NCBI GenBank assembly: GCA_963668315.1
Contig: OY764216.1
Location: 2,336,001-2,400,000, forward strand
Source: Spirochaetia bacterium
Lineage (GTDB): Bacteria > Spirochaetota > Spirochaetia > DSM-2461
Direction of reading: 5' to 3'
Length of the DNA: 64,000 nucleotides
Shown here one piece after another: positions 1 through 64,000 of the stretch (position 1 is its first letter; each line of letters starts with the position of its first letter). The translations under genes were made by a program, and so were the position numbers. The notes under the pieces are model-generated. The model had not been told where the DNA came from, searched no databases, and was given only the letters and a program-made list of their open reading frames with translations.

Positions 1-5
1 TCAAG

Positions 6-713
6 TTAAATGATCACAGGCGGATCTGTCATGAGCGCCTTGAACATATTCAGTTTTTTTTCCGATGAGCCGCCAGTCATATTTTCCAGGTGCTCCCTCA
101 TCTCTTTTCTGCGGGATTCTTCCCGTTCCCAGGGGCAGCATGTGGGAGGAATAATAACCTTTTGCTCTTGAATCCATTTTTCCACGACAGCTTCCTGAGC
201 CAGAATGAGGGGACGGATAATTCTTATATTTCTGCCTCCCTCAAGTGGATAGGTTCGGAGGGGGAGGAGGGGATCGATACGGCTTTGGTATACCAGATTC
301 ATGAGAAAGGTTTCCAGGCAGTCTTCCATATGGTGACCAAGAGCGACTGAAGAGAAATCCTCCTGTGACGCATAGGTAAGAAGAGCTTTTCGTCTGAGTC
401 GGGCACACAGGGAACAGCTCATGCCTTCTTCCCGCGGATTCAGAGGTATCTCATGATAGGGAATGCCCCACTGTTCACAGAGCTTTCTGTTGCGAAGGGA
501 GATATCCTCATTTTCCCAGGGCGCTTTTACGTGAACGGCCTTCGTCGTGAAGGGGATAGGACCGGATTGCCCCAGGGGAGGGAGAAAGCGGGCGAGGGCC
601 AGGGAATCTTTGCCTCCCGAGAGGGCGATGAGGACCCTGTCCTCTCTTGTGACGAGATCATATTCGCCAATGGCGCGGTTGATTCTTTTAGGCAGCAGTT
701 TGTCCGGTTTCAT
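6..713 (-). CDS. ttcA: tRNA 2-thiocytidine biosynthesis protein (PP-loop ATPase)
   Basis: PP-loop SGGKDS, CSLC, ALGHH, IIRPL and C-terminal CCP motifs. Confidence 0.85.
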   Translation of the reverse strand: MKPDKLLPKRINRAIGEYDLVTREDRVLIALSGGKDSLALARFLPPLGQSGPIPFTTKAVHVKAPWENEDISLRNRKLCEQWGIPYHEIPLNPREEGMSCSLCARLRRKALLTYASQEDFSSVALGHHMEDCLETFLMNLVYQSRIDPLLPLRTYPLEGGRNIRIIRPLILAQEAVVEKWIQEQKVIIPPTCCPWEREESRRKEMREHLENMTGGSSEKKLNMFKALMTDPPVII

Positions 714-1035
714 TTTCTCCCACAGGTATACCGATATCCGGATCTCCCTTGATGTTCCATTGGTTTTTTCTAGTCGGATAGGGAGGGCGGAATCGTGTTA
801 CGCAGATAGACATTTCTCTTTGAGTCATATGGCCGATTCCCTCCATTTCCTATGGTAAGAGAAAAACCCCTCAATGAAAAGGTTTTGCCTTCACAAGGCC
901 TCTCTTTTTACATTAAAACTGATTTTTTCGCTAAATTCGGACATATGGAGACGGAAGACCTTGAGGAAACATCCCGTATCTGTTAGCTTTCTGACCCATT
1001 ATCTATCACATAATTAAGGATTTCCCTGCTTTTTC

Positions 1036-2703
1036 ATGAAAAATCACAACGATCTCTTTTTTCCCATCCTGGTTTCAAAACCGAGAAACCTGAAGAATGA
1101 TGTATTATCGGGCCTGACTGTGGCTCTCGCCCTGGTCCCCGAAGCCATAGCCTTCGCCTTTATTCTGGGGATAGACCCCGTTATCGGTCTTCATGCCGCC
1201 TTTATGATGGGATTGATATCATCCCTTGTGGGAGGCCGGCCCGGGATGATATCCGGAGCGACAGGAGCGGTTGCCGTTATTCTCCAGCCTCTTGTCAAAG
1301 AGCAGCTGGAACAGGGGGGAATGGAAGCGGCCCTGGGCTACCTTTTTGCGGCTGTGTTTCTCATGGGTATTCTCCAGGTCCTCTTCGGGGTGCTGAAACT
1401 GGGCAAGCTGATTCGTCTGGTGCCCCATCCGGTCATGCTGGGTTTCGTCAACGGACTGGCCATCGTCATTTTCCGTTCACAGCTGGAGATGTTCCATCTT
1501 GAGGGGAATCTGGCTTCCCATGAGAAGACTGTCATCTGGGCCGTCATGGGAAGTTTGATTCTTCTGACCATGGCGATTAGTCATTTTATGCCTAAAATAA
1601 CGAAGGCCGTTCCGGCGACGCTGACTGCACTGGTTGTCGTGAGCCTTATCAGCTTTTTTCTCAACCGCCGGGGAATAGAGGTGAAAACAGTCATCGATTT
1701 TGTCCATTCCAAGGATCCTTCCAAGGTAACTCTGGCCGCTTCGCTTCCCCGGTTCTCCCTTCCCGGCGTCCCGTTTACTCTGGAGACTCTGCGGATTATC
1801 TTTCCCTATTCCGTTCTGGCCGCTTCGGTCGGTCTGATCGAATCCCTTATGACACTGACTCTGGTGGATGAGCTGACTGAGACCAGAGGGCATGGTAATC
1901 AGGAGTGCGTGGGGCAGGGAATTGCCAATATTATCAACGGGCTTTTCGGCGGTATGGGCGGCTGCGCCATGATAGGGCAGAGTGTCATTAACACGAGAGC
2001 CGGCGGTCGGGGACGGACTTCCGGATTTACCGCGGCCCTGTGTCTCTTGGGGTTTGTCCTTTTCGCCGCCCCCCTTATTGAGCAGATTCCCCTGGCCGCC
2101 CTGGTCGGTGTCATGTTCATGGTTGTTATAGGCACCTTTGAGTGGTCAAGCTTCCGCATTATCAAAGGAGTAAAGACATCGGACGCCCTGGTGATTATTC
2201 TCGTTTCCGCCATAACTGTCATAATCAATCTGGCTGTCGCCGTGGCTGTAGGGATTATCTTCTCTGCTCTGGTCTTTGCCTGGGAGAAGGGAAAACAGAT
2301 GGATGCCCGGGCCTATACGGATAAATTCGGGTATAAGATCTATCCCTTGACCGGCTCCCTTTTCTTTGGCTCGGCCCGTTCCTTCAGGGAGCTGTTCGAC
2401 TTTGACGGCGATCCTCTGGATGTGGTAATCGATTTCTCCTCATCCCGCGTGTATGACCATTCCGGCCTGGAGGCCATAGGCTTTGTGGCGGAAAAGTACG
2501 GACAGGCGGGGAAGAAGCTCCATCTTCTTAATCTGAGCGAAGAGTGCCGGTCTCTGCTGAAAAAGGCTGATAATATTGTAGAGGTGACCGTTATAGAGGG
2601 GCTCAACCACCATCTGGCCGATGATGAGCTGGCCTGGGGACAGGGATTGAGGCTGATGGACCGGCTTAAAAAAAGAAACGCCCGGGGCTCCTTACAGGTA
2701 TGA
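1036..2703 (+). CDS. SulP family anion permease with STAS domain
   Basis: GLTVALALVPEAIAF, GGRPGMISGATGA and GGMGGCAMIGQS signatures; C-terminal STAS (LFFGSA, DHSG). Confidence 0.93.
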   Translation: MKNHNDLFFPILVSKPRNLKNDVLSGLTVALALVPEAIAFAFILGIDPVIGLHAAFMMGLISSLVGGRPGMISGATGAVAVILQPLVKEQLEQGGMEAALGYLFAAVFLMGILQVLFGVLKLGKLIRLVPHPVMLGFVNGLAIVIFRSQLEMFHLEGNLASHEKTVIWAVMGSLILLTMAISHFMPKITKAVPATLTALVVVSLISFFLNRRGIEVKTVIDFVHSKDPSKVTLAASLPRFSLPGVPFTLETLRIIFPYSVLAASVGLIESLMTLTLVDELTETRGHGNQECVGQGIANIINGLFGGMGGCAMIGQSVINTRAGGRGRTSGFTAALCLLGFVLFAAPLIEQIPLAALVGVMFMVVIGTFEWSSFRIIKGVKTSDALVIILVSAITVIINLAVAVAVGIIFSALVFAWEKGKQMDARAYTDKFGYKIYPLTGSLFFGSARSFRELFDFDGDPLDVVIDFSSSRVYDHSGLEAIGFVAEKYGQAGKKLHLLNLSEECRSLLKKADNIVEVTVIEGLNHHLADDELAWGQGLRLMDRLKKRNARGSLQV

Positions 2704-2781
2704 ACTATCCCGGCAAAATATAAGTAAACGGCTTTTCCTCCCCTTCCATTCATGGTAGATTAGGAAAACAGGGGGGAATAC

Positions 2782-3477
2782 ATGAAAAACATAGGACTTC
2801 TGGGCGGGATGAGCTGGGAATCATCCGTCCATTATTATCGTATTCTGAATGAGGGAATCCGCGCAAAAATGGGGGGTGTCCATTCCGCCGTCTGTCTGCT
2901 TAAATCGGTGGATTTCGGCCTGATTGATGATCTTCAACATCAAGGGAAGTGGGAGGAACTGACCGAACTCATGATAAGGGAAGCCCGTAGTCTGGAAGAG
3001 GGCGGTGCCGATTGTCTTCTTATCTGCACAAATACCATGCACCTTATGGCTCCCCAGGTTCAAGACGCTCTTTCCATCCCTCTTCTCCACATAGCCGACA
3101 CCGCCGGAGAAGCTCTTGCCCGGGACGGGAGAAGCCGTGTGGCCCTTCTGGGAACCCGGTTTACCATGGAAAAGGATTTTTATACCAAACGGATCAGGGA
3201 GAAATACGGAGTGGAGGTGTTTATTCCCTCCGATGAGGACCGGGAGACCGTTCATAATACGATATACGGCGAACTGGTGAAGGGAATCTTCAAGGATGAA
3301 TCACGCCAGCGTTTTTCCGGGATTATCAATCGGCTGGCAGACGAGGGGGCGGAAGGCGTGATCCTGGGCTGTACCGAGATCCCTCTGCTTATCCAGCAGG
3401 AACACAGCGTCCTTCCCCTTTACAACACAATGGAAATTCATGCCCGCGCCGCTCTGGACTGGGCTCTGCAGGAATAG
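2782..3477 (+). CDS. Asp/Glu racemase family amino-acid racemase (YgeA/RacX-like)
   Basis: IGLLGGMSWES, CTNT and GCTE catalytic motifs. Confidence 0.93.
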   Translation: MKNIGLLGGMSWESSVHYYRILNEGIRAKMGGVHSAVCLLKSVDFGLIDDLQHQGKWEELTELMIREARSLEEGGADCLLICTNTMHLMAPQVQDALSIPLLHIADTAGEALARDGRSRVALLGTRFTMEKDFYTKRIREKYGVEVFIPSDEDRETVHNTIYGELVKGIFKDESRQRFSGIINRLADEGAEGVILGCTEIPLLIQQEHSVLPLYNTMEIHARAALDWALQE

Positions 3478-3489
3478 GAGGTGAATGAC

Positions 3490-4959
3490 ATGGGTGATAA
3501 GGAGACGAAATCAAGCATTCAGATAGGATTGCGGTCCTTTGTTACCGCCTGCGCCATTCTTCTGACCCTGATGGTATTGTCAGGGATTCTGACGAAGGTC
3601 ATCCCTTCCGGCGCTTACGAACGGGTCGAAATCGAAGGACGGAGTATGGTTGTTCAGGACTCCTACCGGGAGACGGGGAAGCCCGATTATCCCGTCTGGC
3701 GCTGGTTTACCGCTCCGGCGGAAGTTTTCTGGGGGGACAACTGGCTCATGGTGATGGTTCTTTCCCTGTTTATGATCTTCATCGGAGGGGCTTTTACGGT
3801 AATGGAGAAGGGGAGGATCATCGAGTCAATCATGGCATTGCTTATAGACCGGTTCAGGAAGCGGAAATATCTCCTGATGGGGGTGATCATGTTCGTCATG
3901 ATGTTTCTTGCCTCGGTTATCGGAATCTACGAGGCCATGATTCCCACCATCATATTTATCGTGCCCCTCTCTCTGGCTCTGGGATGGGACTCCCTGGTGG
4001 GACTCGGGATGACCCTGCTGGCCCTCTCCTTCGGTTTTTCCGCGGCGATAACCAATCCCTTTACCATCGGGGTCGCCCAGAATCTGGCCGATCTGCCCCT
4101 GTTCTCCGGCTCCTGGCTCAGGGTGATTTTCTTTGTTGTCATTTACTGCCTGGGATTTCTGTACGTCTACCGCTACGCCCGGAAAATCGAAGCGAATCCG
4201 GAGAAATCTCTGAGTTATAAAGAGGATGAGGCTATCAGACACCGCTATTCCGCCGAGAAGCTTCTGGCGAATCTGGCCCATGCTCAGGACAGAAAAATGA
4301 AAAAGGCGATCGTGAGTTTTTCCGTCTGCCTGGGACTGGCTCTGGCCGTTCTTTTTTTTGCCGCCCTTTCTCCGGGGATTCCCACGGATTACGCCTTTCC
4401 CGTTCTTTCGATCCTTTTCCTCCTGGGCGGAATCCTGGCGGGACGGGCTGTGGATATAAGAGGACTAAATCTCATGAAAACCCTGGGGCAGGGAGCATTG
4501 AGCATGGCGCCGGGGATTCTCCTCATCGTCATGGCCATGAGTATTCCCCATATCATGACCCGGGGCGGCGTTATGGATACGATTCTGTTTCGTGCCGGAA
4601 AGATAATCGGGGGAACGGGGCTCTATGCCGCCGGCTTTCTGGTTTATCTGCTTACCCTGATCCTGAATTTCTTCATTTCCAGCGCTTCGGCCAAGGCTTT
4701 TCTGATCATGCCGATTCTTGTCCCCCTGGCGGATCTTCTAAACCTTACCAGACAGACTGTTATTCTGGCCTTTGATCTGGGGGACGGCTTCAGCAATATC
4801 ATCTTTCCCACCAACGCTCTCTTGCTGATCGCCCTGGGATTTACCAGTATCAGCTATACCCGGTGGATCAAATGGACCTGGAAGATTCAGCTCGCCATCT
4901 TCTCCCTGTCCATGGTCTTCCTGGCCTTTGCCGTGAAGATAGGATTCGGGCCGTTTTGA
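3490..4959 (+). CDS. YfcC/C4-dicarboxylate anaerobic carrier family transporter
   Basis: Multi-TM protein with NPFTIGVAQ, MPILVPLAD and GDGFSN motifs; ATG 3490 preferred because GGAGGT SD lies upstream. Confidence 0.85.
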   Translation: MGDKETKSSIQIGLRSFVTACAILLTLMVLSGILTKVIPSGAYERVEIEGRSMVVQDSYRETGKPDYPVWRWFTAPAEVFWGDNWLMVMVLSLFMIFIGGAFTVMEKGRIIESIMALLIDRFRKRKYLLMGVIMFVMMFLASVIGIYEAMIPTIIFIVPLSLALGWDSLVGLGMTLLALSFGFSAAITNPFTIGVAQNLADLPLFSGSWLRVIFFVVIYCLGFLYVYRYARKIEANPEKSLSYKEDEAIRHRYSAEKLLANLAHAQDRKMKKAIVSFSVCLGLALAVLFFAALSPGIPTDYAFPVLSILFLLGGILAGRAVDIRGLNLMKTLGQGALSMAPGILLIVMAMSIPHIMTRGGVMDTILFRAGKIIGGTGLYAAGFLVYLLTLILNFFISSASAKAFLIMPILVPLADLLNLTRQTVILAFDLGDGFSNIIFPTNALLLIALGFTSISYTRWIKWTWKIQLAIFSLSMVFLAFAVKIGFGPF

Positions 4960-5022
4960 CAGAGAATCGGCAGAAGGGAAAAAAGCAGGAATCTACTCAT
5001 AGGTAGAATGTACAAAAAAGAC

Positions 5023-5051
5023 TGGCCATATGCGTAAAACAGATATATAAT
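5023..5051 (+). promoter_or_regulatory. Putative sigma70 promoter of alanine symporter gene
   Basis: TGGCCA-N17-TATAAT. Confidence 0.45.
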
Positions 5052-5199
5052 GTCCTCTATTGCCGTATATCGAAGATATATCGATTTATAACGGAGAAAT
5101 AATAAATAAAGCCCTATTGATAACTCAAATCAACCATGCTGCTGATGGGCAAATAGGAACAATTCTTTTTCCAATCGAAATTAAAAATGGGAGTTACAA

Positions 5200-6606
5200 G
5201 TGGAAAAAATTACTCAAATTATCAGTGCGGTCAACGGTTTCGCCTGGGGGCCGGTCATGATTGTATTTCTTGTGGGAACGGGTATTCTTCTGTCTCTGGG
5301 TACTGGATTCCTGCAATTCAGAAAACTGGGGACAGCCTTCCGTCTTCTTTTTTCAAAGAAACATGAGGGGGAAGGGGATATAACCCCTTTTCAGGCTCTG
5401 ATGACCTCCCTGTCCGCGACCATCGGCACGGGCAATATCGCCGGAGTGGCCACAGCCATCGTTATGGGCGGTCCCGGCGCTGTTTTCTGGATGTGGGTTA
5501 CCGCCGCCTTCGGGGGAGCCACCAAATTCGGAGAGGCCGTTCTGGCCGTACGCTACAGGGAAATCAATGAGAAGGGCGAGCAGTCAGGCGGACCCATGTA
5601 CTATATTAAAAACGGCATGAAAGAGAAATTCGGGGGAAACTGGAGCTGGCTCGGCTGGCTGTTCGCCCTGTTCGGCGTGGTGGCTTCCTTCGGTATCGGA
5701 TGTATGGTTCAGTCCAACTCCGTCGCTTCCGCCCTGAATCTGAGCTTCGGCCTTCCCGTTCTTATTTCAGGAATCGCCATCGCCGCTCTGGCCGGACTCG
5801 TCATCCTGGGCGGGATTAAATCCATTGCCGGTTTCGCCTCTAAAATCGTTCCCTTTATGGCCCTTTTCTATGTACTGGCTTCCCTGTTCGTTCTCGTTTC
5901 ACGGGGGAATTTGATTCCCCAGGCTTTCGGAATGATTTTTTCCCACGCCTTCAACAGCAACGCAGTCTCTGGAGGTCTTATCGGTACGGTTATCCGCTTC
6001 GGGGTCGCCCGGGGCGTTTTCTCCAATGAAGCCGGCCTGGGAAGCGCGCCCATCGCCCATGCGGCGTCCTCCAATGACAACCCCTATACGCAGGGGCTGA
6101 TCGCGTCTCTCGGCTCCTTTATTGATACCCTGGTCGTCTGTACCATGACGGCCCTGGTTATTCTGATATCCGGCACGGTTGCCATCGGATCGGACGGTCT
6201 CTTTCAAGCGGCCGGAGGTCTCAACGGTGCCGCTCTGACGACGGAAGCCTACAATTCCGTTCTTCCCGGCATCGGGCGCTATGTCGTTTCCATCGGAATC
6301 ATCTTCTTTGCGTTCTCCACCATACTCGGATGGTTCTATTACGGATCCAAATGTCTGGAATATATCGCCGGGGTCAGGGCCGTCATCTTCTATAAAGTTC
6401 TGTATATCCTCTTCGCGCTGGTGGGTGCTGTTCTCAAAATCGGTATCGTCTGGGATCTTTCCGACACTTTCAACGGATTAATGGCTATTCCCAACCTGAT
6501 TGCTCTGATCTCCCTGAGTTCCATTATCTTTGCAACAGCCAGGAAGGGAAGAGTCGATCTGGAGGATTCCCTGCCGGGAAACATGGCCGCCGAATTTTCC
6601 TCATAG
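5200..6606 (+). CDS. Sodium:alanine/glycine symporter (AGCS family)
   Basis: GTGNIAGVATAI, GGPGAVFWMW, GGPMYY and FSNEAGLGSAP motifs; GTG start. Confidence 0.95.
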   Translation: MEKITQIISAVNGFAWGPVMIVFLVGTGILLSLGTGFLQFRKLGTAFRLLFSKKHEGEGDITPFQALMTSLSATIGTGNIAGVATAIVMGGPGAVFWMWVTAAFGGATKFGEAVLAVRYREINEKGEQSGGPMYYIKNGMKEKFGGNWSWLGWLFALFGVVASFGIGCMVQSNSVASALNLSFGLPVLISGIAIAALAGLVILGGIKSIAGFASKIVPFMALFYVLASLFVLVSRGNLIPQAFGMIFSHAFNSNAVSGGLIGTVIRFGVARGVFSNEAGLGSAPIAHAASSNDNPYTQGLIASLGSFIDTLVVCTMTALVILISGTVAIGSDGLFQAAGGLNGAALTTEAYNSVLPGIGRYVVSIGIIFFAFSTILGWFYYGSKCLEYIAGVRAVIFYKVLYILFALVGAVLKIGIVWDLSDTFNGLMAIPNLIALISLSSIIFATARKGRVDLEDSLPGNMAAEFSS

Positions 6607-6771
6607 AGCCTTAACGGGATGGATACCCGGTTCCCTTTGGGTCCGGGGATCCCCTATAAATGAACCGTACTGTGTTTTAACCGTTTATTGATTTTTCCTT
6701 AACCGATTAATAATGATTCCCTATCATTCTTTTCTTCATAATTTCGCCGGAAACCCGGCGCGGAGGAAAAG

Positions 6772-8133
6772 ATGAAAAAATTGGGAATGTTAATTCTGGC
6801 CATATCCCTGGCCTGTACGGCTCTGTGGTCCAACGGAGCCGGAGATGCGGAAAAGGCTGATGCCGCGGCTGGTAAAGCCAAGGGGCCGGTTGAGATTTAC
6901 TGGTGGCACGCCATGGGCGGAGCCAACGGAGAAAAGATCGACCAGATTGCGACGGCCTTCAATGAAAGGCAGTCCGATTACAAAGTTATCCCCGTGAACA
7001 AGGGGAGCTATTCCGATACGATGACGGCGGGAATCGCCGCTTTCCGTTCGGGTGAACAGCCCCACATCATTCAGGTATACGAAGTGGGAACGGGAACCAT
7101 GATGGCCGCCAAGGGCGCTATCAAGCCGGTTTATCAGCTCATGGAAGAGGCGGGGGCGGACTTTGATCCTTCGGCCTATCTGGGAACGGTCACCGGTTAC
7201 TACACCACGTCCCAGGGCCAGATGCTCTCCATGCCCTTCAACAGTTCCACTCCGGTCATGTACTATAATAAGGACGCCTTCGCCGCGGCGGGGCTTGATC
7301 CGGAAAATCCCCCCCAAACCTGGGAAGAAGTGGCCGAAGTCTCCCGCATCCTTGTAGATAAGGGCGTCGTATCCGCCGGTTTCACCACCACATGGCCTTC
7401 CTGGCTGATGGTGGAAAACTTCAGCGCCATCCACAATATCCCTCTCTCCACCCGATCCAACGGCTTCGACGGCATGGATGCGGAGTTTGTCTTCAACAAG
7501 ACTCTCGTCGTCAAACAGCACGAAATGCTGGCCAAGTGGCAGAAAGAGAATATTTTCAAGTACGGGGGAAGACAGAGTACAGCCGGTCCCCTGTTCAATT
7601 CGGGCGAAGTGGCCATGACCTTCGGATCCTCCGCCGGATACTCCGGATACAAGCAGAACTGCGACTTTAACTTCGGAACCTCCTACCTTCCTTACTGGGC
7701 TTCCGACGTGGACGGCATTCAGAACTCCATCATAGGCGGAGCCTCCCTGTGGGTATTCGAAGGGCATACCGATGTGGAATACAAGGGTGTCGCCGAGTTT
7801 TTCTCCTATCTTTCCAGCGCCGAGGTTCAGGCCGACTGGCATCAGTTCACCGGCTACCTGCCCATTACCTACGCTGCCTATGACCTGACAAAATCCCAGG
7901 GCTTCTACGATACCAATCCCGGAACGGAAACCGCTCTGATTCAGATGACCACCAATCAGCCCACGGCTAATTCCAAGGGACTACGCTTCGGTAATTACAA
8001 CCAGATCAGAGATATCATCAATGACGAGCAGGAAGCCATCTTCGCCGGCGAGAAGACCGCCCAGCAGGGTATGGACGATGCCGTTAAAAGGGCAAATGAG
8101 CTGCTCAGGCAGTTTGAGAAGGCCAACAGTTAA
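6772..8133 (+). CDS. ugpB: sn-glycerol-3-phosphate ABC transporter substrate-binding protein
   Basis: WWHAM, QVYEVGT, PFNSSTP, IGGASLW and TGYLP motifs; signal peptide. Confidence 0.88.
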   Translation: MKKLGMLILAISLACTALWSNGAGDAEKADAAAGKAKGPVEIYWWHAMGGANGEKIDQIATAFNERQSDYKVIPVNKGSYSDTMTAGIAAFRSGEQPHIIQVYEVGTGTMMAAKGAIKPVYQLMEEAGADFDPSAYLGTVTGYYTTSQGQMLSMPFNSSTPVMYYNKDAFAAAGLDPENPPQTWEEVAEVSRILVDKGVVSAGFTTTWPSWLMVENFSAIHNIPLSTRSNGFDGMDAEFVFNKTLVVKQHEMLAKWQKENIFKYGGRQSTAGPLFNSGEVAMTFGSSAGYSGYKQNCDFNFGTSYLPYWASDVDGIQNSIIGGASLWVFEGHTDVEYKGVAEFFSYLSSAEVQADWHQFTGYLPITYAAYDLTKSQGFYDTNPGTETALIQMTTNQPTANSKGLRFGNYNQIRDIINDEQEAIFAGEKTAQQGMDDAVKRANELLRQFEKANS

Positions 8134-8171
8134 GGGAATACCTTCCCGTTAGTCATACAAAAGGGGAACTT

Positions 8172-8206
8172 GAGGGCCGCAGGGATTTCGTCTTCTTTGC
8201 GGCTCC
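8172..8206 (+). terminator. Stem-loop after ugpB (partial terminator or mRNA stabiliser)
   Basis: GGCCGCAGGGA...TCTTTGCGGCT inverted repeat. Confidence 0.5.
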
Positions 8207-8243
8207 GTTCTCTTGTCATATCAATTGATTTTACAGGTACTCC

Positions 8244-9125
8244 ATGCGCGATAAACAAATTATCTATAAAAACAGAATATTGCCCTATCTCCTTATTCTG
8301 CCGGAATTCATTATAATTCTGCTGTTTTTTTTCTGGCCCGCCGCTCAGGCTTTTTATCAGTCCTTTCTGAGGGAAGATCCCTTCGGACTGAGTTCCACTT
8401 TCATTTGGTTCGAGAACTACCGGAATGTCCTGGGCGACTCCTTCTATCTGTTATCTCTCCGAACCACGGTTCTTTTCTCCTTCTGGATAACCCTTTTGTC
8501 CATGGCTTCCGGCCTGGCACTGGCCTGGCTCGTCTTTCAGCTGAAAAAAAGGGAGATGTACCAGACCTTTATCATCTGGCCCTATGCCCTGGCACCCGCC
8601 GTGACGGGAGTCATCTGGTTTTTCATATTCAATCCGACTCTGGGGGTTCTGCCCTGGTTTCTTTCTCTTTTCGGCCTGGGATGGGATCCCAAGCTTCTGG
8701 GAGATCAGGCCTTTCTCATGGTCATCATAGCCCTGTCCTGGAAACAGATCAGCTACAACTTCCTTTTCTACCTGGCCGGACTTGAGGGGATTCCCAAGTC
8801 CTATACTGAGGCGGCCATGGTGGCCGGAGCGTCACGGAAGCAGATCTTTTTCCTTATTATCAGGCCCCTCCTGGCTCCGACAACCTTCTTCCTTCTGACC
8901 ATGAATATGCTCTACACGCTCTTCGATTCCTTCGGCGCCATTCACAACCTGACCCAGGGGGGACCGAACCATGCCACGGAAAACCTCGTCTATAAGGTTT
9001 ATGCCGACGGTTTCATCGGTCTGAATCTGGGGAGCTCGTCGGCCCAGTCGGTCATCATAATGGTCATGGCCATCGGGCTGACACTCTTCCAGTTTAAATT
9101 CACCGATAAGGGAGGTCGTACATGA
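8244..9125 (+). CDS. ugpA: G3P ABC transporter permease
   Basis: CUT1 permease with EAA loop; WKQISYNFLFYLAGL. Confidence 0.85.
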   Translation: MRDKQIIYKNRILPYLLILPEFIIILLFFFWPAAQAFYQSFLREDPFGLSSTFIWFENYRNVLGDSFYLLSLRTTVLFSFWITLLSMASGLALAWLVFQLKKREMYQTFIIWPYALAPAVTGVIWFFIFNPTLGVLPWFLSLFGLGWDPKLLGDQAFLMVIIALSWKQISYNFLFYLAGLEGIPKSYTEAAMVAGASRKQIFFLIIRPLLAPTTFFLLTMNMLYTLFDSFGAIHNLTQGGPNHATENLVYKVYADGFIGLNLGSSSAQSVIIMVMAIGLTLFQFKFTDKGGRT

Positions 9126-9970
9126 AAGACAAATTGGGGATTATCGCCATAAGAGCCGTGGTCATACTGGCCATCCTTGTCATGTTTTTTCCCGTGTACA
9201 TGACCTTCGTGGGGGCCTCCCAGAGCATGACGGCCCTCCTTAAAAAGCCCGTCCCCCTCCTGCCGGGCCCCTATCTTCTGGACAATCTGAAAATCGCGCT
9301 TCTATCCGGCGCCCGTTCGGCGGGACAGTTTTCCGCATCGGGGCTGACCATGCTCAAGAATACCCTGATCATTACAGCGGGAATTACCCTGGGAAAAATC
9401 GTGATCAGCTTCCTGGCCGCCTACGGCCTGGCCTATTTCAACTTCAGGGGCAAGGAGGTCTTTTTCTGGATGGTGATCATCACCCTGATGCTTCCCCTGG
9501 AAGTGAGGATTATCCCCACCTATGAGATTACCGCCGCCCTGGGACTTCTGAATTCTTTCGCGGGCATCATTCTTCCCTCCATCGCCTCGGCCACGGCCAC
9601 CTTTCTGTACCGGCAGACATTCAAGAACCTGCCCGAGGAGATTACCGAGGCCGCCATGATAGACGGGGCCGGCCCCCTCTCCTTCATGGCGAGGATTCTG
9701 CTGCCCATGACTCAGACCGTTACGGCCGCTCTGGTGGTTATCCAGTTTATCTACGGCTGGAACATCTACCTGTGGCCCCTTCTCATCACCACCGATCCCC
9801 AGCTCCATCCCATCGTCGTGGGTATCTACAACATGCTCAATGCCGGGGACAAGCAGGCGGAGTGGAATGTCATGATGGCGGCGACACTCATCGCCATGGT
9901 TCCTCCCATTCTTGTTATCGTTACCATGCAGAAGCAGTTCATAGACGGAATGAACGACCGGGACAAATAA
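9122..9970 (+). CDS. ugpE: G3P ABC transporter permease
   Basis: TLMLPLEVRIIPT, ASATATFLYRQ and EAAMIDGA; ATGA overlap with ugpA. Confidence 0.85.
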   Translation: MKDKLGIIAIRAVVILAILVMFFPVYMTFVGASQSMTALLKKPVPLLPGPYLLDNLKIALLSGARSAGQFSASGLTMLKNTLIITAGITLGKIVISFLAAYGLAYFNFRGKEVFFWMVIITLMLPLEVRIIPTYEITAALGLLNSFAGIILPSIASATATFLYRQTFKNLPEEITEAAMIDGAGPLSFMARILLPMTQTVTAALVVIQFIYGWNIYLWPLLITTDPQLHPIVVGIYNMLNAGDKQAEWNVMMAATLIAMVPPILVIVTMQKQFIDGMNDRDK

Positions 9971-10039
9971 AAATAAATTGTGATATACCGGTTCTTCCCT
10001 TATACTTTATTTAAGAATAAAGCATAAAGGGAAGGCCGG

Positions 10040-11311
10040 ATGATGAAGAAAAATGTGGGATTTATATCATTTCGGATCGCCGGGACCGACGGTGTCAGCC
10101 TGGAGATCGAGAAATGGGCCGATGTTCTTGAGGAGATGGGATGCCGCTGTTTCTATCTGGCCGGGGAGCTGGACAGGCCGGAAGCGAGGTGCATGCTCTA
10201 TGAGCCGCTCCATTTTCAGCATCCCGTGACAAGGGACATTTACAACCGCTGTTTCTCCCGGAGCGTCCGCCCGGAGGAGCTGACCGGAGATCTCCATACC
10301 TGGCGCAAACGGTTCAAGGAGGTTCTGTATGAGTTCGTCGATAAGTTCGAGATCGATGTTCTGATACCCCAGAACGCCGTCACCATTCCCCTCAATCTTT
10401 CCCTGGGCATGGCTCTGACCGAGTTTATCGCGGAAACGAATATTCCGGTTATCGCCCACCATCATGACTTTTTCTGGGAGCGGAAGCGATTTCTCACCAA
10501 TTGCGTCTGGGACATTATCAATGCCTCCTATCCTCCCCATCTGCACAATATTCAGCATGTGGTCATTAATTCGTCCGGTCAGAATCAGCTGGCTCTCAGA
10601 ACGGGTATCTCCTCGACCTTGATTCCCAATGTGATGCCCTTCGAAAAGGATCCTCCCGGAAGGGACGATTACAATAAAGACATCCGCCGGGATCTGGGGG
10701 TGGGGGAGGATGAGCTGCTTATTCTCCAGCCCACCCGTGTCGTCCAGCGCAAGGGGATAGAGCATGCCCTGGAAATGGTCTCCCGCCTCGGCCGCAAATC
10801 GGCCTTCGTCATTTCCCATGCTTCGGGGGACGAGGGATTCGAGTACGAGCAGAGGGTGCGCGACTATGCGAAAATGCTCAAGGTCAGGGCGATCTTCGTG
10901 GTGGATCTTATCCGTGATAAAAGGGGCACCACTCCGGACGGGCGGAAAATCTATACCCTGGAAGATATCTATCCCTATGCCGATTTCGTAACCTATCCCT
11001 CGCTTATCGAAGGATTCGGTAATGCGTTCCTGGAGACCATCTGGTTCAGGAAACCCATTCTGGTGAATAATTACTCCATCTACGCCACGGACATCAAACC
11101 CAAGGGGTTCGAAGTGGTGGAAATTGATGATTATGTGACCGACAAGACGGTGGAGGAGGTCGGTTATCTGCTGGATCACCCGGAAGAGGTGGAAAGAATC
11201 ACCGAGAAAAACTACCGTCTGGCCCTGCAGTTCTACGGGTATTCCGTGGTGGCGAATAAACTCAGGTCCCTCATGTGCAATTTTTTCGGAGACAGGTGCC
11301 TGGACGATTGA
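10040..11311 (+). CDS. GT4 (GT-B) glycosyltransferase, mannosylglucosylglycerate synthase-like
   Basis: GTDGVSLE, HHHDFFWER, QPTRVVQRKG and YPSLIEGFGNAFLE (EX7E). Confidence 0.8.
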   Translation: MMKKNVGFISFRIAGTDGVSLEIEKWADVLEEMGCRCFYLAGELDRPEARCMLYEPLHFQHPVTRDIYNRCFSRSVRPEELTGDLHTWRKRFKEVLYEFVDKFEIDVLIPQNAVTIPLNLSLGMALTEFIAETNIPVIAHHHDFFWERKRFLTNCVWDIINASYPPHLHNIQHVVINSSGQNQLALRTGISSTLIPNVMPFEKDPPGRDDYNKDIRRDLGVGEDELLILQPTRVVQRKGIEHALEMVSRLGRKSAFVISHASGDEGFEYEQRVRDYAKMLKVRAIFVVDLIRDKRGTTPDGRKIYTLEDIYPYADFVTYPSLIEGFGNAFLETIWFRKPILVNNYSIYATDIKPKGFEVVEIDDYVTDKTVEEVGYLLDHPEEVERITEKNYRLALQFYGYSVVANKLRSLMCNFFGDRCLDD

Positions 11312-11317
11312 AGGCGT

Positions 11318-11354
11318 AAAAGGGCGGAACCGGTAAATCGGCCCCGCCCCTTAT
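11318..11354. terminator. Bidirectional intrinsic terminator
   Basis: AAAAGGGCGG..CCGG-TAAA-TCGG..CCGCCCCTTAT between convergent genes. Confidence 0.65.
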
Positions 11355-11362
11355 AAGCTGAA

Positions 11363-12235
11363 TCAGCCTTTCACGGCTCCGGTGACCATCCCTTTGATGA
11401 TCTGACCGCTGAAGGCGAAATAGAAGATGATGATGGGGCTCATCGTCAGAAGAAGGGCTGCCATGATCTTGGGGTAGTCCGATGAGAACTGGCCGGTGAA
11501 CTGTGTCATGGCCAGGGGGACAGTCTGCAGCCTCTGATCCTTCACCAGAAGCAGGGCAAAGACGAATTCGTTCCAGCAGAAGAATGTCTGTATGATGCCC
11601 ACCGTTACAAGTATGGGCGTCGCCACGGGAAGGATTATCTGGAACAGGGTCCGGGAGAAACTGCTTCCGTCAATGGCGGCGGCTTCCTCCAGCTCCTTGG
11701 GCACGCTTTTGATATGCCCTTCCACCAGAAATATGGCGATGGGAAGTCCGAAAGCGAGGTAGGGGATAATCAGTGTGAACCACCGGTTGGAGATACCCGC
11801 GTTGTTGAACAGAACATAGATGGGAACCATCAGCGAATAGACGGGGATAACCAGTCCCAGAAGAAACATCACCTTGATGAGGGCGTTTCCCCTGAATTGG
11901 ATTCTTGCCACGATATACCCGATGATAAAGCCGAAAATGATGATGAGGGCCAGGGAAAATACCGTGTTACGGGCGCTGTTCAGCATGGATGACCAGATAT
12001 GATAATCCGGATTGGTCATGATTCTGAAGTAGTTGGAAAAGGTCGGCGACATGGGCAGACCGATAATGTCCGCATTGAAATCCCTTTTCAGTTTCAAAGA
12101 GGAGTAGAAGAGCCAGAAAAGGGGGAAAATGCAGGTGAAGGAAAACAGGATGAGTATACCGTTCAGGAAAAAGGATTGAACGGCCTTACCCGGGGTCAAA
12201 GGTGTTGCGTCACCGTAGGATTCTTTATCATTCAT
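11363..12235 (-). CDS. Carbohydrate ABC transporter permease (MalG-like)
   Basis: EEAAAIDG EAA loop; WNEF; ends GAVKG. Confidence 0.93.
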   Translation of the reverse strand: MNDKESYGDATPLTPGKAVQSFFLNGILILFSFTCIFPLFWLFYSSLKLKRDFNADIIGLPMSPTFSNYFRIMTNPDYHIWSSMLNSARNTVFSLALIIIFGFIIGYIVARIQFRGNALIKVMFLLGLVIPVYSLMVPIYVLFNNAGISNRWFTLIIPYLAFGLPIAIFLVEGHIKSVPKELEEAAAIDGSSFSRTLFQIILPVATPILVTVGIIQTFFCWNEFVFALLLVKDQRLQTVPLAMTQFTGQFSSDYPKIMAALLLTMSPIIIFYFAFSGQIIKGMVTGAVKG

Positions 12236-12237
12236 GA

Positions 12238-13137
12238 TCAGGCGACCTCCTTCTCTTTGGTTATGACTTTTACAAGCAGCTGAGAGCCGCCAATCACTAT
12301 CATGCTCAGGATAAATATGGCCAGGGATATGGTCGTACCGTATCCCATGTTCTGCTGGTCGAAGGAAATCTTGTAGCCGTAAAGGGCCATGACGTTGGAA
12401 GCGTTTCCCGGACCGCCGGCGGTCATGACGAAGATATGATCGAACACTTTCATATTACCGGCGATGCAGAGGGTTATACAGACAAGAAGGGTATTCTTGA
12501 TGAGGGGCAGAACGATGCGGAAGGCTCTCTGGACGCCGTTGGCTCCGTCCAGTTCGGCCACTTCGAAGATCTCCTTGTCTATGGAGGCGATGGCGGAAAT
12601 CAGGATAACCATGTAGAGCCCGATATACTGCCAGATGAGCGGTATGGACATGAGAGGCAGAACCAGCTTGGGTTCGTTCAGCCATACCTTGACCATCTCC
12701 GGTCTGCCGATTGCTTCGAGGAACCAGTTGATGATACCCCTTCTGTAATCGTAGATCATCGTCCATATGAAACCTATGGACACGGCAGAGATGGTATTGG
12801 GAAAGAAACAGAATGTTCTGTGGATGCCCTTGAGTTTAACGAGGCGGGAACTGATCATCAGAGCGAAGATAAAGGCTATTCCTACCTGGCCGAGAATACA
12901 GGTAATCACAATATACATATTGTGGTAGAAGGACTCCCAGAATACGGAATCCCTGATGAGTGCGGCGTAATTGGAAAAACCGATGAAGGTTTTGTTGGGA
13001 CCGCCTTTCCATTCGAAGAAACTGTAGAAAAAGGCTGTTACCAGAGGTACGAATACCACAAAAATATAAACAGCCACGGGAATAAGCAAGTAGAGAAAAA
13101 CTACTCTTTTTTTTGGCTTGATTGCTTCCGTCAGCAC
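12238..13137 (-). CDS. Carbohydrate ABC transporter permease (MalF-like)
   Basis: WQYIG, EVAELDGA and TAGGPG; GTG start. Confidence 0.93.
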   Translation of the reverse strand: MLTEAIKPKKRVVFLYLLIPVAVYIFVVFVPLVTAFFYSFFEWKGGPNKTFIGFSNYAALIRDSVFWESFYHNMYIVITCILGQVGIAFIFALMISSRLVKLKGIHRTFCFFPNTISAVSIGFIWTMIYDYRRGIINWFLEAIGRPEMVKVWLNEPKLVLPLMSIPLIWQYIGLYMVILISAIASIDKEIFEVAELDGANGVQRAFRIVLPLIKNTLLVCITLCIAGNMKVFDHIFVMTAGGPGNASNVMALYGYKISFDQQNMGYGTTISLAIFILSMIVIGGSQLLVKVITKEKEVA

Positions 13138-13178
13138 CTGAAACCCCTCTTTTGAATTGGTTAATTGGGAATATTAAA

Positions 13179-13215
13179 CAGGAAATCCCGCCATGATTCA
13201 TGGCGTGATTTCCTG
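13179..13215 (-). terminator. Long stem-loop after SBP gene
   Basis: CAGGAAATCCCGCCATGA/TCATGGCGTGATTTCCTG inverted repeat. Confidence 0.55.
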
Positions 13216-13255
13216 GTCAAGTTTGATTAAGTCAATTTATCTGTGAAAGATCGGC

Positions 13256-14623
13256 TTAATAATTTTCTACGTATGCTTTCTGGGCATTTTTGGCGACTTC
13301 TTCGGGAGTGATGTCTCCGTTGAGCATTGTCTGAAGGTCCGTATTCAGGACATCCCAGACAGCGCTGGATACAAAGGAGTCGTAGATGTCGCAGGCTTCG
13401 TTGTCAACATAGGAGAAGTTGTAGAAGTCCTGGGTAAACTGGTCGAACTTGCTCAGGTCGATCTTTCCCACTTTGGTCAGACCGCCGAGGGCGTAGTTCT
13501 CTCCCACATAGGAAGCGTAATCGGGACCGGTGATGGTGTAGGCCAGGTTGATGGCCGCATCCAGCTTGGTAGGATCATTCTTCAGTTTGGGATTGATAGC
13601 AACGGCGTAACCGAGGCCGATATCGTGAGTCTTGTAGGCTCCGGTGGCGCCTTCGGGCTGGGGAAGAACAGCGAATTTGGTCGTGTCGTACAGATCGGTT
13701 CCCTTCAGGGTTGCCTGGATGTAGGAAACATCCCAGTTACCGCCGATGAAGGCAGCCGCATCGCCGGCGATGTAGAACTCACGGGCGTCTTCGTTGTTGA
13801 CGGCGTTGAAGTCGGGGTTGAAGATACCGGAAGCGAAAATGTCCTGGGTAAACTTCAGGGAGTCAACGAAATCTTTATCCGTAAAGGCGGCGCCTTTCTT
13901 TTCGATCAGGGAGTGGAACCAGTCGGAGCCGGTGAAACGGTTTCCGATGGTGGAGAGGAAGCAGGAGTTGATCTGCCATTTGCCGCTGTTTCCGAAGGCG
14001 ATGGTGTCCATGCCCTTGCTCTTGAAATAGGCGCTGGCTTTCTCTACGTCGGCCCAGGTTTCGGGGAAGGAGTCGAAACCGGCTTCCTTCCATGCAGCGG
14101 AATCGTAAACGACAACGCAGCAGGTACCGCCGGTCAGAACGGGAAGACCGTAGATTTTGCTCTCCGATGTGAAGGGGTAGAACTTGGAGCTGTCATACTG
14201 GGAAGCATAGGGGGATTCGTTGATGACATCGGTCATATCCATAACAAGACCCTGAGCCGCCCATGCCTTGGTATTCATACCCTGAAGCAGGAATACGTCG
14301 GGAAGGTCGTCGGCTGCGGCCAGAACGGCGATCTGTTTTTTGTACTCATCGTTGGCCAGAATATTCTGGACAAGGTTGATTCTTCCTTCGTCCTCGTTCC
14401 ACTTGGCAAGCAGGGTTCTCATTCCGTCGGAACCGCCGTTACCTTCGGCTTCTTCCGAAGTTGAGTAGTGCATAATCTCCAGGTCGCCGGCGTAGGCGAG
14501 GCCGCTGGCAGATTTGCCGCTGGCAGAAGCCTTTGAAGAAGACTCATTGGCGTCCTGAGCTCCATTGGCAAACGTTACGCTTGCAACAAGAGCTGCTAAA
14601 GCTAAAATCAGAAATTTTTTCAT
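13256..14623 (-). CDS. Sugar ABC transporter substrate-binding protein
   Basis: Signal peptide ending FANG; LPDVF, GKIYGLP-like and PETW motifs. Confidence 0.9.
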
Positions 14624-14696
14624 TACAATCCTCCATTTCCCCGCTGGGAAAATAAAATAAACTTTGTTTCTTCCCCCTGGAAGAAACCCCTTATTC

Positions 14697-15893
14697 TTAC
14701 TTCTTCATGGGATGCTTCTGAAGCTCGTTCTGAAGAAGGTAAAAATCATTTTTTCGTTTAAGATCCAGTGTATTCAACGTTTCCAGAGAGATGAAAAGCT
14801 TATCGAGAACCAGACCGGCCGCCCCGTAGGCAACCGTATTCCGTCCCATGGTTGAAAAGCGTACTTCGCAGTTGACCTTTGTGTCGTAAACCCAGTTGTT
14901 CTCGATGGCCTGGCTCAAGGCGTCGGGAAGAATTTTCCGGTACATATCAAGGTCGCCTCCGAAGAAAATCCTTTCCAGGTTGAACGTATTTGCGATCATG
15001 GCCAGGTTAAGGGATAACTCATCGATATAGGCTTTCATCAGCTCCGGATTATCCTCCGGATTAATCTGGTTCTTATACTTTGAGACGGCCTCTATCTGAA
15101 AATTTTCCTTGTTATGGCTGGAGAACACACTTTTAAACTCTCCCGCCGTCCCGTTGCTGCCGTAATAGAGCGTTCCGTTGATGACAATGCCCATACCGAT
15201 GGCAGGCTGAATCATGTCATCGGTGAAGTGCTGCCTCTTCCAGAACTCCAGAAGGACAAAAAGAAAATCCCTGGGAGCGCTGCTTTTATGGAAGACCAGT
15301 TCGCCCCAGGCGGCGCAGTTGGCGTCGTTGTCTATAAATACCGGTACATTGAAGGCGGAGCAGATTTCCTCATAGAAATCGAAGGGCTCCATAATTCCCA
15401 GGGGAATGGAACCTTTGATCATGCGGTTTTCCGAATCAATGATACCGGACATACCCACTCCTATTCCAAGAAGGGGCATTTCAAGCCAGTTGAGATCACT
15501 CAGGGTGGACCGGCATTTATCCAGAAAAAGGGTTTTCAGGTTCTCTTCCCTGATATTCAGATTATCTTCACTTTTGGTAAAGAGAATGTCCCCCTGGATA
15601 TTCACGGCCAGAACCGTATAGGAATCGGGGCGCAATTCAAATCCCAGTACATAACCGTACTGATCGTTTATACAGATTTTAACGGGCTTTCTCCCGCCCT
15701 TGGGACTGGCGGCACCTTCCGATCCTTCCTCTATAAGTTTCTGGTTGATAAGTTCATCGACAATATTGGTTATGGTTGATTTGTTGAGGCCGAGTTTTCG
15801 GGACAGTTCTATCCTCGTTGTCTTGCCGGTCATCCAAATCTCACGGAGAATTCTTGATGTGTTAATAATTCTTGATCGTCTTTTATTTATCAT
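14697..15893 (-). CDS. ROK family transcriptional repressor
   Basis: N-terminal wHTH (GGRKP); [17 protein letters not shown]. Confidence 0.92.
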
Positions 15894-15906
15894 TTTCTTT
15901 TAACTG

Positions 15907-15928
15907 GTTAGTACAAAAAGCAACTAAC
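15907..15928. promoter_or_regulatory. Putative ROK operator
   Basis: GTTAGT-N10-ACTAAC inverted repeat 13 nt upstream of the ROK start. Confidence 0.45.
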
Positions 15929-16221
15929 ATGGAATATGGTAACCCCTGTTCCAAAATATGTCAAGAAAAAATATTTACGAGTTGAAAAATGGTAAATATA
16001 TATAATATAACATAATAAATAGAAATAGTAGTGGAAAATGGATTCTTGTGACTCGTGGCGTGAGAAAAGGGAAAATCCCGTCAGATGGTTCAAAAATAGA
16101 TCAATCCATGGAAAAACGATTTTTTCCGAGATATCTGAAAAATGTAAAAAAAATCCGATTCTTCCTTTCTGGAGGCGAAATCCTATGGAAATATATACTC
16201 CATGTTGCTACTATGAGCCCC

Positions 16222-17583
16222 ATGGAATACAAGGCATTAAAACAGAAATATGAGTTTCCCGGGGACTTCGTCTGGGGAGCGGCAACGGCTTCCTATCAGA
16301 TTGAAGGCGCCTATAATGAAGACGGAAGAGGGCTTTCCACCTGGGATATTTTTTCCCGAGTGCCCGGAAGAATCGAAAACGGCGATACGGGCGATGTGGC
16401 CTGCGATCATTACCACCGTTACAAGGAAGATGTGGCTCTCATGAAGAAACTGGGATTGAAAAATTACCGGTTTTCCATCGCCTGGCCCCGCATCTTGCCT
16501 GAAGGGGAGGGCGAGATCAACCGGAAAGGGCTGGATTTCTACTCCGATCTGGTCGACGAGCTTCTGGCGGCCGGTATTGAGCCCCTGGTCACCCTATTTC
16601 ACTGGGATCTTCCCCAGGCCCTTCAGGACAGGTATGAGGGGTGGGCAAGCCGTAAAACGGCCGAGCTTTTCGCCGATTATGTGAGGATTGTTGTCCGGGC
16701 TCTGGGAGACAGGGTTAAGCGGTGGGCCACGATAAATGAGATTATGTGTTTCACCATTCTGGCCCATGAGGACGACTGGCACGCTCCGGGAGGCAAAAGG
16801 GATAAAGCCTACACCAACCAGACGGTGCATAACGCTTTGCTGGGCCACGGTATGGCGGTAAAGGTCATCAGGGAGGAGTGCCCCGACGGCAAGGTGGGTA
16901 TTGTCGAGAATCTGAACGCCCCCTGGCCCTACTACAGTACAGAAGAGGATCTTGCTGCGGCCCGAAAAGCCTGGAAAGACATGAACGCCCAGCGGCTCTT
17001 TCCCCTGTTTACGGGGGAATATGATTCGGACGGCTTCAGACGCCATGCCGGTCCCGTCCCTAACGTGGAACCGGGAGATATGGAGATAATCTCCCGTCCC
17101 CTGGATTTTATCGCCTATAATTACTACTCCTGCGCCCCCGTGAGGGCTGCAGATAACGAAGCGGGCTACGAGACGGTTCCCGTTCCCCGGGCCTATCCCC
17201 GCACGGCCATGGACTGGCCTATCACACCCGATGCCCTCTACTGGGCCCTTCTCTTTACGAGGGAATACTTCGGAGATATCCCCGTGTATATTGCGGAGAA
17301 CGGCATGGCCGCCCCTGACCAGGTGGAAGAGGACGGTTCCGTCCAGGATACGGACAGGGTGGAGTATCTCAGAACCCACCTGCGCATGTGCCACAAAGCC
17401 ATTGCCGACGGGGCCCTGCTGAAGGGCTATTTCCTCTGGTCATTCATGGATAACTTTGAGTGGGCCTACGGATATACCAAGCGCTTCGGAATTGTGAGAG
17501 TCGATTACGACACCCAGAAGAGAACTGTTAAGGAGTCCGGCCGGTACTACAGCCGTGTCATAAAGGAAAACCGGGTTCTTTAA
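16222..17583 (+). CDS. GH1 beta-glucosidase
   Basis: FVWGAATASYQIEG, ACDHYHRY, TINEI (acid/base), IAENG (nucleophile) and DNFEW; start 16222 or 16213. Confidence 0.95.
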   Translation: MEYKALKQKYEFPGDFVWGAATASYQIEGAYNEDGRGLSTWDIFSRVPGRIENGDTGDVACDHYHRYKEDVALMKKLGLKNYRFSIAWPRILPEGEGEINRKGLDFYSDLVDELLAAGIEPLVTLFHWDLPQALQDRYEGWASRKTAELFADYVRIVVRALGDRVKRWATINEIMCFTILAHEDDWHAPGGKRDKAYTNQTVHNALLGHGMAVKVIREECPDGKVGIVENLNAPWPYYSTEEDLAAARKAWKDMNAQRLFPLFTGEYDSDGFRRHAGPVPNVEPGDMEIISRPLDFIAYNYYSCAPVRAADNEAGYETVPVPRAYPRTAMDWPITPDALYWALLFTREYFGDIPVYIAENGMAAPDQVEEDGSVQDTDRVEYLRTHLRMCHKAIADGALLKGYFLWSFMDNFEWAYGYTKRFGIVRVDYDTQKRTVKESGRYYSRVIKENRVL

Positions 17584-17595
17584 AACCCGGTTTCC
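17565..17595. terminator. Stem-loop between convergent GH1 and GH94 genes
   Basis: GGAAAACCGGGTT..AACCCGGTTTCC. Confidence 0.55.
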
Positions 17596-17608
17596 CCGGT
17601 ATCGGTAC

Positions 17609-20050
17609 TTACCCTACCAGTGCTTTGATGTGAATCTCCTTCCCTTTGATCTCTTCCAGGGGAAGGAGAGGACCGTCTATCTTCTTTCCGTTCCATTCCA
17701 GGATAATGTGATCTTTAGGGACGGCGCCGGGGGAGTTTTCCACGGTAATATGTATTTCCGTTCCCCTGAAGCGGCGGGTCACATCGAAGCCCTTCCACCC
17801 GGCGGGGATGACGGGTTTAATGATAAGGCCGTTATAGTCGGGACGGATTCCCAGTATGTACTGGGTGATGGCGTAATAGTTCCATGCCGCCGTTCCGGTC
17901 AGCCAGGAATTTTTTCCCTCACCCGGTTTCCAGGCCTCCTTTCCCGCTATCATCTGGCAGTAGGTATAGGGCTCCATCCTGTGCAGATCGGATATCTCCT
18001 CCAGGTAAGCGGGACAGATCTTTTTATAGTATTCGAAGGCCCGGTCACCCCGGCCCTCAATGACTTCTCCGATGATGATCCAGGGATTGTTATGGCAGAA
18101 AATTCCCCCGTTCTCCTTGTAGCCGGCCGGGTAGGTGCTGATCTCGCCGTACTCTATGCGGTATTCCGTAAAGGCGGGGCTGTTCAGGACGATGCCGTAT
18201 TCGCAGTCTAGATGCTCCTTGACCGAATCCAGGGCCTTCCGGCAGAGCCCCTCTTTTTTTCCGATTTCCGCCATGGTGCAGAATCCCTGGGATTCAATGA
18301 AGATTTTGGCTTCCCTGTCTTCGTTGGTGCCCACCTTCTTTCCGAAGAAATCATAGGCGCGGAGATACCATTCGCCGTCCCAGCCTTGCTCCATTACCGC
18401 CTTTTCCATATCCTCAATATGCTTCAGGCACTTTTCGGCCTGATCCGGCCTGCCCGTCAGTTCGCAAAGTCTGACAAATTCCCGGCCGTAAAGGACAAAA
18501 AGACCGGCGATCATGACCGATTCCGCCGTGCCTCCCTCCTTGTTCTCCGTCGTCTGGAAGGATTCGTTCGGGTCCTTTGAGAAGCAGTTCAGATTGAGGC
18601 AGTCGTTCCAGTCGGCCCGTCCTATGAGAGGAAGCCCGTGGGGACCGAGATGATTGATCACATGGTTGAAAGAAGCCGTCAGATGATCGAAAAGGGGAAC
18701 GGAATTCTTCTCGTCATTATTAAAGGGTACCGACTCCTCCAGAAGGGAAAAGTCACCCGTCTCCTTGATATAGGAGGCCACGGAGAGGATAAGCCAGAGC
18801 GGATCGTCATTGAAATTGCCGCCGATCGCGTCGTTTCCCCGTTTCGTCAGAGGCTGGTACTGATGGTAGGCCGATCCGTCTTCCAGCTGGGTGGCGGCTA
18901 TATCCAGAATACGCTCCTTCGCCCGGTCGGGAGCCTGATGGACAAAGCCGATAAGGTCCTGATTGGAGTCGCGGAATCCCATCCCCCGGCCGATGCCCGT
19001 TTCAAAGAAAGAGGCGGATCGGCTCATGTTAAAGGTTATCATGCACTGATACTGATTCCAGATATTCACCATGCGGTCCAGTTTCTCATCGCCGGAATTC
19101 AGAACATAGCGGGAAAGAAGGTCTTCCCAGTAAACGCGGAGTTCTTCAAAGGCCCTGTCCACCGCTTCGACGGTGGAGAATCTCTCGATCATCTTCCGGG
19201 CCTTGCTTTTGTTGATCACTCCCTTGGATTCCCATTTCTCCTCTTCCTCCATCTCCACATATCCAAGGAGAAAGATGAAATCCCGAGATTCTCCGGGCTG
19301 CAGCTCCACCTCCAGATAGTGAGAGGCTACGGGAGACCATCCGTGGGCTACGGAGTTTCCCGCCCTGCCATTCGCCACAGCCTGAGGATTATCAAAACCG
19401 TTGTAGAGGCCTATGAAGGATTCCCTGTCCGTGTCATACCCCTGAACCGGGACATTGACGCTGTAGAAGGCAAAGTGGTTCCGCCTCTCCTTGTATTCCG
19501 TTTTATGGTAGATCGCGGAGCCGTCGATTTCGACTTCACCTGTAGAGAGATTTCGCTGGAGATTGTTCATATCGTCTTCCGCGTTCCAGAGACACCACTC
19601 CTGAAAGGAGAAAAGTTTGATGTTTTTGACTTTGTCCGTGTTGTTGGTCAGAGTCATTTTCTGTACTTCACCCCAGAAATCGTTGGGTATGAAAAAGAGG
19701 ACTTCCGCTCTCAGGCCGTTTTTCTCCGAATCGAAGCGGGTGTAGCTCATGCCGTGGCGGCATTCGTAACGGTCCAGTTCGGTTTTCACCGGTTTCCATC
19801 CGGGGGACCAGACCGTATCTCCCTCTTTGAGGTAGAAGTAACGGCCTCCGTCATCCATGGGAACATTGTTGTAACGGTAGCGTGTCAGCCGTCTGAACTT
19901 GGCATCCCGGTAAAAGGTGTATCCTCCGGCCGTGTTGGAAATGAGGGAGAAAAAATCCTGGTTTCCCAGATAGTTTATCCAGGGATAGGGAGTCCGGGGA
20001 TTTTCTATGACGTATTCCCTGTTCCCATCATCAAAGTAACCGTATTTCAT
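17609..20050 (-). CDS. GH94 glycoside phosphorylase, probably cellobiose phosphorylase
   Basis: [41 protein letters not shown] and SWLTGTAAW. Confidence 0.93.
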
Positions 20051-21264
20051 GTAGCGTCTCCTTTTTCTATTACCCCATCGTGTGTATCTGCCGAAGGGTT
20101 ATCTCTATTATGGTTTATCGCAAAGTCTTCCAGGCCTTCCCGGCCTCCCGGCAGCAGCGGATTCTGCCTGTCCGGATTGAATACCTCCATCAGAGGCATG
20201 ACCGCCGCACCGTAGGACACGGCGTATTTTCCCCGCCGGGAGAGGGTGCAGCGGCATGATCCCATTCCCGGATAGGAACGGTGCCGGTCCAGAGCCTCTT
20301 TCATGAGTTCTTCCATTTCGGGCCAGTAGGGGCCTATGTCTCCGCCGAAACAGACTCTGTCCAGGTCCAGTGTATTGGCCAGAAAGGCCGTATGTCTGCT
20401 GATCTCTTCAAACAGATTCTGCCGGACGGCCTGATCCTTTCCGATTCTCAGAAGATCCTCATAGGCCAGGGTGAATTGGTTTTTCCGGTCCCCTTTCCAG
20501 CCCGTACTCAGGTACTCTCCCGCGCTGAACTGGCTTCCGTGGTAGACATTGTTTTTAAGAGAGAAGCCCATGCCCAGGGAAAAGCGTCCCGATTGCAGGT
20601 CCTCCCGGCTGAAGAGATCCGTCTCCAGGAGAAGAAAAAGTATGTTTTCTTCGGCCCGGTTCCTGTTGTCCATGATCTCTCCCCACGTACAGCAGTTGGC
20701 GTCATTCTCTATGATGACGCTGCAGGGCAGGGGAGGATCTATCAGCGTTTCCAGAAGGCAGTTGTTCCCTATGTCATGGAGAGCCGAATTAATGATTTCT
20801 CCCCTGTAGGGATCCACCATGCCGGGAAACCCCAGTCCCATGGCCATTATCGGGTAGGTAAGGGAAAAGCGCCTGTAGATATTATGAAGATTGTTCCCTA
20901 TCTCGCGGCGGAATCTCTCTCCCCTCAGATCCAGGGGAACAGTCTCGTTTGATATGATTTTTCCTTCCAGATCCACCAGGGTGGCGACAAGGGCTTCCGG
21001 CTGAATCTCTATGCCCAGAAAATAGGCGTATTCCCCCCGTATGCCCAGAGAAAGGGGCTTGCGTCCCCCCCGGGAGGAGGCATTGCCCTCGGAGAGGGTT
21101 GCCAGGATGCCCTTTTTCTCCATGCGGTTAACCATATGGGTTACGGTGGATTTATCCAGTTCCAGCCTCTGGGCCAGCTGCTTGCGGCTCAATCCTCTGT
21201 TCAGCCAGAGTTCCCTGAGAAGGCGGTTGGCGTTGTACTGGGCCGTTATCTGGCTAGCAGGCAT
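20047..21264 (-). CDS. ROK family transcriptional repressor
   Basis: wHTH with [20 protein letters not shown] overlap with the GH94 gene. Confidence 0.9.
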
Positions 21265-21282
21265 GAAGCGTAATCTTTATAG

Positions 21283-21303
21283 TTGGTTTAATCATTCAAC
21301 CAA
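21283..21303. promoter_or_regulatory. Putative ROK operator
   Basis: TTGGTT-N9-AACCAA inverted repeat just upstream of the ROK start. Confidence 0.5.
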
Positions 21304-21312
21304 AGATAGCAC

Positions 21313-21349
21313 AAAAAAATCGGCCGGTCAACTCAGTGTTGAACCGGCC
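21313..21349 (-). terminator. Intrinsic terminator of the GH3 gene
   Basis: GGCCGGTTCAAC..GTTGACCGGCC stem then a T7 tract on the minus strand. Confidence 0.7.
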
Positions 21350-21358
21350 TCAAGAAAC

Positions 21359-23482
21359 TTAGCAGATCAGGGAAAAATCTTTCTGAAGGGGAGCCGCACC
21401 ACCCAGTTCCAAAGCTCTCGGAACAGGTGCGGACCCGGCCAGGGTTGCTGTAAAGCGGCCCGACTGAAGGACCTCCTTTCCCTCATCGTCGAAGAGGGTT
21501 AAATCCTCCCCTCCCAGGGTGAAAGAAATCTCCTTCGTTTCTCCCGGTTTCAGGGAAAGGCGTGAAAAATCCTTGAGAGAGAAGAGGGGCGTTCGGAAAG
21601 GCCGGTCCAGGGCGGTCAGGTAGAGCTGAACCACTTCTTCCCCTTCCCTTGTTCCCGTATTGGTTACTTGCGCCGTCACCGTCAGCTTATCCTCCCTGCC
21701 GACCGCTTCCTTTGAGAGGGACATCCGGGAATAGGCGAACTGCGTATAGGAGAGTCCGAAACCGAAGGGATACTGGGGCTTTTTCTCCATATAGCGGTAG
21801 GTGCGACCCTTCATGGAGTAGTCTTCAAAGGGAGGGAGATCTTCCAGACGGGCCGGGAAGGTGATGGGAAGGCGGCCCGAAGGATTGATATCGCCGAACA
21901 GGATATCGCTCAAACCGTTTCCTCCCTCTTCTCCGGGATAGCAGCACCAGAGCACGGCGTCGGCCAGTTCATGCACTTCGTCCAGAATGAGGGGACTGCC
22001 GGAGATGACAACTACAATAAGTTTGGACTTTCTCTGGCTCACCTTTTTCAGGAATTCCAGCTGTTCGCCGGGGAGTTTGAGGTCAAGGCGGTCGCCCAGC
22101 ATGGAGGAGGCGATGGAATCCCCCTCTTCTCCTTCCAGCCGCTGGTCCAGGCCCATGACGGCGATGGTGTACTCGTAATTGTCCGCCTCGTAAACGGCCC
22201 ATTGGATGGGGTTCTCATTGGGATGGTCTATCATGACGCCCGGCCGGTATTCCACTGTCGTGCCCGAGGAAACCCGGGCGGAGATTCCTTCGAAGGGCGT
22301 AACGATGTGGGGGTTGCTGCCGTAATAGTTGCCGATCATCGCCTCTATGTTGGCCGCATTGGGCCCGAGCACCTGGATTTTCTTGATCCCTTCGCCCAGG
22401 GGAAGGATATGGTTGTCGTTTTTCAGAAGAACCACCGATTGGGCGGCGATTTTCCGGGCAAGGGAGCGGTGTTCAGGACAGTCTATGACGCTTTCTTCGA
22501 TATTCTTCCAGGGATCTTCCCCGGGGGGATCGAACATGCCCAGTCTGATGCGGGACCGAAGGGCTCTCCGCAGGCAGGTATCCACGTCCGATTCGCTTAT
22601 CAGCTTCTGTGCCAGGGCCTCCGTCATAAGGGAATAGGTGCTGCCGCAGTTTATGTCGCAGCCGTTCTTCAAAGCCAGGGCTACCGATTCTTCCGGGGTT
22701 TTCGTTATTTTATGGGTTTCGTGAAAATTCTGTATGGCCCAGCAGTCGGAAACCACATGGCCCGAAAATCCCCACTCTTTCCTGAGGATTTTCACAAGAA
22801 GGGTTTCGCTGCCGCAGCAGGGTTCGCCGTTCGTTCTGTTATAGGCGCCCATCACTGCTTCCACATTCGCCTTGGTTACCAGATCCCGAAAGGCGGGAAG
22901 ATAGGTCTCCCGCAGGTCTTTTTCGTCTACCCGGGCGTCGAACTCATGGCGGAGGGACTCCGGTCCCGAATGGACGGCGAAATGCTTGGCGCAGGCGGCG
23001 GCTTTCAGCTTTTCCGGATGGTCTCCCTGCAGCCCCCTTACGAAGGACATGCCCAGCCTGCTCGTCAGGCAGGGGTCTTCCCCGTAGGTTTCCTGGCCCC
23101 GGCCCCAGCGGGGATCGCGGAATATATTGATATTGGGCGTCCAGTAGGTCAGTCCCATATATTGACCCCTGTTGCCTTCGGATACCGCCTTATAGTATTT
23201 GGCCCGGCCCTCGTCGGATATCGCTCCGGCTATCTCTTCCATCAGTTCCGCATTAAAGGCGGAGGCCATGCCCAGAGCCTGGGGAAAGATGGTGGCCCGC
23301 CCGGCCCTGGCTATCCCGTGGAGGCATTCGTTCCACCAGTTGTACGCGGGAATCCCCAGCCGGGGAATCGCCTTGCTCGTATAGAGAAGCTGAGATGTTT
23401 TTTCCTCAAGGGTCATCTCATTTATCAGGCTTTCTATACGCTCTTCCACGGGCAGAGACGAATCAAACCATTTTTGTTCCAT
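21359..23482 (-). CDS. GH3 beta-xylosidase/beta-glucosidase with Fn3-like C-terminus
   Basis: WWNECLHG, RDPRWGRGQETYGED, KHF, VVSDC and YPFGFGLSYT; no signal peptide. Confidence 0.93.
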   Translation of the reverse strand: MEQKWFDSSLPVEERIESLINEMTLEEKTSQLLYTSKAIPRLGIPAYNWWNECLHGIARAGRATIFPQALGMASAFNAELMEEIAGAISDEGRAKYYKAVSEGNRGQYMGLTYWTPNINIFRDPRWGRGQETYGEDPCLTSRLGMSFVRGLQGDHPEKLKAAACAKHFAVHSGPESLRHEFDARVDEKDLRETYLPAFRDLVTKANVEAVMGAYNRTNGEPCCGSETLLVKILRKEWGFSGHVVSDCWAIQNFHETHKITKTPEESVALALKNGCDINCGSTYSLMTEALAQKLISESDVDTCLRRALRSRIRLGMFDPPGEDPWKNIEESVIDCPEHRSLARKIAAQSVVLLKNDNHILPLGEGIKKIQVLGPNAANIEAMIGNYYGSNPHIVTPFEGISARVSSGTTVEYRPGVMIDHPNENPIQWAVYEADNYEYTIAVMGLDQRLEGEEGDSIASSMLGDRLDLKLPGEQLEFLKKVSQRKSKLIVVVISGSPLILDEVHELADAVLWCCYPGEEGGNGLSDILFGDINPSGRLPITFPARLEDLPPFEDYSMKGRTYRYMEKKPQYPFGFGLSYTQFAYSRMSLSKEAVGREDKLTVTAQVTNTGTREGEEVVQLYLTALDRPFRTPLFSLKDFSRLSLKPGETKEISFTLGGEDLTLFDDEGKEVLQSGRFTATLAGSAPVPRALELGGAAPLQKDFSLIC

Positions 23483-23578
23483 AGGGACTCCTTTCAGTCA
23501 TAATCAAATGAGCCTGGTTTACTGTATAAAGTCTCTTAATTATAGTGTTCCCCATTGAAGTCACACAGGTAACATATT

Positions 23579-24352
23579 ATGATATTCTTGAGTGATATTG
23601 ACATGGGGGAGAGTGGCTTGGGACAGGCTGATTTTTATTTCGGCTACCTTAACAGGGATTTCAGACGCCATTGTCACGACTGTTTCGAGTTTCACTATGT
23701 TCTGAAGGGAAACGGCTTCTTCCGGCAGGCCGGGGTGGATATTCCCTTTCTGCCCGATAGCTTTCACATCTCCCGGCCCGGAGAGGAACATGCCCTTATC
23801 ATAGAAGGGGAGCTCACCTTCTATTATATCCAATACAGACCGGACGGGGATGATCTCCCATTTCTCCTGGGGCTGGAAAGCCATTACGCCGTTCCCCGGG
23901 AGAGCCGCCATGATTTTTCCCGTATGCGCCTGCTCCTGGGGGAAGAGGGCCCTGCCGGTAGGGCAGGGGAGCATCTGCTTCTCTCCTTTCTCTACTCCCT
24001 GACCGCCGGAACCCACAGCAGCCGCTTTCAGCAGAAACCCCTGATTCAGGCCCATGAGTATATGATGGAAAATCTCTCCCATAAAATCACCCTTCAGGAA
24101 CTGGCCGATCACGTCCATCTGGAAAAACACTATTTCTGCCGGCTCTTCAAGGTGGGCGCTCATATGTCTCCCCTGGCCTATTTTGAGCGGCTGAAGATGG
24201 ATGCCGCCTGCTCCATGATAGATCAGGGGGTACGGGGCTATCTGATCGCCGAATATCTGGGATTCTGCGACGAGACCTATTTCAGCCGCCGTTTCAGCAG
24301 GATTGTCGGAATGAGCCCGGGTGAGTACAGAAAGAACGGCCGGAAGAACTAG
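23579..24352 (+). CDS. AraC family transcriptional regulator
   Basis: N-terminal cupin (HCHDCFE); C-terminal double HTH (GFCDETYFSRRF..SPGEYR). Confidence 0.9.
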   Translation: MIFLSDIDMGESGLGQADFYFGYLNRDFRRHCHDCFEFHYVLKGNGFFRQAGVDIPFLPDSFHISRPGEEHALIIEGELTFYYIQYRPDGDDLPFLLGLESHYAVPRESRHDFSRMRLLLGEEGPAGRAGEHLLLSFLYSLTAGTHSSRFQQKPLIQAHEYMMENLSHKITLQELADHVHLEKHYFCRLFKVGAHMSPLAYFERLKMDAACSMIDQGVRGYLIAEYLGFCDETYFSRRFSRIVGMSPGEYRKNGRKN

Positions 24353-25059
24353 GCCTGCATGAAGGGATTGATCCGGATGGCGCTGGCGTAGAGATAGGGA
24401 TAGGCCTCCTTGAGGTAGACAAGATAGTGAACCCAGCCGGCGGCAAGGTTGCGGTAGACCCTTTCCATATCGACTTTCAGATGGCTTCTATCCTGATCGG
24501 AGAGTGCCCTTCCTTCCCGCTGATTGAGTTCTTCCAGCAGATGGAAGACGCTCATCAGGCTTTCGGTGAAAAGTTCATGCTCATGAAGGGCCTGATTGGT
24601 GAGCATATTCATAATGAGAGTCAGCTTTTCTTCGATTTTCAGCCGAAAGGGGGCGTAATCCGCCTTCTCCAGATTCAGGCTGAGCTTCTGGGCGGTCAGA
24701 TACTTGTTGAGGCCGTCATAGTCCTCCTCGTTCCAGTTCGCCTGTACTTCGGTCTTTTTCTGGTCAAGAGTGCCGTCATAACGGGACAGCATGGTCAACA
24801 GGGTACTGCCCAGCTCCTGGTAGAATAGGCCGACCATCATATTGGCTTTTTCCTTAAGCTGATCCTTTTCGCGTTTTTCTATGAATTTATCCAGTACGAA
24901 GGTGACGAAGAAGACTTCCAGGGGAATGAAGGCGATGTCTCCCCACAGATAGATGACCAGATGGTGGAGATCTTTAAAAATCAGTAAATGGATAAGGTGC
25001 AGAATGGCGGACAGGCCGATAAGACCCAGTCCCAGAAAGAGGGTTCGTCTTTTTTTCAT
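24349..25059 (-). CDS. Hypothetical membrane protein
   Basis: Two N-terminal hydrophobic helices then a helical soluble domain. Confidence 0.7.
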   Translation of the reverse strand: MKKRRTLFLGLGLIGLSAILHLIHLLIFKDLHHLVIYLWGDIAFIPLEVFFVTFVLDKFIEKREKDQLKEKANMMVGLFYQELGSTLLTMLSRYDGTLDQKKTEVQANWNEEDYDGLNKYLTAQKLSLNLEKADYAPFRLKIEEKLTLIMNMLTNQALHEHELFTESLMSVFHLLEELNQREGRALSDQDRSHLKVDMERVYRNLAAGWVHYLVYLKEAYPYLYASAIRINPFMQA

Positions 25060-25129
25060 ATTTCTTCTCTTTTATCGATATGATTGGATTTCCCTCCGGC
25101 TTCGGCGCCGGAAAAAGGGGAGGGATAAT

Positions 25130-25156
25130 AAAAAAGCCCGGGCCAGGACCCGGGCT
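25130..25156 (-). terminator. Intrinsic terminator of the arg operon
   Basis: AGCCCGGG..CCCGGGCT followed by a T-tract on the minus strand. Confidence 0.7.
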
Positions 25157-25176
25157 CCAGTCAGCAGGACCGGTTT

Positions 25177-26460
25177 TTATTTCTCGTGAAAAGTGGCGGC
25201 CACGTTTTTCATTTCCACAGCCTGACCGGAATCGTCCTGAAGTTTCTTGTGTACCATGGCGGTAACACCAGTGGAGAGTCCGAAGAGGTTAATAAAACCT
25301 TCCGCATCGTGATGATCGTAGCTTGACTCGCCGAAGGAGGCCAGATCTTCCAGGTAAAGGGCGTAGGGGGATTTACGTCCTACCACCGTAGCATTTCCCT
25401 TATACAGGGAGAGACGTACCGAACCGGTGGTGAACTCCATGGTTTTCTTCATGAACTCATCCAGGGCCTGGCGAGAGGTGGTGTACCACTTTCCGGCATA
25501 AACCAGATTGGAATACTCGCAGGAAAGCATCTGCTTCAGATGAAGGGCGTCAAAGTTGATAGTGAACATCTCCAGGTCGCGCAGAGCCTTATGCAGGATG
25601 GTACCGCCGGGAGTTTCGTACACACCGCGGCTCTTCATCCCGACCATACGGGTTTCCACGATATCCACCCGGCCGATACCGTTGGCGGCGGCCACGGTAT
25701 TCAGCTTCTTGAGCAGTTCAAAGGGAGCGACTTTCTCGCCGTTCATTCCCACGGGGATACCCTTCTCGAACTCAATGGTGATTTCCGTCTCCTCATCGGG
25801 AGCTTCCTTGGGGGATTTGGTCAGCTGGAACATGCTCTCCTGGGGTCTGTTCCAGGGATCTTCCAGATCGCCGCCCTCGTGGCTCATGTGCCAGATGTTC
25901 CAGTCACGGGAGTAGATATTCTTTTTGGAGATATTTCCGATGTTGATATTGTGGTTCTGGGCATATTCGATGGCGTCTTCACGGCTTCTGATATCCCAGA
26001 TTCTCCAGGGGGCGATGACCTTGAGGTGGGGAGCCAGCGCTTTGTAAGTCAGCTCGAAGCGGACCTGGTCGTTACCTTTACCGGTACAGCCGTGACAAAG
26101 GGCGTCGCAGCCTTCCTGAAGGGCGAAATCAACCTGATATTTGGCCTGGAGGGGGCGGGCGATGGAAGTACCCAGCAGGTACTGTCCCTCGTAGATGGCT
26201 CCGGCACGCAGCATGGGGAAAATCATTTCAGAAGCCAGTTCGTCTCTGATATCGGCTGCCACGAATTTGCTGGCACCCGCATTGAGAGCCTTGGCTTCCA
26301 TGCCCTCCCAGTTCTCGTCCTGTCCCACGTTGGTGCAGATGGCCACTACTTCGGCATTGTTGTAGTTTTCCTTCAGCCAGGGGATGATTATGGACGTATC
26401 CAGTCCGCCCGAATAGGCCAGACAGATTTTTTTGATTTCGTCGTTTTTCACTGTACTCAT
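25177..26460 (-). CDS. argG: Argininosuccinate synthase
   Basis: LAYSGGLDTS, HGCTGKGNDQVRFE and KSRGVYETPG. Confidence 0.97.
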   Translation of the reverse strand: MSTVKNDEIKKICLAYSGGLDTSIIIPWLKENYNNAEVVAICTNVGQDENWEGMEAKALNAGASKFVAADIRDELASEMIFPMLRAGAIYEGQYLLGTSIARPLQAKYQVDFALQEGCDALCHGCTGKGNDQVRFELTYKALAPHLKVIAPWRIWDIRSREDAIEYAQNHNINIGNISKKNIYSRDWNIWHMSHEGGDLEDPWNRPQESMFQLTKSPKEAPDEETEITIEFEKGIPVGMNGEKVAPFELLKKLNTVAAANGIGRVDIVETRMVGMKSRGVYETPGGTILHKALRDLEMFTINFDALHLKQMLSCEYSNLVYAGKWYTTSRQALDEFMKKTMEFTTGSVRLSLYKGNATVVGRKSPYALYLEDLASFGESSYDHHDAEGFINLFGLSTGVTAMVHKKLQDDSGQAVEMKNVAATFHEK

Positions 26461-26479
26461 ATAATACTCCTTTCGGCGA

Positions 26480-27688
26480 TTAAGCCGATAACACTTCTTT
26501 TATAGATTCTTCGAGAAGGGCGATGCCTTCCTTAATTTCCACTTCGGTAATGACCAGGGGGGGGGCCAGACGGATCACATTGCTGCCGGCCCGGAGAATC
26601 AAAAGTCCCCGGGAGCGGGCTTCGGTGATGATATCCCCGATTTTTCCCGCCTGTTCCTGGTCATCCAGAGCGAGTCCCATCAAGAGACCGGCTCCCACCA
26701 CATGGCACTTAAGGCCCAGGTTTTCTCCCGTTTTCCTGAGCTCTCCCGCAAGGATCTCTCCCTTTTTGCGCACATCGGCCAGGAATGTCTCATCGGTGAG
26801 GATGTCCCAGACATAGGAGCCGATGGCGGTGGTGACCGGGCCGCCTCCGAAAGTACCGCCGTGGTCGCCCAGATGAACCAGTTCGTTCACCTTTTCGGGG
26901 ATCAGGGTGGCCGACAGGGGCAGTCCCGCCGCCAGGGGTTTGGCGAAGGTGACAATATCCGGCTTAAGCCCGCTCAGCTTGGAGGAAAAGATCTCCCCGC
27001 ACCGGCCGAGGCCCGCCTGCACTTCGTCGGCAATAATCAGTATGTCCTTCTCGGCGCAGATGCTGTTGAGGGCGGCGGCGAACTCCTTCGTCATGGGGGT
27101 GCATCCCCCTTCGCCCTGCAGGGGCTCCACAATCACGGCGCAGAATTTATCGGTCAGCACCTCTTTCAGCTGCTCTACGTTATTAAACTCGGCAAAATGG
27201 AAACCCGGTGCCATCGGCTCATAGGATTCCCGGTATTTCTGGGTGGACGTAGCCGCCAGAGCGCCCATGGTCCTTCCGTGAAAACTGCCGGTAAAGGAGA
27301 GAAAATGGAAGCAGTCGGGGCTTTTTTTCCTCTTCCCGTAGATGCGGGCGTATTTCAAAGCCGCTTCATTGGCTTCGGAACCGCTGTTTCCGAAATGAAC
27401 CGCGGCGAAATCGCCGGAGGCGACCATTTTTTCAGCCAGTTCCAGGGCGGGTTTGTTTGCATAGAGATTGGACACATGGATGAGTTTTTTCATCTGATCC
27501 GCCGCGATTTCCGCCAGATCATCACGGCCGTAGCCGAGGGCGTTTACCGCGATACCCGCCGCAAAATCCCTGTATCGATTCCTGTCCGCGTCATAAAGAT
27601 AGATACCTTCTCCTCGGTCAAGAAGAAGAAATTCGGAAGCGTAGTTCCGGGGGTAGGGTGGGTTTTTGACGATAGACGGTTGAATCAT
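26480..27688 (-). CDS. argD: Acetylornithine aminotransferase
   Basis: NSGSEANE, SFHGRT, EPLQGEGG, DEVQAG and FAKPLA; arg operon context. Confidence 0.92.
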   Translation of the reverse strand: MIQPSIVKNPPYPRNYASEFLLLDRGEGIYLYDADRNRYRDFAAGIAVNALGYGRDDLAEIAADQMKKLIHVSNLYANKPALELAEKMVASGDFAAVHFGNSGSEANEAALKYARIYGKRKKSPDCFHFLSFTGSFHGRTMGALAATSTQKYRESYEPMAPGFHFAEFNNVEQLKEVLTDKFCAVIVEPLQGEGGCTPMTKEFAAALNSICAEKDILIIADEVQAGLGRCGEIFSSKLSGLKPDIVTFAKPLAAGLPLSATLIPEKVNELVHLGDHGGTFGGGPVTTAIGSYVWDILTDETFLADVRKKGEILAGELRKTGENLGLKCHVVGAGLLMGLALDDQEQAGKIGDIITEARSRGLLILRAGSNVIRLAPPLVITEVEIKEGIALLEESIKEVLSA

Positions 27689-27744
27689 AGGGGTTCTCCT
27701 TTGGCTGTAAGGGCGACAGGAAGCCGATCAGCCTTTGCATTATA

Positions 27745-28527
27745 TTAAAGGGTAATTTCCGTACCCTTTTTATTCTCGATCATATCCTTAAGATCGCCGG
27801 AAGAGCGATAATCGGATATAACTATGGCCGAAACGCCTTTTTTCAAGGCTTCCAGGGAGGACTGCACTTTGGGAATCATTCCGCCGGTGATGATTTTATC
27901 TTCGATGGCGCTTCCGATTTCCCCTTCATCCATGGCGTGGATGAGGCGGCCCTCATTCAGTATTCCCGGTATGTCCGAGATAAATAGCAACCGCGAAGCA
28001 TTGAGGGCTTCCGCCACTCCCAGGGCCGCTTCATCGGCATTGATATTGATGCCCCGTCCCTCATTGTCATAGGAGACGGAAGAGATGATGGGCATAAACC
28101 CGTTTTCCCAAAGCAGAGTGACAAGGGAGGGATCGCAGCTGGCAATACTGCCGCTTCTGTTCTCCTTTCCCAGGCAGGGGCCGAAGCTCTTTCCCGAGAA
28201 AAGGGCGCCGTCGCACCCCGAGATTCCCACGCTGTTCAGTCCGGCCTTGCGGAAGAGACGCACCAGGTATTTATTCATTTTTCCGGCCAGACCCATGTCC
28301 ACGATATCCATCTCCTCGGGGGCGGTTATCCGTTTCCCGTCGGCAAACAGGGGTTCAATACCGTATACTTTCTGTATGGAGGAGACGGCGGCGCCTCCTC
28401 CGTGGACGAGAAGCATTTCATATTTCTGTGAGAGGGAAGCCATCTCTCCGGCAAGGGAGAACAGGGCTTTTTCCTCTTCGGCGGCCCGACCGCCGATTTT
28501 TATGACAATCCGTTCTTTATCAGCCAT
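27745..28527 (-). CDS. argB: Acetylglutamate kinase
   Basis: VIKIGG, VHGGG, NINAD and GGMIPKV. Confidence 0.95.
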   Translation of the reverse strand: MADKERIVIKIGGRAAEEEKALFSLAGEMASLSQKYEMLLVHGGGAAVSSIQKVYGIEPLFADGKRITAPEEMDIVDMGLAGKMNKYLVRLFRKAGLNSVGISGCDGALFSGKSFGPCLGKENRSGSIASCDPSLVTLLWENGFMPIISSVSYDNEGRGININADEAALGVAEALNASRLLFISDIPGILNEGRLIHAMDEGEIGSAIEDKIITGGMIPKVQSSLEALKKGVSAIVISDYRSSGDLKDMIENKKGTEITL

Positions 28528-28541
28528 CTTTTCCCTGCTCC

Positions 28542-29498
28542 TTACGCCGTAAGTCCCCGGTCTTCGGGAAAACCGAGAAGGATATTCATATTCTGAACGG
28601 CGGCGCCCGAGGCACCTTTGCCCAGGTTATCGAGACGGCTCATGACAACGGCCTGGTCTTCATTGGCATAGACGAAAAGATCAAGCCGGTTGGTATCGTT
28701 GCATCCCTGGGGATGAAAGAATGTACCGTCGATGAAGTCTTCCTGGTCTCCCAGGGGCATAACGCGGACAAACTTCTCATCGCCATAATGATCGGCCAGA
28801 CATTCATGGATTTTCGAAGCGCTGTTCACACCGTTCATTAGGGGCATGAAAAGGGGAACCGAAACAACCATCCCTTTATAGAAGGGGCCGACCATCGGCA
28901 TGAAGAGGGGCGCTTTGCTTAATCCGGTCACGGCAGACATTTCCGGAAGATGCTTGTGGGTCAGTGAGAGACCATAGTGATGGGGGCCCTCTTTGAAGTC
29001 AGCATCGGTGGCGGGATCGGTATACTTCTCTATCAGTTTTTTTCCGGCGCCGCTGTAACCCGAAAGGGACGTACAGACCAGATCGCTCTCCCTGGGAAGA
29101 AGACCCTGCTCTACCAGAGGATAGACTGCGGCTATGAATCCCGTGGCGTGGCATCCGGGATTAGCAATAAAACGGGATGATCCGATCTTCTTCCGGAATT
29201 CCGGTGAAAGCTCGGGAAAACCGTAGGTCCAGCCGGGATGGGTCCTGTGGGCCGTACTGGCGTCAATGACGCAGGTTTTATCGTTTTCAATCAGCGATAC
29301 CGATTCTTTGGCCGCCTGGTCGGGCAGACAGAGGAAGAGGAGATCGGCTTCATTTATGTACTGTTTTTTTCCTGCCGGATCCTTTCTAAGCTCTTCCGGT
29401 ATGGTTATGATTTCAATGTCGTCACGTTGTGCCAGACGCTCGTGTATCATCAGGCCGGTTGTACCGACCTGACCATCAATAAATATTTTCGGTTTCAT
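28542..29498 (-). CDS. argC: N-acetyl-gamma-glutamyl-phosphate reductase (short type 2)
   Basis: FIDGQVGTTG, DASTAHR, ANPGCHATG and DNLGKGASGAA. Confidence 0.95.
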   Translation of the reverse strand: MKPKIFIDGQVGTTGLMIHERLAQRDDIEIITIPEELRKDPAGKKQYINEADLLFLCLPDQAAKESVSLIENDKTCVIDASTAHRTHPGWTYGFPELSPEFRKKIGSSRFIANPGCHATGFIAAVYPLVEQGLLPRESDLVCTSLSGYSGAGKKLIEKYTDPATDADFKEGPHHYGLSLTHKHLPEMSAVTGLSKAPLFMPMVGPFYKGMVVSVPLFMPLMNGVNSASKIHECLADHYGDEKFVRVMPLGDQEDFIDGTFFHPQGCNDTNRLDLFVYANEDQAVVMSRLDNLGKGASGAAVQNMNILLGFPEDRGLTA

Positions 29499-29971
29499 TT
29501 GGGCAGCTCCAGTTCGGGGACAATCTCTCCCAGGCAGGAAAGGAAATCCTCCTGTTTCACCCCTTCGGAAAGAATAATCAGTATGGTATCGTCACCGGCG
29601 ATCGTACCGGTAATTTCGTCAAGATCCAGCCGGTCGAGGGCAAAAGCCACCGTATTGGCGTGACCCGGCAGGGTATGCATGACGACAAGATTGCCCGAAA
29701 AAGCCAGGGCAATATATCCTCTTTTAATATCATCAAGAAAATGCTCGGTGGTTTCCTTGTTCATTTTCTGATCGGGGAGAGTGTAATAATATCCCCGGTG
29801 TCCGTCGGAAACCTTGCCGACTTTCAGACTTTTCAGATCACGGGAGAGGGTTGCCTGAGTCACATGGACGTTCTCCTCCTTTAATAAAAGGAGCAGCTGT
29901 TCCTGGCTGGAAATCTTCTTTTCCGTAATGAGGTTTTTAATGATATTCAAACGCATTGTTCTATCAAACAT
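29495..29971 (-). CDS. argR: Arginine repressor
   Basis: VTQATLSRDL and GTIAGDDT; start 29971 or 29956. Confidence 0.95.
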   Translation of the reverse strand: MFDRTMRLNIIKNLITEKKISSQEQLLLLLKEENVHVTQATLSRDLKSLKVGKVSDGHRGYYYTLPDQKMNKETTEHFLDDIKRGYIALAFSGNLVVMHTLPGHANTVAFALDRLDLDEITGTIAGDDTILIILSEGVKQEDFLSCLGEIVPELELPK

Positions 29972-30008
29972 GTCATATTTATTAACATAAAGCGTATAAA
30001 TATACAAT
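29970..30008. promoter_or_regulatory. Tandem ARG boxes (ArgR operator)
   Basis: AGCGTATAAATATACAAT (17/18 match to WNTGNATWWWWATNCANW) plus a weaker second 18-mer 3 bp away. Confidence 0.75.
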
Positions 30009-30103
30009 ATGTAAAAATTGATAATTGGGAAAAATTACGGGAAAGTAGGAATAATTAAGTGTTATCCCGCCTTGAGCCGATTCTATAAGAAGAGTGGAAC
30101 GAT

Positions 30104-31423
30104 ATGAATCAAAAGTCAATTATCACTGTTCGCCTGTCCGATGACCGGCTGACGGCCTTTATGAGTATAGATTTCGCCGCTGCCGGTGATAATCCTCCCG
30201 ATTACCCTCTGTTGATTTCCCAGCTGGAAGCCTTTGATGTGACTTACGGAATTGACCATGAGGGCATTAAAAAAGCCCTGGAACAGCGGTCGGCCGAGGA
30301 GTTCATTGCCGCGCGGGGAAAAAAAGCCGTAAAGAGCACCCCCTCCTATATCAAAATCAAGAAAGTCCTTTATGAGAGCCGCCCCCCCGTGGAAAAGGAG
30401 GGGCATATCGATTTCAAGATGGTCTCTCCCTTTGTCATGGTGAAGAAGGGGGAAGCCCTTGCCAGAAGGATGGAAGAGATGAAGGGGGAAGAGGGGCGGA
30501 CCGTTACGGGAGAAGTTCTGGAACCGGAAAAGAAGGATATAGAGATTCTGACTCCCGGAGAGAATACCGTGGAGAAAGACGGGGTGTATTATGCCATAAA
30601 GGCGGGACGCTTTGAACTGGATAACCGGATGTTCCAGATAAACGAGGTTCTCGAAATTTCCGGGAATGTCGATTACAGTACAGGCCATATCTCCTTTCCC
30701 GGCGACGTAATCATACACGGCCAGATAAAAGACGGATTCCGTGTCGCGGCGGGGGGAAGCATCCACTGCCGGGAAACCGTCGATGCCTCTGAAGTATTCA
30801 CCCGGAAGGATCTGATTATCGAGGGAGGGATCATCGGGCGGAACAAAGGGGTTGTCCGCGTGAAGGGGAAGGTGGAAACCAAATTCATCGAGCACTGCCA
30901 GGTCGAGGCCCTGGGGGGGATTGCGGTTAAGTCTTCCATCGTCGATTCGGAAATCGCCACTCTGGGAGAACTGGTTCTGCTGCAGAACGGTAAGCTGATA
31001 GGCGGTACCGTCTATGCCGAACAGGGATTGACGACCCATACTCTGGGCAGTCCTTCCAACGGAAACATCAAGGTCAATCTGGGCATCTCCTTTGTCGAGG
31101 CCCGCCATTTGCTGGGGCAGCAGAAAATCCTCCAGGATATCCTCAAAAAGAAAAAAAAGATCAAGTCCATCGCCAGTCAGGAGAAAAGGGAAGAGCTGGA
31201 AGAGAAGGTGGAAAAAGCCATTGAGGCTATCCAGATAAGCATCTCCGAGCAGATTGCCCGGCAGTATACAACCTTCGATGCCGTCCTGAATGTCACGGGA
31301 ACACTATTTCCCGGAGCGGTTATCACCATATGCGACCGAACGGAAATTGTGACGGAAAAAAAGGAACATGTTCAGGTCTATTACAATGAAGGAACCCAGA
31401 AAATAGATTATCGTCCGCTCTGA
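30104..31423 (+). CDS. DUF342/FapA family protein
   Basis: VTYGID, GNVDYSTGHISFPGDV and beta-helix repeats. Confidence 0.88.
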   Translation: MNQKSIITVRLSDDRLTAFMSIDFAAAGDNPPDYPLLISQLEAFDVTYGIDHEGIKKALEQRSAEEFIAARGKKAVKSTPSYIKIKKVLYESRPPVEKEGHIDFKMVSPFVMVKKGEALARRMEEMKGEEGRTVTGEVLEPEKKDIEILTPGENTVEKDGVYYAIKAGRFELDNRMFQINEVLEISGNVDYSTGHISFPGDVIIHGQIKDGFRVAAGGSIHCRETVDASEVFTRKDLIIEGGIIGRNKGVVRVKGKVETKFIEHCQVEALGGIAVKSSIVDSEIATLGELVLLQNGKLIGGTVYAEQGLTTHTLGSPSNGNIKVNLGISFVEARHLLGQQKILQDILKKKKKIKSIASQEKREELEEKVEKAIEAIQISISEQIARQYTTFDAVLNVTGTLFPGAVITICDRTEIVTEKKEHVQVYYNEGTQKIDYRPL

Positions 31424-31437
31424 GGGGGAGGATAGAA

Positions 31438-31477
31438 TAAAAACGGGCGGTCCAGTGTGGAACCGCCCGTTTTTTTA
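31438..31477. terminator. Bidirectional intrinsic terminator
   Basis: AAAAACGGGCGG..CCGCCCGTTTTTTT between convergent genes. Confidence 0.85.
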
Positions 31478-31514
31478 TAGAAAGTACCGGTTTGAAAACC
31501 GGATCACAGATTCC

Positions 31515-34208
31515 TTAGAAATCTGCCTTATCTATGTTGATCACCTGATAGTTATATTTCTGTTCATTGATCTCGAAGGAGAACTTTTTGTTTTTCTTGT
31601 TTCCGAAAAGAGCGGCTCCAAAGGGTGAAACATAGGAAATGACCTTGTTGGCAGGATCGGATTCCCAGGGACCCAGAATCGTAAAGGTCTCTTCCTCATC
31701 CGTATCCAGATTAAGCAGAACGACCTGCGTACCGAAGGAGATCTTCTTGATATCCAGTTCTTCCGGATTGAAAACACGGGCTCTCTCGATCTCGTCCTGA
31801 AGTTTTCCCACGGAAATCTGAAGGGACTCCTGTTTCTCCTTGCCCGCCTTGTATTCGGCGTTCTCCTTGAGGTCTCCCAGCTCGATGGCCTTTCCGATCT
31901 CCTTGGAGTTTTTGGGAATCTCCACTTCGATGATATACTTGAGTTCCGCCTGTTTTTCTTGCAGGGCACCCACGGTAACGAAAAAGTTCCGGCTCTTGGC
32001 CTGGGCTTCCAGAGGTCTGGTATCCCGGGTGGCGGCAATCTTGAAGTCGGGGAATTTCTCCTCGATCTTTTTCTGCAGTTCCATTACGATCTTGGGATTG
32101 ATCTCCTTTACGTCATGGATAAGGGAGAAGAGGCGGTAAACCGTGTCCTTGTCTCCTTCCATGATAAAGTCTTCCAGACGTTTCTCCTTGAAGAGGTAGG
32201 TCTCGATGCCGCGGCTGATCTTTCTGTTGTTGGTGGCATCCTTTTTATTGGCGATGTCCCTGTAGGTCAGGTCAAGGAGGTGGATCAGGTTGATCAGGAC
32301 CTTCTCGTACTTGATTCCCGTGCTCTCCTGCCAGGCTTCCACTTCTGCATAGGTTCTGGCTACCCAGAGGAAGGCTTCCCGGTATTCGCGGTAACGCTCA
32401 ACCACATCGGTGAGAAGCTTGTTGACCCGTTCTTTGTAACCGGCGCCCTTGAGGTCGTCGATGATGTATTTGGTCTGGTAGAAGGGGAAGATGGAGAGGT
32501 AAACCGCATCCCACTCTTCGATTTCCTGCCGGGTTCTGATAAGGAATTCCCGTCTCAGATCGGAATCCTCGATCTCCAGAAAGAGAGTCGTCACGTCTTC
32601 GATATCGGAGAAGAGCTCCTTGAAACCCCAGTTCAGGCCGGGATTAAGGAAGGGGAACTTTCTTGCCGTTTTGGTGACGAGAAGATAGGAGCAAACCACG
32701 TTATAGTTGACATTGGCCGTCTTCAGGTAGCCGACGAAGAACTGGAAAATCTCATTGAAGTAGTCCGAATTGGGGTCGGAGGCTTCCAGGAATTCCCGCA
32801 TGTAGTTGATTCTCTTGAAAAAGTTCTTTTCCGTGCGGAAGCTGTTGTAGATTCTCTCTTCCAGGGACATGGGCTTGTCTCTGACAACGTAGTGGTCCAT
32901 TTTGTCCGGGTCGTTTCCGAAGGCCGAATCGGTTTTCAGAATCTCCCTGGCCGTGCTGCTCCAGCCGGTCCACTCGCCCGGAGTGAGAATGGAGGGCACC
33001 AGTTCGGATTTGATTTTCTTTATGTCCGCGGTATTGTCAAAGCTTTTGATGATGGTCGTAAGAGCCCAGATATGGTCTCCCTTGATCTTGGCTTTGAGCT
33101 TGTCCTTGGGGAAAATGCTCTTGAGTACCCATATATGGTCTTTGGCCAGGCTCTGAAGGGCATTGACGGCCATTTTCAGAGACATGGTATGGTTTCTTTT
33201 TTTGGTGAAGTCGATGACGATGTCATCATCGACGATGGACTTGATGAGTCCAACGCCCCAGGTCTTATGGTAGACAAAGCTGCCCTGGTCAAAGGAAATG
33301 TGCTTTTCGAAGTCCGTAATAGCTTCGATGACATTTCGCCATCCCTGATTCAGGTTAGAGAGGCGGATATACTCATCCAGCTGGGAATGACCTTTGTACT
33401 TGTTGCGGTAGCACTCCACAATCTGGTTTCTGGCCAGGTTGTTCTTGGGATCGTAGGAAAGGATTTTCTTCAGAATCTCAATAGCCACGTCCCACTCTTC
33501 CTTGCCGAAAGTAGCGGGGTAGAGATCTTCAAGGAGTTGAACAGCCTTTTCCCCGTCCATAACGCGGGAAACCCTGTTCTCGATCAGAAACAGGAATTCG
33601 TACTCCTGCTCGCCGAGCTGTATGATTTTCTCCCAGATATCCTTGACAACGGAGAACTGCCCCTTGCTGATAAAACGGTGGATGGCTTTCTTGTAATAGT
33701 CAACGGCGCCTTCCGTATCCCCTTCCGCTTCCCTCTTCTCGGCAAGCTTTTTGACAATGGGGGCTTCTTCGTAATCAACATTGATCAATCTTTCCCAGAT
33801 CTCGAATTTCTCTTCGTTACGACCTTCGTTTGAGTAGTATTCCTCCAGAGTTCTCAGGGCGTACTTGTTTTCGCCGTACTCCAGAACCTTCTTGCAAAGG
33901 AATTCCACGATATTCCACTTATGATTATCCACAAAGATATTGATGAGATGAATCATTCCGGAATCGTCAAGCTGCTGGTGCTTGAGAGTCAAAAGTCCGG
34001 ATATGTAGAGTGAAATGATGCTGTTCTTATTCTTTTCCAGCTGCTCCCGGCAGAGCTCCATTACTTCCTTTTCCAGGTCGCTGCCGAAAACTTCCTCGAG
34101 AAGTTCATCGAACTCGTTGAAATTATTGATGGTGTAGCTGGACAGGGCCGCTCTGGTCCACTGTTCTTCGTTCAGCATACCGTTAACTTTGGCTTCAAGA
34201 TCCGACAT
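31515..34208 (-). CDS. greA: Transcription elongation factor GreA, long form with TPR-like N-terminal region
   Basis: C-terminal GDLKENAEY, ILGPWESD and ISYVSPFG; ~730-aa helical extension. Confidence 0.92.
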   Translation of the reverse strand: MSDLEAKVNGMLNEEQWTRAALSSYTINNFNEFDELLEEVFGSDLEKEVMELCREQLEKNKNSIISLYISGLLTLKHQQLDDSGMIHLINIFVDNHKWNIVEFLCKKVLEYGENKYALRTLEEYYSNEGRNEEKFEIWERLINVDYEEAPIVKKLAEKREAEGDTEGAVDYYKKAIHRFISKGQFSVVKDIWEKIIQLGEQEYEFLFLIENRVSRVMDGEKAVQLLEDLYPATFGKEEWDVAIEILKKILSYDPKNNLARNQIVECYRNKYKGHSQLDEYIRLSNLNQGWRNVIEAITDFEKHISFDQGSFVYHKTWGVGLIKSIVDDDIVIDFTKKRNHTMSLKMAVNALQSLAKDHIWVLKSIFPKDKLKAKIKGDHIWALTTIIKSFDNTADIKKIKSELVPSILTPGEWTGWSSTAREILKTDSAFGNDPDKMDHYVVRDKPMSLEERIYNSFRTEKNFFKRINYMREFLEASDPNSDYFNEIFQFFVGYLKTANVNYNVVCSYLLVTKTARKFPFLNPGLNWGFKELFSDIEDVTTLFLEIEDSDLRREFLIRTRQEIEEWDAVYLSIFPFYQTKYIIDDLKGAGYKERVNKLLTDVVERYREYREAFLWVARTYAEVEAWQESTGIKYEKVLINLIHLLDLTYRDIANKKDATNNRKISRGIETYLFKEKRLEDFIMEGDKDTVYRLFSLIHDVKEINPKIVMELQKKIEEKFPDFKIAATRDTRPLEAQAKSRNFFVTVGALQEKQAELKYIIEVEIPKNSKEIGKAIELGDLKENAEYKAGKEKQESLQISVGKLQDEIERARVFNPEELDIKKISFGTQVVLLNLDTDEEETFTILGPWESDPANKVISYVSPFGAALFGNKKNKKFSFEINEQKYNYQVINIDKADF

Positions 34209-34229
34209 GTGCAGACATCCTCCTAATAT

Positions 34230-35156
34230 TTAACTGATGTATAATTTAAAAATATCCGGATCCAAGAGCTCAATTCTCTTCATTATATCCTCTATCTTCT
34301 CCCGCTCCTTTCCCGAAGACAGGTAATAATCAATTAATAGAAAATAGCGGTAGAGCAGGCGGGGTATGATCCGCCACTCCTTATCCGGTGATTTTAATTC
34401 GCTTCTTAATCCGTAAATCGACTGCCTGAGACGCCCTGCCTCAAGCTCCTTCATTTCCCGCTTTACATCGAACACTTCGTAAAGCACCGCGTAGACGGGA
34501 ATCCACTCCTTGACCTCGTTTTCGCTGCTCTTCCTCTCTCTTACCTTTTCAATCAGTCGTACCATATAGCCGGACTGTATCATTTCCAAATCTATTCCCT
34601 GCGGGTCTAGATAAAAGGCTTCCCGGAAAAGAACCTTGGAGTAATCTATTTCATTCAGAAGACCGTAGCAGTCTGCAAACTCCGCCATGATCTCCGCTGA
34701 ATTTCTGTTAAAACGGAGGGCTTCCTCCATCTGCCCGAGGGCATCATCGTACCTGCCTAGAAATTTACAGCACCGTCCCGTCCTGAGAAAAAAGGACGAA
34801 TCGGAGCTGGAAAACTGGGCTTTCTGCCTGTTGTAGGAGTTCAGAACTGTACCGAATACCCACTTCTTTACGCCTTCCGCACCCCTCTCGAAAGAGAAGG
34901 ATTCCTGCCGTCGGACGAAGGCGGCGAACCGAAACCACTGGGCGTACAGATAGTCTGCCCGCTCCACTTCCTCGGCTATTCCTTCAAGCTCTTCCAGACG
35001 GGATAACCAGAACGCGGCAATTTTGAGTCCATCGCTTACATGAGGATCGTTCAGATCTTCAGTCAGCATACGGCCCAGGTACGCCTGCGCTTCCAGGAAT
35101 TCTCCCGCTTCAAGCAACATGATGACCTGATCATTAGACTTTTTCTGCGCCATCAT
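34230..35156 (-). CDS. TPR-like hypothetical protein
   Basis: Helical repeat pattern; just upstream of greA on the same strand. Confidence 0.7.
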   Translation of the reverse strand: MMAQKKSNDQVIMLLEAGEFLEAQAYLGRMLTEDLNDPHVSDGLKIAAFWLSRLEELEGIAEEVERADYLYAQWFRFAAFVRRQESFSFERGAEGVKKWVFGTVLNSYNRQKAQFSSSDSSFFLRTGRCCKFLGRYDDALGQMEEALRFNRNSAEIMAEFADCYGLLNEIDYSKVLFREAFYLDPQGIDLEMIQSGYMVRLIEKVRERKSSENEVKEWIPVYAVLYEVFDVKREMKELEAGRLRQSIYGLRSELKSPDKEWRIIPRLLYRYFLLIDYYLSSGKEREKIEDIMKRIELLDPDIFKLYIS

Positions 35157-35163
35157 CCTTCCC

Positions 35164-35192
35164 ATTATATCAGAGGTGTAAAGAAATGGGAA
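35164..35192 (-). promoter_or_regulatory. sigma70 promoter (extended -10) of the TPR-greA operon
   Basis: TTCCCA-N17-TATAAT with TG extension; 7 nt to ATG. Confidence 0.55.
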
Positions 35193-35215
35193 GACTGTGA
35201 ACCGGCTAATTCCCC

Positions 35216-35244
35216 TTGCTCCGTCGGTTTATTTTCCTTAGAAT
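35216..35244 (+). promoter_or_regulatory. sigma70 promoter of recB
   Basis: TTGCTC-N17-TAGAAT; 6 nt to ATG; no SD. Confidence 0.6.
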
Positions 35245-35250
35245 AGGCCC

Positions 35251-38200
35251 ATGCGGTCATTTAACTGGGAGAACTCTCCCCTGGATAGAAATATTCTCCT
35301 GGAAGCGTCGGCGGGGACGGGGAAAACCTATACCCTGGAAAGGCTTGTGATGCGTCTGGTCACGGAGAGGGAAATCCCTCTGCCCCGGATTCTTGTGGTC
35401 ACGTTCACTAATATGGCCGCCCGGGAGATGCAGGAGCGTATCGGCCGTCTTCTGAGCCGGGAGAGGGAATCAGCCGAGGGCCGAAAGGGAGAGCTCCTGC
35501 GAAGGGCGGTGCGGGACTTTGACCGGGCGTCGGTCTTCACCATCCACGGTTTCTGCACCCGGGTTCTTCAGACCCTGCCCTTCGAATGCGGCCTGGCCCC
35601 CGGAACGGAAGTAGGGGGGGAGGACGAGCTGACCGGCCGCCTTGTTCAGGACTGGTTCCGTAAAAACGAGGAGAGGAACGATCCCTTTCTCCTTCAGGGA
35701 TACCGGGCGGCCTATGACCGGAACAGGGGATTCGCCCCCCTTCTGAAAAGCATAGAAAACCATATCGCCTCGGAAAAGCTGAACGGCAGCTGGAGCCTGA
35801 TCCCCGGGGAGGAAGCGAAGGAGTTCTGGGAGGAGCTCTGCCTCAAATGGGAGCAGTCTTCCCTCTGGGAGAGCGCCTGCCGGCTGGCCTCTTCCTGCCG
35901 CGGGCTGGGAGAGCCCGGACAAATGTCGGGGCTTCTGAAGAGGGACGGACTGGGCAAACGGCTCGGACCCAAAACGGAAGGACTCTTCTACAGTCAGCTG
36001 GCCGATCTGGATAAGGGGAAGGACTGCTACGATTTCTTTACCCTCCTGGACGGCAAGAATTCCACCTTCTTTACCCAGCTCTCCCAGGCCGCCGACGAGG
36101 ATTTCTCAGGAACGTCGGATTTTACGAAGGCCTTCTCCGCCTTCGCCCTCTCCCTTCCCGGCGAAGTCTGGGAGCAGAAAAGCGTCTCCTCCCTCCTCGC
36201 CGGCCTGGCCCTGCTCTTTGAATTCCAGTGCGCCGGAGAGATTATCGCCGAACGGAACAGGGAACGACGGGGCACGGGGCAGCTGACATTCAACGATCTT
36301 ATAGACATGGTTCACGGCCTTCTGGCGGGACCGGAGAGCAAACCGGCCCTTCTCGATGCCCTGACCCGCCGCTATCAGGTGCTGCTTGTGGATGAATTCC
36401 AGGATACGGACTTTCGGCAGTGGGAAATATTCTCCCTGCTCTTCGGAGGAAAGGGGAAAAACTTCTTTCTCATAGGAGATCCCAAGCAGTCCATCTACCG
36501 GTTCAGGGGAGCCGATCTGAATGTGTATCTCGATGTAAGAGATTCCCTTCCCGAAGAGAACCGTTACCGGCTGGACAATAATTTCCGTTCCCATCCCCTT
36601 CTTCTGGACGGCTTCAACAGACTCTTCGCCCCCCTCTTCGGGGAGGAAGGGCGGCCCGGTTTCATCGGCTATTCCCCCGTAGGGGCGGGGCGGGACGATA
36701 TAGGCCTGCTCCTGGAAGGGGAGGTTCCCGTTCCGCCTATTGATTTTCTCCGTCTGGAGGGGGAGCCGGCCAACCGGGAAGAGGCTGTCGAACTGTGGCT
36801 GAATGCCCAGGCCGACCATATTCTGGATCTGCTGAGCGGTCCGGGCCATACCCTGAACGGGAAGAGGGTCCGTCCCTCCCATATCGCCGTACTGCTGGAG
36901 AACAATAAGCAGTGCGTGCGGTTCCAGGAACTTCTTTCCGACCGGGCCGTTCCGGCGGTCATATTCCAGGAAAGGGACGTCTTCGACTCCCGGGAAGTCT
37001 CCCTACCCCTGATGTTCCTGGAAGCCATGATCGGCCGTGACCGGGGTGAGTCCCTGAAGCGGCTTCTCCTGTCCCCTCTGGTGGGACTTAATCCGGCGGA
37101 GATGCTTTTTCTGGAAGACCGGGGGTATCTGGACAGTCTGATCCTTCGTTTCCGCCTCTATCGGGAGAAAACAGACCGGGGCGATCTGATAGGCCAGTTT
37201 TACCGCTTCTGCCGTCTGGGAAAGGATATCGCCCGCTTCCTGGCCGAAGGGGACGCCATCGATCCGGACAGAGCCGCCTATCTGGGAGAGAATTTCCTCA
37301 TCCGCCTGATGAGGGACAAGGGCGGGGAGAGACTCTATACCAATCTGCGCCATATACTGGAAATCCTCCATACCGAACAGCTGCAGAAAAGGCTGAATAC
37401 GACGGAACTGCACCGGTTCTGCCGTTCCGAGCTCTACCATTCCCACGGGGACGAGACCTTTCAGGTGCGCCTGGACCGGGACGGGGAAGCGGTCAGGATT
37501 ATGACCCTGCACAAATCCAAGGGACTACAGTTCCCCCTGGTTTTTTTCGGAGGCGGTCTTTACAGTGAAGTCATCAACAGGAAAAGCTCCTTTTATACCT
37601 TCCACAGGGGGGAGGCCAACTGGTGCGATTATCTCAAGGGGCAGGAGAACGGCGCCCGGGCCCGCCGGGAGGAGTGGGAGGAGAAGAAGCGCCTCTATTA
37701 TGTAGGGCTTACCCGGGCGGAATCGAAACTTTTCCTGCCCCTGTTCGAGAACTGGGACAACAACTGGCTCTCCTGGTTTTACGACCAGGTCTCCTCTGCG
37801 GAGCTGGCAGAAACGGACCCCTTCGAAAAGAGCATCCTCTCCCTTCCCGGAGGAACGGCCCAGAAAAGCTGTGAAGCCCTGGCCGCCGCAGAGCCCGCTC
37901 TCTTCCGGATCGTCTCTCCCTTTCCCGGAGAGGGACGCTATACGTCCGCCGACAGATCCGAGCCTCTGGAAAAACCCGTGCTTCCCCCGCTGAAACTGAA
38001 TGAAAGATATCCTTCCCTCCTAAGCTTCTCCTCCCTGACGGATGAGGGTGAGAAGAGCGGGGATGCGGTCCATGACGAGGAGAGAGCCCAGGAAGCCGAT
38101 TATGATGAGGGCCGGGACGATCCCGAGGAGGGGGAGAAGGAAATTACCCCGGAAAACATTCCCGGCGGTACCGGTCTGGGAAACCTTGTTCATGCCCTTT

Positions 38201-38883
38201 TTGAAGAGATTGATTACAGGATGGCGGATACGGGGCTGAACGCTTTCGAAGAATCGGAAGAAGCCGACGCCTTCATCCGGGAAAAGGCCCTCTTCTATTT
38301 CAAGTCGGACTGGTTCCGCCAGTTCGGACGCACCGTCAAGCATATGGTCTGGAATACGCTGAACGCTCCTCTGCCCATGGAAGGTGAGGAGAAGAAAACC
38401 CTCTGCCTCAAGGATCTGCCTGCAGATAAACGCCTTCATGAGCTGGAATTTCTCATTAAAATGAGGCCCGGGGGGCAGGTAAGCCTCGATTCGTTTTTCC
38501 AGACCACATCCCGGGGGTATCTGAAGGGATTTATCGACCTGATTTTTTTCCATGAAGGACGCTTCTATATCGCCGACTGGAAAACGACCCGATGCGCAGC
38601 AAACGACCGCCATCCCTACGGTGAGGAGTCGGTCCGGGCCATTATGGATGACCACCGCTATCATCTGCAGTACTGGATATACACGGCTGCCTTTCATCTG
38701 TTCATGGTCCGAAGCCGTCCCGATTTCGATTACGACAGGGATTTCGGCGGCATCTTCTATTTCTTCAATCGGGGCATGAAACCCGATTCTCCGGGCAGGG
38801 GGGTCTTTTTCACCCGGCCGGGGAAAGAGGACCTGATCCGCTTTTACGAGAACTTTACCGAGGAGACCTGCCGTGAACTTTAA
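35251..38883 (+). CDS. recB: RecB (SF1 helicase plus PD-(D/E)xK nuclease)
   Basis: ASAGTGKT, VDEFQD, IGDPKQSIYRFRGA, TLHKSKGLQF and YVGLTRA; nuclease GFIDL..DWKT..YHLQ. Confidence 0.93.
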   Translation: MRSFNWENSPLDRNILLEASAGTGKTYTLERLVMRLVTEREIPLPRILVVTFTNMAAREMQERIGRLLSRERESAEGRKGELLRRAVRDFDRASVFTIHGFCTRVLQTLPFECGLAPGTEVGGEDELTGRLVQDWFRKNEERNDPFLLQGYRAAYDRNRGFAPLLKSIENHIASEKLNGSWSLIPGEEAKEFWEELCLKWEQSSLWESACRLASSCRGLGEPGQMSGLLKRDGLGKRLGPKTEGLFYSQLADLDKGKDCYDFFTLLDGKNSTFFTQLSQAADEDFSGTSDFTKAFSAFALSLPGEVWEQKSVSSLLAGLALLFEFQCAGEIIAERNRERRGTGQLTFNDLIDMVHGLLAGPESKPALLDALTRRYQVLLVDEFQDTDFRQWEIFSLLFGGKGKNFFLIGDPKQSIYRFRGADLNVYLDVRDSLPEENRYRLDNNFRSHPLLLDGFNRLFAPLFGEEGRPGFIGYSPVGAGRDDIGLLLEGEVPVPPIDFLRLEGEPANREEAVELWLNAQADHILDLLSGPGHTLNGKRVRPSHIAVLLENNKQCVRFQELLSDRAVPAVIFQERDVFDSREVSLPLMFLEAMIGRDRGESLKRLLLSPLVGLNPAEMLFLEDRGYLDSLILRFRLYREKTDRGDLIGQFYRFCRLGKDIARFLAEGDAIDPDRAAYLGENFLIRLMRDKGGERLYTNLRHILEILHTEQLQKRLNTTELHRFCRSELYHSHGDETFQVRLDRDGEAVRIMTLHKSKGLQFPLVFFGGGLYSEVINRKSSFYTFHRGEANWCDYLKGQENGARARREEWEEKKRLYYVGLTRAESKLFLPLFENWDNNWLSWFYDQVSSAELAETDPFEKSILSLPGGTAQKSCEALAAAEPALFRIVSPFPGEGRYTSADRSEPLEKPVLPPLKLNERYPSLLSFSSLTDEGEKSGDAVHDEERAQEADYDEGRDDPEEGEKEITPENIPGGTGLGNLVHALFEEIDYRMADTGLNAFEESEEADAFIREKALFYFKSDWFRQFGRTVKHMVWNTLNAPLPMEGEEKKTLCLKDLPADKRLHELEFLIKMRPGGQVSLDSFFQTTSRGYLKGFIDLIFFHEGRFYIADWKTTRCAANDRHPYGEESVRAIMDDHRYHLQYWIYTAAFHLFMVRSRPDFDYDRDFGGIFYFFNRGMKPDSPGRGVFFTRPGKEDLIRFYENFTEETCREL

Positions 38884-40555
38884 GGCTCTGTATAATCCCG
38901 CCCGGGAGGAGGGTGCCGAGTGGTACCAGATTTTTCTCGCCGAAAGGCTGGCCGGAGAAGCCGGAGGGGAAGGGGAGCTCTTCTTTTTCCTCCTCTCCCT
39001 GTTCAAGGAGAATGAATCGGGCCATCTGAGAATCGAACTGAAGGAGGAGGAGGGGGAACTGCTCTCCCGGTATTCTTCCTTCTTCCGCTCTTCCCTGTCT
39101 CCCTTTGTCATTACGGAGGACGGCCGTTTCCTCTATACAAAACGAAGAAAAGCTCAGGAGGACCGTTTCATCGAACTGCTGAACGCCCTGCTTTCCCGCC
39201 GGCCGGAGCCTCTTGTTTCCGATCTTGACCGATTTTGGGACCAGGCGTCCGAAGGGATAGAGCCCCCTTTGACTCCCGAGGTGATGAACGGCTGCCGGCA
39301 GGTCAACGGCAGGGCTTTCTATATCATCACCGGCGGGCCCGGAACGGGAAAGACCACCGCTCTTTCCGGAATCATCCGCGTTCTGAACCGGGCGTCGGAG
39401 CTGGCCGGCAGACCGGCTCCGAGAATGGCTCTGGCCGCTCCCACGGGAAGGGCCGCCAAAAGGATGGAACAGAGCCTGGGTGCCCGGGGAATCGCCGGGA
39501 CGGCCAGAACCCTCCACAAGCTTCTGGGGATCTCCTTTGACAAGGGCACTCCCCGGTTCGACCGGGAGAATCCGCTGCCCGCCGACCTCATCGTTGTGGA
39601 CGAGGCTTCCATGATAGACCTCCGCATGATGACTCTGCTGTTCGACGCCCTGCCTCCCGGGGGGCATCTCCTTCTGGTGGGCGACAAGGATCAGCTTCCC
39701 TCCGTGGAGGCGGGGGCTCTCTTTTCTGACTTTCTCTACCGCTCCGAAGAACCGGGGCACAGAATGGGCGACCGGATTCTCATGCTCCGCAACGTCTACC
39801 GCTCTCACCGGGATATTATCACCCTGGCCGGCCATATTATCGAGGGAAGGAAGGAAGACGCTCTCGCTTTTCTTAAGAATGAGGCGGGGGGCGATATGGT
39901 ACAGTACCGGCACCTGCCGGAGAAAGCGGAAAGCCTTTACCGGGAGATCACGGCCTTCTACCGGAGCGGTCAGCCCCGGCAGACCGACGGTTTCCCCTGG
40001 CCTGTGAGCCGCTGGGAAGAGGGCAGGAAAGAGCTTGACCGATGGTTTGAATTCTATAACGAGAGAATCATTCTCTGCCCGTCGAGAAAAGGTCTTATGG
40101 GGGTGGAAAGGCTGAACAGGGAGATCCGGGACCGTCTCTTTTCCCGTTCCCTTCACGGGATTCCCCTCATGATGACAAGCAATGACTACGAACTCGACCT
40201 CTATAACGGAGACAGGGGTATTCTGTTTCTCCTCGCGGGAGAGCCCCATGTCTTCTTCGCCGACGGGGAGAATTACCGCCACATACCCCTTGCCTATCTG
40301 GAGGAGTGGGAATACAGCTGGGTGCAGACCATCCACAAAAGCCAGGGGTCCGAGTTCCGGGAAGTCTCCGTTATTCTGCCCGAGGGGGCCGAAAGGCTGC
40401 TCTCCCGGGAAATCCTCTATACCGCGTTAACCCGGGCGAAAGAGAAGGTTTCCCTTTACAGCAGCGATGAAACGGTGAAACTCTGCATCGGCAGAGGAGT
40501 CTACCGGAGCTCACGGATCAAAGAAGTTCTTTCAGCTGATCCTTCGCCTGCCTGA
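38873..40555 (+). CDS. recD: RecD (SF1B helicase)
   Basis: TGGPGTGKTT, APTGRAA, VDEASM, GDKDQLPSV, TIHKSQGSEF and YTALTRA; overlaps recB by 11 nt. Confidence 0.93.
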   Translation: MNFKALYNPAREEGAEWYQIFLAERLAGEAGGEGELFFFLLSLFKENESGHLRIELKEEEGELLSRYSSFFRSSLSPFVITEDGRFLYTKRRKAQEDRFIELLNALLSRRPEPLVSDLDRFWDQASEGIEPPLTPEVMNGCRQVNGRAFYIITGGPGTGKTTALSGIIRVLNRASELAGRPAPRMALAAPTGRAAKRMEQSLGARGIAGTARTLHKLLGISFDKGTPRFDRENPLPADLIVVDEASMIDLRMMTLLFDALPPGGHLLLVGDKDQLPSVEAGALFSDFLYRSEEPGHRMGDRILMLRNVYRSHRDIITLAGHIIEGRKEDALAFLKNEAGGDMVQYRHLPEKAESLYREITAFYRSGQPRQTDGFPWPVSRWEEGRKELDRWFEFYNERIILCPSRKGLMGVERLNREIRDRLFSRSLHGIPLMMTSNDYELDLYNGDRGILFLLAGEPHVFFADGENYRHIPLAYLEEWEYSWVQTIHKSQGSEFREVSVILPEGAERLLSREILYTALTRAKEKVSLYSSDETVKLCIGRGVYRSSRIKEVLSADPSPA

Positions 40556-41096
40556 CGACTTCGTTATACTGGCCGTCCATGGCGGCCTGCTGGTTCTGGA
40601 GAATGTTCATGAACTCCGGATCCTGTTCGGGCCTTAACCGGATATCTTGACCTGTCTGCTCTCTCAGCTGGGCTTCCTTGCGGCGCAGCTGCGGCTCAAG
40701 CTGGGCAGCCAGAGACTCCATGAGCTGTTCCTTGGAATCCAGGTACTGGGCAAAGAAATTCTTCAGCTGACCGAAAAGGGATGTGAGCATCTCCTGTTTG
40801 TCCGGCGTATCCATGAGCCGGGAAAATCCTTCCTCAAGGCGTGTCAGTCCCGCCAGCTCCTCATTTACACGGGGAAGCTTCAGGTTCAAGAGGAGCGTCT
40901 CTATCAGAACCGAACGGAAATGCTCTTTCTCGTCATTTCCCTCCAGGGCCAGGGGGCAGTCTTCCCCGCTCAGAAAACGGGCAGCCTGCTTTTTCGCTTC
41001 CTTCGCCGCTTCCGCCCGGTGCACGGCGCCTCTGTCCGCTTCGACGTTGGCGGTTTTTTCCATGGCCAGCTCCAGGGCCGATTTGATTTTTGACAT
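40518..41096 (-). CDS. Hypothetical all-helical protein
   Basis: SD GAGGGAG; starts IKSALELAMEKT; coiled-coil character; overlaps the recD 3' end. Confidence 0.75.
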   Translation of the reverse strand: MSKIKSALELAMEKTANVEADRGAVHRAEAAKEAKKQAARFLSGEDCPLALEGNDEKEHFRSVLIETLLLNLKLPRVNEELAGLTRLEEGFSRLMDTPDKQEMLTSLFGQLKNFFAQYLDSKEQLMESLAAQLEPQLRRKEAQLREQTGQDIRLRPEQDPEFMNILQNQQAAMDGQYNEVVRQAKDQLKELL

Positions 41097-41127
41097 GCTA
41101 CAGATTCTCCCTCTTAATATATCGGAT

Positions 41128-42078
41128 CTAAAGGCACTTCTTGAGCCTGTAGATCAGCCGCCCCTCAAAGGATTCCCCCTCCTCCAGGTAGGGATAAAGG
41201 GAATCGGGAATAAGGGAACGAACTTCCTGACTGATAACCAACTCGTCCCGGCTCTCCTTGCGGCAGGCCATATGGAAGAGTGTATTAATGGAATCGGAAA
41301 CGATGCTGCCCGTCTCGCCCCGTTTTCTGAAAACGGTGGAGCCCAGATGGAGGGCCAGGCGGAATGTCGTTTGTACTTCGTAATCGCTGAAACGGCTGAT
41401 CCTTCTGTTCAGGTAGCACTCCATGGCCGCTTCCATGGCATAGAAATTCTGACCGTTGAAGGGAAACAGATAGACCCCTCCCCAGCCGTTCCAGAGCCAC
41501 TGATAGCCGTACCAGGCGTCCATATGCTCGTTCAGCCACTCCATGAACTCCCGGTTGAACCGTTCCGCCCCTTCCTGCCCCAGGATCTCCTGGACACGCA
41601 TCATATCGTCGAGGCCTGCGTAAAGCATGGCGAAGACATACTCCTCGCCCTCTTCTATCCCGTCCCAGTCTACTCCGGAATAGGGAACGGAGCTGTCCAG
41701 GTCTTCATTTATATAACGCCTGTCAATAGGATTAAGACGCTGAGCCTGTTCGAGCCTTTCCCGGCTGATGCCTTTCTCCAGAAGCTGGGCGCTGATGTAA
41801 TCCACCGCTCCGTAATGAAAAAAGTAGGCCGGATCTTCCGTGGGGGCCAGTCCCTCCACAACGGCGAAGCGCAGGTCGTTTCTGCTGCTGAGGTAGGAGA
41901 AGTGCTGATTCAGGGCCTCGTGGCTGTGACCTTCCCTGTCCAGATAGATCACGGCGCCCCTGACCTGACGGCAGATCTCCCTCAAGTTGTCGGGATTATG
42001 AAATTCCAGCGGTTCGTAGCCGCTCTCCATGAAGCATTCTCTTATCGGCTCCCTGTCTGTGAACACCAGATATTTCAT
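41128..42078 (-). CDS. Atypical receiver domain plus degenerate class III cyclase-like domain
   Basis: REC-like YLVFTD, VIYLD and GAVDYI; cyclase-like FRLALHLG, SDSIN and LVISQEV; metal Asp residues absent. Confidence 0.65.
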   Translation of the reverse strand: MKYLVFTDREPIRECFMESGYEPLEFHNPDNLREICRQVRGAVIYLDREGHSHEALNQHFSYLSSRNDLRFAVVEGLAPTEDPAYFFHYGAVDYISAQLLEKGISRERLEQAQRLNPIDRRYINEDLDSSVPYSGVDWDGIEEGEEYVFAMLYAGLDDMMRVQEILGQEGAERFNREFMEWLNEHMDAWYGYQWLWNGWGGVYLFPFNGQNFYAMEAAMECYLNRRISRFSDYEVQTTFRLALHLGSTVFRKRGETGSIVSDSINTLFHMACRKESRDELVISQEVRSLIPDSLYPYLEEGESFEGRLIYRLKKCL

Positions 42079-43004
42079 CGGCTGTTCTCCCAGCATAGGC
42101 GGTAATTGTAGAGCTGCTCCCGCCCGGAAAGGTTAATGCTCCTGAAACCGTCCAGAACGGGGGAGGGCAGGTGGCTGAATACTTCCTGGGAAATGGTGAT
42201 GCTGTCCGGATCGGTATGCTTCTCTTCCAGTCGGCAGGTGTCCTTGACGGTTTCGGCCTGTTTGATCTTCTCTTCGTTCTCGGTGAATTCAATGGGGCCT
42301 GTCCTGATAGCCTGGCGCAGCTGAATGGGGCGGTCGAGTCGGTTGGAGAAATGGTTGAACAGAAACAGACGGTGGAGAATCTCCATGGCGCTGTAAACGG
42401 CCTGTTCGTTGCGTGAGCCGTGATAGAAGGCGCAGATGGCTCCGTCCCCTTCCCAGCTCCAGACGCGGCCCAGCCGGAGATTGACGATTTCCGTCACGTC
42501 CTGTCTTATCAGGGCGAAGGTTTTTTCAATGATATCCTGATCATTCTGACGGACCATTTCGGTATTCTTCACCAGATCGAGCTTGAGGATGGAAAACGTG
42601 CAGGTTTGTCCCTCCCGAAGAACGCTCCAGTTTTTCGTAATGCTTCGGCGCGAGTCCTCCACGAAAGAGTCGGTATCTCTGTTATAGATGATTCCCTCTT
42701 CGGCCATCTGCTGGATGACATAGCCCAGGCGGGGAAAATGATATTTTCTGCCGTGGATTCCCTTGGTTTCCGCCTGCGCCATGAGGGATATCAGATCGGG
42801 AAAAAAGTTCCACTCCCTCATATCGCGGACAATCTGCCTGGCTCCGTCTCCGTGGGGCACGGCGTTATGGATGGAAACGCCCATGCGCTTGTGAAGATCA
42901 TACTCCGGCACAATGCGTCTCACAAGGTGAATCATCTCTTTCTGGGTCATGCTTCGGGATAAACCCTTGACCACATTGTTAAGCATGCTCTCTTTAACTC
43001 TCAT
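42075..43004 (-). CDS. Class III nucleotidyl cyclase-domain protein with helical N-terminal domain
   Basis: KLDLVKNT and WEGDG Asp residues 44 aa apart; LRQAIRTG, CRLEE and ITISQEV. Confidence 0.78.
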   Translation of the reverse strand: MRVKESMLNNVVKGLSRSMTQKEMIHLVRRIVPEYDLHKRMGVSIHNAVPHGDGARQIVRDMREWNFFPDLISLMAQAETKGIHGRKYHFPRLGYVIQQMAEEGIIYNRDTDSFVEDSRRSITKNWSVLREGQTCTFSILKLDLVKNTEMVRQNDQDIIEKTFALIRQDVTEIVNLRLGRVWSWEGDGAICAFYHGSRNEQAVYSAMEILHRLFLFNHFSNRLDRPIQLRQAIRTGPIEFTENEEKIKQAETVKDTCRLEEKHTDPDSITISQEVFSHLPSPVLDGFRSINLSGREQLYNYRLCWENSR

Positions 43005-43080
43005 AGGACTTGGACAAGATTATCATGAAAAGAAATGGTTGTCGAGCGACCGGAGAGGTCCCGGATATGAGAATTTCTCT

Positions 43081-43106
43081 TATATTCTTTTTTCAAATGC
43101 CGAAAA
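43081..43106 (+). promoter_or_regulatory. Putative sigma28 promoter of the flgN operon
   Basis: TATA-N14-GCCGAAAA. Confidence 0.5.
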
Positions 43107-43127
43107 TAGTAGGGAAGGAGTACACAA

Positions 43128-43637
43128 ATGGATGATACCGTATCGAAATGGCAGAAATTAAAGTGCTATATGGAAACGGAAAAGATTTTATTAAATAGTT
43201 TCTCTGAAAAGAATAAAGTCATTAGAACCCAGGTGCGTACCATGGACTGGCCCGTGTTGGAAATATTACTGAAAGAGCTGGATGATTTATCCTGCCAGAT
43301 TGAAGAAACAGACCGGCGCCGCCATCAGATCTATAAAAAAATCCTGAAAAAAGTAGAGAAATCGGAAAATTTTACCTTTTTTGACAACACCGCATCCCTG
43401 CCGGCGGAACTGCGTGAAAACCTCCGCCGTCTCCACGGAGAGCTGAAGATAGTTTCCGATCAGATAAAAATCGAGAGCCGGGTCACTTCCATCTATGTGG
43501 AAGCGAGAACGCGGGCCTTGAAAGACATGCTGGGGGAACTCATCCCCGAGACGAAAAATGTGTTTTACAGTCCGTCGGGACAGCTATTCAAAGGATCGAC
43601 CGGAACCAGTTCGCTGCTGGTCAACCGGAGTTTGTAA
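43128..43637 (+). CDS. flgN: Flagellar export chaperone FlgN-like
   Basis: Helical ~170 aa directly upstream of flgK; C-terminal Y..G..LLVN pattern. Confidence 0.7.
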   Translation: MDDTVSKWQKLKCYMETEKILLNSFSEKNKVIRTQVRTMDWPVLEILLKELDDLSCQIEETDRRRHQIYKKILKKVEKSENFTFFDNTASLPAELRENLRRLHGELKIVSDQIKIESRVTSIYVEARTRALKDMLGELIPETKNVFYSPSGQLFKGSTGTSSLLVNRSL

Positions 43638-43655
43638 GGGCAGAGGAGGCTTGTA

Positions 43656-45536
43656 ATGAAATCCACCTTTATGGGAATCGAACTGGGAAAACGGGGCATC
43701 ATGGCCAATTCCCAGGCGCTGGATACGGCGGGACATAACATCTCCAACGCCAACACCGAAGGATACAGCCGGCAGAGGATTAAGCTGGGATCCACCGATC
43801 CCCTCTATATGCCCCAGCTGAACCGGGCGGAAACTCCCGGCCAGATCGGCCAGGGCGTGGACGTGGTCAGCGTGGAGCGGGTCAGGGATGATCTGCTTCA
43901 GACCCGCATTGTGTCCTCGGGAGACAACAAGGGCTACTGGAACACCCGCTCCGACTATCTCCTTCAGGTCGAGCAGATTTACAACGAACCGAACGACACC
44001 TCGGTGAGAACCCTCATGGATAAATTCTGGGAAGGGTGGCAGGAACTGTCCATCCATCCCGATGACCAGGCGGCGCGGAGGCAGGTGGCCCGGAGGGGGG
44101 AAACCCTCATCGAGGGCATCAACAACCGTTACAACAGCCTCAAGGAAGTCAGGTCCATGCTGGATGACGATGTGGCCGTCTCCGTGGGTGAGGTCAACTC
44201 CATCCTTTCGAATATAAGGGAATTGAACGAGCAGATCGTCAAGGTCGAGGCACTGGGCGACAACCCCAACGATCTCTACGACAAGCGGGATCTTTTGACC
44301 GAGCAGCTGTCCGATTACATGAAAATAACCGTGGAAAATAAACGGGACCCCGATGAATTTCAGATTCATACCGGAGGACGGGAGCTGATTCAGGGAAAAA
44401 AGGTCAACTATCTTGCCACCGAGCCGAATCCGGATAACGAAAGCTATCTGGATATCACCTGGCAGGGGAGCGAGGAACGGGTTGTACTGTATGGCGGCAA
44501 ACTCCAGTCCCTTGTGGAACTGCGGGACGGCGATCTGCGGGGCGAAATCCAGAATCTGGATATGATGACGGTGAATTTCACCGATATGGTGAACGGCATT
44601 CACCGCCAGGCCTGGAACGGGAATAACGAAACGGGAGTGGATTTCTTTACCGAATACCCCTTTATCAATAACGTGGGGGGCAACTACGACCGGAACGGCG
44701 ACGGGGAGGTCGACTCCTCCTGGGTTTACCGCTTCACCGGCGCCCATGAACTCAATCCCCAGCAGCAGACGGGGCTGGAGGGAACCATCACGGTCAATGG
44801 CGCTTCGGGCAATGTGGACATTCCCTACTACCCCTCCGATACGGTGAGCGACATCATGGAGCGGATCAATAATTCGTCCTCCGAAGTAAAGGCCATGCTC
44901 GACTTCAACGGGCGCCTTGTCATGAAAGCCTCACCGGCCGGTCAGATAGGCAATCCCGACTTTGTGATCCGCCATCTGGAGGATTCGGGACAGTTCCTGG
45001 CCGGCTACGCGGGCATTCTGGAGAACACCGGGCCCGACGGCGCCTACGACTGGAATCAGGCCGATGCGGTCCTGGCCCTTCAGGGGGGGGGGACGGATTT
45101 CTCCGTGGCGCCCCTGACCCATCCTTCGGGCTGGCTGCAGATAAACGAGACCCTTGTTACCGATCCCAACGCCATCGCTGTGGGACTGGGAGAGAACGGC
45201 AGACCCGCCGCCGCCGGTGACGGATCGGCCGCCCTGGCCATCGCCGACCTCAGGCAGGAGATGGTGATGGTGGGGCCACAGCGCAGCTTTGACGACTATT
45301 TCGCCGAGACTGTCGCCAGTATCGGCCTCAGGGGCGAACAGGCGGAACTGACAAGCGAGACGGAAAATCTTGCCTGGAAGGAACTGAAGGATCTGCAGCA
45401 ATCCATAAGCGGCGTGAACCTGGATGAGGAATTTTCCGACATGATTAAATTCCAGCACGGTTTCAATGCCGTCTCCCGCTATATTTCCACGGTGGATGAT
45501 ATGCTGGATACCATTATCAACAGGATGGGGGTGTAA
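43656..45536 (+). CDS. flgK: Hook-associated protein 1
   Basis: GHNISNANTEGYSRQR, GQGV and SGVNLDEE. Confidence 0.96.
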   Translation: MKSTFMGIELGKRGIMANSQALDTAGHNISNANTEGYSRQRIKLGSTDPLYMPQLNRAETPGQIGQGVDVVSVERVRDDLLQTRIVSSGDNKGYWNTRSDYLLQVEQIYNEPNDTSVRTLMDKFWEGWQELSIHPDDQAARRQVARRGETLIEGINNRYNSLKEVRSMLDDDVAVSVGEVNSILSNIRELNEQIVKVEALGDNPNDLYDKRDLLTEQLSDYMKITVENKRDPDEFQIHTGGRELIQGKKVNYLATEPNPDNESYLDITWQGSEERVVLYGGKLQSLVELRDGDLRGEIQNLDMMTVNFTDMVNGIHRQAWNGNNETGVDFFTEYPFINNVGGNYDRNGDGEVDSSWVYRFTGAHELNPQQQTGLEGTITVNGASGNVDIPYYPSDTVSDIMERINNSSSEVKAMLDFNGRLVMKASPAGQIGNPDFVIRHLEDSGQFLAGYAGILENTGPDGAYDWNQADAVLALQGGGTDFSVAPLTHPSGWLQINETLVTDPNAIAVGLGENGRPAAAGDGSAALAIADLRQEMVMVGPQRSFDDYFAETVASIGLRGEQAELTSETENLAWKELKDLQQSISGVNLDEEFSDMIKFQHGFNAVSRYISTVDDMLDTIINRMGV

Positions 45537-45539
45537 TAA

Positions 45540-46784
45540 ATGTACCGAGTAAGCACTAATATGCCTAACGACGACTTCCGCTACCGCATGCTCAGGCAGG
45601 ACAACGGAATCAGCCAGACGGAAAACAAGATATCCTCAAGCAACAGGATCACCAATCTCAGGGACGATCCTATCGCCGCGGCCCACTCCACCCGGCTTAA
45701 ATCCAACATCACCCGGATGGAGCGCTTCGATCAGAACATCGATTATACCCGGGGCCGTTACAGGGAAGTGGAAGGATACATGGATGAAACCGTGAATATC
45801 CTGCACCGCCTGCGTGAACTGGCTGTCCAGGGATCCAACGGGACCTACGGCGACGAGGACCGGGAGATGATGGCCGTGGAGACCAACGAGCTCCTGAACC
45901 AGCTGGTTTCCGTGGCCAACACGACCAGCGTGGACGGCCGGGCCCTTTTCGGCGGCACCGACAGCGAAGGCGAGCCCTTCGAAGTTTTCAAGAGCCGGGT
46001 GCCCAAAATGCAGAGCGCCGCCATCACCCAGGTCACCTATCTGGGCAATATCCAGGAGAACAAGGTCGAGATCTCCGAAGGCTCCTATGTTCCTGTGGAT
46101 TTCCGCGGGAACGACCTCTTCTGGTCCGAACCCCATCAGATCTTCGGGCCCCGGGACGTCCAGGATTACGTCGTCCAGGAGGACACCTCCTTTACGGTGG
46201 ACGGAGTGACGGTCAATCTGAAAGCCGGGGATAACATCAACAATATCGCGGACCGGATCAACGGCAGCACTGCCGCGGTGAAAGCCGAAGTGGACCCCGT
46301 ATCGGGATCGTTGAATATGAAAACCACGGTGAACCACCAGATCTGGCTGGACGAGCCGGAAAATGCCACCGTCCTTAAGGACCTGGGGCTTATCAACGCG
46401 GTGGGAAAGCCTCCTTTGAATCTCGCAGGAGATGTGGCTTCCTCCGGCGGCTCCCTCTTTGAAACGGTCATCGCCATGCGCGACAGTCTTCTGAATAACG
46501 ATTCGGAGCAGGTCGGCGGGGCCGTTCTGGCGGGTATAAGCTCCTCCCTGGACACGGTTCTGGGGAAAATGGCCGATCTGGGCGCCATGGACGAGCGGCT
46601 GGACGTGACGCAGAACCGTATCTCCAAGGGGGTCGTTGATACCCAGGCCTGGGATGCGAACCTTACCGACACGGATATGACCGAAGCGGTCACCCGCCTC
46701 AAGATGATGGAATATGTACAGCAGGCCACATACCGCGCCTCTTCGCAGATATGGCAGAACTCGCTCATGGACTTTTTAAGGTAG
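45540..46784 (+). CDS. flgL: Hook-associated protein 3
   Basis: Flagellin-like termini (RVST, DDP, SLMDFL); follows flgK. Confidence 0.93.
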   Translation: MYRVSTNMPNDDFRYRMLRQDNGISQTENKISSSNRITNLRDDPIAAAHSTRLKSNITRMERFDQNIDYTRGRYREVEGYMDETVNILHRLRELAVQGSNGTYGDEDREMMAVETNELLNQLVSVANTTSVDGRALFGGTDSEGEPFEVFKSRVPKMQSAAITQVTYLGNIQENKVEISEGSYVPVDFRGNDLFWSEPHQIFGPRDVQDYVVQEDTSFTVDGVTVNLKAGDNINNIADRINGSTAAVKAEVDPVSGSLNMKTTVNHQIWLDEPENATVLKDLGLINAVGKPPLNLAGDVASSGGSLFETVIAMRDSLLNNDSEQVGGAVLAGISSSLDTVLGKMADLGAMDERLDVTQNRISKGVVDTQAWDANLTDTDMTEAVTRLKMMEYVQQATYRASSQIWQNSLMDFLR

Positions 46785-46790
46785 GAATTG

Positions 46791-47210
46791 ATGGAGAAGG
46801 AAGACAAACAGATAACCATACCCTCCGGTCTCTTCGGATTTGAAGGATTAACCGAATATGCCCTTTCCCGGGCCAGTCAGGAGCCCTTTCTGATTTTAGC
46901 GTCAAAGGAGCAGGAGGGACTCTCTTTCATCCTTATCGATCCGCTCTATTTTCATCCCGACTACACGCCCGACCTGAGCGACGAGGATCTGAAGGAGATA
47001 GGGGTGGAGAAGGATCACTACGATAATGTCTATGCCCTGGCCATCGTCACGGTCCGGCCCGACGAAGAGCCGAAAATGACGGCCAATCTGCAGGGGCCCC
47101 TGATCATCAACGGGGATAATCTCAAAGCCAAGCAGTGCATCTCCTCCAACCCTAAATGGCAGACCCGTCACGACATCCTGGCGGAAATCAAAGCCCACCA
47201 GGGAGTCTGA
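46791..47210 (+). CDS. fliW: Flagellar assembly factor FliW
   Basis: GLFGFE, FILIDP and [11 protein letters not shown]. Confidence 0.93.
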
Positions 47211-47212
47211 GT

Positions 47213-47440
47213 ATGCTGATTTTATCACGCCGGAAGGACGAGACCATCATCATAGATGACAAAATAGAAATATCCATCGTGGACATCAAAGGGGACCAGG
47301 TGAAACTGGGCATCAATGCCCCCCGTACGGTTAAAATCTACCGCAAGGAAGTCTATCTGGAGATCGAGAAAGAGAATGCCGCGGCCGCCCGGTCCAGTGC
47401 CGACGCCCTGGAAAAACTGGGAGACCTTTTCAAAAAATAG
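47213..47440 (+). CDS. csrA: Carbon storage regulator CsrA
   Basis: [16 protein letters not shown] and IYRKEVY; C-terminal helix of the FliW-regulated type. Confidence 0.96.
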
Positions 47441-48136
47441 TTATTTCTGTTTTTTGGCTTCCAGGCTCAGTTCGGCTTCGCTCTTGCGCATATAGAGAGG
47501 GCCGGTATCCATACTGTCCGGTCCTCTTTTTTCAAAAAGCTTTTTCCCCAGGGAGATAAGGGTACGGCCGTTGCCCCTTCGGCAGTCATGGTCAAAGCGG
47601 AATCTTCCGTTCCCATCCCCTGCCGGCAGAAAACCCCGGAACATGTCGCAGTCAGGCCCGGTGAAGATAATCGTTTCTCCCTTTTCCGCCAGTTCTTCAA
47701 TCTGTCTGAGAATCCATTCCGGTTCCCAGTCTCCGTACTCGGTGAGCCGGTTCTCTCCCCTGTAAAGGGCGGAGAAAAAGCGCTTTTTCCGGGCATCTAT
47801 TACGGGAACAATCAAACCGTCGAAGAGAGTGAAGCGGTCGGCCAGAACATCCAGGGTGGGAACGGCTACCAGGGGAGCGCCCGTACCGGCGCAGATGCCC
47901 TTGGCCGTGGCCATGCCGACTCTCAGACCGGTAAAGGAGCCCGGCCCCAGGGCGGTGCAGACCAGATCCAGTTCGGAAGGCTTCATCTCCGCTTCGGCGA
48001 AGAGCCGGTCCACTCCGGGCATAATAAGTTCTGAGTGGCGGAAACCCTTATCCGCGTTATACTCAAAATAGTAATCTTCCTTGCTGAGGGTCAGCGAAAG
48101 AACCGCCGTTGCGGCGTCGATGGCCAGAATATTCAT
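47441..48136 (-). CDS. tsaB: t6A biosynthesis protein TsaB
   Basis: ILAIDAAT, HSE, GPGSFTGLRVG, DARK and PLYMRKSEAE. Confidence 0.95.
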   Translation of the reverse strand: MNILAIDAATAVLSLTLSKEDYYFEYNADKGFRHSELIMPGVDRLFAEAEMKPSELDLVCTALGPGSFTGLRVGMATAKGICAGTGAPLVAVPTLDVLADRFTLFDGLIVPVIDARKKRFFSALYRGENRLTEYGDWEPEWILRQIEELAEKGETIIFTGPDCDMFRGFLPAGDGNGRFRFDHDCRRGNGRTLISLGKKLFEKRGPDSMDTGPLYMRKSEAELSLEAKKQK

Positions 48137-48555
48137 AGATCCCATCCTTCCAGGCTAATGGTCCGTGTCTGATCTGCTTCGATCCTGATATCCACGGTAA
48201 TCAGGTCGTCGGGCAGGACAGAATCGATCCTTTCGAACCATTCTATCAGGCATATCCCCTTTCCGTAAAGCATCTCCTCCGCACCCAGCAGGAAGAACTC
48301 TTCCTCGTCGCTGATGCGGTAAAGATCCATATGGTAGAGAGGCATCCGGCCCTCATACTCCTGTATCAGAGTGTAGGAGGGGCTGGTTATGGTATCGTGT
48401 ATTTTCAGACCGCGGGCGAATCCCCGGGTAAAGGTGGTCTTGCCTGCGCCGAGAGATCCCTTCAGGCCGATGATCATCCCCGGTTCTGCTTTCTCCGCCA
48501 GTTCGCGTCCTATTTTTTCCGTCTCCTCCGCCGAAGAGGATGTAAACGTAATCAG
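48133..48555 (-). CDS. tsaE: t6A biosynthesis ATPase TsaE (probable CTG start)
   Basis: GSLGAGKT, SPSYTL, HMDLYR and LIEW; conserved N-terminal SAEETEKIG helix lies upstream of the first ATG. Confidence 0.92.
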   Translation of the reverse strand: MITFTSSSAEETEKIGRELAEKAEPGMIIGLKGSLGAGKTTFTRGFARGLKIHDTITSPSYTLIQEYEGRMPLYHMDLYRISDEEEFFLLGAEEMLYGKGICLIEWFERIDSVLPDDLITVDIRIEADQTRTISLEGWDL

Positions 48556-48824
48556 AGGAGTTTACCTTTCTGGTCAAGCAGCCTGATCTCATCCTTGAGC
48601 ATCTTCATCAGGGGAAGCATGGGGTAATCGATCTCTTCCTTGATTTTGACGTTGATCTTCTTGTTGCCCGTCGGTTCCATTTCAAGGATAAAGCTGACGG
48701 GTATTATCCGCGGATCACTTCCCTCAACATCAAAGTGGGCGTCGGCGTAGTACTTTTTAATATAATAGAGGGGGACATCGGATTTCTGGAGCTCAATATT
48801 TTCTATACTTATCAGCTTATACAT
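48552..48824 (-). CDS. Hypothetical protein
   Basis: SD AGAGG; operon-embedded; stop overlaps the tsaE start. Confidence 0.75.
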   Translation of the reverse strand: MYKLISIENIELQKSDVPLYYIKKYYADAHFDVEGSDPRIIPVSFILEMEPTGNKKINVKIKEEIDYPMLPLMKMLKDEIRLLDQKGKLL

Positions 48825-48835
48825 TATTTGCCTCT

Positions 48836-49954
48836 TTAGGAAAAATCATAAATAAATTCGTTGATGCGGTTCAGGTTTTTGCTGGACGCGCGGGTAAACA
48901 TAATATGGACATTATAGCGTATTCTGGAAGTTTTTTGAATATCCACCGTCTTACCGAAAGTCGAAACGGGGTTTCCCGGAATAGGTTCAAAATTCAGCTT
49001 GCAGAGGTCGCCTTTCTTCAAAGGTTTCGTCGTATTCAGACAGCAGCCTCCCACGGAGAGATCCACAAGATTGCCCATTCTGCCGTTGTTCTTTTCGATA
49101 ACCGCTTCCTTCTTTGTCCGGCGACCCTCCATCTTTTCCACGATGCGGATAGGGTAGATATAGACGGGCTTCTGGATCTTCTTGCGGCGGAACCGCCTCA
49201 GATTGGCCCTGCTTTCCCGCTTGGTATGCTGGAGAATGATGCTGGTTATCTTTTTAACGGAGTTATAGCCTATGATTTTGGAGATGAAGTGGACCTCGTC
49301 GCCCCCCTTGTTCCAGACATAGATATTAATTTTGGAACCCTTCTTCCACCGAATGGCTTCGCCGTAGGCATTGGTGGGCACCTTGACGCAGTAGAACTCC
49401 TTCAGATTGGCGGTCACCAGGGAGTTGAACCGTTTGCCCCCCTCCTGCTCGATGGTTATGCGCTGTCCCAGCTGAATCTCTTTCGTATTGGAGAGAAACA
49501 CGTTGGTCGGCTCCATCCGTTCCAGGAGCTGCTTTATCTGAAAAAGCTCATATTTCCGGCTCTCTATGACGCTGGGAGGGGCTTCCATATGGGAGGCGTC
49601 CCTGATGGCCTTGCCCAGGGTATTGTTGAGGGTGCGGGAGTTTTTCAAAAGGTCGTAGGGCCGCCGTACCGAGTAGGTTCTGATCATTCCTTCCAGGGAT
49701 TTAATCTGTTTCTTGGTGAGACCGATGGCTGAGGCGTCCTTCCTGAAGAGCCGCTTGTTATAGTGGGCTCCCTTGCCGTTCTTCGATTTACCGAAACTTC
49801 CTCCCAGATGGGCTGTGAGAACATTGAGAAGGACAACCGCGGCGATCGTTCCGCCTATCAGTCCGCCGAATACGAGAAGGGACCTGGTGTTGTTGGTCTG
49901 CTGAAAGAACACCCCCGCGTAACGGGATGTCTGAAATAGGGGTATGATCAGCAT
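48836..49954 (-). CDS. Membrane-anchored YcgR-like PilZ-domain protein
   Basis: N-terminal TM helix; RRFRR (RxxxR) and DLSVGG (DxSxxG). Confidence 0.82.
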   Translation of the reverse strand: MLIIPLFQTSRYAGVFFQQTNNTRSLLVFGGLIGGTIAAVVLLNVLTAHLGGSFGKSKNGKGAHYNKRLFRKDASAIGLTKKQIKSLEGMIRTYSVRRPYDLLKNSRTLNNTLGKAIRDASHMEAPPSVIESRKYELFQIKQLLERMEPTNVFLSNTKEIQLGQRITIEQEGGKRFNSLVTANLKEFYCVKVPTNAYGEAIRWKKGSKINIYVWNKGGDEVHFISKIIGYNSVKKITSIILQHTKRESRANLRRFRRKKIQKPVYIYPIRIVEKMEGRRTKKEAVIEKNNGRMGNLVDLSVGGCCLNTTKPLKKGDLCKLNFEPIPGNPVSTFGKTVDIQKTSRIRYNVHIMFTRASSKNLNRINEFIYDFS

Positions 49955-50835
49955 GGCTCTTCCTCCTGGGATATTTCAGAAAATATTCTTTCCAGAGTCT
50001 CTATTTTCGGTACGATTTCATATTCCGCCAGATCTCCGGTCAGAATGGTGTCTCCCGAACTTATCGCATCGGCAAGTTCGGCAAGAATCCCGTTAAGCTC
50101 GGAGAGAAAGTCCTGGGGCAGGGACAGATCGGCATCCCTTTCGGACAGGGTGGTCAGAATCCGAATCGATTTGGCTAGAAGCTCGGTAAGAACGATAATG
50201 ATATCCAGCGCTTCCTTATCCTTGCCGGACTGGAAAAGAACGCTGACGTCTTCGATCCGGGGGATGAGGCGCTTCAGGGTCTCCGAAGTCTTCTTCCCCT
50301 CTTCGAGGGGATGGATGAGCTCTCCGAGCCGTCCGGAAACAAGGGCTTCCACGCTGCCCCATTCCCTCAGGAGGGCGTCACGATCGCTGCCACGGGGCGT
50401 CCCCACCAGGATTCCCGAGTCATCCATGAGGCTGTTCAGAGTCGTGTCAAAGACATAATCGTCCATCATAAGAAGGGCGGGCAGATTTTTTCTGATATTA
50501 TCATACTGACTCCCCAAATCCTTCATGACCTCTCCGTTGTTCTCTCTGAGTGCCCGGCTGTAGAGATCGAAATAGGACAAAACCGTCTCAAGATCTCTTT
50601 CGAGCAGCTGCGATCGGTCCAGTGCGGTCACTTCCAGACAGGAAATATTATGAATATCGTAGTTTTTAAGTGATTCCTTATTTTGAAGAAAAAATTCCTT
50701 GCCGTCAAGAGAAATCTCGGAAATAAAGTACTCCTGGGATTCGAGCCAGGAGGAGAGACCGTTGAATACATCCAGACAGTTTTCCTCTCCGTCCAGGGTA
50801 AAATCGATTTTTTCCTTATTGATCAGTATATTCAA
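49948..50835 (-). CDS. Hypothetical protein (fliD-downstream, helical)
   Basis: TTG start; operon-embedded; DLAEYEI motif. Confidence 0.75.
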   Translation of the reverse strand: MNILINKEKIDFTLDGEENCLDVFNGLSSWLESQEYFISEISLDGKEFFLQNKESLKNYDIHNISCLEVTALDRSQLLERDLETVLSYFDLYSRALRENNGEVMKDLGSQYDNIRKNLPALLMMDDYVFDTTLNSLMDDSGILVGTPRGSDRDALLREWGSVEALVSGRLGELIHPLEEGKKTSETLKRLIPRIEDVSVLFQSGKDKEALDIIIVLTELLAKSIRILTTLSERDADLSLPQDFLSELNGILAELADAISSGDTILTGDLAEYEIVPKIETLERIFSEISQEEEPC

Positions 50836-50850
50836 AGCGGGGCCCCCTCA

Positions 50851-52854
50851 CTAATTGTCTTTGTTGTTATTAAAAGTATCGAGAAAACTTGAGCTGGACT
50901 GTAGCTGATTAAGGGTACTTTCCATATTTCCGTATTTTACGCGTAATTCCTGTTCGTAATCTTCCAGATAGGCCTGGTAATCGGTGATCTCTTCATCTTT
51001 TCTGTCAATGGCGTCGTCGAGCCGGTCCGTCTTGAGGGAGAGTATCCCTCCCGTCTGGGTATAGGCTTTCAGATAGTTGTCCAGGGAAACGCCCACGCCG
51101 CTGTCAAGAATAAGGTCCCCGTCCGTGTCCAGTCCGAAAAGCTCTCTGACCGCGATGATCTTCGATTCAAGAATCTGATCCACCTCATCCTCGTTGATCT
51201 CCAGGTAGCCCCTGAGCTTTCCCGCAGTCAGGCTGCTGCCGGGGGTCTCGTTGGTGGAGATTCCCATCTGCGCCAGAAGGGAGAGGCCGCGGCCTTCGCT
51301 TGTCTCGTAGGGGGATGCCATGATCGTCTGAAGCCTGTCCTTCATCTGGCGGAGGGTCATATCGCCCCTCAGCTGACCAAGGGCTTCCAGGGCTTCGTCC
51401 CGTTCGTCGTCGGTGAAGTACTCCTTTTCATTGATTATATCTTCGTTATCGGTGGTCAGGACAAGGATATTGGTCATGAGGTTGTTATACTCATAGACGA
51501 ATTTGATCAAAGCCTCTTTGGCCGATTCCGTATCGGGCTTGATTTCCAGATCGACTTCGTCGTCGCTGGCCCGTCTCAGGGTCAGATTGATCCCCGGGAT
51601 GAGATCGTCCACATTATTCGTTTCCCGTATAACCTCTATGCCGTTGAACTCAATAATGGCGTCCCGGGCCGTATCGGCGGCGTTGACCGGTTCGTAATCG
51701 GCCACAATCGTCGGATCGTAAACCTGAATATCCTTGACTGTGATATTCCGATAGGTGTTGTTATTCTTGAGAATGACAGAGTTAAGGTTGTCCACAAGGG
51801 GGCTCAGCTGAACCGTCATGGTCTGAAAAGCCTGTGAATCCTTGATGGGGGAGGCATTATAGCTGCCCGTTCCGTCACTGAGGGAAAGCACGTTGAAATC
51901 GTCAATCCGTTCCGGGAGGGGAGGGCTTTCCCAGGGGGGAAGGCTTACCTGGCTGGCCTGGCTCTGGATGGTTATGCCTTCCAGGGATACGGGGGGCGCT
52001 CCCGGGACCGACGGTTCCGGCGGAGGGGTGGGAGCCAGAGATTCGGGAGGTATCTGAGTCGTCCTGTAGGAGAACTGAAGCACCGAACCGGCTTCCACCT
52101 TATAGGGCGCTGTCAGAGGTATCTCGACCCGGGCGCCGCGGGTCAGTTCCAGCTCTCCTTCCGAAAGGGAGTAGGTTTTCTCTTCCGTGGCTGAGCGGTT
52201 TATTATGTTGCTTTCCGAGGGAATAACGTTTCTCGATTCTGTTCTGACCGGACGGATCATGGCAATATCACGGGCGAAACTTTCGGCGTCATCGGAAAAG
52301 ATAAGCCTGTTTGAACTTCCCGTGGGAATTGCTTCCAGGAGTATGACCTGGCTGTCCTGACGGTTTTTGACAACCGTGGCCTGCAAGATGTTTCTTCCTT
52401 TCTCGTTGAGCCTCTCGGCGAAATCATTGAGTCTTCCCCCGCGGTAACGGAGGGATACCTCATCGTCGCCCACTTGAAAAGTGTAGGTGCCTGAGGGAAC
52501 TCGGTAGTCTTCGTCAAGCTGACCGGAAAGAAAGCGGTCACTGCTTGCCGTCTGTTTTACGGTGACTTTATAATCGGAAAAAGACGCGTCTCTGTCAGCC
52601 GTTGCCGTGAGGACACGTTCGTTAGAGGATTCTACAATTTTACTGGAAAAGGGGTTTTCGAAACCGTAAAGAGATTTGGCCGCTGTCTGCAGGGTAGACA
52701 CCTGCCGGTTCAAATTCAGCCAGTAGCCTTTCTCATTCTTGATTTCTTCTAATTCATCCTCAAGGTTCGTGAGTTTGGTCTTTTCCACTTCGACCAGATC
52801 ATCGACCATTTGAGAATATTTGCTGTTGACGCCGGGTATGGATAAGTCAGACAC
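50851..52854 (-). CDS. fliD: Flagellar filament cap protein
   Basis: SSNERVLTATA, DLIPGINLTL and FVYEYN; C-terminal coiled coil. Confidence 0.93.
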   Translation of the reverse strand: MSDLSIPGVNSKYSQMVDDLVEVEKTKLTNLEDELEEIKNEKGYWLNLNRQVSTLQTAAKSLYGFENPFSSKIVESSNERVLTATADRDASFSDYKVTVKQTASSDRFLSGQLDEDYRVPSGTYTFQVGDDEVSLRYRGGRLNDFAERLNEKGRNILQATVVKNRQDSQVILLEAIPTGSSNRLIFSDDAESFARDIAMIRPVRTESRNVIPSESNIINRSATEEKTYSLSEGELELTRGARVEIPLTAPYKVEAGSVLQFSYRTTQIPPESLAPTPPPEPSVPGAPPVSLEGITIQSQASQVSLPPWESPPLPERIDDFNVLSLSDGTGSYNASPIKDSQAFQTMTVQLSPLVDNLNSVILKNNNTYRNITVKDIQVYDPTIVADYEPVNAADTARDAIIEFNGIEVIRETNNVDDLIPGINLTLRRASDDEVDLEIKPDTESAKEALIKFVYEYNNLMTNILVLTTDNEDIINEKEYFTDDERDEALEALGQLRGDMTLRQMKDRLQTIMASPYETSEGRGLSLLAQMGISTNETPGSSLTAGKLRGYLEINEDEVDQILESKIIAVRELFGLDTDGDLILDSGVGVSLDNYLKAYTQTGGILSLKTDRLDDAIDRKDEEITDYQAYLEDYEQELRVKYGNMESTLNQLQSSSSFLDTFNNNKDN

Positions 52855-52871
52855 CGTGTCCGTCCCGGCCG

Positions 52872-53237
52872 TTAAATCTCTCTGTCAAACAGGAGCCCGA
52901 TAGCTTCCTGGAGATTTTCATGCAGTCTTTGAATCTCTTCACCTGGTAATTCCCTAATGACTTCATCGGTATTTTTGTCAATAATTTTTACGACAATCAT
53001 ATTGATGTCATCATTTACCCTGTAGCTGAAGCGAGTATTCTTTACCGCATTCTGCAAGGCTTGTTCCAACTCTTTCAAGTTCAGCTCTGGAGAAAGTTCA
53101 TTTTTATTGCCCGTGTTATCCTTAACGATAGGCTTAGGCATTTGCGGAGTCGGTTTCACCTTTACAGGTTCTTCTCCCGCCGTAGCGTTGGCATTAATCG
53201 AGCCTACACCGTTGACAATAGTCGTAGCATAGCTCAT
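52872..53237 (-). CDS. flaG: FlaG family protein
   Basis: VVKIIDKNTDEVIRELP..GLLFD; between flagellin and fliD. Confidence 0.92.
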   Translation of the reverse strand: MSYATTIVNGVGSINANATAGEEPVKVKPTPQMPKPIVKDNTGNKNELSPELNLKELEQALQNAVKNTRFSYRVNDDINMIVVKIIDKNTDEVIRELPGEEIQRLHENLQEAIGLLFDREI

Positions 53238-53371
53238 AGAGACCTCCTTGTTCTCTAATCAGTGAGATTAAGAGGGGAGGACGCGAACCCCCCTCGGAAT
53301 CTCCCGCTAAAAAGATGACGTCCAGATATCTCTTTGGCGGGCAGCGTCATGCTGCTGAAGTCTTGTTTTCT

Positions 53372-54229
53372 TTAGGCCAGTAGCTGCAATACGTTCTGTG
53401 AACGAACATTGGCTTGCGCCAGCATTGCCATGCCTGCCTGGTTGAGAACCGAGTCCTTGGTGTACTCCACCATTTCAGAAGCCATATTGGCATCTCTGAT
53501 TCCCGATTCCGCTGCCTGAAGGTTTTCTGCTGCAATTGCAACACCCTTGGAAGCCATTTCAAAACGATTCTGATAAGCTCCCAGGTCAGCCCTCTGGCGG
53601 TTAACCATCCGCAACGCATTGTCAACTATACCGATTGTCATATTTGCCCCCTCTACTGAGGAAAGCGAAATACTTCCGTTATCGGTACCCTGTCCGTTCT
53701 GAAGACCTAACGCAGTGGCGGTCATAGTGCCTATAAAGATCTGTTCGCTCTGATCCATATTGGCTCCCACCTGAATCTGCATGATATCCCCTGTAGCAGA
53801 GGATGCTGCAAATCTACCGGTCAGCATATTCATTCCGTTAAACTGAGCGTGGGAAGCAATCCGATTTACCTCGTCAACCAATTGTGAAACTTCTACCTGA
53901 ATCTGCATTCTGTCTTCCGAAGTATAAATACCGTTCGCCGACTGTACCGAAAGTTCTCTGATTCTGCCCAGAATGTCCGATGTTTCCTGCAGGTATCCTT
54001 CGGATGCCTGAATAAAAGAAACGCCGTTACCGATGTTCCTAACCGCCTGGTTAAGACCACCGATCTGTGCCCTCATCTTTTCCGATACGGCCAGTCCGGA
54101 AGCGTCATCGCCAGCCTTATTGATTCTAAGACCGGATGAAAGCTTCTCCATTGAAGTGCTAAGGTTAAGGTCGGTTACACCAAGATTCCTGTCCGCATTA
54201 AGAGCGCTCATGTTGTGATTAATTACCAT
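53372..54229 (-). CDS. flaB: Flagellin (FlaB-type core protein)
   Basis: [24 protein letters not shown] and [10 protein letters not shown]. Confidence 0.96.
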
Positions 54230-54253
54230 GGATTTCCCTCCTTGAAAGTTACT

Positions 54254-54267
54254 GGGCATCCTTGCCC
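54254..54267 (-). promoter_or_regulatory. CsrA-type GGA hairpin in flagellin leader
   Basis: GGGCAAGGAUGCCC stem-loop, identical to 55337-55350. Confidence 0.7.
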
Positions 54268-54443
54268 AATTCCTTGTATACCGCAAAGAACCTACGAATG
54301 GGATATCGCGCCACCCATCCCCAAATTCTAGCTCAACAAGGAGATTTCTCCCTGATAATTATCCGGGAAAAATCTCCTCACCCTGCGTATACATAAGGAG
54401 GAAATCTGTCAAAGAACAAAACTCCTATGGTAATTATACAATA

Positions 54444-55304
54444 CTACTGGAGCAGTTGCAAGACATTTTGTCCACGGGTATTAGCCTGTGCCAGCATGGA
54501 GTTGCTTGCCTGTGTCAGGATGTTATCCTTGGCAAACTCTACACTGACCTTAGCCATATCCGCATCACGGATTCTGGACTCGGAAGCCTGCAGGTTTTCA
54601 GCGGCGATGTCGATACCTTTGGTCGCCATTTCCAGTCTGTTCTGGTAGGCACCCAGGTCGGCGCGCTGCTTGTTGACCTGTTTCAGGGCGGCGTCGAGAA
54701 CACCGATGTTCCTGTTGGCCTGTTCAGGAGTGGAGAGGCTCATGATGTTGCCTGTTCCTACCTGTCTGATACCAAGGGAAGACGCTGTCATGGTACCGAT
54801 AAATACCTGTTCTCTCTGGTCCATGTTGGCACCGATGTGGAGCCACATAGAGGAAGTAACAGTGTTGTTACCAGTGTCCTTGGCAAAACGTCCGGTCAGC
54901 ATGTTCATGCCGTTGAACTGAGCGTGGGAAGCGATTCTGTCAACTTCGTCTACCAGCTGGGAAACCTCAACCTGGATCTGCATTCTGTCTTCTGATGTAT
55001 AGATACCATTGGAAGACTGAACGGCCAGTTCGCGGATTCTCAACAGAACGTCGGAAGTTTCCTGAAGGTAGCCTTCGGAAGTCTGGATGAAGCTGATTCC
55101 ATCGCCGGCATTCCTGGATGCCTGGTTCAAACCCTGGATCTGAGCCCGCATTTTTTCGGAGATAGCCAAACCGGCTGCATCGTCCCCGGCTCTGTTGATT
55201 CTGAGTCCCGAGGAGAGTTTCTCCATGTCCTTGGCTACGTTCGTATTGTTTACGCCGAGCTGTCTATCTGCATTCAGTGCAGACATGTTGTGATTGATGA
55301 TCAT
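54444..55304 (-). CDS. flaB: Flagellin (FlaB-type core protein)
   Basis: [26 protein letters not shown] and [10 protein letters not shown]. Confidence 0.97.
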
Positions 55305-55336
55305 TCTTCATTCCTCCATGAATAAAGTATTAAATA

Positions 55337-55350
55337 GGGCATCCTTGCCC
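55337..55350 (-). promoter_or_regulatory. CsrA-type GGA hairpin in flagellin leader
   Basis: GGGCAAGGAUGCCC; a second hairpin UUCAU-GGAGGA-AUGAA covers the SD. Confidence 0.7.
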
Positions 55351-55360
55351 GATCGGGAGG

Positions 55361-55387
55361 GCCTCGGCATTTCTGAAAAATACTTTA
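55361..55387 (-). promoter_or_regulatory. sigma28 promoter of flagellin
   Basis: TAAA-N15-GCCGAGGC; a second candidate -10 GTCGATAA at 55414-55407. Confidence 0.6.
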
Positions 55388-55669
55388 GACCTTTCCCGTA
55401 CTTTTTTTATCGACACCCCCCCTGAATAAACTTGAAAAAAATTTTCACTTTTTCTTAAAGATTTTTAAAAATTGCCGAATATAAAATGGGGCAGTCGACA
55501 AAAAGGGCTTAAAACGGTGTTTTTAAGGGATAACAGAGGGTTTTTTGAGAAATACCGAAAGTCACTTATGAACGGGAAAAGAAGAGAATTGTTGTCGCTT
55601 AAGCCTGATTATAAAGTTTTTCAGTCAAATCTGAGGCGGGTTCACTGTGTTTTGGAAGGATAGCCGGCA

Positions 55670-56512
55670 TTAATCGAGATAATTGAGAAGAGGATCCTCG
55701 GGATCTATTTCCCTTAGCCGATTCAAGGCATCCTCGGCGCGGCTCAAATCATTCATCTTCAGGTAAACCATGGCCTTGTTGGAGAGAAGGGTGGTGTTTT
55801 CCTCTTCCATCTCAAGACCTTCATCGAGGTAGGCGAGAGCCTGATCCCATTCACCTCTTTCCGATTCGCAGAGAGCCATTTCATTCAGCAGTTCCACTGT
55901 GGGGGGAGCGGACTCTTTCGATTTTGTAAAAGCGGATAAAGCCTCGTCCCATTTCTCATTCTGCCGCAGAGCCCAGCCCAGAAGAAACCATCCGTTGGAC
56001 GAGTCTTCGTGGCTTTCGAGAAAAGAACGGATCTGAGCGATACCTTCGTCCCAGTTTTTTTTCCGGATATTCTCAAGAGCCCTCGTATAGGTCTCGTTGC
56101 CCTTCAGACGATGATCCTCCCGGGTCCGGTAGAAAAGAGTCAGATTGGATCGGTGGGTTTTTTCTTCCGGCTCTAAGGCGCACAGGGTAAGAAAAAGCTC
56201 TTCTGCAAAGGAAAACTGCTCCTGATCAACCTTAAGACGGGCGGCTGTCAGAACGGTACTTACAATATCGGGGCGAACCGCTTTAACAAGTCTTCGGTAG
56301 TAATCGGCTTCACGCCCTTCCGGCTCTTTTGCCAGCACGTATAACATACCGCTTATCAGGGCCGGCCATTCAAGGCGGCTGATGTCCCAGCTGTCCTTTT
56401 CATCCTCAGGTACTTCTACGGGCAGAGGAATGGATGTATCGAGGGGAAAACCTTCTATCTGGCTCGAAAGACGGTCGGGAAGGGAAATGTAAAGGATTTT
56501 TTTCTTCGTCAT
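55670..56512 (-). CDS. Tetratricopeptide repeat protein
   Basis: GWFLLGWALR..ALSAF and further TPR units. Confidence 0.85.
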   Translation of the reverse strand: MTKKKILYISLPDRLSSQIEGFPLDTSIPLPVEVPEDEKDSWDISRLEWPALISGMLYVLAKEPEGREADYYRRLVKAVRPDIVSTVLTAARLKVDQEQFSFAEELFLTLCALEPEEKTHRSNLTLFYRTREDHRLKGNETYTRALENIRKKNWDEGIAQIRSFLESHEDSSNGWFLLGWALRQNEKWDEALSAFTKSKESAPPTVELLNEMALCESERGEWDQALAYLDEGLEMEEENTTLLSNKAMVYLKMNDLSRAEDALNRLREIDPEDPLLNYLD

Positions 56513-57327
56513 TCTTCGTGTGTCTTTGGCTGTTTCACCGAATGAAAGTAACTGTTCAAAGCCAGAGTATACTGCATGGGAATGCCTTTTTCATCATAAA
56601 CGAGGGCTATGGCGCAAAGGTCCTTGCGTCCCTCTACCGTTTCGAAACGCTTGATAACCCCGGACAGCTGGAGGAGGGAACCGTCTTTCATATTAATACC
56701 CATGGAAAAGGTTTTATTAATAAGAAATTTGGCGTTACCCAGGATAATTGCCTTCATTCCTCCGAAGGAAACATCCCTGATGATGGCATTCCTGGGAATA
56801 TTGTCTATCACGAGGGCGGCATTCTTACTGGCAAACCCGAGTTTTCTCAATGTATCCGGTGTCAGAATGACCCTCTCTTCCCTGCGCTTTTTGGCTACGA
56901 TCGTCGCTTCCAGCATGGTGCCGAGTATCTGAATCAGATCATCCGGCGGCCTCTGGGAATATTCACAGTTGAGAAGGTAAAGTCCTGTCTCCTTTTTAAA
57001 AAGGCTCATGGAGGTAATTTTGGATTGAATAAAAAAGGAGATGTAATCGGAAGGCCGGTCAATGTCCTTAAAACAGAACCGAACGGAAATCTGGTTGTTC
57101 TGTTCCTTGATTAACCCCATGGTGGCGGCATCGAGAGTGATCAGAATCTTGGCCGATTTCATGGAGGAGGAATAGATCACGCATGCCTGTTGGCCGCCGG
57201 AAAATTTAATGTATACCTGTTTGGGTATCAGCCCCAGGCTTAATATGATGTCTTTGGTGAAGGTAACGTCCTGGTCGGCATAATCCTTATAGTAATTATT
57301 GAGTTGCTGAGCCGTAATTAACGCCAT
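56509..57327 (-). CDS. plzA: PilZ-domain c-di-GMP-binding protein (spirochete PlzA-like)
   Basis: RREER and DVSFGG motifs; N-terminal PilZN-like domain. Confidence 0.78.
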   Translation of the reverse strand: MALITAQQLNNYYKDYADQDVTFTKDIILSLGLIPKQVYIKFSGGQQACVIYSSSMKSAKILITLDAATMGLIKEQNNQISVRFCFKDIDRPSDYISFFIQSKITSMSLFKKETGLYLLNCEYSQRPPDDLIQILGTMLEATIVAKKRREERVILTPDTLRKLGFASKNAALVIDNIPRNAIIRDVSFGGMKAIILGNAKFLINKTFSMGINMKDGSLLQLSGVIKRFETVEGRKDLCAIALVYDEKGIPMQYTLALNSYFHSVKQPKTHEE

Positions 57328-57342
57328 TATTACCTCTTATAA

Positions 57343-57521
57343 AAACCCGCGATGCCGTCCAGGGAAAGGTGGCTCTTGAACACCAATGGTTCAAGGGGGA
57401 GTCCGTTCCTAAGCTTCCTGTTTTTCCACAAGGGATAGCAATTCTAGCAAAGGCATATAGGAGTCCCGTTTTTTATTCTTAGTCGCAAGAGACAATTTCC
57501 TCATCGCGAACACCGCAGGTC
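57343..57521 (-). ncRNA. ssrS: 6S RNA
   Basis: ~180 nt right after zapA; 5' CCUGCGGUG pairs with 3' CAUCGCGGG; CUUGAACC..GUUCAAG internal hairpin. Confidence 0.8.
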
Positions 57522-57523
57522 AA

Positions 57524-57835
57524 TTATTCTTTTTCTTCAAGAACCCGGTCAATAAGCTCAATCATATTCTGAGCTGCATCACCGAATTCATCTTCCATTG
57601 TACTACATGAATAGTGTTCATGTCCACGGTTCATTTCCGATTTGAATAACTCGTCTACAATGTTAAAACTGGTAAGTATGGATAGTTTCAAAGGATCCTG
57701 CAGGGGAGATCTCTCCTGGGTTTCCTTGAGTTTTTTCTGGTAATAGGAGACAACCTTTTTAATATAATCGTGATTGTTGCCGGCCTTTATGGACAAGGCC
57801 GTTCCGAGTATTTTTATCTGGAGGATGTCATCCAT
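57524..57835 (-). CDS. zapA: Cell division protein ZapA
   Basis: IKILG, beta-beta-alpha-alpha layout, LSILTSFNIVDEL. Confidence 0.85.
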   Translation of the reverse strand: MDDILQIKILGTALSIKAGNNHDYIKKVVSYYQKKLKETQERSPLQDPLKLSILTSFNIVDELFKSEMNRGHEHYSCSTMEDEFGDAAQNMIELIDRVLEEKE

Positions 57836-57841
57836 GAATAA

Positions 57842-58441
57842 TCAGAAGATATCCAGGTCCTGGGGAGACCTGGAATCTTCATTTTCTTCCTGCTGTTCCG
57901 AATGATTGACTTGACTCTCTTCCTCATCGGAAACAAGGGGTATTCCCTCGTCAATATCGGGTTCTTCACTGGCAGGCTGATCAGCCGTTTCTTCAGCAGC
58001 GGCTTCGAACTGCATCTCATCGGCAGCAAAAGTCTCTTCCAGAGCAGGTTCGTCATCTTCCGCTTCTTCCTCATCCATAAAAATGGTTTCGTCAGATTCG
58101 TCGTCCTCTTCTTCCTCTTCCGGAATTTCCTCTTCGATTAAAACGTCCTCTTCACCGGTATGGGGCTCGAGAATGATCTCTTCCTGTTCCTGCTGGACCG
58201 GAGCGGATGTATCTTCCTCATCAACCTGTTCTAACCGTGAAAGTACGTCAATGAAACCCTCTTCAATTTTATCACTGTCGGACTGATAGGAGGAAAGCTC
58301 ACCTTCAAGTCTGGCAATTGTCTCTTCGTAAGAAGCCACTTGCGCTTTGAGGGTATTCTTTTCTTCCCTGAGACGATTGATAAGTTCAATAGCGTCTTTT
58401 ATTTTTTTGTCCAAAACCTGAATCTGTTCAAGGGTAATCAT
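57842..58441 (-). CDS. ZapB-like coiled-coil protein with acidic tail
   Basis: LEQIQVLDKKIKDAIELINRLREE coiled coil; upstream of zapA. Confidence 0.7.
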   Translation of the reverse strand: MITLEQIQVLDKKIKDAIELINRLREEKNTLKAQVASYEETIARLEGELSSYQSDSDKIEEGFIDVLSRLEQVDEEDTSAPVQQEQEEIILEPHTGEEDVLIEEEIPEEEEEDDESDETIFMDEEEAEDDEPALEETFAADEMQFEAAAEETADQPASEEPDIDEGIPLVSDEEESQVNHSEQQEENEDSRSPQDLDIF

Positions 58442-58481
58442 TTACTACCAAATCTCCTTTCGGCCGCGAAGGACCGAAAAA

Positions 58482-58838
58482 TTATTTAAGAGCTGCCTTG
58501 GACTGTTCTACAACAGCCTTGAAGGCTTTGGGATCTTCAAGAGCCATGGAAGCGAGTGCTTTTCTATTGATCTCGATTCCGGCTTTTGTTAATCCGTTGA
58601 TAAACTGAGAATAGGTCATTTCCTGTTCTCTGACTGCGGCAGAAATACGAGCGATCCAGAGCTGTCTGAATTCTCTCTTCTTTACCTTTCTGTCACGATA
58701 GGCGTACTGTCCCGCCTTCTTAACGGCATCTTTTGCCGTTCTGTGAAGCTTACTTCGTCGTCCCCAGTAACCTTTAGCCTCTTTCAGAACTTTTTTACGA
58801 CGATTCTTTCGTCTTGTTCCGTCTACTGCTCTTGGCAT
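58482..58838 (-). CDS. rplT: 50S ribosomal protein L20
   Basis: [21 protein letters not shown] and NRKAL. Confidence 0.98.
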
Positions 58839-58850
58839 TTGCTACCTTCC

Positions 58851-59048
58851 TTATGCGTAGGGTAAAAGTTTGTTAAGTCTAGGTACTTCAGTTTCACTGA
58901 TAACACCGGGGTGTCTTAACGTTCTTTTTCTTTTGGCCGACTTTTTGGTCAAAATATGACGGGTTCCCTGGGCTTTGTACTTAAACTTTCCCGAACCTGT
59001 CTTTTTGAACCTTTTAGCCGCAGCCTTTTTAGATTTCATCTTAGGCAT
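58851..59048 (-). CDS. rpmI: 50S ribosomal protein L35
   Basis: [19 protein letters not shown]. Confidence 0.98.
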
Positions 59049-59063
59049 GTTAATACATCCTTT

Positions 59064-59582
59064 TTATTTTTTTCGGGGGCTTAACAGCATGGACATCATA
59101 CGGCCCTCCATCTGGGGCTTGTTGTCCACGTTGAAAGATCCCTCTTCCAGCCTTTCTAAAAGGTTGTCAAGAACAACCTTGCCTAACTCGGTGTGAGCCA
59201 GCTCCCTGCCTCGGAAACGGATCGTCACCTTGCATTTATTGCCGTCGTTCAGGAACTCCTGAACGTGCTTGGATTTAAAGTCCAGATCGTGCTTGTCGAT
59301 CTTGGGCTGCATCCTTACTTCCTTGAGCTTCGTGAGGCTCTGCTTCTTCTTTGCCTCCCTCAGCTTCTTTTCCTGCTCGTATTTGTACTTGCCATAATTC
59401 AGGAGTTTGCAAACCGGCGGTCTGGAAGTAGGAGCTACCTCCACAAGATCAAGATCGGCTTCCTTGGCCATGGCCAGTGCTTCCGAAGTCTGAACGATAC
59501 CTCTCTGTTCTCCTTCTCCGTCGATCAGGCGAACTTCCCTTACTCGGATTTGCTCATTAATCCTCAAATCTTTAGCAGCCAA
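59064..59582 (-). CDS. infC: Translation initiation factor IF-3
   Basis: [20 protein letters not shown] and RFRGRE; TTG start after AAGGAG. Confidence 0.97.
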
Positions 59583-59679
59583 ATTTACTCCTTTTTACTA
59601 AACAGAAAACGGAACAGCTCTCTCTCATCTGTCCGCAGGTTGAAAATATAACAGAAAAGAAGGTCTCATGTCCATAAGC

Positions 59680-61416
59680 CTAATGGGAATTTCCTCGATT
59701 TTTCCTGGCGTAATCCTTTTTTCCGGCTGGTTTTGAGGACTTATACTCTTTTTTAGCCGGTTTGGAATCCAATTCCTTCACCTTAAGACGGCGTCCTTTA
59801 TAGCTTGATCTTTTCAAGCCGGATAGAAGGGGGCCCACCATGGAATTTTCCACATAGACGATGGAACTCGACGGTCCGATATTGATTTTTCCAATCCCGA
59901 TTTTATCACCCTTGCAGTGCCTGTTGATCAGGCCGATGATATCGGGGGGAATGATATTGTCCCGTTTTCCCACGCTGATGGAAACGGGAATAAATTCGCC
60001 CGGTTCATCTCTCCGGCTTTCCCGGGGCTCGGAACGGAATTCACCTTTGCGGTTATCTCTCCGATCACGATCACGATCACGATCACGTGAAGCGGGGGAG
60101 ACAAGATCCTTTTCCTTCCCATAATATTCCAGGAAGCGGTTGAACTCAAGAGAAATGAAACGATGGATAATCTCTTCCCTGCTCAGTCCGGCGAATTTTT
60201 CCTCCACCGCTTCCAGGTAGGGGCCGATCTGTTCTTCATCCACCCGTACTCCCACGGCCCTTTCGATAAGCAGCATCAGCTGGGATTCGCAGATATCACG
60301 TCCGGTGGGTACGTCCTTGAACTCAATATGACGGCCCAGAACTTTTTCGATCTTTCTTATCCGGTATTTTTCCTTCATATTGATGATCGCGTAGGAGCAG
60401 CCCTTATTACCCGCCCTGCCGGTACGTCCGCTTCTGTGATTGTAGACTTCTATCTCGTCGGGAAGGTCGAAGTGTATGACATGGGTCAGGTCGTTTACGT
60501 CCAGTCCCCGGGCGGCGATATCGGTGGCGACAAGCAGCTGAAGGCTTCTGTCACGGAACTTCTTCATGACGTATTCACGCTGATTCTGGGACAGATCGCC
60601 GTGAAGGGCGTCGGTAGGATAGCCCTCTTTTATCATTTTGTCGGCAATCTGCTGGCAGGCTACCCGGGTCCGGCAGAAAATGATGCCGTATATTCCGGGA
60701 TTTCCGTCCACAAGACGCTTCAGAGCCTTGTATTTGTCCTTGGCATGGACCATGTAGCAGCTGTGCTCAACATTGGGATTTCCCTTGTTTTTCTCACCCG
60801 CCGTGATCTCCGCCGGTTCTTTCATATACTCCCGGGCGATCCGGGCCACTTCGGCAGGCATGGTGGCCGAAAGGAGAAGAGACTGCCTTTCGGCGGGAGC
60901 CGCTTCCAGAATCGCGTCGAGCTCATCCTTGAAGCCCATGTTCAGCATGACATCAGCTTCGTCAAGGACGAGAAAACGCAGTTTATCCAGCTGTGCCGCT
61001 CCCTTTTTGATCAGGTCAAGAAGACGGCCCGGGGTGGCGATGATAATCTGAGAACCCTCCCTGAGCGCTTTCAGCTGGGGGGGGAACGGGGCGCCTCCGT
61101 AAACGGGAGTCAGCCTGACCCCTTTCATATAACGGGCGAACTTCTCCATCTCTCCGGCGATCTGCATACACAGTTCCCTGGTGGGGGACAGAATGAGTCC
61201 CTGGGTGAATTTTTCATTCTCGTTGATTAAGTTGAGCATGGGAAGGCCGAAGGCGGCGGTTTTTCCCGATCCGGTCTCGGCCAGTCCGATAAGATCTCCC
61301 TGATCGGACAGTATCCGGGGAATAACCTTCTCCTGGATGGGGGTCGGCGTTTCATAGCCCATGGCTTCTATTGCCTTGAGAAGCTCTTCTCTCAGGGCCA
61401 GTTCGTTAAATGTCAA
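59680..61416 (-). CDS. DEAD-box RNA helicase with DbpA-type C-terminal RBD
   Basis: Q motif, AETGSGKT, PTREL, DEAD, SAT and HRSGRTGRAG; TTG start after GGAGGAG. Confidence 0.95.
   Translation of the reverse strand: MTFNELALREELLKAIEAMGYETPTPIQEKVIPRILSDQGDLIGLAETGSGKTAAFGLPMLNLINENEKFTQGLILSPTRELCMQIAGEMEKFARYMKGVRLTPVYGGAPFPPQLKALREGSQIIIATPGRLLDLIKKGAAQLDKLRFLVLDEADVMLNMGFKDELDAILEAAPAERQSLLLSATMPAEVARIAREYMKEPAEITAGEKNKGNPNVEHSCYMVHAKDKYKALKRLVDGNPGIYGIIFCRTRVACQQIADKMIKEGYPTDALHGDLSQNQREYVMKKFRDRSLQLLVATDIAARGLDVNDLTHVIHFDLPDEIEVYNHRSGRTGRAGNKGCSYAIINMKEKYRIRKIEKVLGRHIEFKDVPTGRDICESQLMLLIERAVGVRVDEEQIGPYLEAVEEKFAGLSREEIIHRFISLEFNRFLEYYGKEKDLVSPASRDRDRDRDRRDNRKGEFRSEPRESRRDEPGEFIPVSISVGKRDNIIPPDIIGLINRHCKGDKIGIGKINIGPSSSIVYVENSMVGPLLSGLKRSSYKGRRLKVKELDSKPAKKEYKSSKPAGKKDYARKNRGNSH
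60062..60087. repeat. Coding hexamer repeat (CGATCA)x4 encoding an Arg-Asp tract
   Basis: CGATCACGATCACGATCACGATCACG in the helicase linker. Confidence 0.7.
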
Positions 61417-61582
61417 ATGTGATTTCTCCTCCCCGGATAGGGTGCCGGATGGTGTAATTAATTCGGACACCGGGGTACATGTTTTTATCGGTCCGAAAGG
61501 ATAGGCGGACCTTGTTTGATTAAATATCCGCTGCATATTAAGTTAAAGATTCATCCCTGTCAAGGAGGGCAGGCTGGAAAAG

Positions 61583-62362
61583 CTAAAATATGATGCCTCC
61601 TTCCATGGTGACCCTTACGAATCCCTGGGCCCCGAAGTAGTCGTTTTCGAATCCCTCTCCCGTCTCTCCGGAGAAGAGATAGGCTTCCGGATTAAGCTGA
61701 AGTCCCAGGCGCAGGTGATCCGTATGGAGCAGGTCCACTCCCGCGCAGACACCCAGGGAAAGTCCCCCCACCGTATCGCTGAATATGGTGTCGCCTCCGG
61801 CGGTGAGGGGATTCTCGAAGGACCAGGTCATATAAATCCCCCCTATGCGGGCTCCGGCGTAGGGAGAGAAAAATGTCATTCCCCGAAACGGATATAACCG
61901 CCCCTCAAGCCCCGCATTCAGGAGAAGCGCGCTCTGGCCTATGGACAGATAGACCGGGTGGTGCTTATCCGTCTCCAGTGAGTGAATTCCGCCGTAGACC
62001 AGCAAATCCACCAGGCCCTCTCCTTCAAAGCCCAGGGCAATCTCCAGTCCTCTTTGACGGGAAAAGTAGGGGGAGCCCCCCAGACTGTCGCCGTAGCGAA
62101 GTGCCAGCTCCAGGGGGCCGTTATAGGGATCTCCGGCCGTGTCGCCCGTATAGGGGTCATCGTTATCGGGGTAGTAATCGTCGTCATCGTCCCTTTCCCA
62201 CCAGGGATCGGGATCATCGGGGACTTCCCGGCTGCCTTCGTGGTCGTCCCGGGCTTTGTCCATGGCATCGGAGAGGCTCCCCCTGCTGCGGGGGGAACCG
62301 GTTGTGCACCCGGTCAGACCGAGCAGGCTTATGGTTAAGCAGAGGCATATCACTCTTTTCAT
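61583..62362 (-). CDS. Putative lipoprotein with outer-membrane beta-barrel-like domain
   Basis: Lipobox LLGLTGC; acidic linker; amphipathic beta-strands (PYAGARIG); terminal Phe. Confidence 0.65.
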   Translation of the reverse strand: MKRVICLCLTISLLGLTGCTTGSPRSRGSLSDAMDKARDDHEGSREVPDDPDPWWERDDDDDYYPDNDDPYTGDTAGDPYNGPLELALRYGDSLGGSPYFSRQRGLEIALGFEGEGLVDLLVYGGIHSLETDKHHPVYLSIGQSALLLNAGLEGRLYPFRGMTFFSPYAGARIGGIYMTWSFENPLTAGGDTIFSDTVGGLSLGVCAGVDLLHTDHLRLGLQLNPEAYLFSGETGEGFENDYFGAQGFVRVTMEGGIIF

Positions 62363-62368
62363 ATAACT

Positions 62369-62398
62369 ATTATAGTTCACGGGAGGGTTAAAATACAA
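62369..62398 (-). promoter_or_regulatory. sigma70 promoter abutting the lipoprotein start
   Basis: TTGTAT-N18-TATAAT; 6 nt to ATG; no SD. Confidence 0.6.
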
Positions 62399-62504
62399 AA
62401 AAACGTAGAGTGGGACATTATATGTCCCTCCCCCTGTCCTATCCTGTATGCGAAGCGGGGAAGGGAATCCGGAAGGGCCGCCCCGCCTCATAAGGAGGAC
62501 AGAT

Positions 62505-62690
62505 ATGATCTGGCAGAATATCATCAATCACATTCTCGCGCTTTTCTCTCTGGCTGTTCTGGGATTTACCCTGCCGGCCCTTGTCGTTTCCATCGGGCAG
62601 CTCTGGAGGAAGGAGAGCGGGATTAAAGGACAAAAAGGGAAAAAACCGCCAGTTCCCGGGGATCGGACGCCCGGTAGTTTACCGTCGTAG
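62505..62690 (+). CDS. Putative small single-TM protein (61 aa)
   Basis: SD TAAGGAGG 6 nt upstream; hydrophobic helix followed by a basic tail. Confidence 0.45.
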   Translation: MIWQNIINHILALFSLAVLGFTLPALVVSIGQLWRKESGIKGQKGKKPPVPGDRTPGSLPS

Positions 62691-63417
62691 GATCGGTCAG
62701 AGTCGCTCCGGGGAAATGGGACATACGGAAAGCTTTGAAATGGTCACGGAAAGTCACATCCACATTCACGGGGAACTCCGGTTTGAAGCGGATGGACTTT
62801 CTGTTCTCCACGGCAGACCGGGCGGACTCTTCTATCAGGGCGACCGCCTTGTCGGGGTGCATATTGAATGTCGCTCCGCCCACGCCTTTCTTCACGGCGA
62901 CCGTGGCGATATTCTCCACAAAATCGGCGGCATTGCGGCATTGCAGATGATCGCTCGATATAAAGAGGGGAGGCACGCTGTAGCCGGAGGCGATGAGGGC
63001 ATGGAGTTCGAACTCCCCGGCCGGCCGGCCGTTTATCCTGACCGTGTAGGGCTGTGTGGTCATGGTGTGGGAGAGGGGATTGCCTTCAAGGCCGCTTCCC
63101 GAGTGGTAGCCCACGAACATGATGCCGTCGAAGCTCTCATCCAGACCGGAGATCATAATGTCCGGATCGCCCGTCCAGCCCCGGATGAGAGTCGCCTCCC
63201 GGGGAAGATCTTCGGGAATGATATTTCTGCCCGAGGAGTGGGCGTCCTTGACGAAAATCTCCGTGGCGCCTCCCGCCAGGGCTCCCCGGCAGCAGGCGGC
63301 CGTTTCCCTTGTCATCTGACGGGCGAAGGGTGAGTAGTCGGCCTTGCCCTTTTCCGTTTCATCCCAGTGGGTGACGCCTGTCACCCCTTCTATGTCGGCG
63401 CTGATAAAAATTTTCAC
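62623..63417 (-). CDS. dppA: M55 family D-aminopeptidase
   Basis: ISADIEG, VKDAH, FVGYH, LSHT and GEF zinc ligands; GTG start. Confidence 0.92.
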   Translation of the reverse strand: MKIFISADIEGVTGVTHWDETEKGKADYSPFARQMTRETAACCRGALAGGATEIFVKDAHSSGRNIIPEDLPREATLIRGWTGDPDIMISGLDESFDGIMFVGYHSGSGLEGNPLSHTMTTQPYTVRINGRPAGEFELHALIASGYSVPPLFISSDHLQCRNAADFVENIATVAVKKGVGGATFNMHPDKAVALIEESARSAVENRKSIRFKPEFPVNVDVTFRDHFKAFRMSHFPGATLTDPTTVNYRASDPRELAVFSLFVL

Positions 63418-63422
63418 GATGA

Positions 63423-64000
63423 TTACTCCCGGTTATGATTTTCTATGATTTCCAGAGTGCGAAGTGTGCTGTTCATCCGGCATTGCACCCCGTAGGGCAG
63501 GGCCATCTGATTGTTGACATGGCCGAAGGAGACGTTCATGAGAACCGGTTTTCCCTCCGGTGCGATGATCTCCCGGAAAATTTCTTCCAGTGTCAGGGAA
63601 TAATCGGGATTATTCGGTTCGCACCGGGTCCACGTCCCGAGAAGTACTCCCCGGCAGCGGCGGAATTTTCCGGCCAGCCTCAGAGCCGTCAGCATGCGGT
63701 CTATCCGGTAGGGCTCCTCATCGATGTCTTCGATAAAGAAGATACGGTCTTTTGTCTCAACTTCGTAGGGAGAGCCCAGAGTGGCGGCCAGCAGACTCAG
63801 GTTGCCCCCGGTGAGCGGACCCTCCGCTGATCCCGGGACAAGTGAGACCGGTTCAATGCCGGGAGGATTCACTCTCCGGCCGAGGGGATTCGGGGAAAAC
63901 AGGATCTCCTCGGCGGCTCGGTCGGCATAGGCGTCGGCGGGGGAAATTCCCATGGGGCCATGATAGGTCACCAGGCCGCATTTCTGGTGGAGGGCGATAT
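63423..64000 (-). CDS. S66 family LD-carboxypeptidase (5' end outside window)
   Basis: TYHGP, GGNLSLL, FFIEDI and FGH. Confidence 0.9.
   Translation of the reverse strand, partial: IALHQKCGLVTYHGPMGISPADAYADRAAEEILFSPNPLGRRVNPPGIEPVSLVPGSAEGPLTGGNLSLLAATLGSPYEVETKDRIFFIEDIDEEPYRIDRMLTALRLAGKFRRCRGVLLGTWTRCEPNNPDYSLTLEEIFREIIAPEGKPVLMNVSFGHVNNQMALPYGVQCRMNSTLRTLEIIENHNRE

What the first reader, a model, noticed from the sequence alone, without database searches (positions are those of the whole stretch)
41128..43004. Translationally coupled split class III cyclase pair: catalytic-Asp subunit plus receiver/pseudo-cyclase subunit
Seen: two adjacent cyclase-fold ORFs joined by an ATGA overlap (42075-42078). 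Gene A (43004-42075) keeps both metal-binding Asp residues (KLD...GD, 44 aa apart, the canonical spacing) and the transition-state Arg, but has Lys in place of the Asn (VKDTCR). Gene B lacks both Asp residues (GWGG replaces GD), keeps the Asn (SINTLFH, Arg->His) and carries an N-terminal receiver-like domain with the phospho-Asp (VIYLD) but no conserved Lys. Neither has the canonical Lys/Glu purine-specificity residue 4 aa before the second Asp (Ser in A, Leu in B). Established: class III cyclases form active sites across a dimer, mammalian C1/C2 halves divide these residues, and Pycsar enzymes show this fold can make cCMP/cUMP. Inference: an obligate heterodimeric, REC-gated cyclase, possibly with non-canonical nucleotide specificity, divergently transcribed from the flagellar flgN operon.
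Basis: partly seen in the sequence, partly recalled or inferred. Interest (0 to 1): 0.72.

Follow-up and report, generated by a model that had tools for sequence, protein, structure and literature searches.

The report
Split two-gene nucleotide cyclase of spirochaetes
Two overlapping genes each encode half of the catalytic residues of a nucleotide cyclase fold, a pairing kept across spirochaetes, so the two proteins likely work only together as a bacterial counterpart of the animal heterodimeric cyclases.

Summary
Gene A (43004-42075, minus strand) and gene B (42078-41128) overlap by ATGA. Both fold as class III cyclase domains, and B also has an N-terminal receiver domain. A keeps both metal Asp and the phosphate Arg but lacks the Asn. 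B keeps the Asn and has His at the Arg position, but lacks both Asp.

I examined 123 A-type loci from 401 sampled Spirochaetota genomes. In 96, a B gene follows A directly, usually with 0 nt between them or an ATGA overlap. The residue split is conserved across these pairs.

Twenty-five unpaired relatives carry the full set (Asp, Asp, Arg, Asn, His/Lys/Arg). One genome has a natural in-frame A::B chimera that restores the full set. This pattern points to subfunctionalisation of a homodimeric ancestor into an obligate heterodimer with one composite active site.

A complex model supports A-B binding, but through a helix-helix interface rather than the canonical catalytic one. The shared active site is therefore inferred, not shown.

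Gene neighbours are not conserved. The flagellar neighbourhood is confined to the window's closest relatives, and no defence effector is linked. The product nucleotide is unknown. The nearest sequence models are Pycsar-type cyclases. The receiver domain in this window lacks the conserved Thr and Lys. I found no published description.

The parts
42075..43004 (-). Gene A, 309 aa: N-terminal domain of unknown kind (residues 1-125) followed by a cyclase-homology domain that carries the metal- and phosphate-binding half of the active site
   Evidence: family alignments
42630..43004 (-). A N-terminal domain (residues 1-125), mostly helical with a beta-hairpin. It is shared with the unpaired relatives. 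No family or fold was identified.
   Evidence: Secondary structure. No Pfam hit, no Atlas hit. The VIA rows span 109-306 only.
42078..42629 (-). A cyclase-homology domain (residues 126-309)
42576..42578 (-). Codon of Asp143, the first metal-binding Asp
   Evidence: GAT. Aligned to the Asp of 3mr7. Present in 52 of 52 and in all 123 A-type genes.
42444..42446 (-). Codon of Asp187, the second metal-binding Asp, in the WxWEGDG motif
42315..42317 (-). Codon of Arg230, the phosphate-binding Arg of strand beta4
42243..42245 (-). Codon of Lys254, which occupies the position of the catalytic Asn
   Evidence: K in 31 of 38. N in only 6 of 96 paired A genes.
42075..42078 (-). ATGA overlap: the stop codon of A overlaps the start codon of B
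   Evidence: Across 30 loci the junction is 0 nt in 17, an ATGA overlap in 4, 1-3 nt in 4 and 13-53 nt in 5.
42086..42091 (-). GGGAGA, a Shine-Dalgarno-like site for B formed by A's conserved Trp305-Glu306 codons
   Evidence: Read from the sequence. The same TGGGA string lies just before A's stop in most junctions. Its function is inferred.
41128..42078 (-). Gene B, 316 aa: receiver-like domain followed by a cyclase-homology domain that carries the Asn/His half of the active site
41734..42078 (-). B receiver-like domain (residues 1-115). It has the phospho-acceptor Asp47, but Glu75 stands at the Thr/Ser position and Ala97 at the Lys position.
41938..41940 (-). Codon of Asp47, the receiver phospho-acceptor position
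   Evidence: GAC. Aligned to the acceptor Asp of NtrC1. D in 42 of 42.
41131..41682 (-). B cyclase-homology domain (residues 133-316)
41284..41286 (-). Codon of Asn265, the catalytic Asn position
   Evidence: AAT. Mapped. N in 56 of 56 and 93 of 93.
41272..41274 (-). Codon of His269, which occupies the position of the transition-state Arg
   Evidence: CAT. Mapped. H in 89 of 93 paired B genes.
40518..41096 (-). DUF6657 gene, 31 nt downstream of B on the same strand; possibly co-transcribed. It is not part of the conserved module.
   Evidence: PF20362, E 2.2e-16. No terminator-like site lies between the genes. It recurs only in L132-L134.

Best explanation
Genes A and B likely encode the two subunits of an obligate heterodimeric class III-type nucleotide cyclase that would have a single composite active site.

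Shown here: both proteins have the cyclase fold. A keeps the two metal-binding Asp (143, 187) and the phosphate Arg (230) but not the Asn. B keeps the Asn (265) with His (269) at the Arg position but neither Asp. The genes are translationally coupled, and the pairing and residue split are conserved across Spirochaetota.

Inferred: the pair arose by subfunctionalisation of a homodimeric ancestor resembling the present unpaired relatives. In the complex, A would bind the metals and the triphosphate while B would position the ribose and stabilise the transition state, as the alpha and beta subunits of soluble guanylate cyclase do. The second, pseudo-symmetric site would be dead or regulatory. B's receiver-like domain and A's unknown N-terminal domain would be the regulatory inputs. 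The nucleotide made is unknown.
For: (1) Fold and homology. Both C-terminal domains are class III cyclase folds and are homologous to each other (hhalign probability 99.9, E 9.4e-33).

(2) Complementary residues. These were mapped through 3mr7 and through the A/B profile alignment. D143, D187 and R230 are present in 52 of 52 A sequences. N265 is present in 56 of 56 B sequences. The division matches the one a review reports for soluble guanylate cyclase: the alpha subunit gives Asp486, Asp530 and Arg574, and the beta subunit gives Asn548 and Arg552 (passages read in PMC6005667).

(3) Pairing. Of 123 A-type loci, 96 have B directly downstream on the same strand, 25 are unpaired and 2 are undetermined. 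The 96 pairs lie in 86 genomes of 19 family codes. These loci are the best A-profile matches listed in a sample of 401 Spirochaetota genomes. Junctions are 0 nt or ATGA in 21 of the 30 loci measured.

(4) Internal control. All 25 unpaired genes have D, D, R plus N at position 254, with H (21), K (3) or R (1) at position 258. Only 6 of 96 paired A genes have N254, and none of those has H, K or R at 258. No paired B has both Asp.

(5) Natural chimera. One genome (locus L094) has a single in-frame A::B chimera joined just after the second Asp. It arose by a 960-nt deletion relative to a congener and restores D, D, R, N, H.

(6) Tree. In a tree of the cyclase domains, paired A forms one side of a branch (support 89), and paired B and the unpaired genes are each nearly so. 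In the unpaired genes the first half of the domain scores closer to A, while the second half scores about equally with A and B.

(7) Complex prediction for the two cyclase domains. The score was 0.87 against a best control of 0.00 from 3 controls. That mark was reached by 116 of 157 solved complexes and 2 of 215 mismatched pairs; these counts hold only roughly because my own alignments were used. The three runs agree in at least 97% of contacts, and the partner's pLDDT is at least 87. Cyclase-domain dimers have been solved, so a pass could partly reflect likeness to known structures.
Against: The modelled interface is not the canonical one. It consists of A helix 203-219, A 282-286 and the A C-terminus 301-308, packed against B helix 212-227, B 291-299 and B 313-316. 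This is a back-to-back packing of the helices that follow strand beta3. By my recollection of the adenylyl cyclase structures, and by the interface residues named in PMC6005667, the canonical head-to-tail interface lies next to the beta2-beta3 loops and the beta-flap. The model therefore does not show a composite active site. The N-terminal domains had been cut off before folding, which may have exposed surfaces that are normally covered.

No enzyme activity is known for any member of the family, including the unpaired genes. His at the transition-state Arg position is unusual and untested. The canonical base-specifying residues are absent.

The contrast between unpaired and paired genes reflects a few evolutionary events, not 121 independent ones. 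Most B proteins outside the window's clade still keep Glu at position 155 and Asp or Glu at 198, so their second site may not be fully dead. An inter-protein covariation analysis was weak and could not discriminate between the two interfaces.
Confidence: 0.6

Rival explanations
1. A is the enzyme and B is a regulatory pseudo-cyclase. A would act as a homodimer, with Lys254 standing in for the missing Asn. B would bind A through the non-catalytic helix interface and tune its activity in response to its receiver-like domain.
For: The complex model places B on A's helix 203-219 and C-terminus, away from the catalytic loops. Pseudo-enzyme regulators are common. A keeps a conserved basic residue (K or R) at position 254 in most members.
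Against: It does not explain why B's N265 is invariant (93 of 93) and H269 nearly so (89 of 93), at exactly the catalytic positions that A has lost. It does not explain why every unpaired relative keeps N plus H/K/R (25 of 25). A's position 258 is not conserved.
Confidence: 0.18
2. The pair is a non-catalytic nucleotide-binding sensor or scaffold built from two degenerate cyclase domains.
For: Neither subunit has a complete site. The Arg-to-His change and the loss of the base-specifying residues depart from the active canonical enzymes. Pfam's cyclase model does not reach either protein.
Against: Every residue type needed for one complete site is retained somewhere in the pair with near-total conservation. 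Degenerate domains would be expected to drift at these positions. The chimera in L094 reunites exactly these residues in an intact frame.
Confidence: 0.14
3. The pair is an anti-phage signalling module of the Pycsar kind, making a cyclic pyrimidine that triggers an effector.
For: PADLOC PycC models are the best named sequence models for A (E 6.2e-8). They also hit the unpaired relatives (1.5e-10 and 3e-11) and relatives fused to TIR, caspase or protease domains. BcPycC has N-Y-A-A-K where the unpaired genes have N-Y-A-A-H.
Against: No effector gene is linked. In 20 diverse loci, with three genes examined on each side, there was no TIR domain and no recurring partner, and only one cNMP-binding protein. 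The pair occurs at one or two copies in most genomes of whole families (for example 15 of 17 and 11 of 11 genomes by A-profile match). That fits a core signalling gene, not a patchy defence island. The PycC enzymes described are head-to-tail homodimers with two symmetric sites (passages read in PMC11224242).
Confidence: 0.05

Closest known systems
Soluble guanylate cyclase alpha/beta catalytic heterodimer, and the C1/C2 pseudo-heterodimer of mammalian adenylyl cyclase
   Same: Two homologous class III cyclase domains divide the catalytic residues. One gives both metal Asp and a phosphate Arg. The other gives the Asn and the residue at the Arg position, leaving one competent site and one pseudo-site (passages of PMC6005667).
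   Different: The origin is bacterial and independent. A and B are closer to each other and to unpaired spirochaete genes than to any Pfam-recognised cyclase. They are two separate, translationally coupled genes. His replaces the Arg. There is no Lys/Asp or Glu/Cys base-specifying pair. The regulatory domains differ: a receiver-like domain and an unknown helical domain. A 2022 review describes bacterial enzymes as homodimers in which both monomers contribute equally to two active centres, and places the pseudo-heterodimer's origin in eukaryotes (passages of PMC9552081).
Pycsar pyrimidine cyclases (PycC; for example BcPycC 7r65 and EaPycC 8jsf)
   Same: They are the best-scoring named sequence models for A (PADLOC PycC, E 6.2e-8). 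The folds match (7r65: Z 19.4 for A; Z 16.2 for B). They share a non-Arg residue four positions after the catalytic Asn (K in BcPycC, H here).
   Different: PycC enzymes are head-to-tail homodimers with two symmetric sites and are encoded next to a TIR or membrane effector (PMC11224242). Here the residues are split over two genes and no effector is linked. B does not hit any PycC model.
Receiver-regulated nucleotide cyclases (response regulators with a cyclase output, including the single-chain receiver plus cyclase proteins P0145 and P0115 found here)
   Same: B has the same architecture, a receiver followed by the same N-x-x-x-H subtype of cyclase domain.
   Different: P0145 and P0115 keep both Asp as well as Arg, Asn and His. 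B has lost both Asp. In this window B has also lost the receiver's conserved Thr and Lys.
Heterodimeric rhodopsin-guanylyl cyclases of chytrid fungi (RGC/NeoR)
   Same: Class III cyclases that function as heterodimers of two separately encoded subunits (abstracts of PMC8815786 and PMC10622942 as listed; not read further).
   Different: They are eukaryotic and membrane-bound, with rhodopsin sensors. I did not test relatedness.

Membership tests
Class III nucleotidyl cyclase (cyclase homology domain, PF00211) | [quoted passage not shown] | tested here: met
   A: 2w01, Z 21.6, rmsd 2.4, 176 aligned. B: 1wc1, Z 18.4, rmsd 2.4, 168 aligned. Foldseek E 1.4e-9 and 2.4e-8.
Class III nucleotidyl cyclase (cyclase homology domain, PF00211) | Match to the Pfam model above its gathering score | tested here: not met
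   No hit for A or B at E up to 1. Only 3 of 52 A-family members hit PF00211 at E up to 0.01, and 0 of 56 B-family members do. The family profile does reach the solved cyclase 3mr7 (E 5.9e-7 for A; E 0.0014 for B).
Class III nucleotidyl cyclase (cyclase homology domain, PF00211) | Two metal-binding Asp in one domain | tested here: met
   Met in A (D143 and D187, 52 of 52). Not met in B (G155 and W199; no paired B has both).
Class III nucleotidyl cyclase (cyclase homology domain, PF00211) | Transition-state Asn and Arg pair in the same domain | tested here: not met
   A has K254 at the Asn position, and its R258 is not conserved. B has N265 but H269 instead of Arg.
Class III nucleotidyl cyclase (cyclase homology domain, PF00211) | Head-to-tail dimer with active sites at the interface | tested here: inconclusive
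   The complex model passes (0.87 against 0.00 for the best control), but its contacts are the helices after beta3 and the C-termini, not the catalytic loops. The N-terminal domains had been removed.
Class III nucleotidyl cyclase (cyclase homology domain, PF00211) | Cyclase activity on an NTP | not testable with these tools
   Needs biochemistry.
Pycsar cyclase (PycC) | Match to the PycC sequence models | tested here: inconclusive
   A gives E 6.2e-8, but only over residues 136-224. B gives no hit.
Pycsar cyclase (PycC) | Adjacent effector gene with a cyclic-nucleotide-binding domain (TIR or membrane type) | tested here: not met
   None in the window. None recurs in 20 diverse loci.
Response regulator receiver domain (PF00072), B residues 1-115 | Receiver fold and profile similarity | tested here: met
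   2qxy, Z 13.4, rmsd 2.2, 108 aligned. NtrC1 1zy2, E 3e-5 with the family profile. However, Pfam's model hits only 1 of 56 members.
Response regulator receiver domain (PF00072), B residues 1-115 | Phospho-acceptor Asp | tested here: met
   D47 aligns with the acceptor Asp of NtrC1. D in 42 of 42.
Response regulator receiver domain (PF00072), B residues 1-115 | Conserved Thr/Ser at the end of beta4 and Lys at the end of beta5 | tested here: not met
   In the window these are E75 and A97. In the family, position 75 is D in 38 of 42, and position 97 is K in 20, R in 8 and P in 8 of 42 (alignment to NtrC1).
Heterodimeric class III cyclases (the sGC alpha/beta and C1/C2 kind of arrangement) | Catalytic residues divided between two homologous domains so that only the heterodimer has a complete site | tested here: met
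   with unpaired relatives as the contrast. This is the same kind of arrangement, not common descent.

The most novel reading that the evidence does not exclude
Spirochaetes use a phylum-specific, obligately heterodimeric cyclase of the Pycsar-related N-x-x-x-H subtype as a housekeeping signalling enzyme. It makes a non-canonical, possibly pyrimidine, cyclic nucleotide. It also assembles beyond a simple dimer: back-to-back A-B units that form their catalytic sites only when they pair head-to-tail, which would give a switch based on assembly.
Probability: 0.12. Interest if true: 0.88.

Novelty: new variant of a known kind. Interest (0 to 1): 0.64.

Why it matters
Bacterial class III cyclases are generally described as homodimers with two equivalent sites. 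Heterodimers with one catalytic site and one degenerate site are regarded as a eukaryotic development (soluble guanylate cyclase, membrane adenylyl cyclases, chytrid rhodopsin cyclases).

This finding is a bacterial family, outside Pfam's cyclase model, in which the same division of labour appears to have evolved independently. It is fixed across many spirochaete families. All three evolutionary states are still alive: complete unpaired genes, split pairs, and one natural re-fused chimera.

That makes the evolution of asymmetric active sites directly testable with natural sequences. It also points to an uncharacterised second-messenger enzyme, of unknown product, in a phylum where cyclic-nucleotide signalling is little studied.

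Tried and rejected
- **Family libraries.** Pfam and NCBIfam gave no family for A or B.
- **A's N-terminal domain.** The ESM Atlas gave no usable hit. VIA-align rows did not cover residues 1-108. Its fold remains unidentified rather than shown to be new.
- **Promoter and terminator scan** of 40300-43700: 3 promoter-like sites against 1.9 expected, and 5 terminator-like sites against 4.0 expected, so nothing usable.
- **Conserved neighbourhood.** In 20 diverse loci (three genes on each side, Pfam E up to 1e-5) there was no recurring neighbour. A tblastn of the window's DUF6657, FlgN-like and FlgK proteins against 182 loci found them only in L132-L134. I therefore rejected the flagellar link and the DUF6657 gene as parts of the module.
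- **Defence (Pycsar-like) reading.** Rejected as the main reading for lack of an effector.
- **Fused A-B proteins.** None of about 620 aa with two matched stretches appears among the best 150 of 4680 hits in the representative library. I did not run the 'longer' word-index search.
- **Taxonomic spread.** The search for related loci failed with alignment A4, which has no stretch conserved enough. I repeated it with A2. All 56 loci found carry spirochaete titles. Sensitivity was limited to two peptide patterns.
- **Inter-protein covariation** on 92 pairs (Neff 70). The top pairs looked like phylogenetic noise. The contacts modelled had mean z 0.67 (97.5th percentile of random sets of 25: 0.40). 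The cross-pairs of the inferred active site had mean z 0.41 over 130 pairs, and the pseudo-site pairs about 0. This was too weak to decide between the interfaces.
- **Expression.** No RNA holder was listed for the stretch, and no reads were laid.
- **Literature.** Searches found no description of this pair, of DUF6657, or of two-gene heterodimeric bacterial class III cyclases. The library lacks most subscription journals, so an older review may mention such pairs.
- **Are the unpaired genes ancient A::B chimeras?** Rejected. Only L094 shows the chimeric score pattern (108/45 for the first half, 28/154 for the second). The other 24 score A above B in the first half and about equally in the second.
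Full report
**What is in the sequence**

On the minus strand, ORF A runs from 43004 to 42075 (309 aa). ORF B runs from 42078 to 41128 (316 aa). A's TGA stop and B's ATG start share the four bases ATGA at 42075-42078. The ORF list also offers an upstream ATG at 42096 for B. All homologues begin at the position of the 42078 ATG (M-x-x-L-V-F), and the closest one, at 97% identity, is 316 aa long.

A GGGAGA string lies 7 nt before B's start, at 42086-42091. It is formed by the codons of A's conserved C-terminal Trp-Glu.

Thirty-one bases downstream of B, on the same strand, lies a DUF6657 gene (PF20362, E 2.2e-16). Upstream and divergent lie a weak FlgN-like gene (E 0.0075), then FlgK, a flagellin-family gene in the FlgL position, and FliW.

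**Folds**

Pfam and NCBIfam recognise neither protein. Each has a small set of homologues, all labelled as spirochaetes where a label exists (11 for A, 13 for B).

AlphaFold2 models built on these alignments have mean pLDDT 87 for A and 79 for B.

- A residues 130-308 match class III cyclases. The best matches are Cya2 2w01 (Z 21.6, rmsd 2.4, 176 aligned), CyaB, CyaC, the C1 domain in 1cs4 (Z 20.4) and the cUMP synthase 7r65 (Z 19.4). Foldseek gives E 1.4e-9.
- B residues 142-316 match the same set. The best is CyaC (Z 18.4, rmsd 2.4, 168 aligned). Foldseek gives E 2.4e-8.
- B residues 1-114 match receiver domains, the best being 2qxy (Z 13.4, rmsd 2.2, 108 aligned). A wider family profile reaches the NtrC1 receiver at E 3e-5.
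- A residues 1-125 form a helical domain with a beta-hairpin. I could not assign it to any fold.

**Catalytic residues**

An HMM alignment of the A family to the solved cyclase 3mr7 (E 5.9e-7) fixes these positions in A:

- D143 and D187 are the two metal-binding Asp.
- R230 is the beta4 Arg.
- K254 sits at the Asn position.
- R258 sits at the Arg position.

Profile-profile alignment of the A and B families (probability 99.9, E 9.4e-33) transfers these positions to B:

- G155 and W199 stand at the two Asp positions.
- R240, N265 and H269 correspond to A's R230, K254 and R258.

Two details need correction. A's R258 is not conserved (7 of 38). The receiver Lys absent from this window (A97) is K or R in about half of the family. 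The receiver's Thr/Ser position is acidic throughout the family (D in 38 of 42).

**Conservation of the pair**

I searched 401 genomes sampled from the phylum with the A profile. Matches appeared in 133 of them. Weak matches to other cyclases are included in that number, so I examined the individual loci.

- In the 30 best loci, B follows A on the same strand in 30 of 30. One of these is cut by a contig end.
- The junction in those 30 is 0 nt in 17, an ATGA overlap in 4, 1-3 nt in 4, and 13-53 nt in 5.

I then fetched the remaining A-type matches listed. That gave 123 A-type genes, counting the window's own and after dropping four duplicate loci.

- 96 have B directly downstream. Two of these I assigned by hand: L047, and L056, where a run of N cuts B.
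- 25 are unpaired.
- 2 are undetermined because of contig ends.

The pairs lie in 86 genomes of 19 family codes. Twelve genomes hold both a pair and an unpaired gene. A pattern-limited scan of one genome per species, across 185,579 species, found 56 B-type loci, all with spirochaete titles.

**The informative contrast**

Every A-type gene keeps D143, D187 and R230.

- **Unpaired genes:** all 25 also have Asn at position 254, with His (21), Lys (3) or Arg (1) at 258. This is a complete catalytic set with the same N-x-x-x-H signature as B.
- **Paired A genes:** only 6 of 96 have Asn at 254, and none of those has His, Lys or Arg at 258.
- **Paired B genes:** Asn265 is present in 93 of 93 and His269 in 89 of 93. 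None has Asp at both metal positions.

In a FastTree of 214 cyclase domains, paired A genes form one side of a branch (support 89). Paired B genes and the unpaired genes each need two changes. The contrast therefore reflects a few ancient events rather than many independent ones.

I also scored the two halves of the cyclase domain separately. In the unpaired genes the first half, which carries the Asp residues, scores closer to A. The second half, which carries the Asn and His, scores about equally with A and B. This is what subfunctionalisation predicts if each paralogue kept the half it still uses.

**A natural re-fusion**

One 'unpaired' gene (locus L094) is an exact chimera.

- Residues 21-208 are 93-100% identical to the A protein of a congener.
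- Residues 209-324 are 88-100% identical to that congener's B protein.
- The junction lies at the shared Gly-Gly-Leu motif just after the second Asp.
- At the DNA level this is a 960-nt deletion with a 9-nt overlap at the junction. The flanks are 88-92% identical to the congener, so this is a different genome rather than a copy.

The chimera has D, D, R, N and H in one intact frame. It shows that the first half of A's cyclase domain and the second half of B's fit together into one domain. It is a single case from a metagenome-assembled genome, and I cannot show that it is functional.

**Do A and B bind?**

I sent the two cyclase domains to the complex predictor, each with its alignment (A 125-309, B 130-316).

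- The score was 0.87 in the median of three runs (0.88, 0.87, 0.87). The best of 3 controls scored 0.00.
- The mark was reached by 116 of 157 solved complexes and 2 of 215 mismatched pairs. These counts hold only roughly, because my own alignments were used.
- The runs agree in at least 97% of contacts, and the partner's pLDDT is at least 87.

Cyclase-domain dimers have been solved, so a pass could in principle come from memory of known structures. The interface returned, however, is not the textbook one. It pairs A's helix 203-219 antiparallel with B's helix 212-227, and adds A 282-286 and 301-308 against B 291-299 and 313-316.

In the canonical head-to-tail dimer the subunits meet next to the beta2-beta3 loops and the beta4-beta5 flap. 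This rests on the interface residues named for soluble guanylate cyclase and adenylyl cyclase in PMC6005667 (passages read). That the helix after beta3 is peripheral is my own recollection of the adenylyl cyclase-Gs structure.

The model therefore supports association of A and B but does not show the composite site. There are three possible reasons. Cutting off the N-terminal domains may have exposed surfaces that are normally covered. The real assembly may be larger than a dimer. Or the rival reading, in which B is only a regulator, may be right. A covariation analysis on 92 pairs was too weak to decide.

**Context**

In 20 diverse loci, the three genes on each side share nothing recurrent. 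I saw sugar kinases, chemoreceptors, glutamine synthetase, nucleoside diphosphate kinase, alanine racemase, chaperonin and others, and only one cNMP-binding protein.

The DUF6657 gene and the FlgN-like gene recur only in the three closest relatives. So the pair is a self-contained module. Its flagellar neighbourhood is a trait of the window's own lineage. No defence effector is linked.

The window's genome also encodes four canonical cyclases that Pfam recognises, elsewhere on the chromosome.

**Wider relatives**

The A profile finds 4680 proteins at E up to 0.001 in the representative library, 135 of them at E up to 1e-30. Beyond the spirochaete full-length forms, the same cyclase subtype (D, D, R and I-N-F-V-x-H-L-E) occurs in other architectures:

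- N-terminal to a TIR domain plus a viperin-like radical-SAM domain;
- N-terminal to caspase, TPR and sulfatase-modifying-factor domains;
- N-terminal to FHA plus trypsin-like domains, or to an Lrp/AsnC ligand-binding domain;
- behind a receiver domain, with the complete residue set (P0145, P0115).

PADLOC's Pycsar cyclase models hit A (E 6.2e-8), the unpaired relatives (1.5e-10 and 3e-11) and these fusion proteins. BcPycC has N-Y-A-A-K where the unpaired genes have N-Y-A-A-H.

The family thus belongs to a Pycsar-related branch of class III cyclases. The described PycC enzymes are head-to-tail homodimers with two symmetric sites, and their base-specifying residues differ between clades (PMC11224242, passages read). 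A 2026 preprint reports a Pycsar-related offshoot that makes cGMP; I saw only its abstract in the listing. I therefore cannot infer the substrate.

**Verdict**

The best-supported reading is an obligate heterodimeric nucleotide cyclase that arose by subfunctionalisation within spirochaetes (confidence 0.6).

- **Shown:** the folds, the residue division, translational coupling, phylum-wide pairing, complete unpaired relatives, the chimera, and a passing binding prediction.
- **Inferred:** the composite active site, catalysis itself, the product, and regulation by the receiver-like domain. That domain in this window lacks the conserved Thr and Lys, so it may not be phosphorylation-competent.

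I found no description in print. A 2022 review describes bacterial class III cyclases as homodimers whose two monomers contribute equally to two active centres, and places the origin of the pseudo-heterodimer in eukaryotes (PMC9552081, passages read). I rate this a new variant of a known kind, of good interest to people who work on cyclases and on protein evolution.

Noticed in passing
L094:1601-2572 (minus strand; genome handle G331, contig C6): A single gene that is an exact in-frame chimera of a congener's A (residues 21-208, 93-100% identical) and B (residues 209-324, 88-100% identical). It was made by a 960-nt deletion with a 9-nt overlap at the junction, and it restores the full catalytic set D, D, R, N, H.
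   Followed up: yes
window 42086-42091, and the junction strings of L006-L034: A's conserved C-terminal Trp-Glu codons (TGG GAR) form a Shine-Dalgarno-like GGGAG a few bases before B's start in most loci. One stretch thus appears to serve both as A's C-terminus and as B's ribosome-binding site.
   Followed up: partly
Proteins P0131, P0133, P0137, P0118 and P0157 (representative library): The same N-x-x-x-H cyclase subtype sits at the N-terminus of proteins that also carry FHA plus trypsin-like protease, caspase plus TPR plus sulfatase-modifying-factor domain, TIR plus viperin-like radical SAM, or an Lrp/AsnC ligand domain. In P0157 it follows a metallophosphoesterase domain instead. These architectures look like conflict or defence systems with a built-in cyclase.
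   Followed up: partly
Proteins P0145 and P0115: Single-chain receiver plus cyclase proteins of the same subtype with the complete residue set. They are a plausible model for the ancestor of B.
   Followed up: partly
window 40518-41096 (-): A DUF6657 gene lies 31 nt downstream of B with no terminator-like site between them. The arrangement is conserved in the three closest relatives (L132-L134) and nowhere else among 182 loci. No paper in the searched library mentions DUF6657.
   Followed up: partly
window 35251-40555 (+): A 1210-aa UvrD-type helicase with a C-terminal PD-(D/E)XK nuclease domain is followed by a 560-aa RecD-like helicase that overlaps it by 11 nt. This looks like a RecB/RecD-like or AddA-like pair. 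It converges on the DUF6657 gene and overlaps its 3' end by 38 nt.
   Followed up: no
G000:C1:3047227-3047769, 4393724-4394260, 3175893-3176441 and 3737402-3738004 (L001-L004): Four canonical class III cyclase domains that Pfam recognises, in large open frames (487-955 aa), lie elsewhere in the same genome. The split pair is therefore not the organism's only cyclase.
   Followed up: no
B family, positions 155 and 198: Most B proteins outside the window's clade keep Glu at 155 and Asp or Glu at 198, next to the lost Asp positions. The window's clade has Gly at both. The pseudo-site may retain some metal- or ligand-binding role in other lineages.
   Followed up: no
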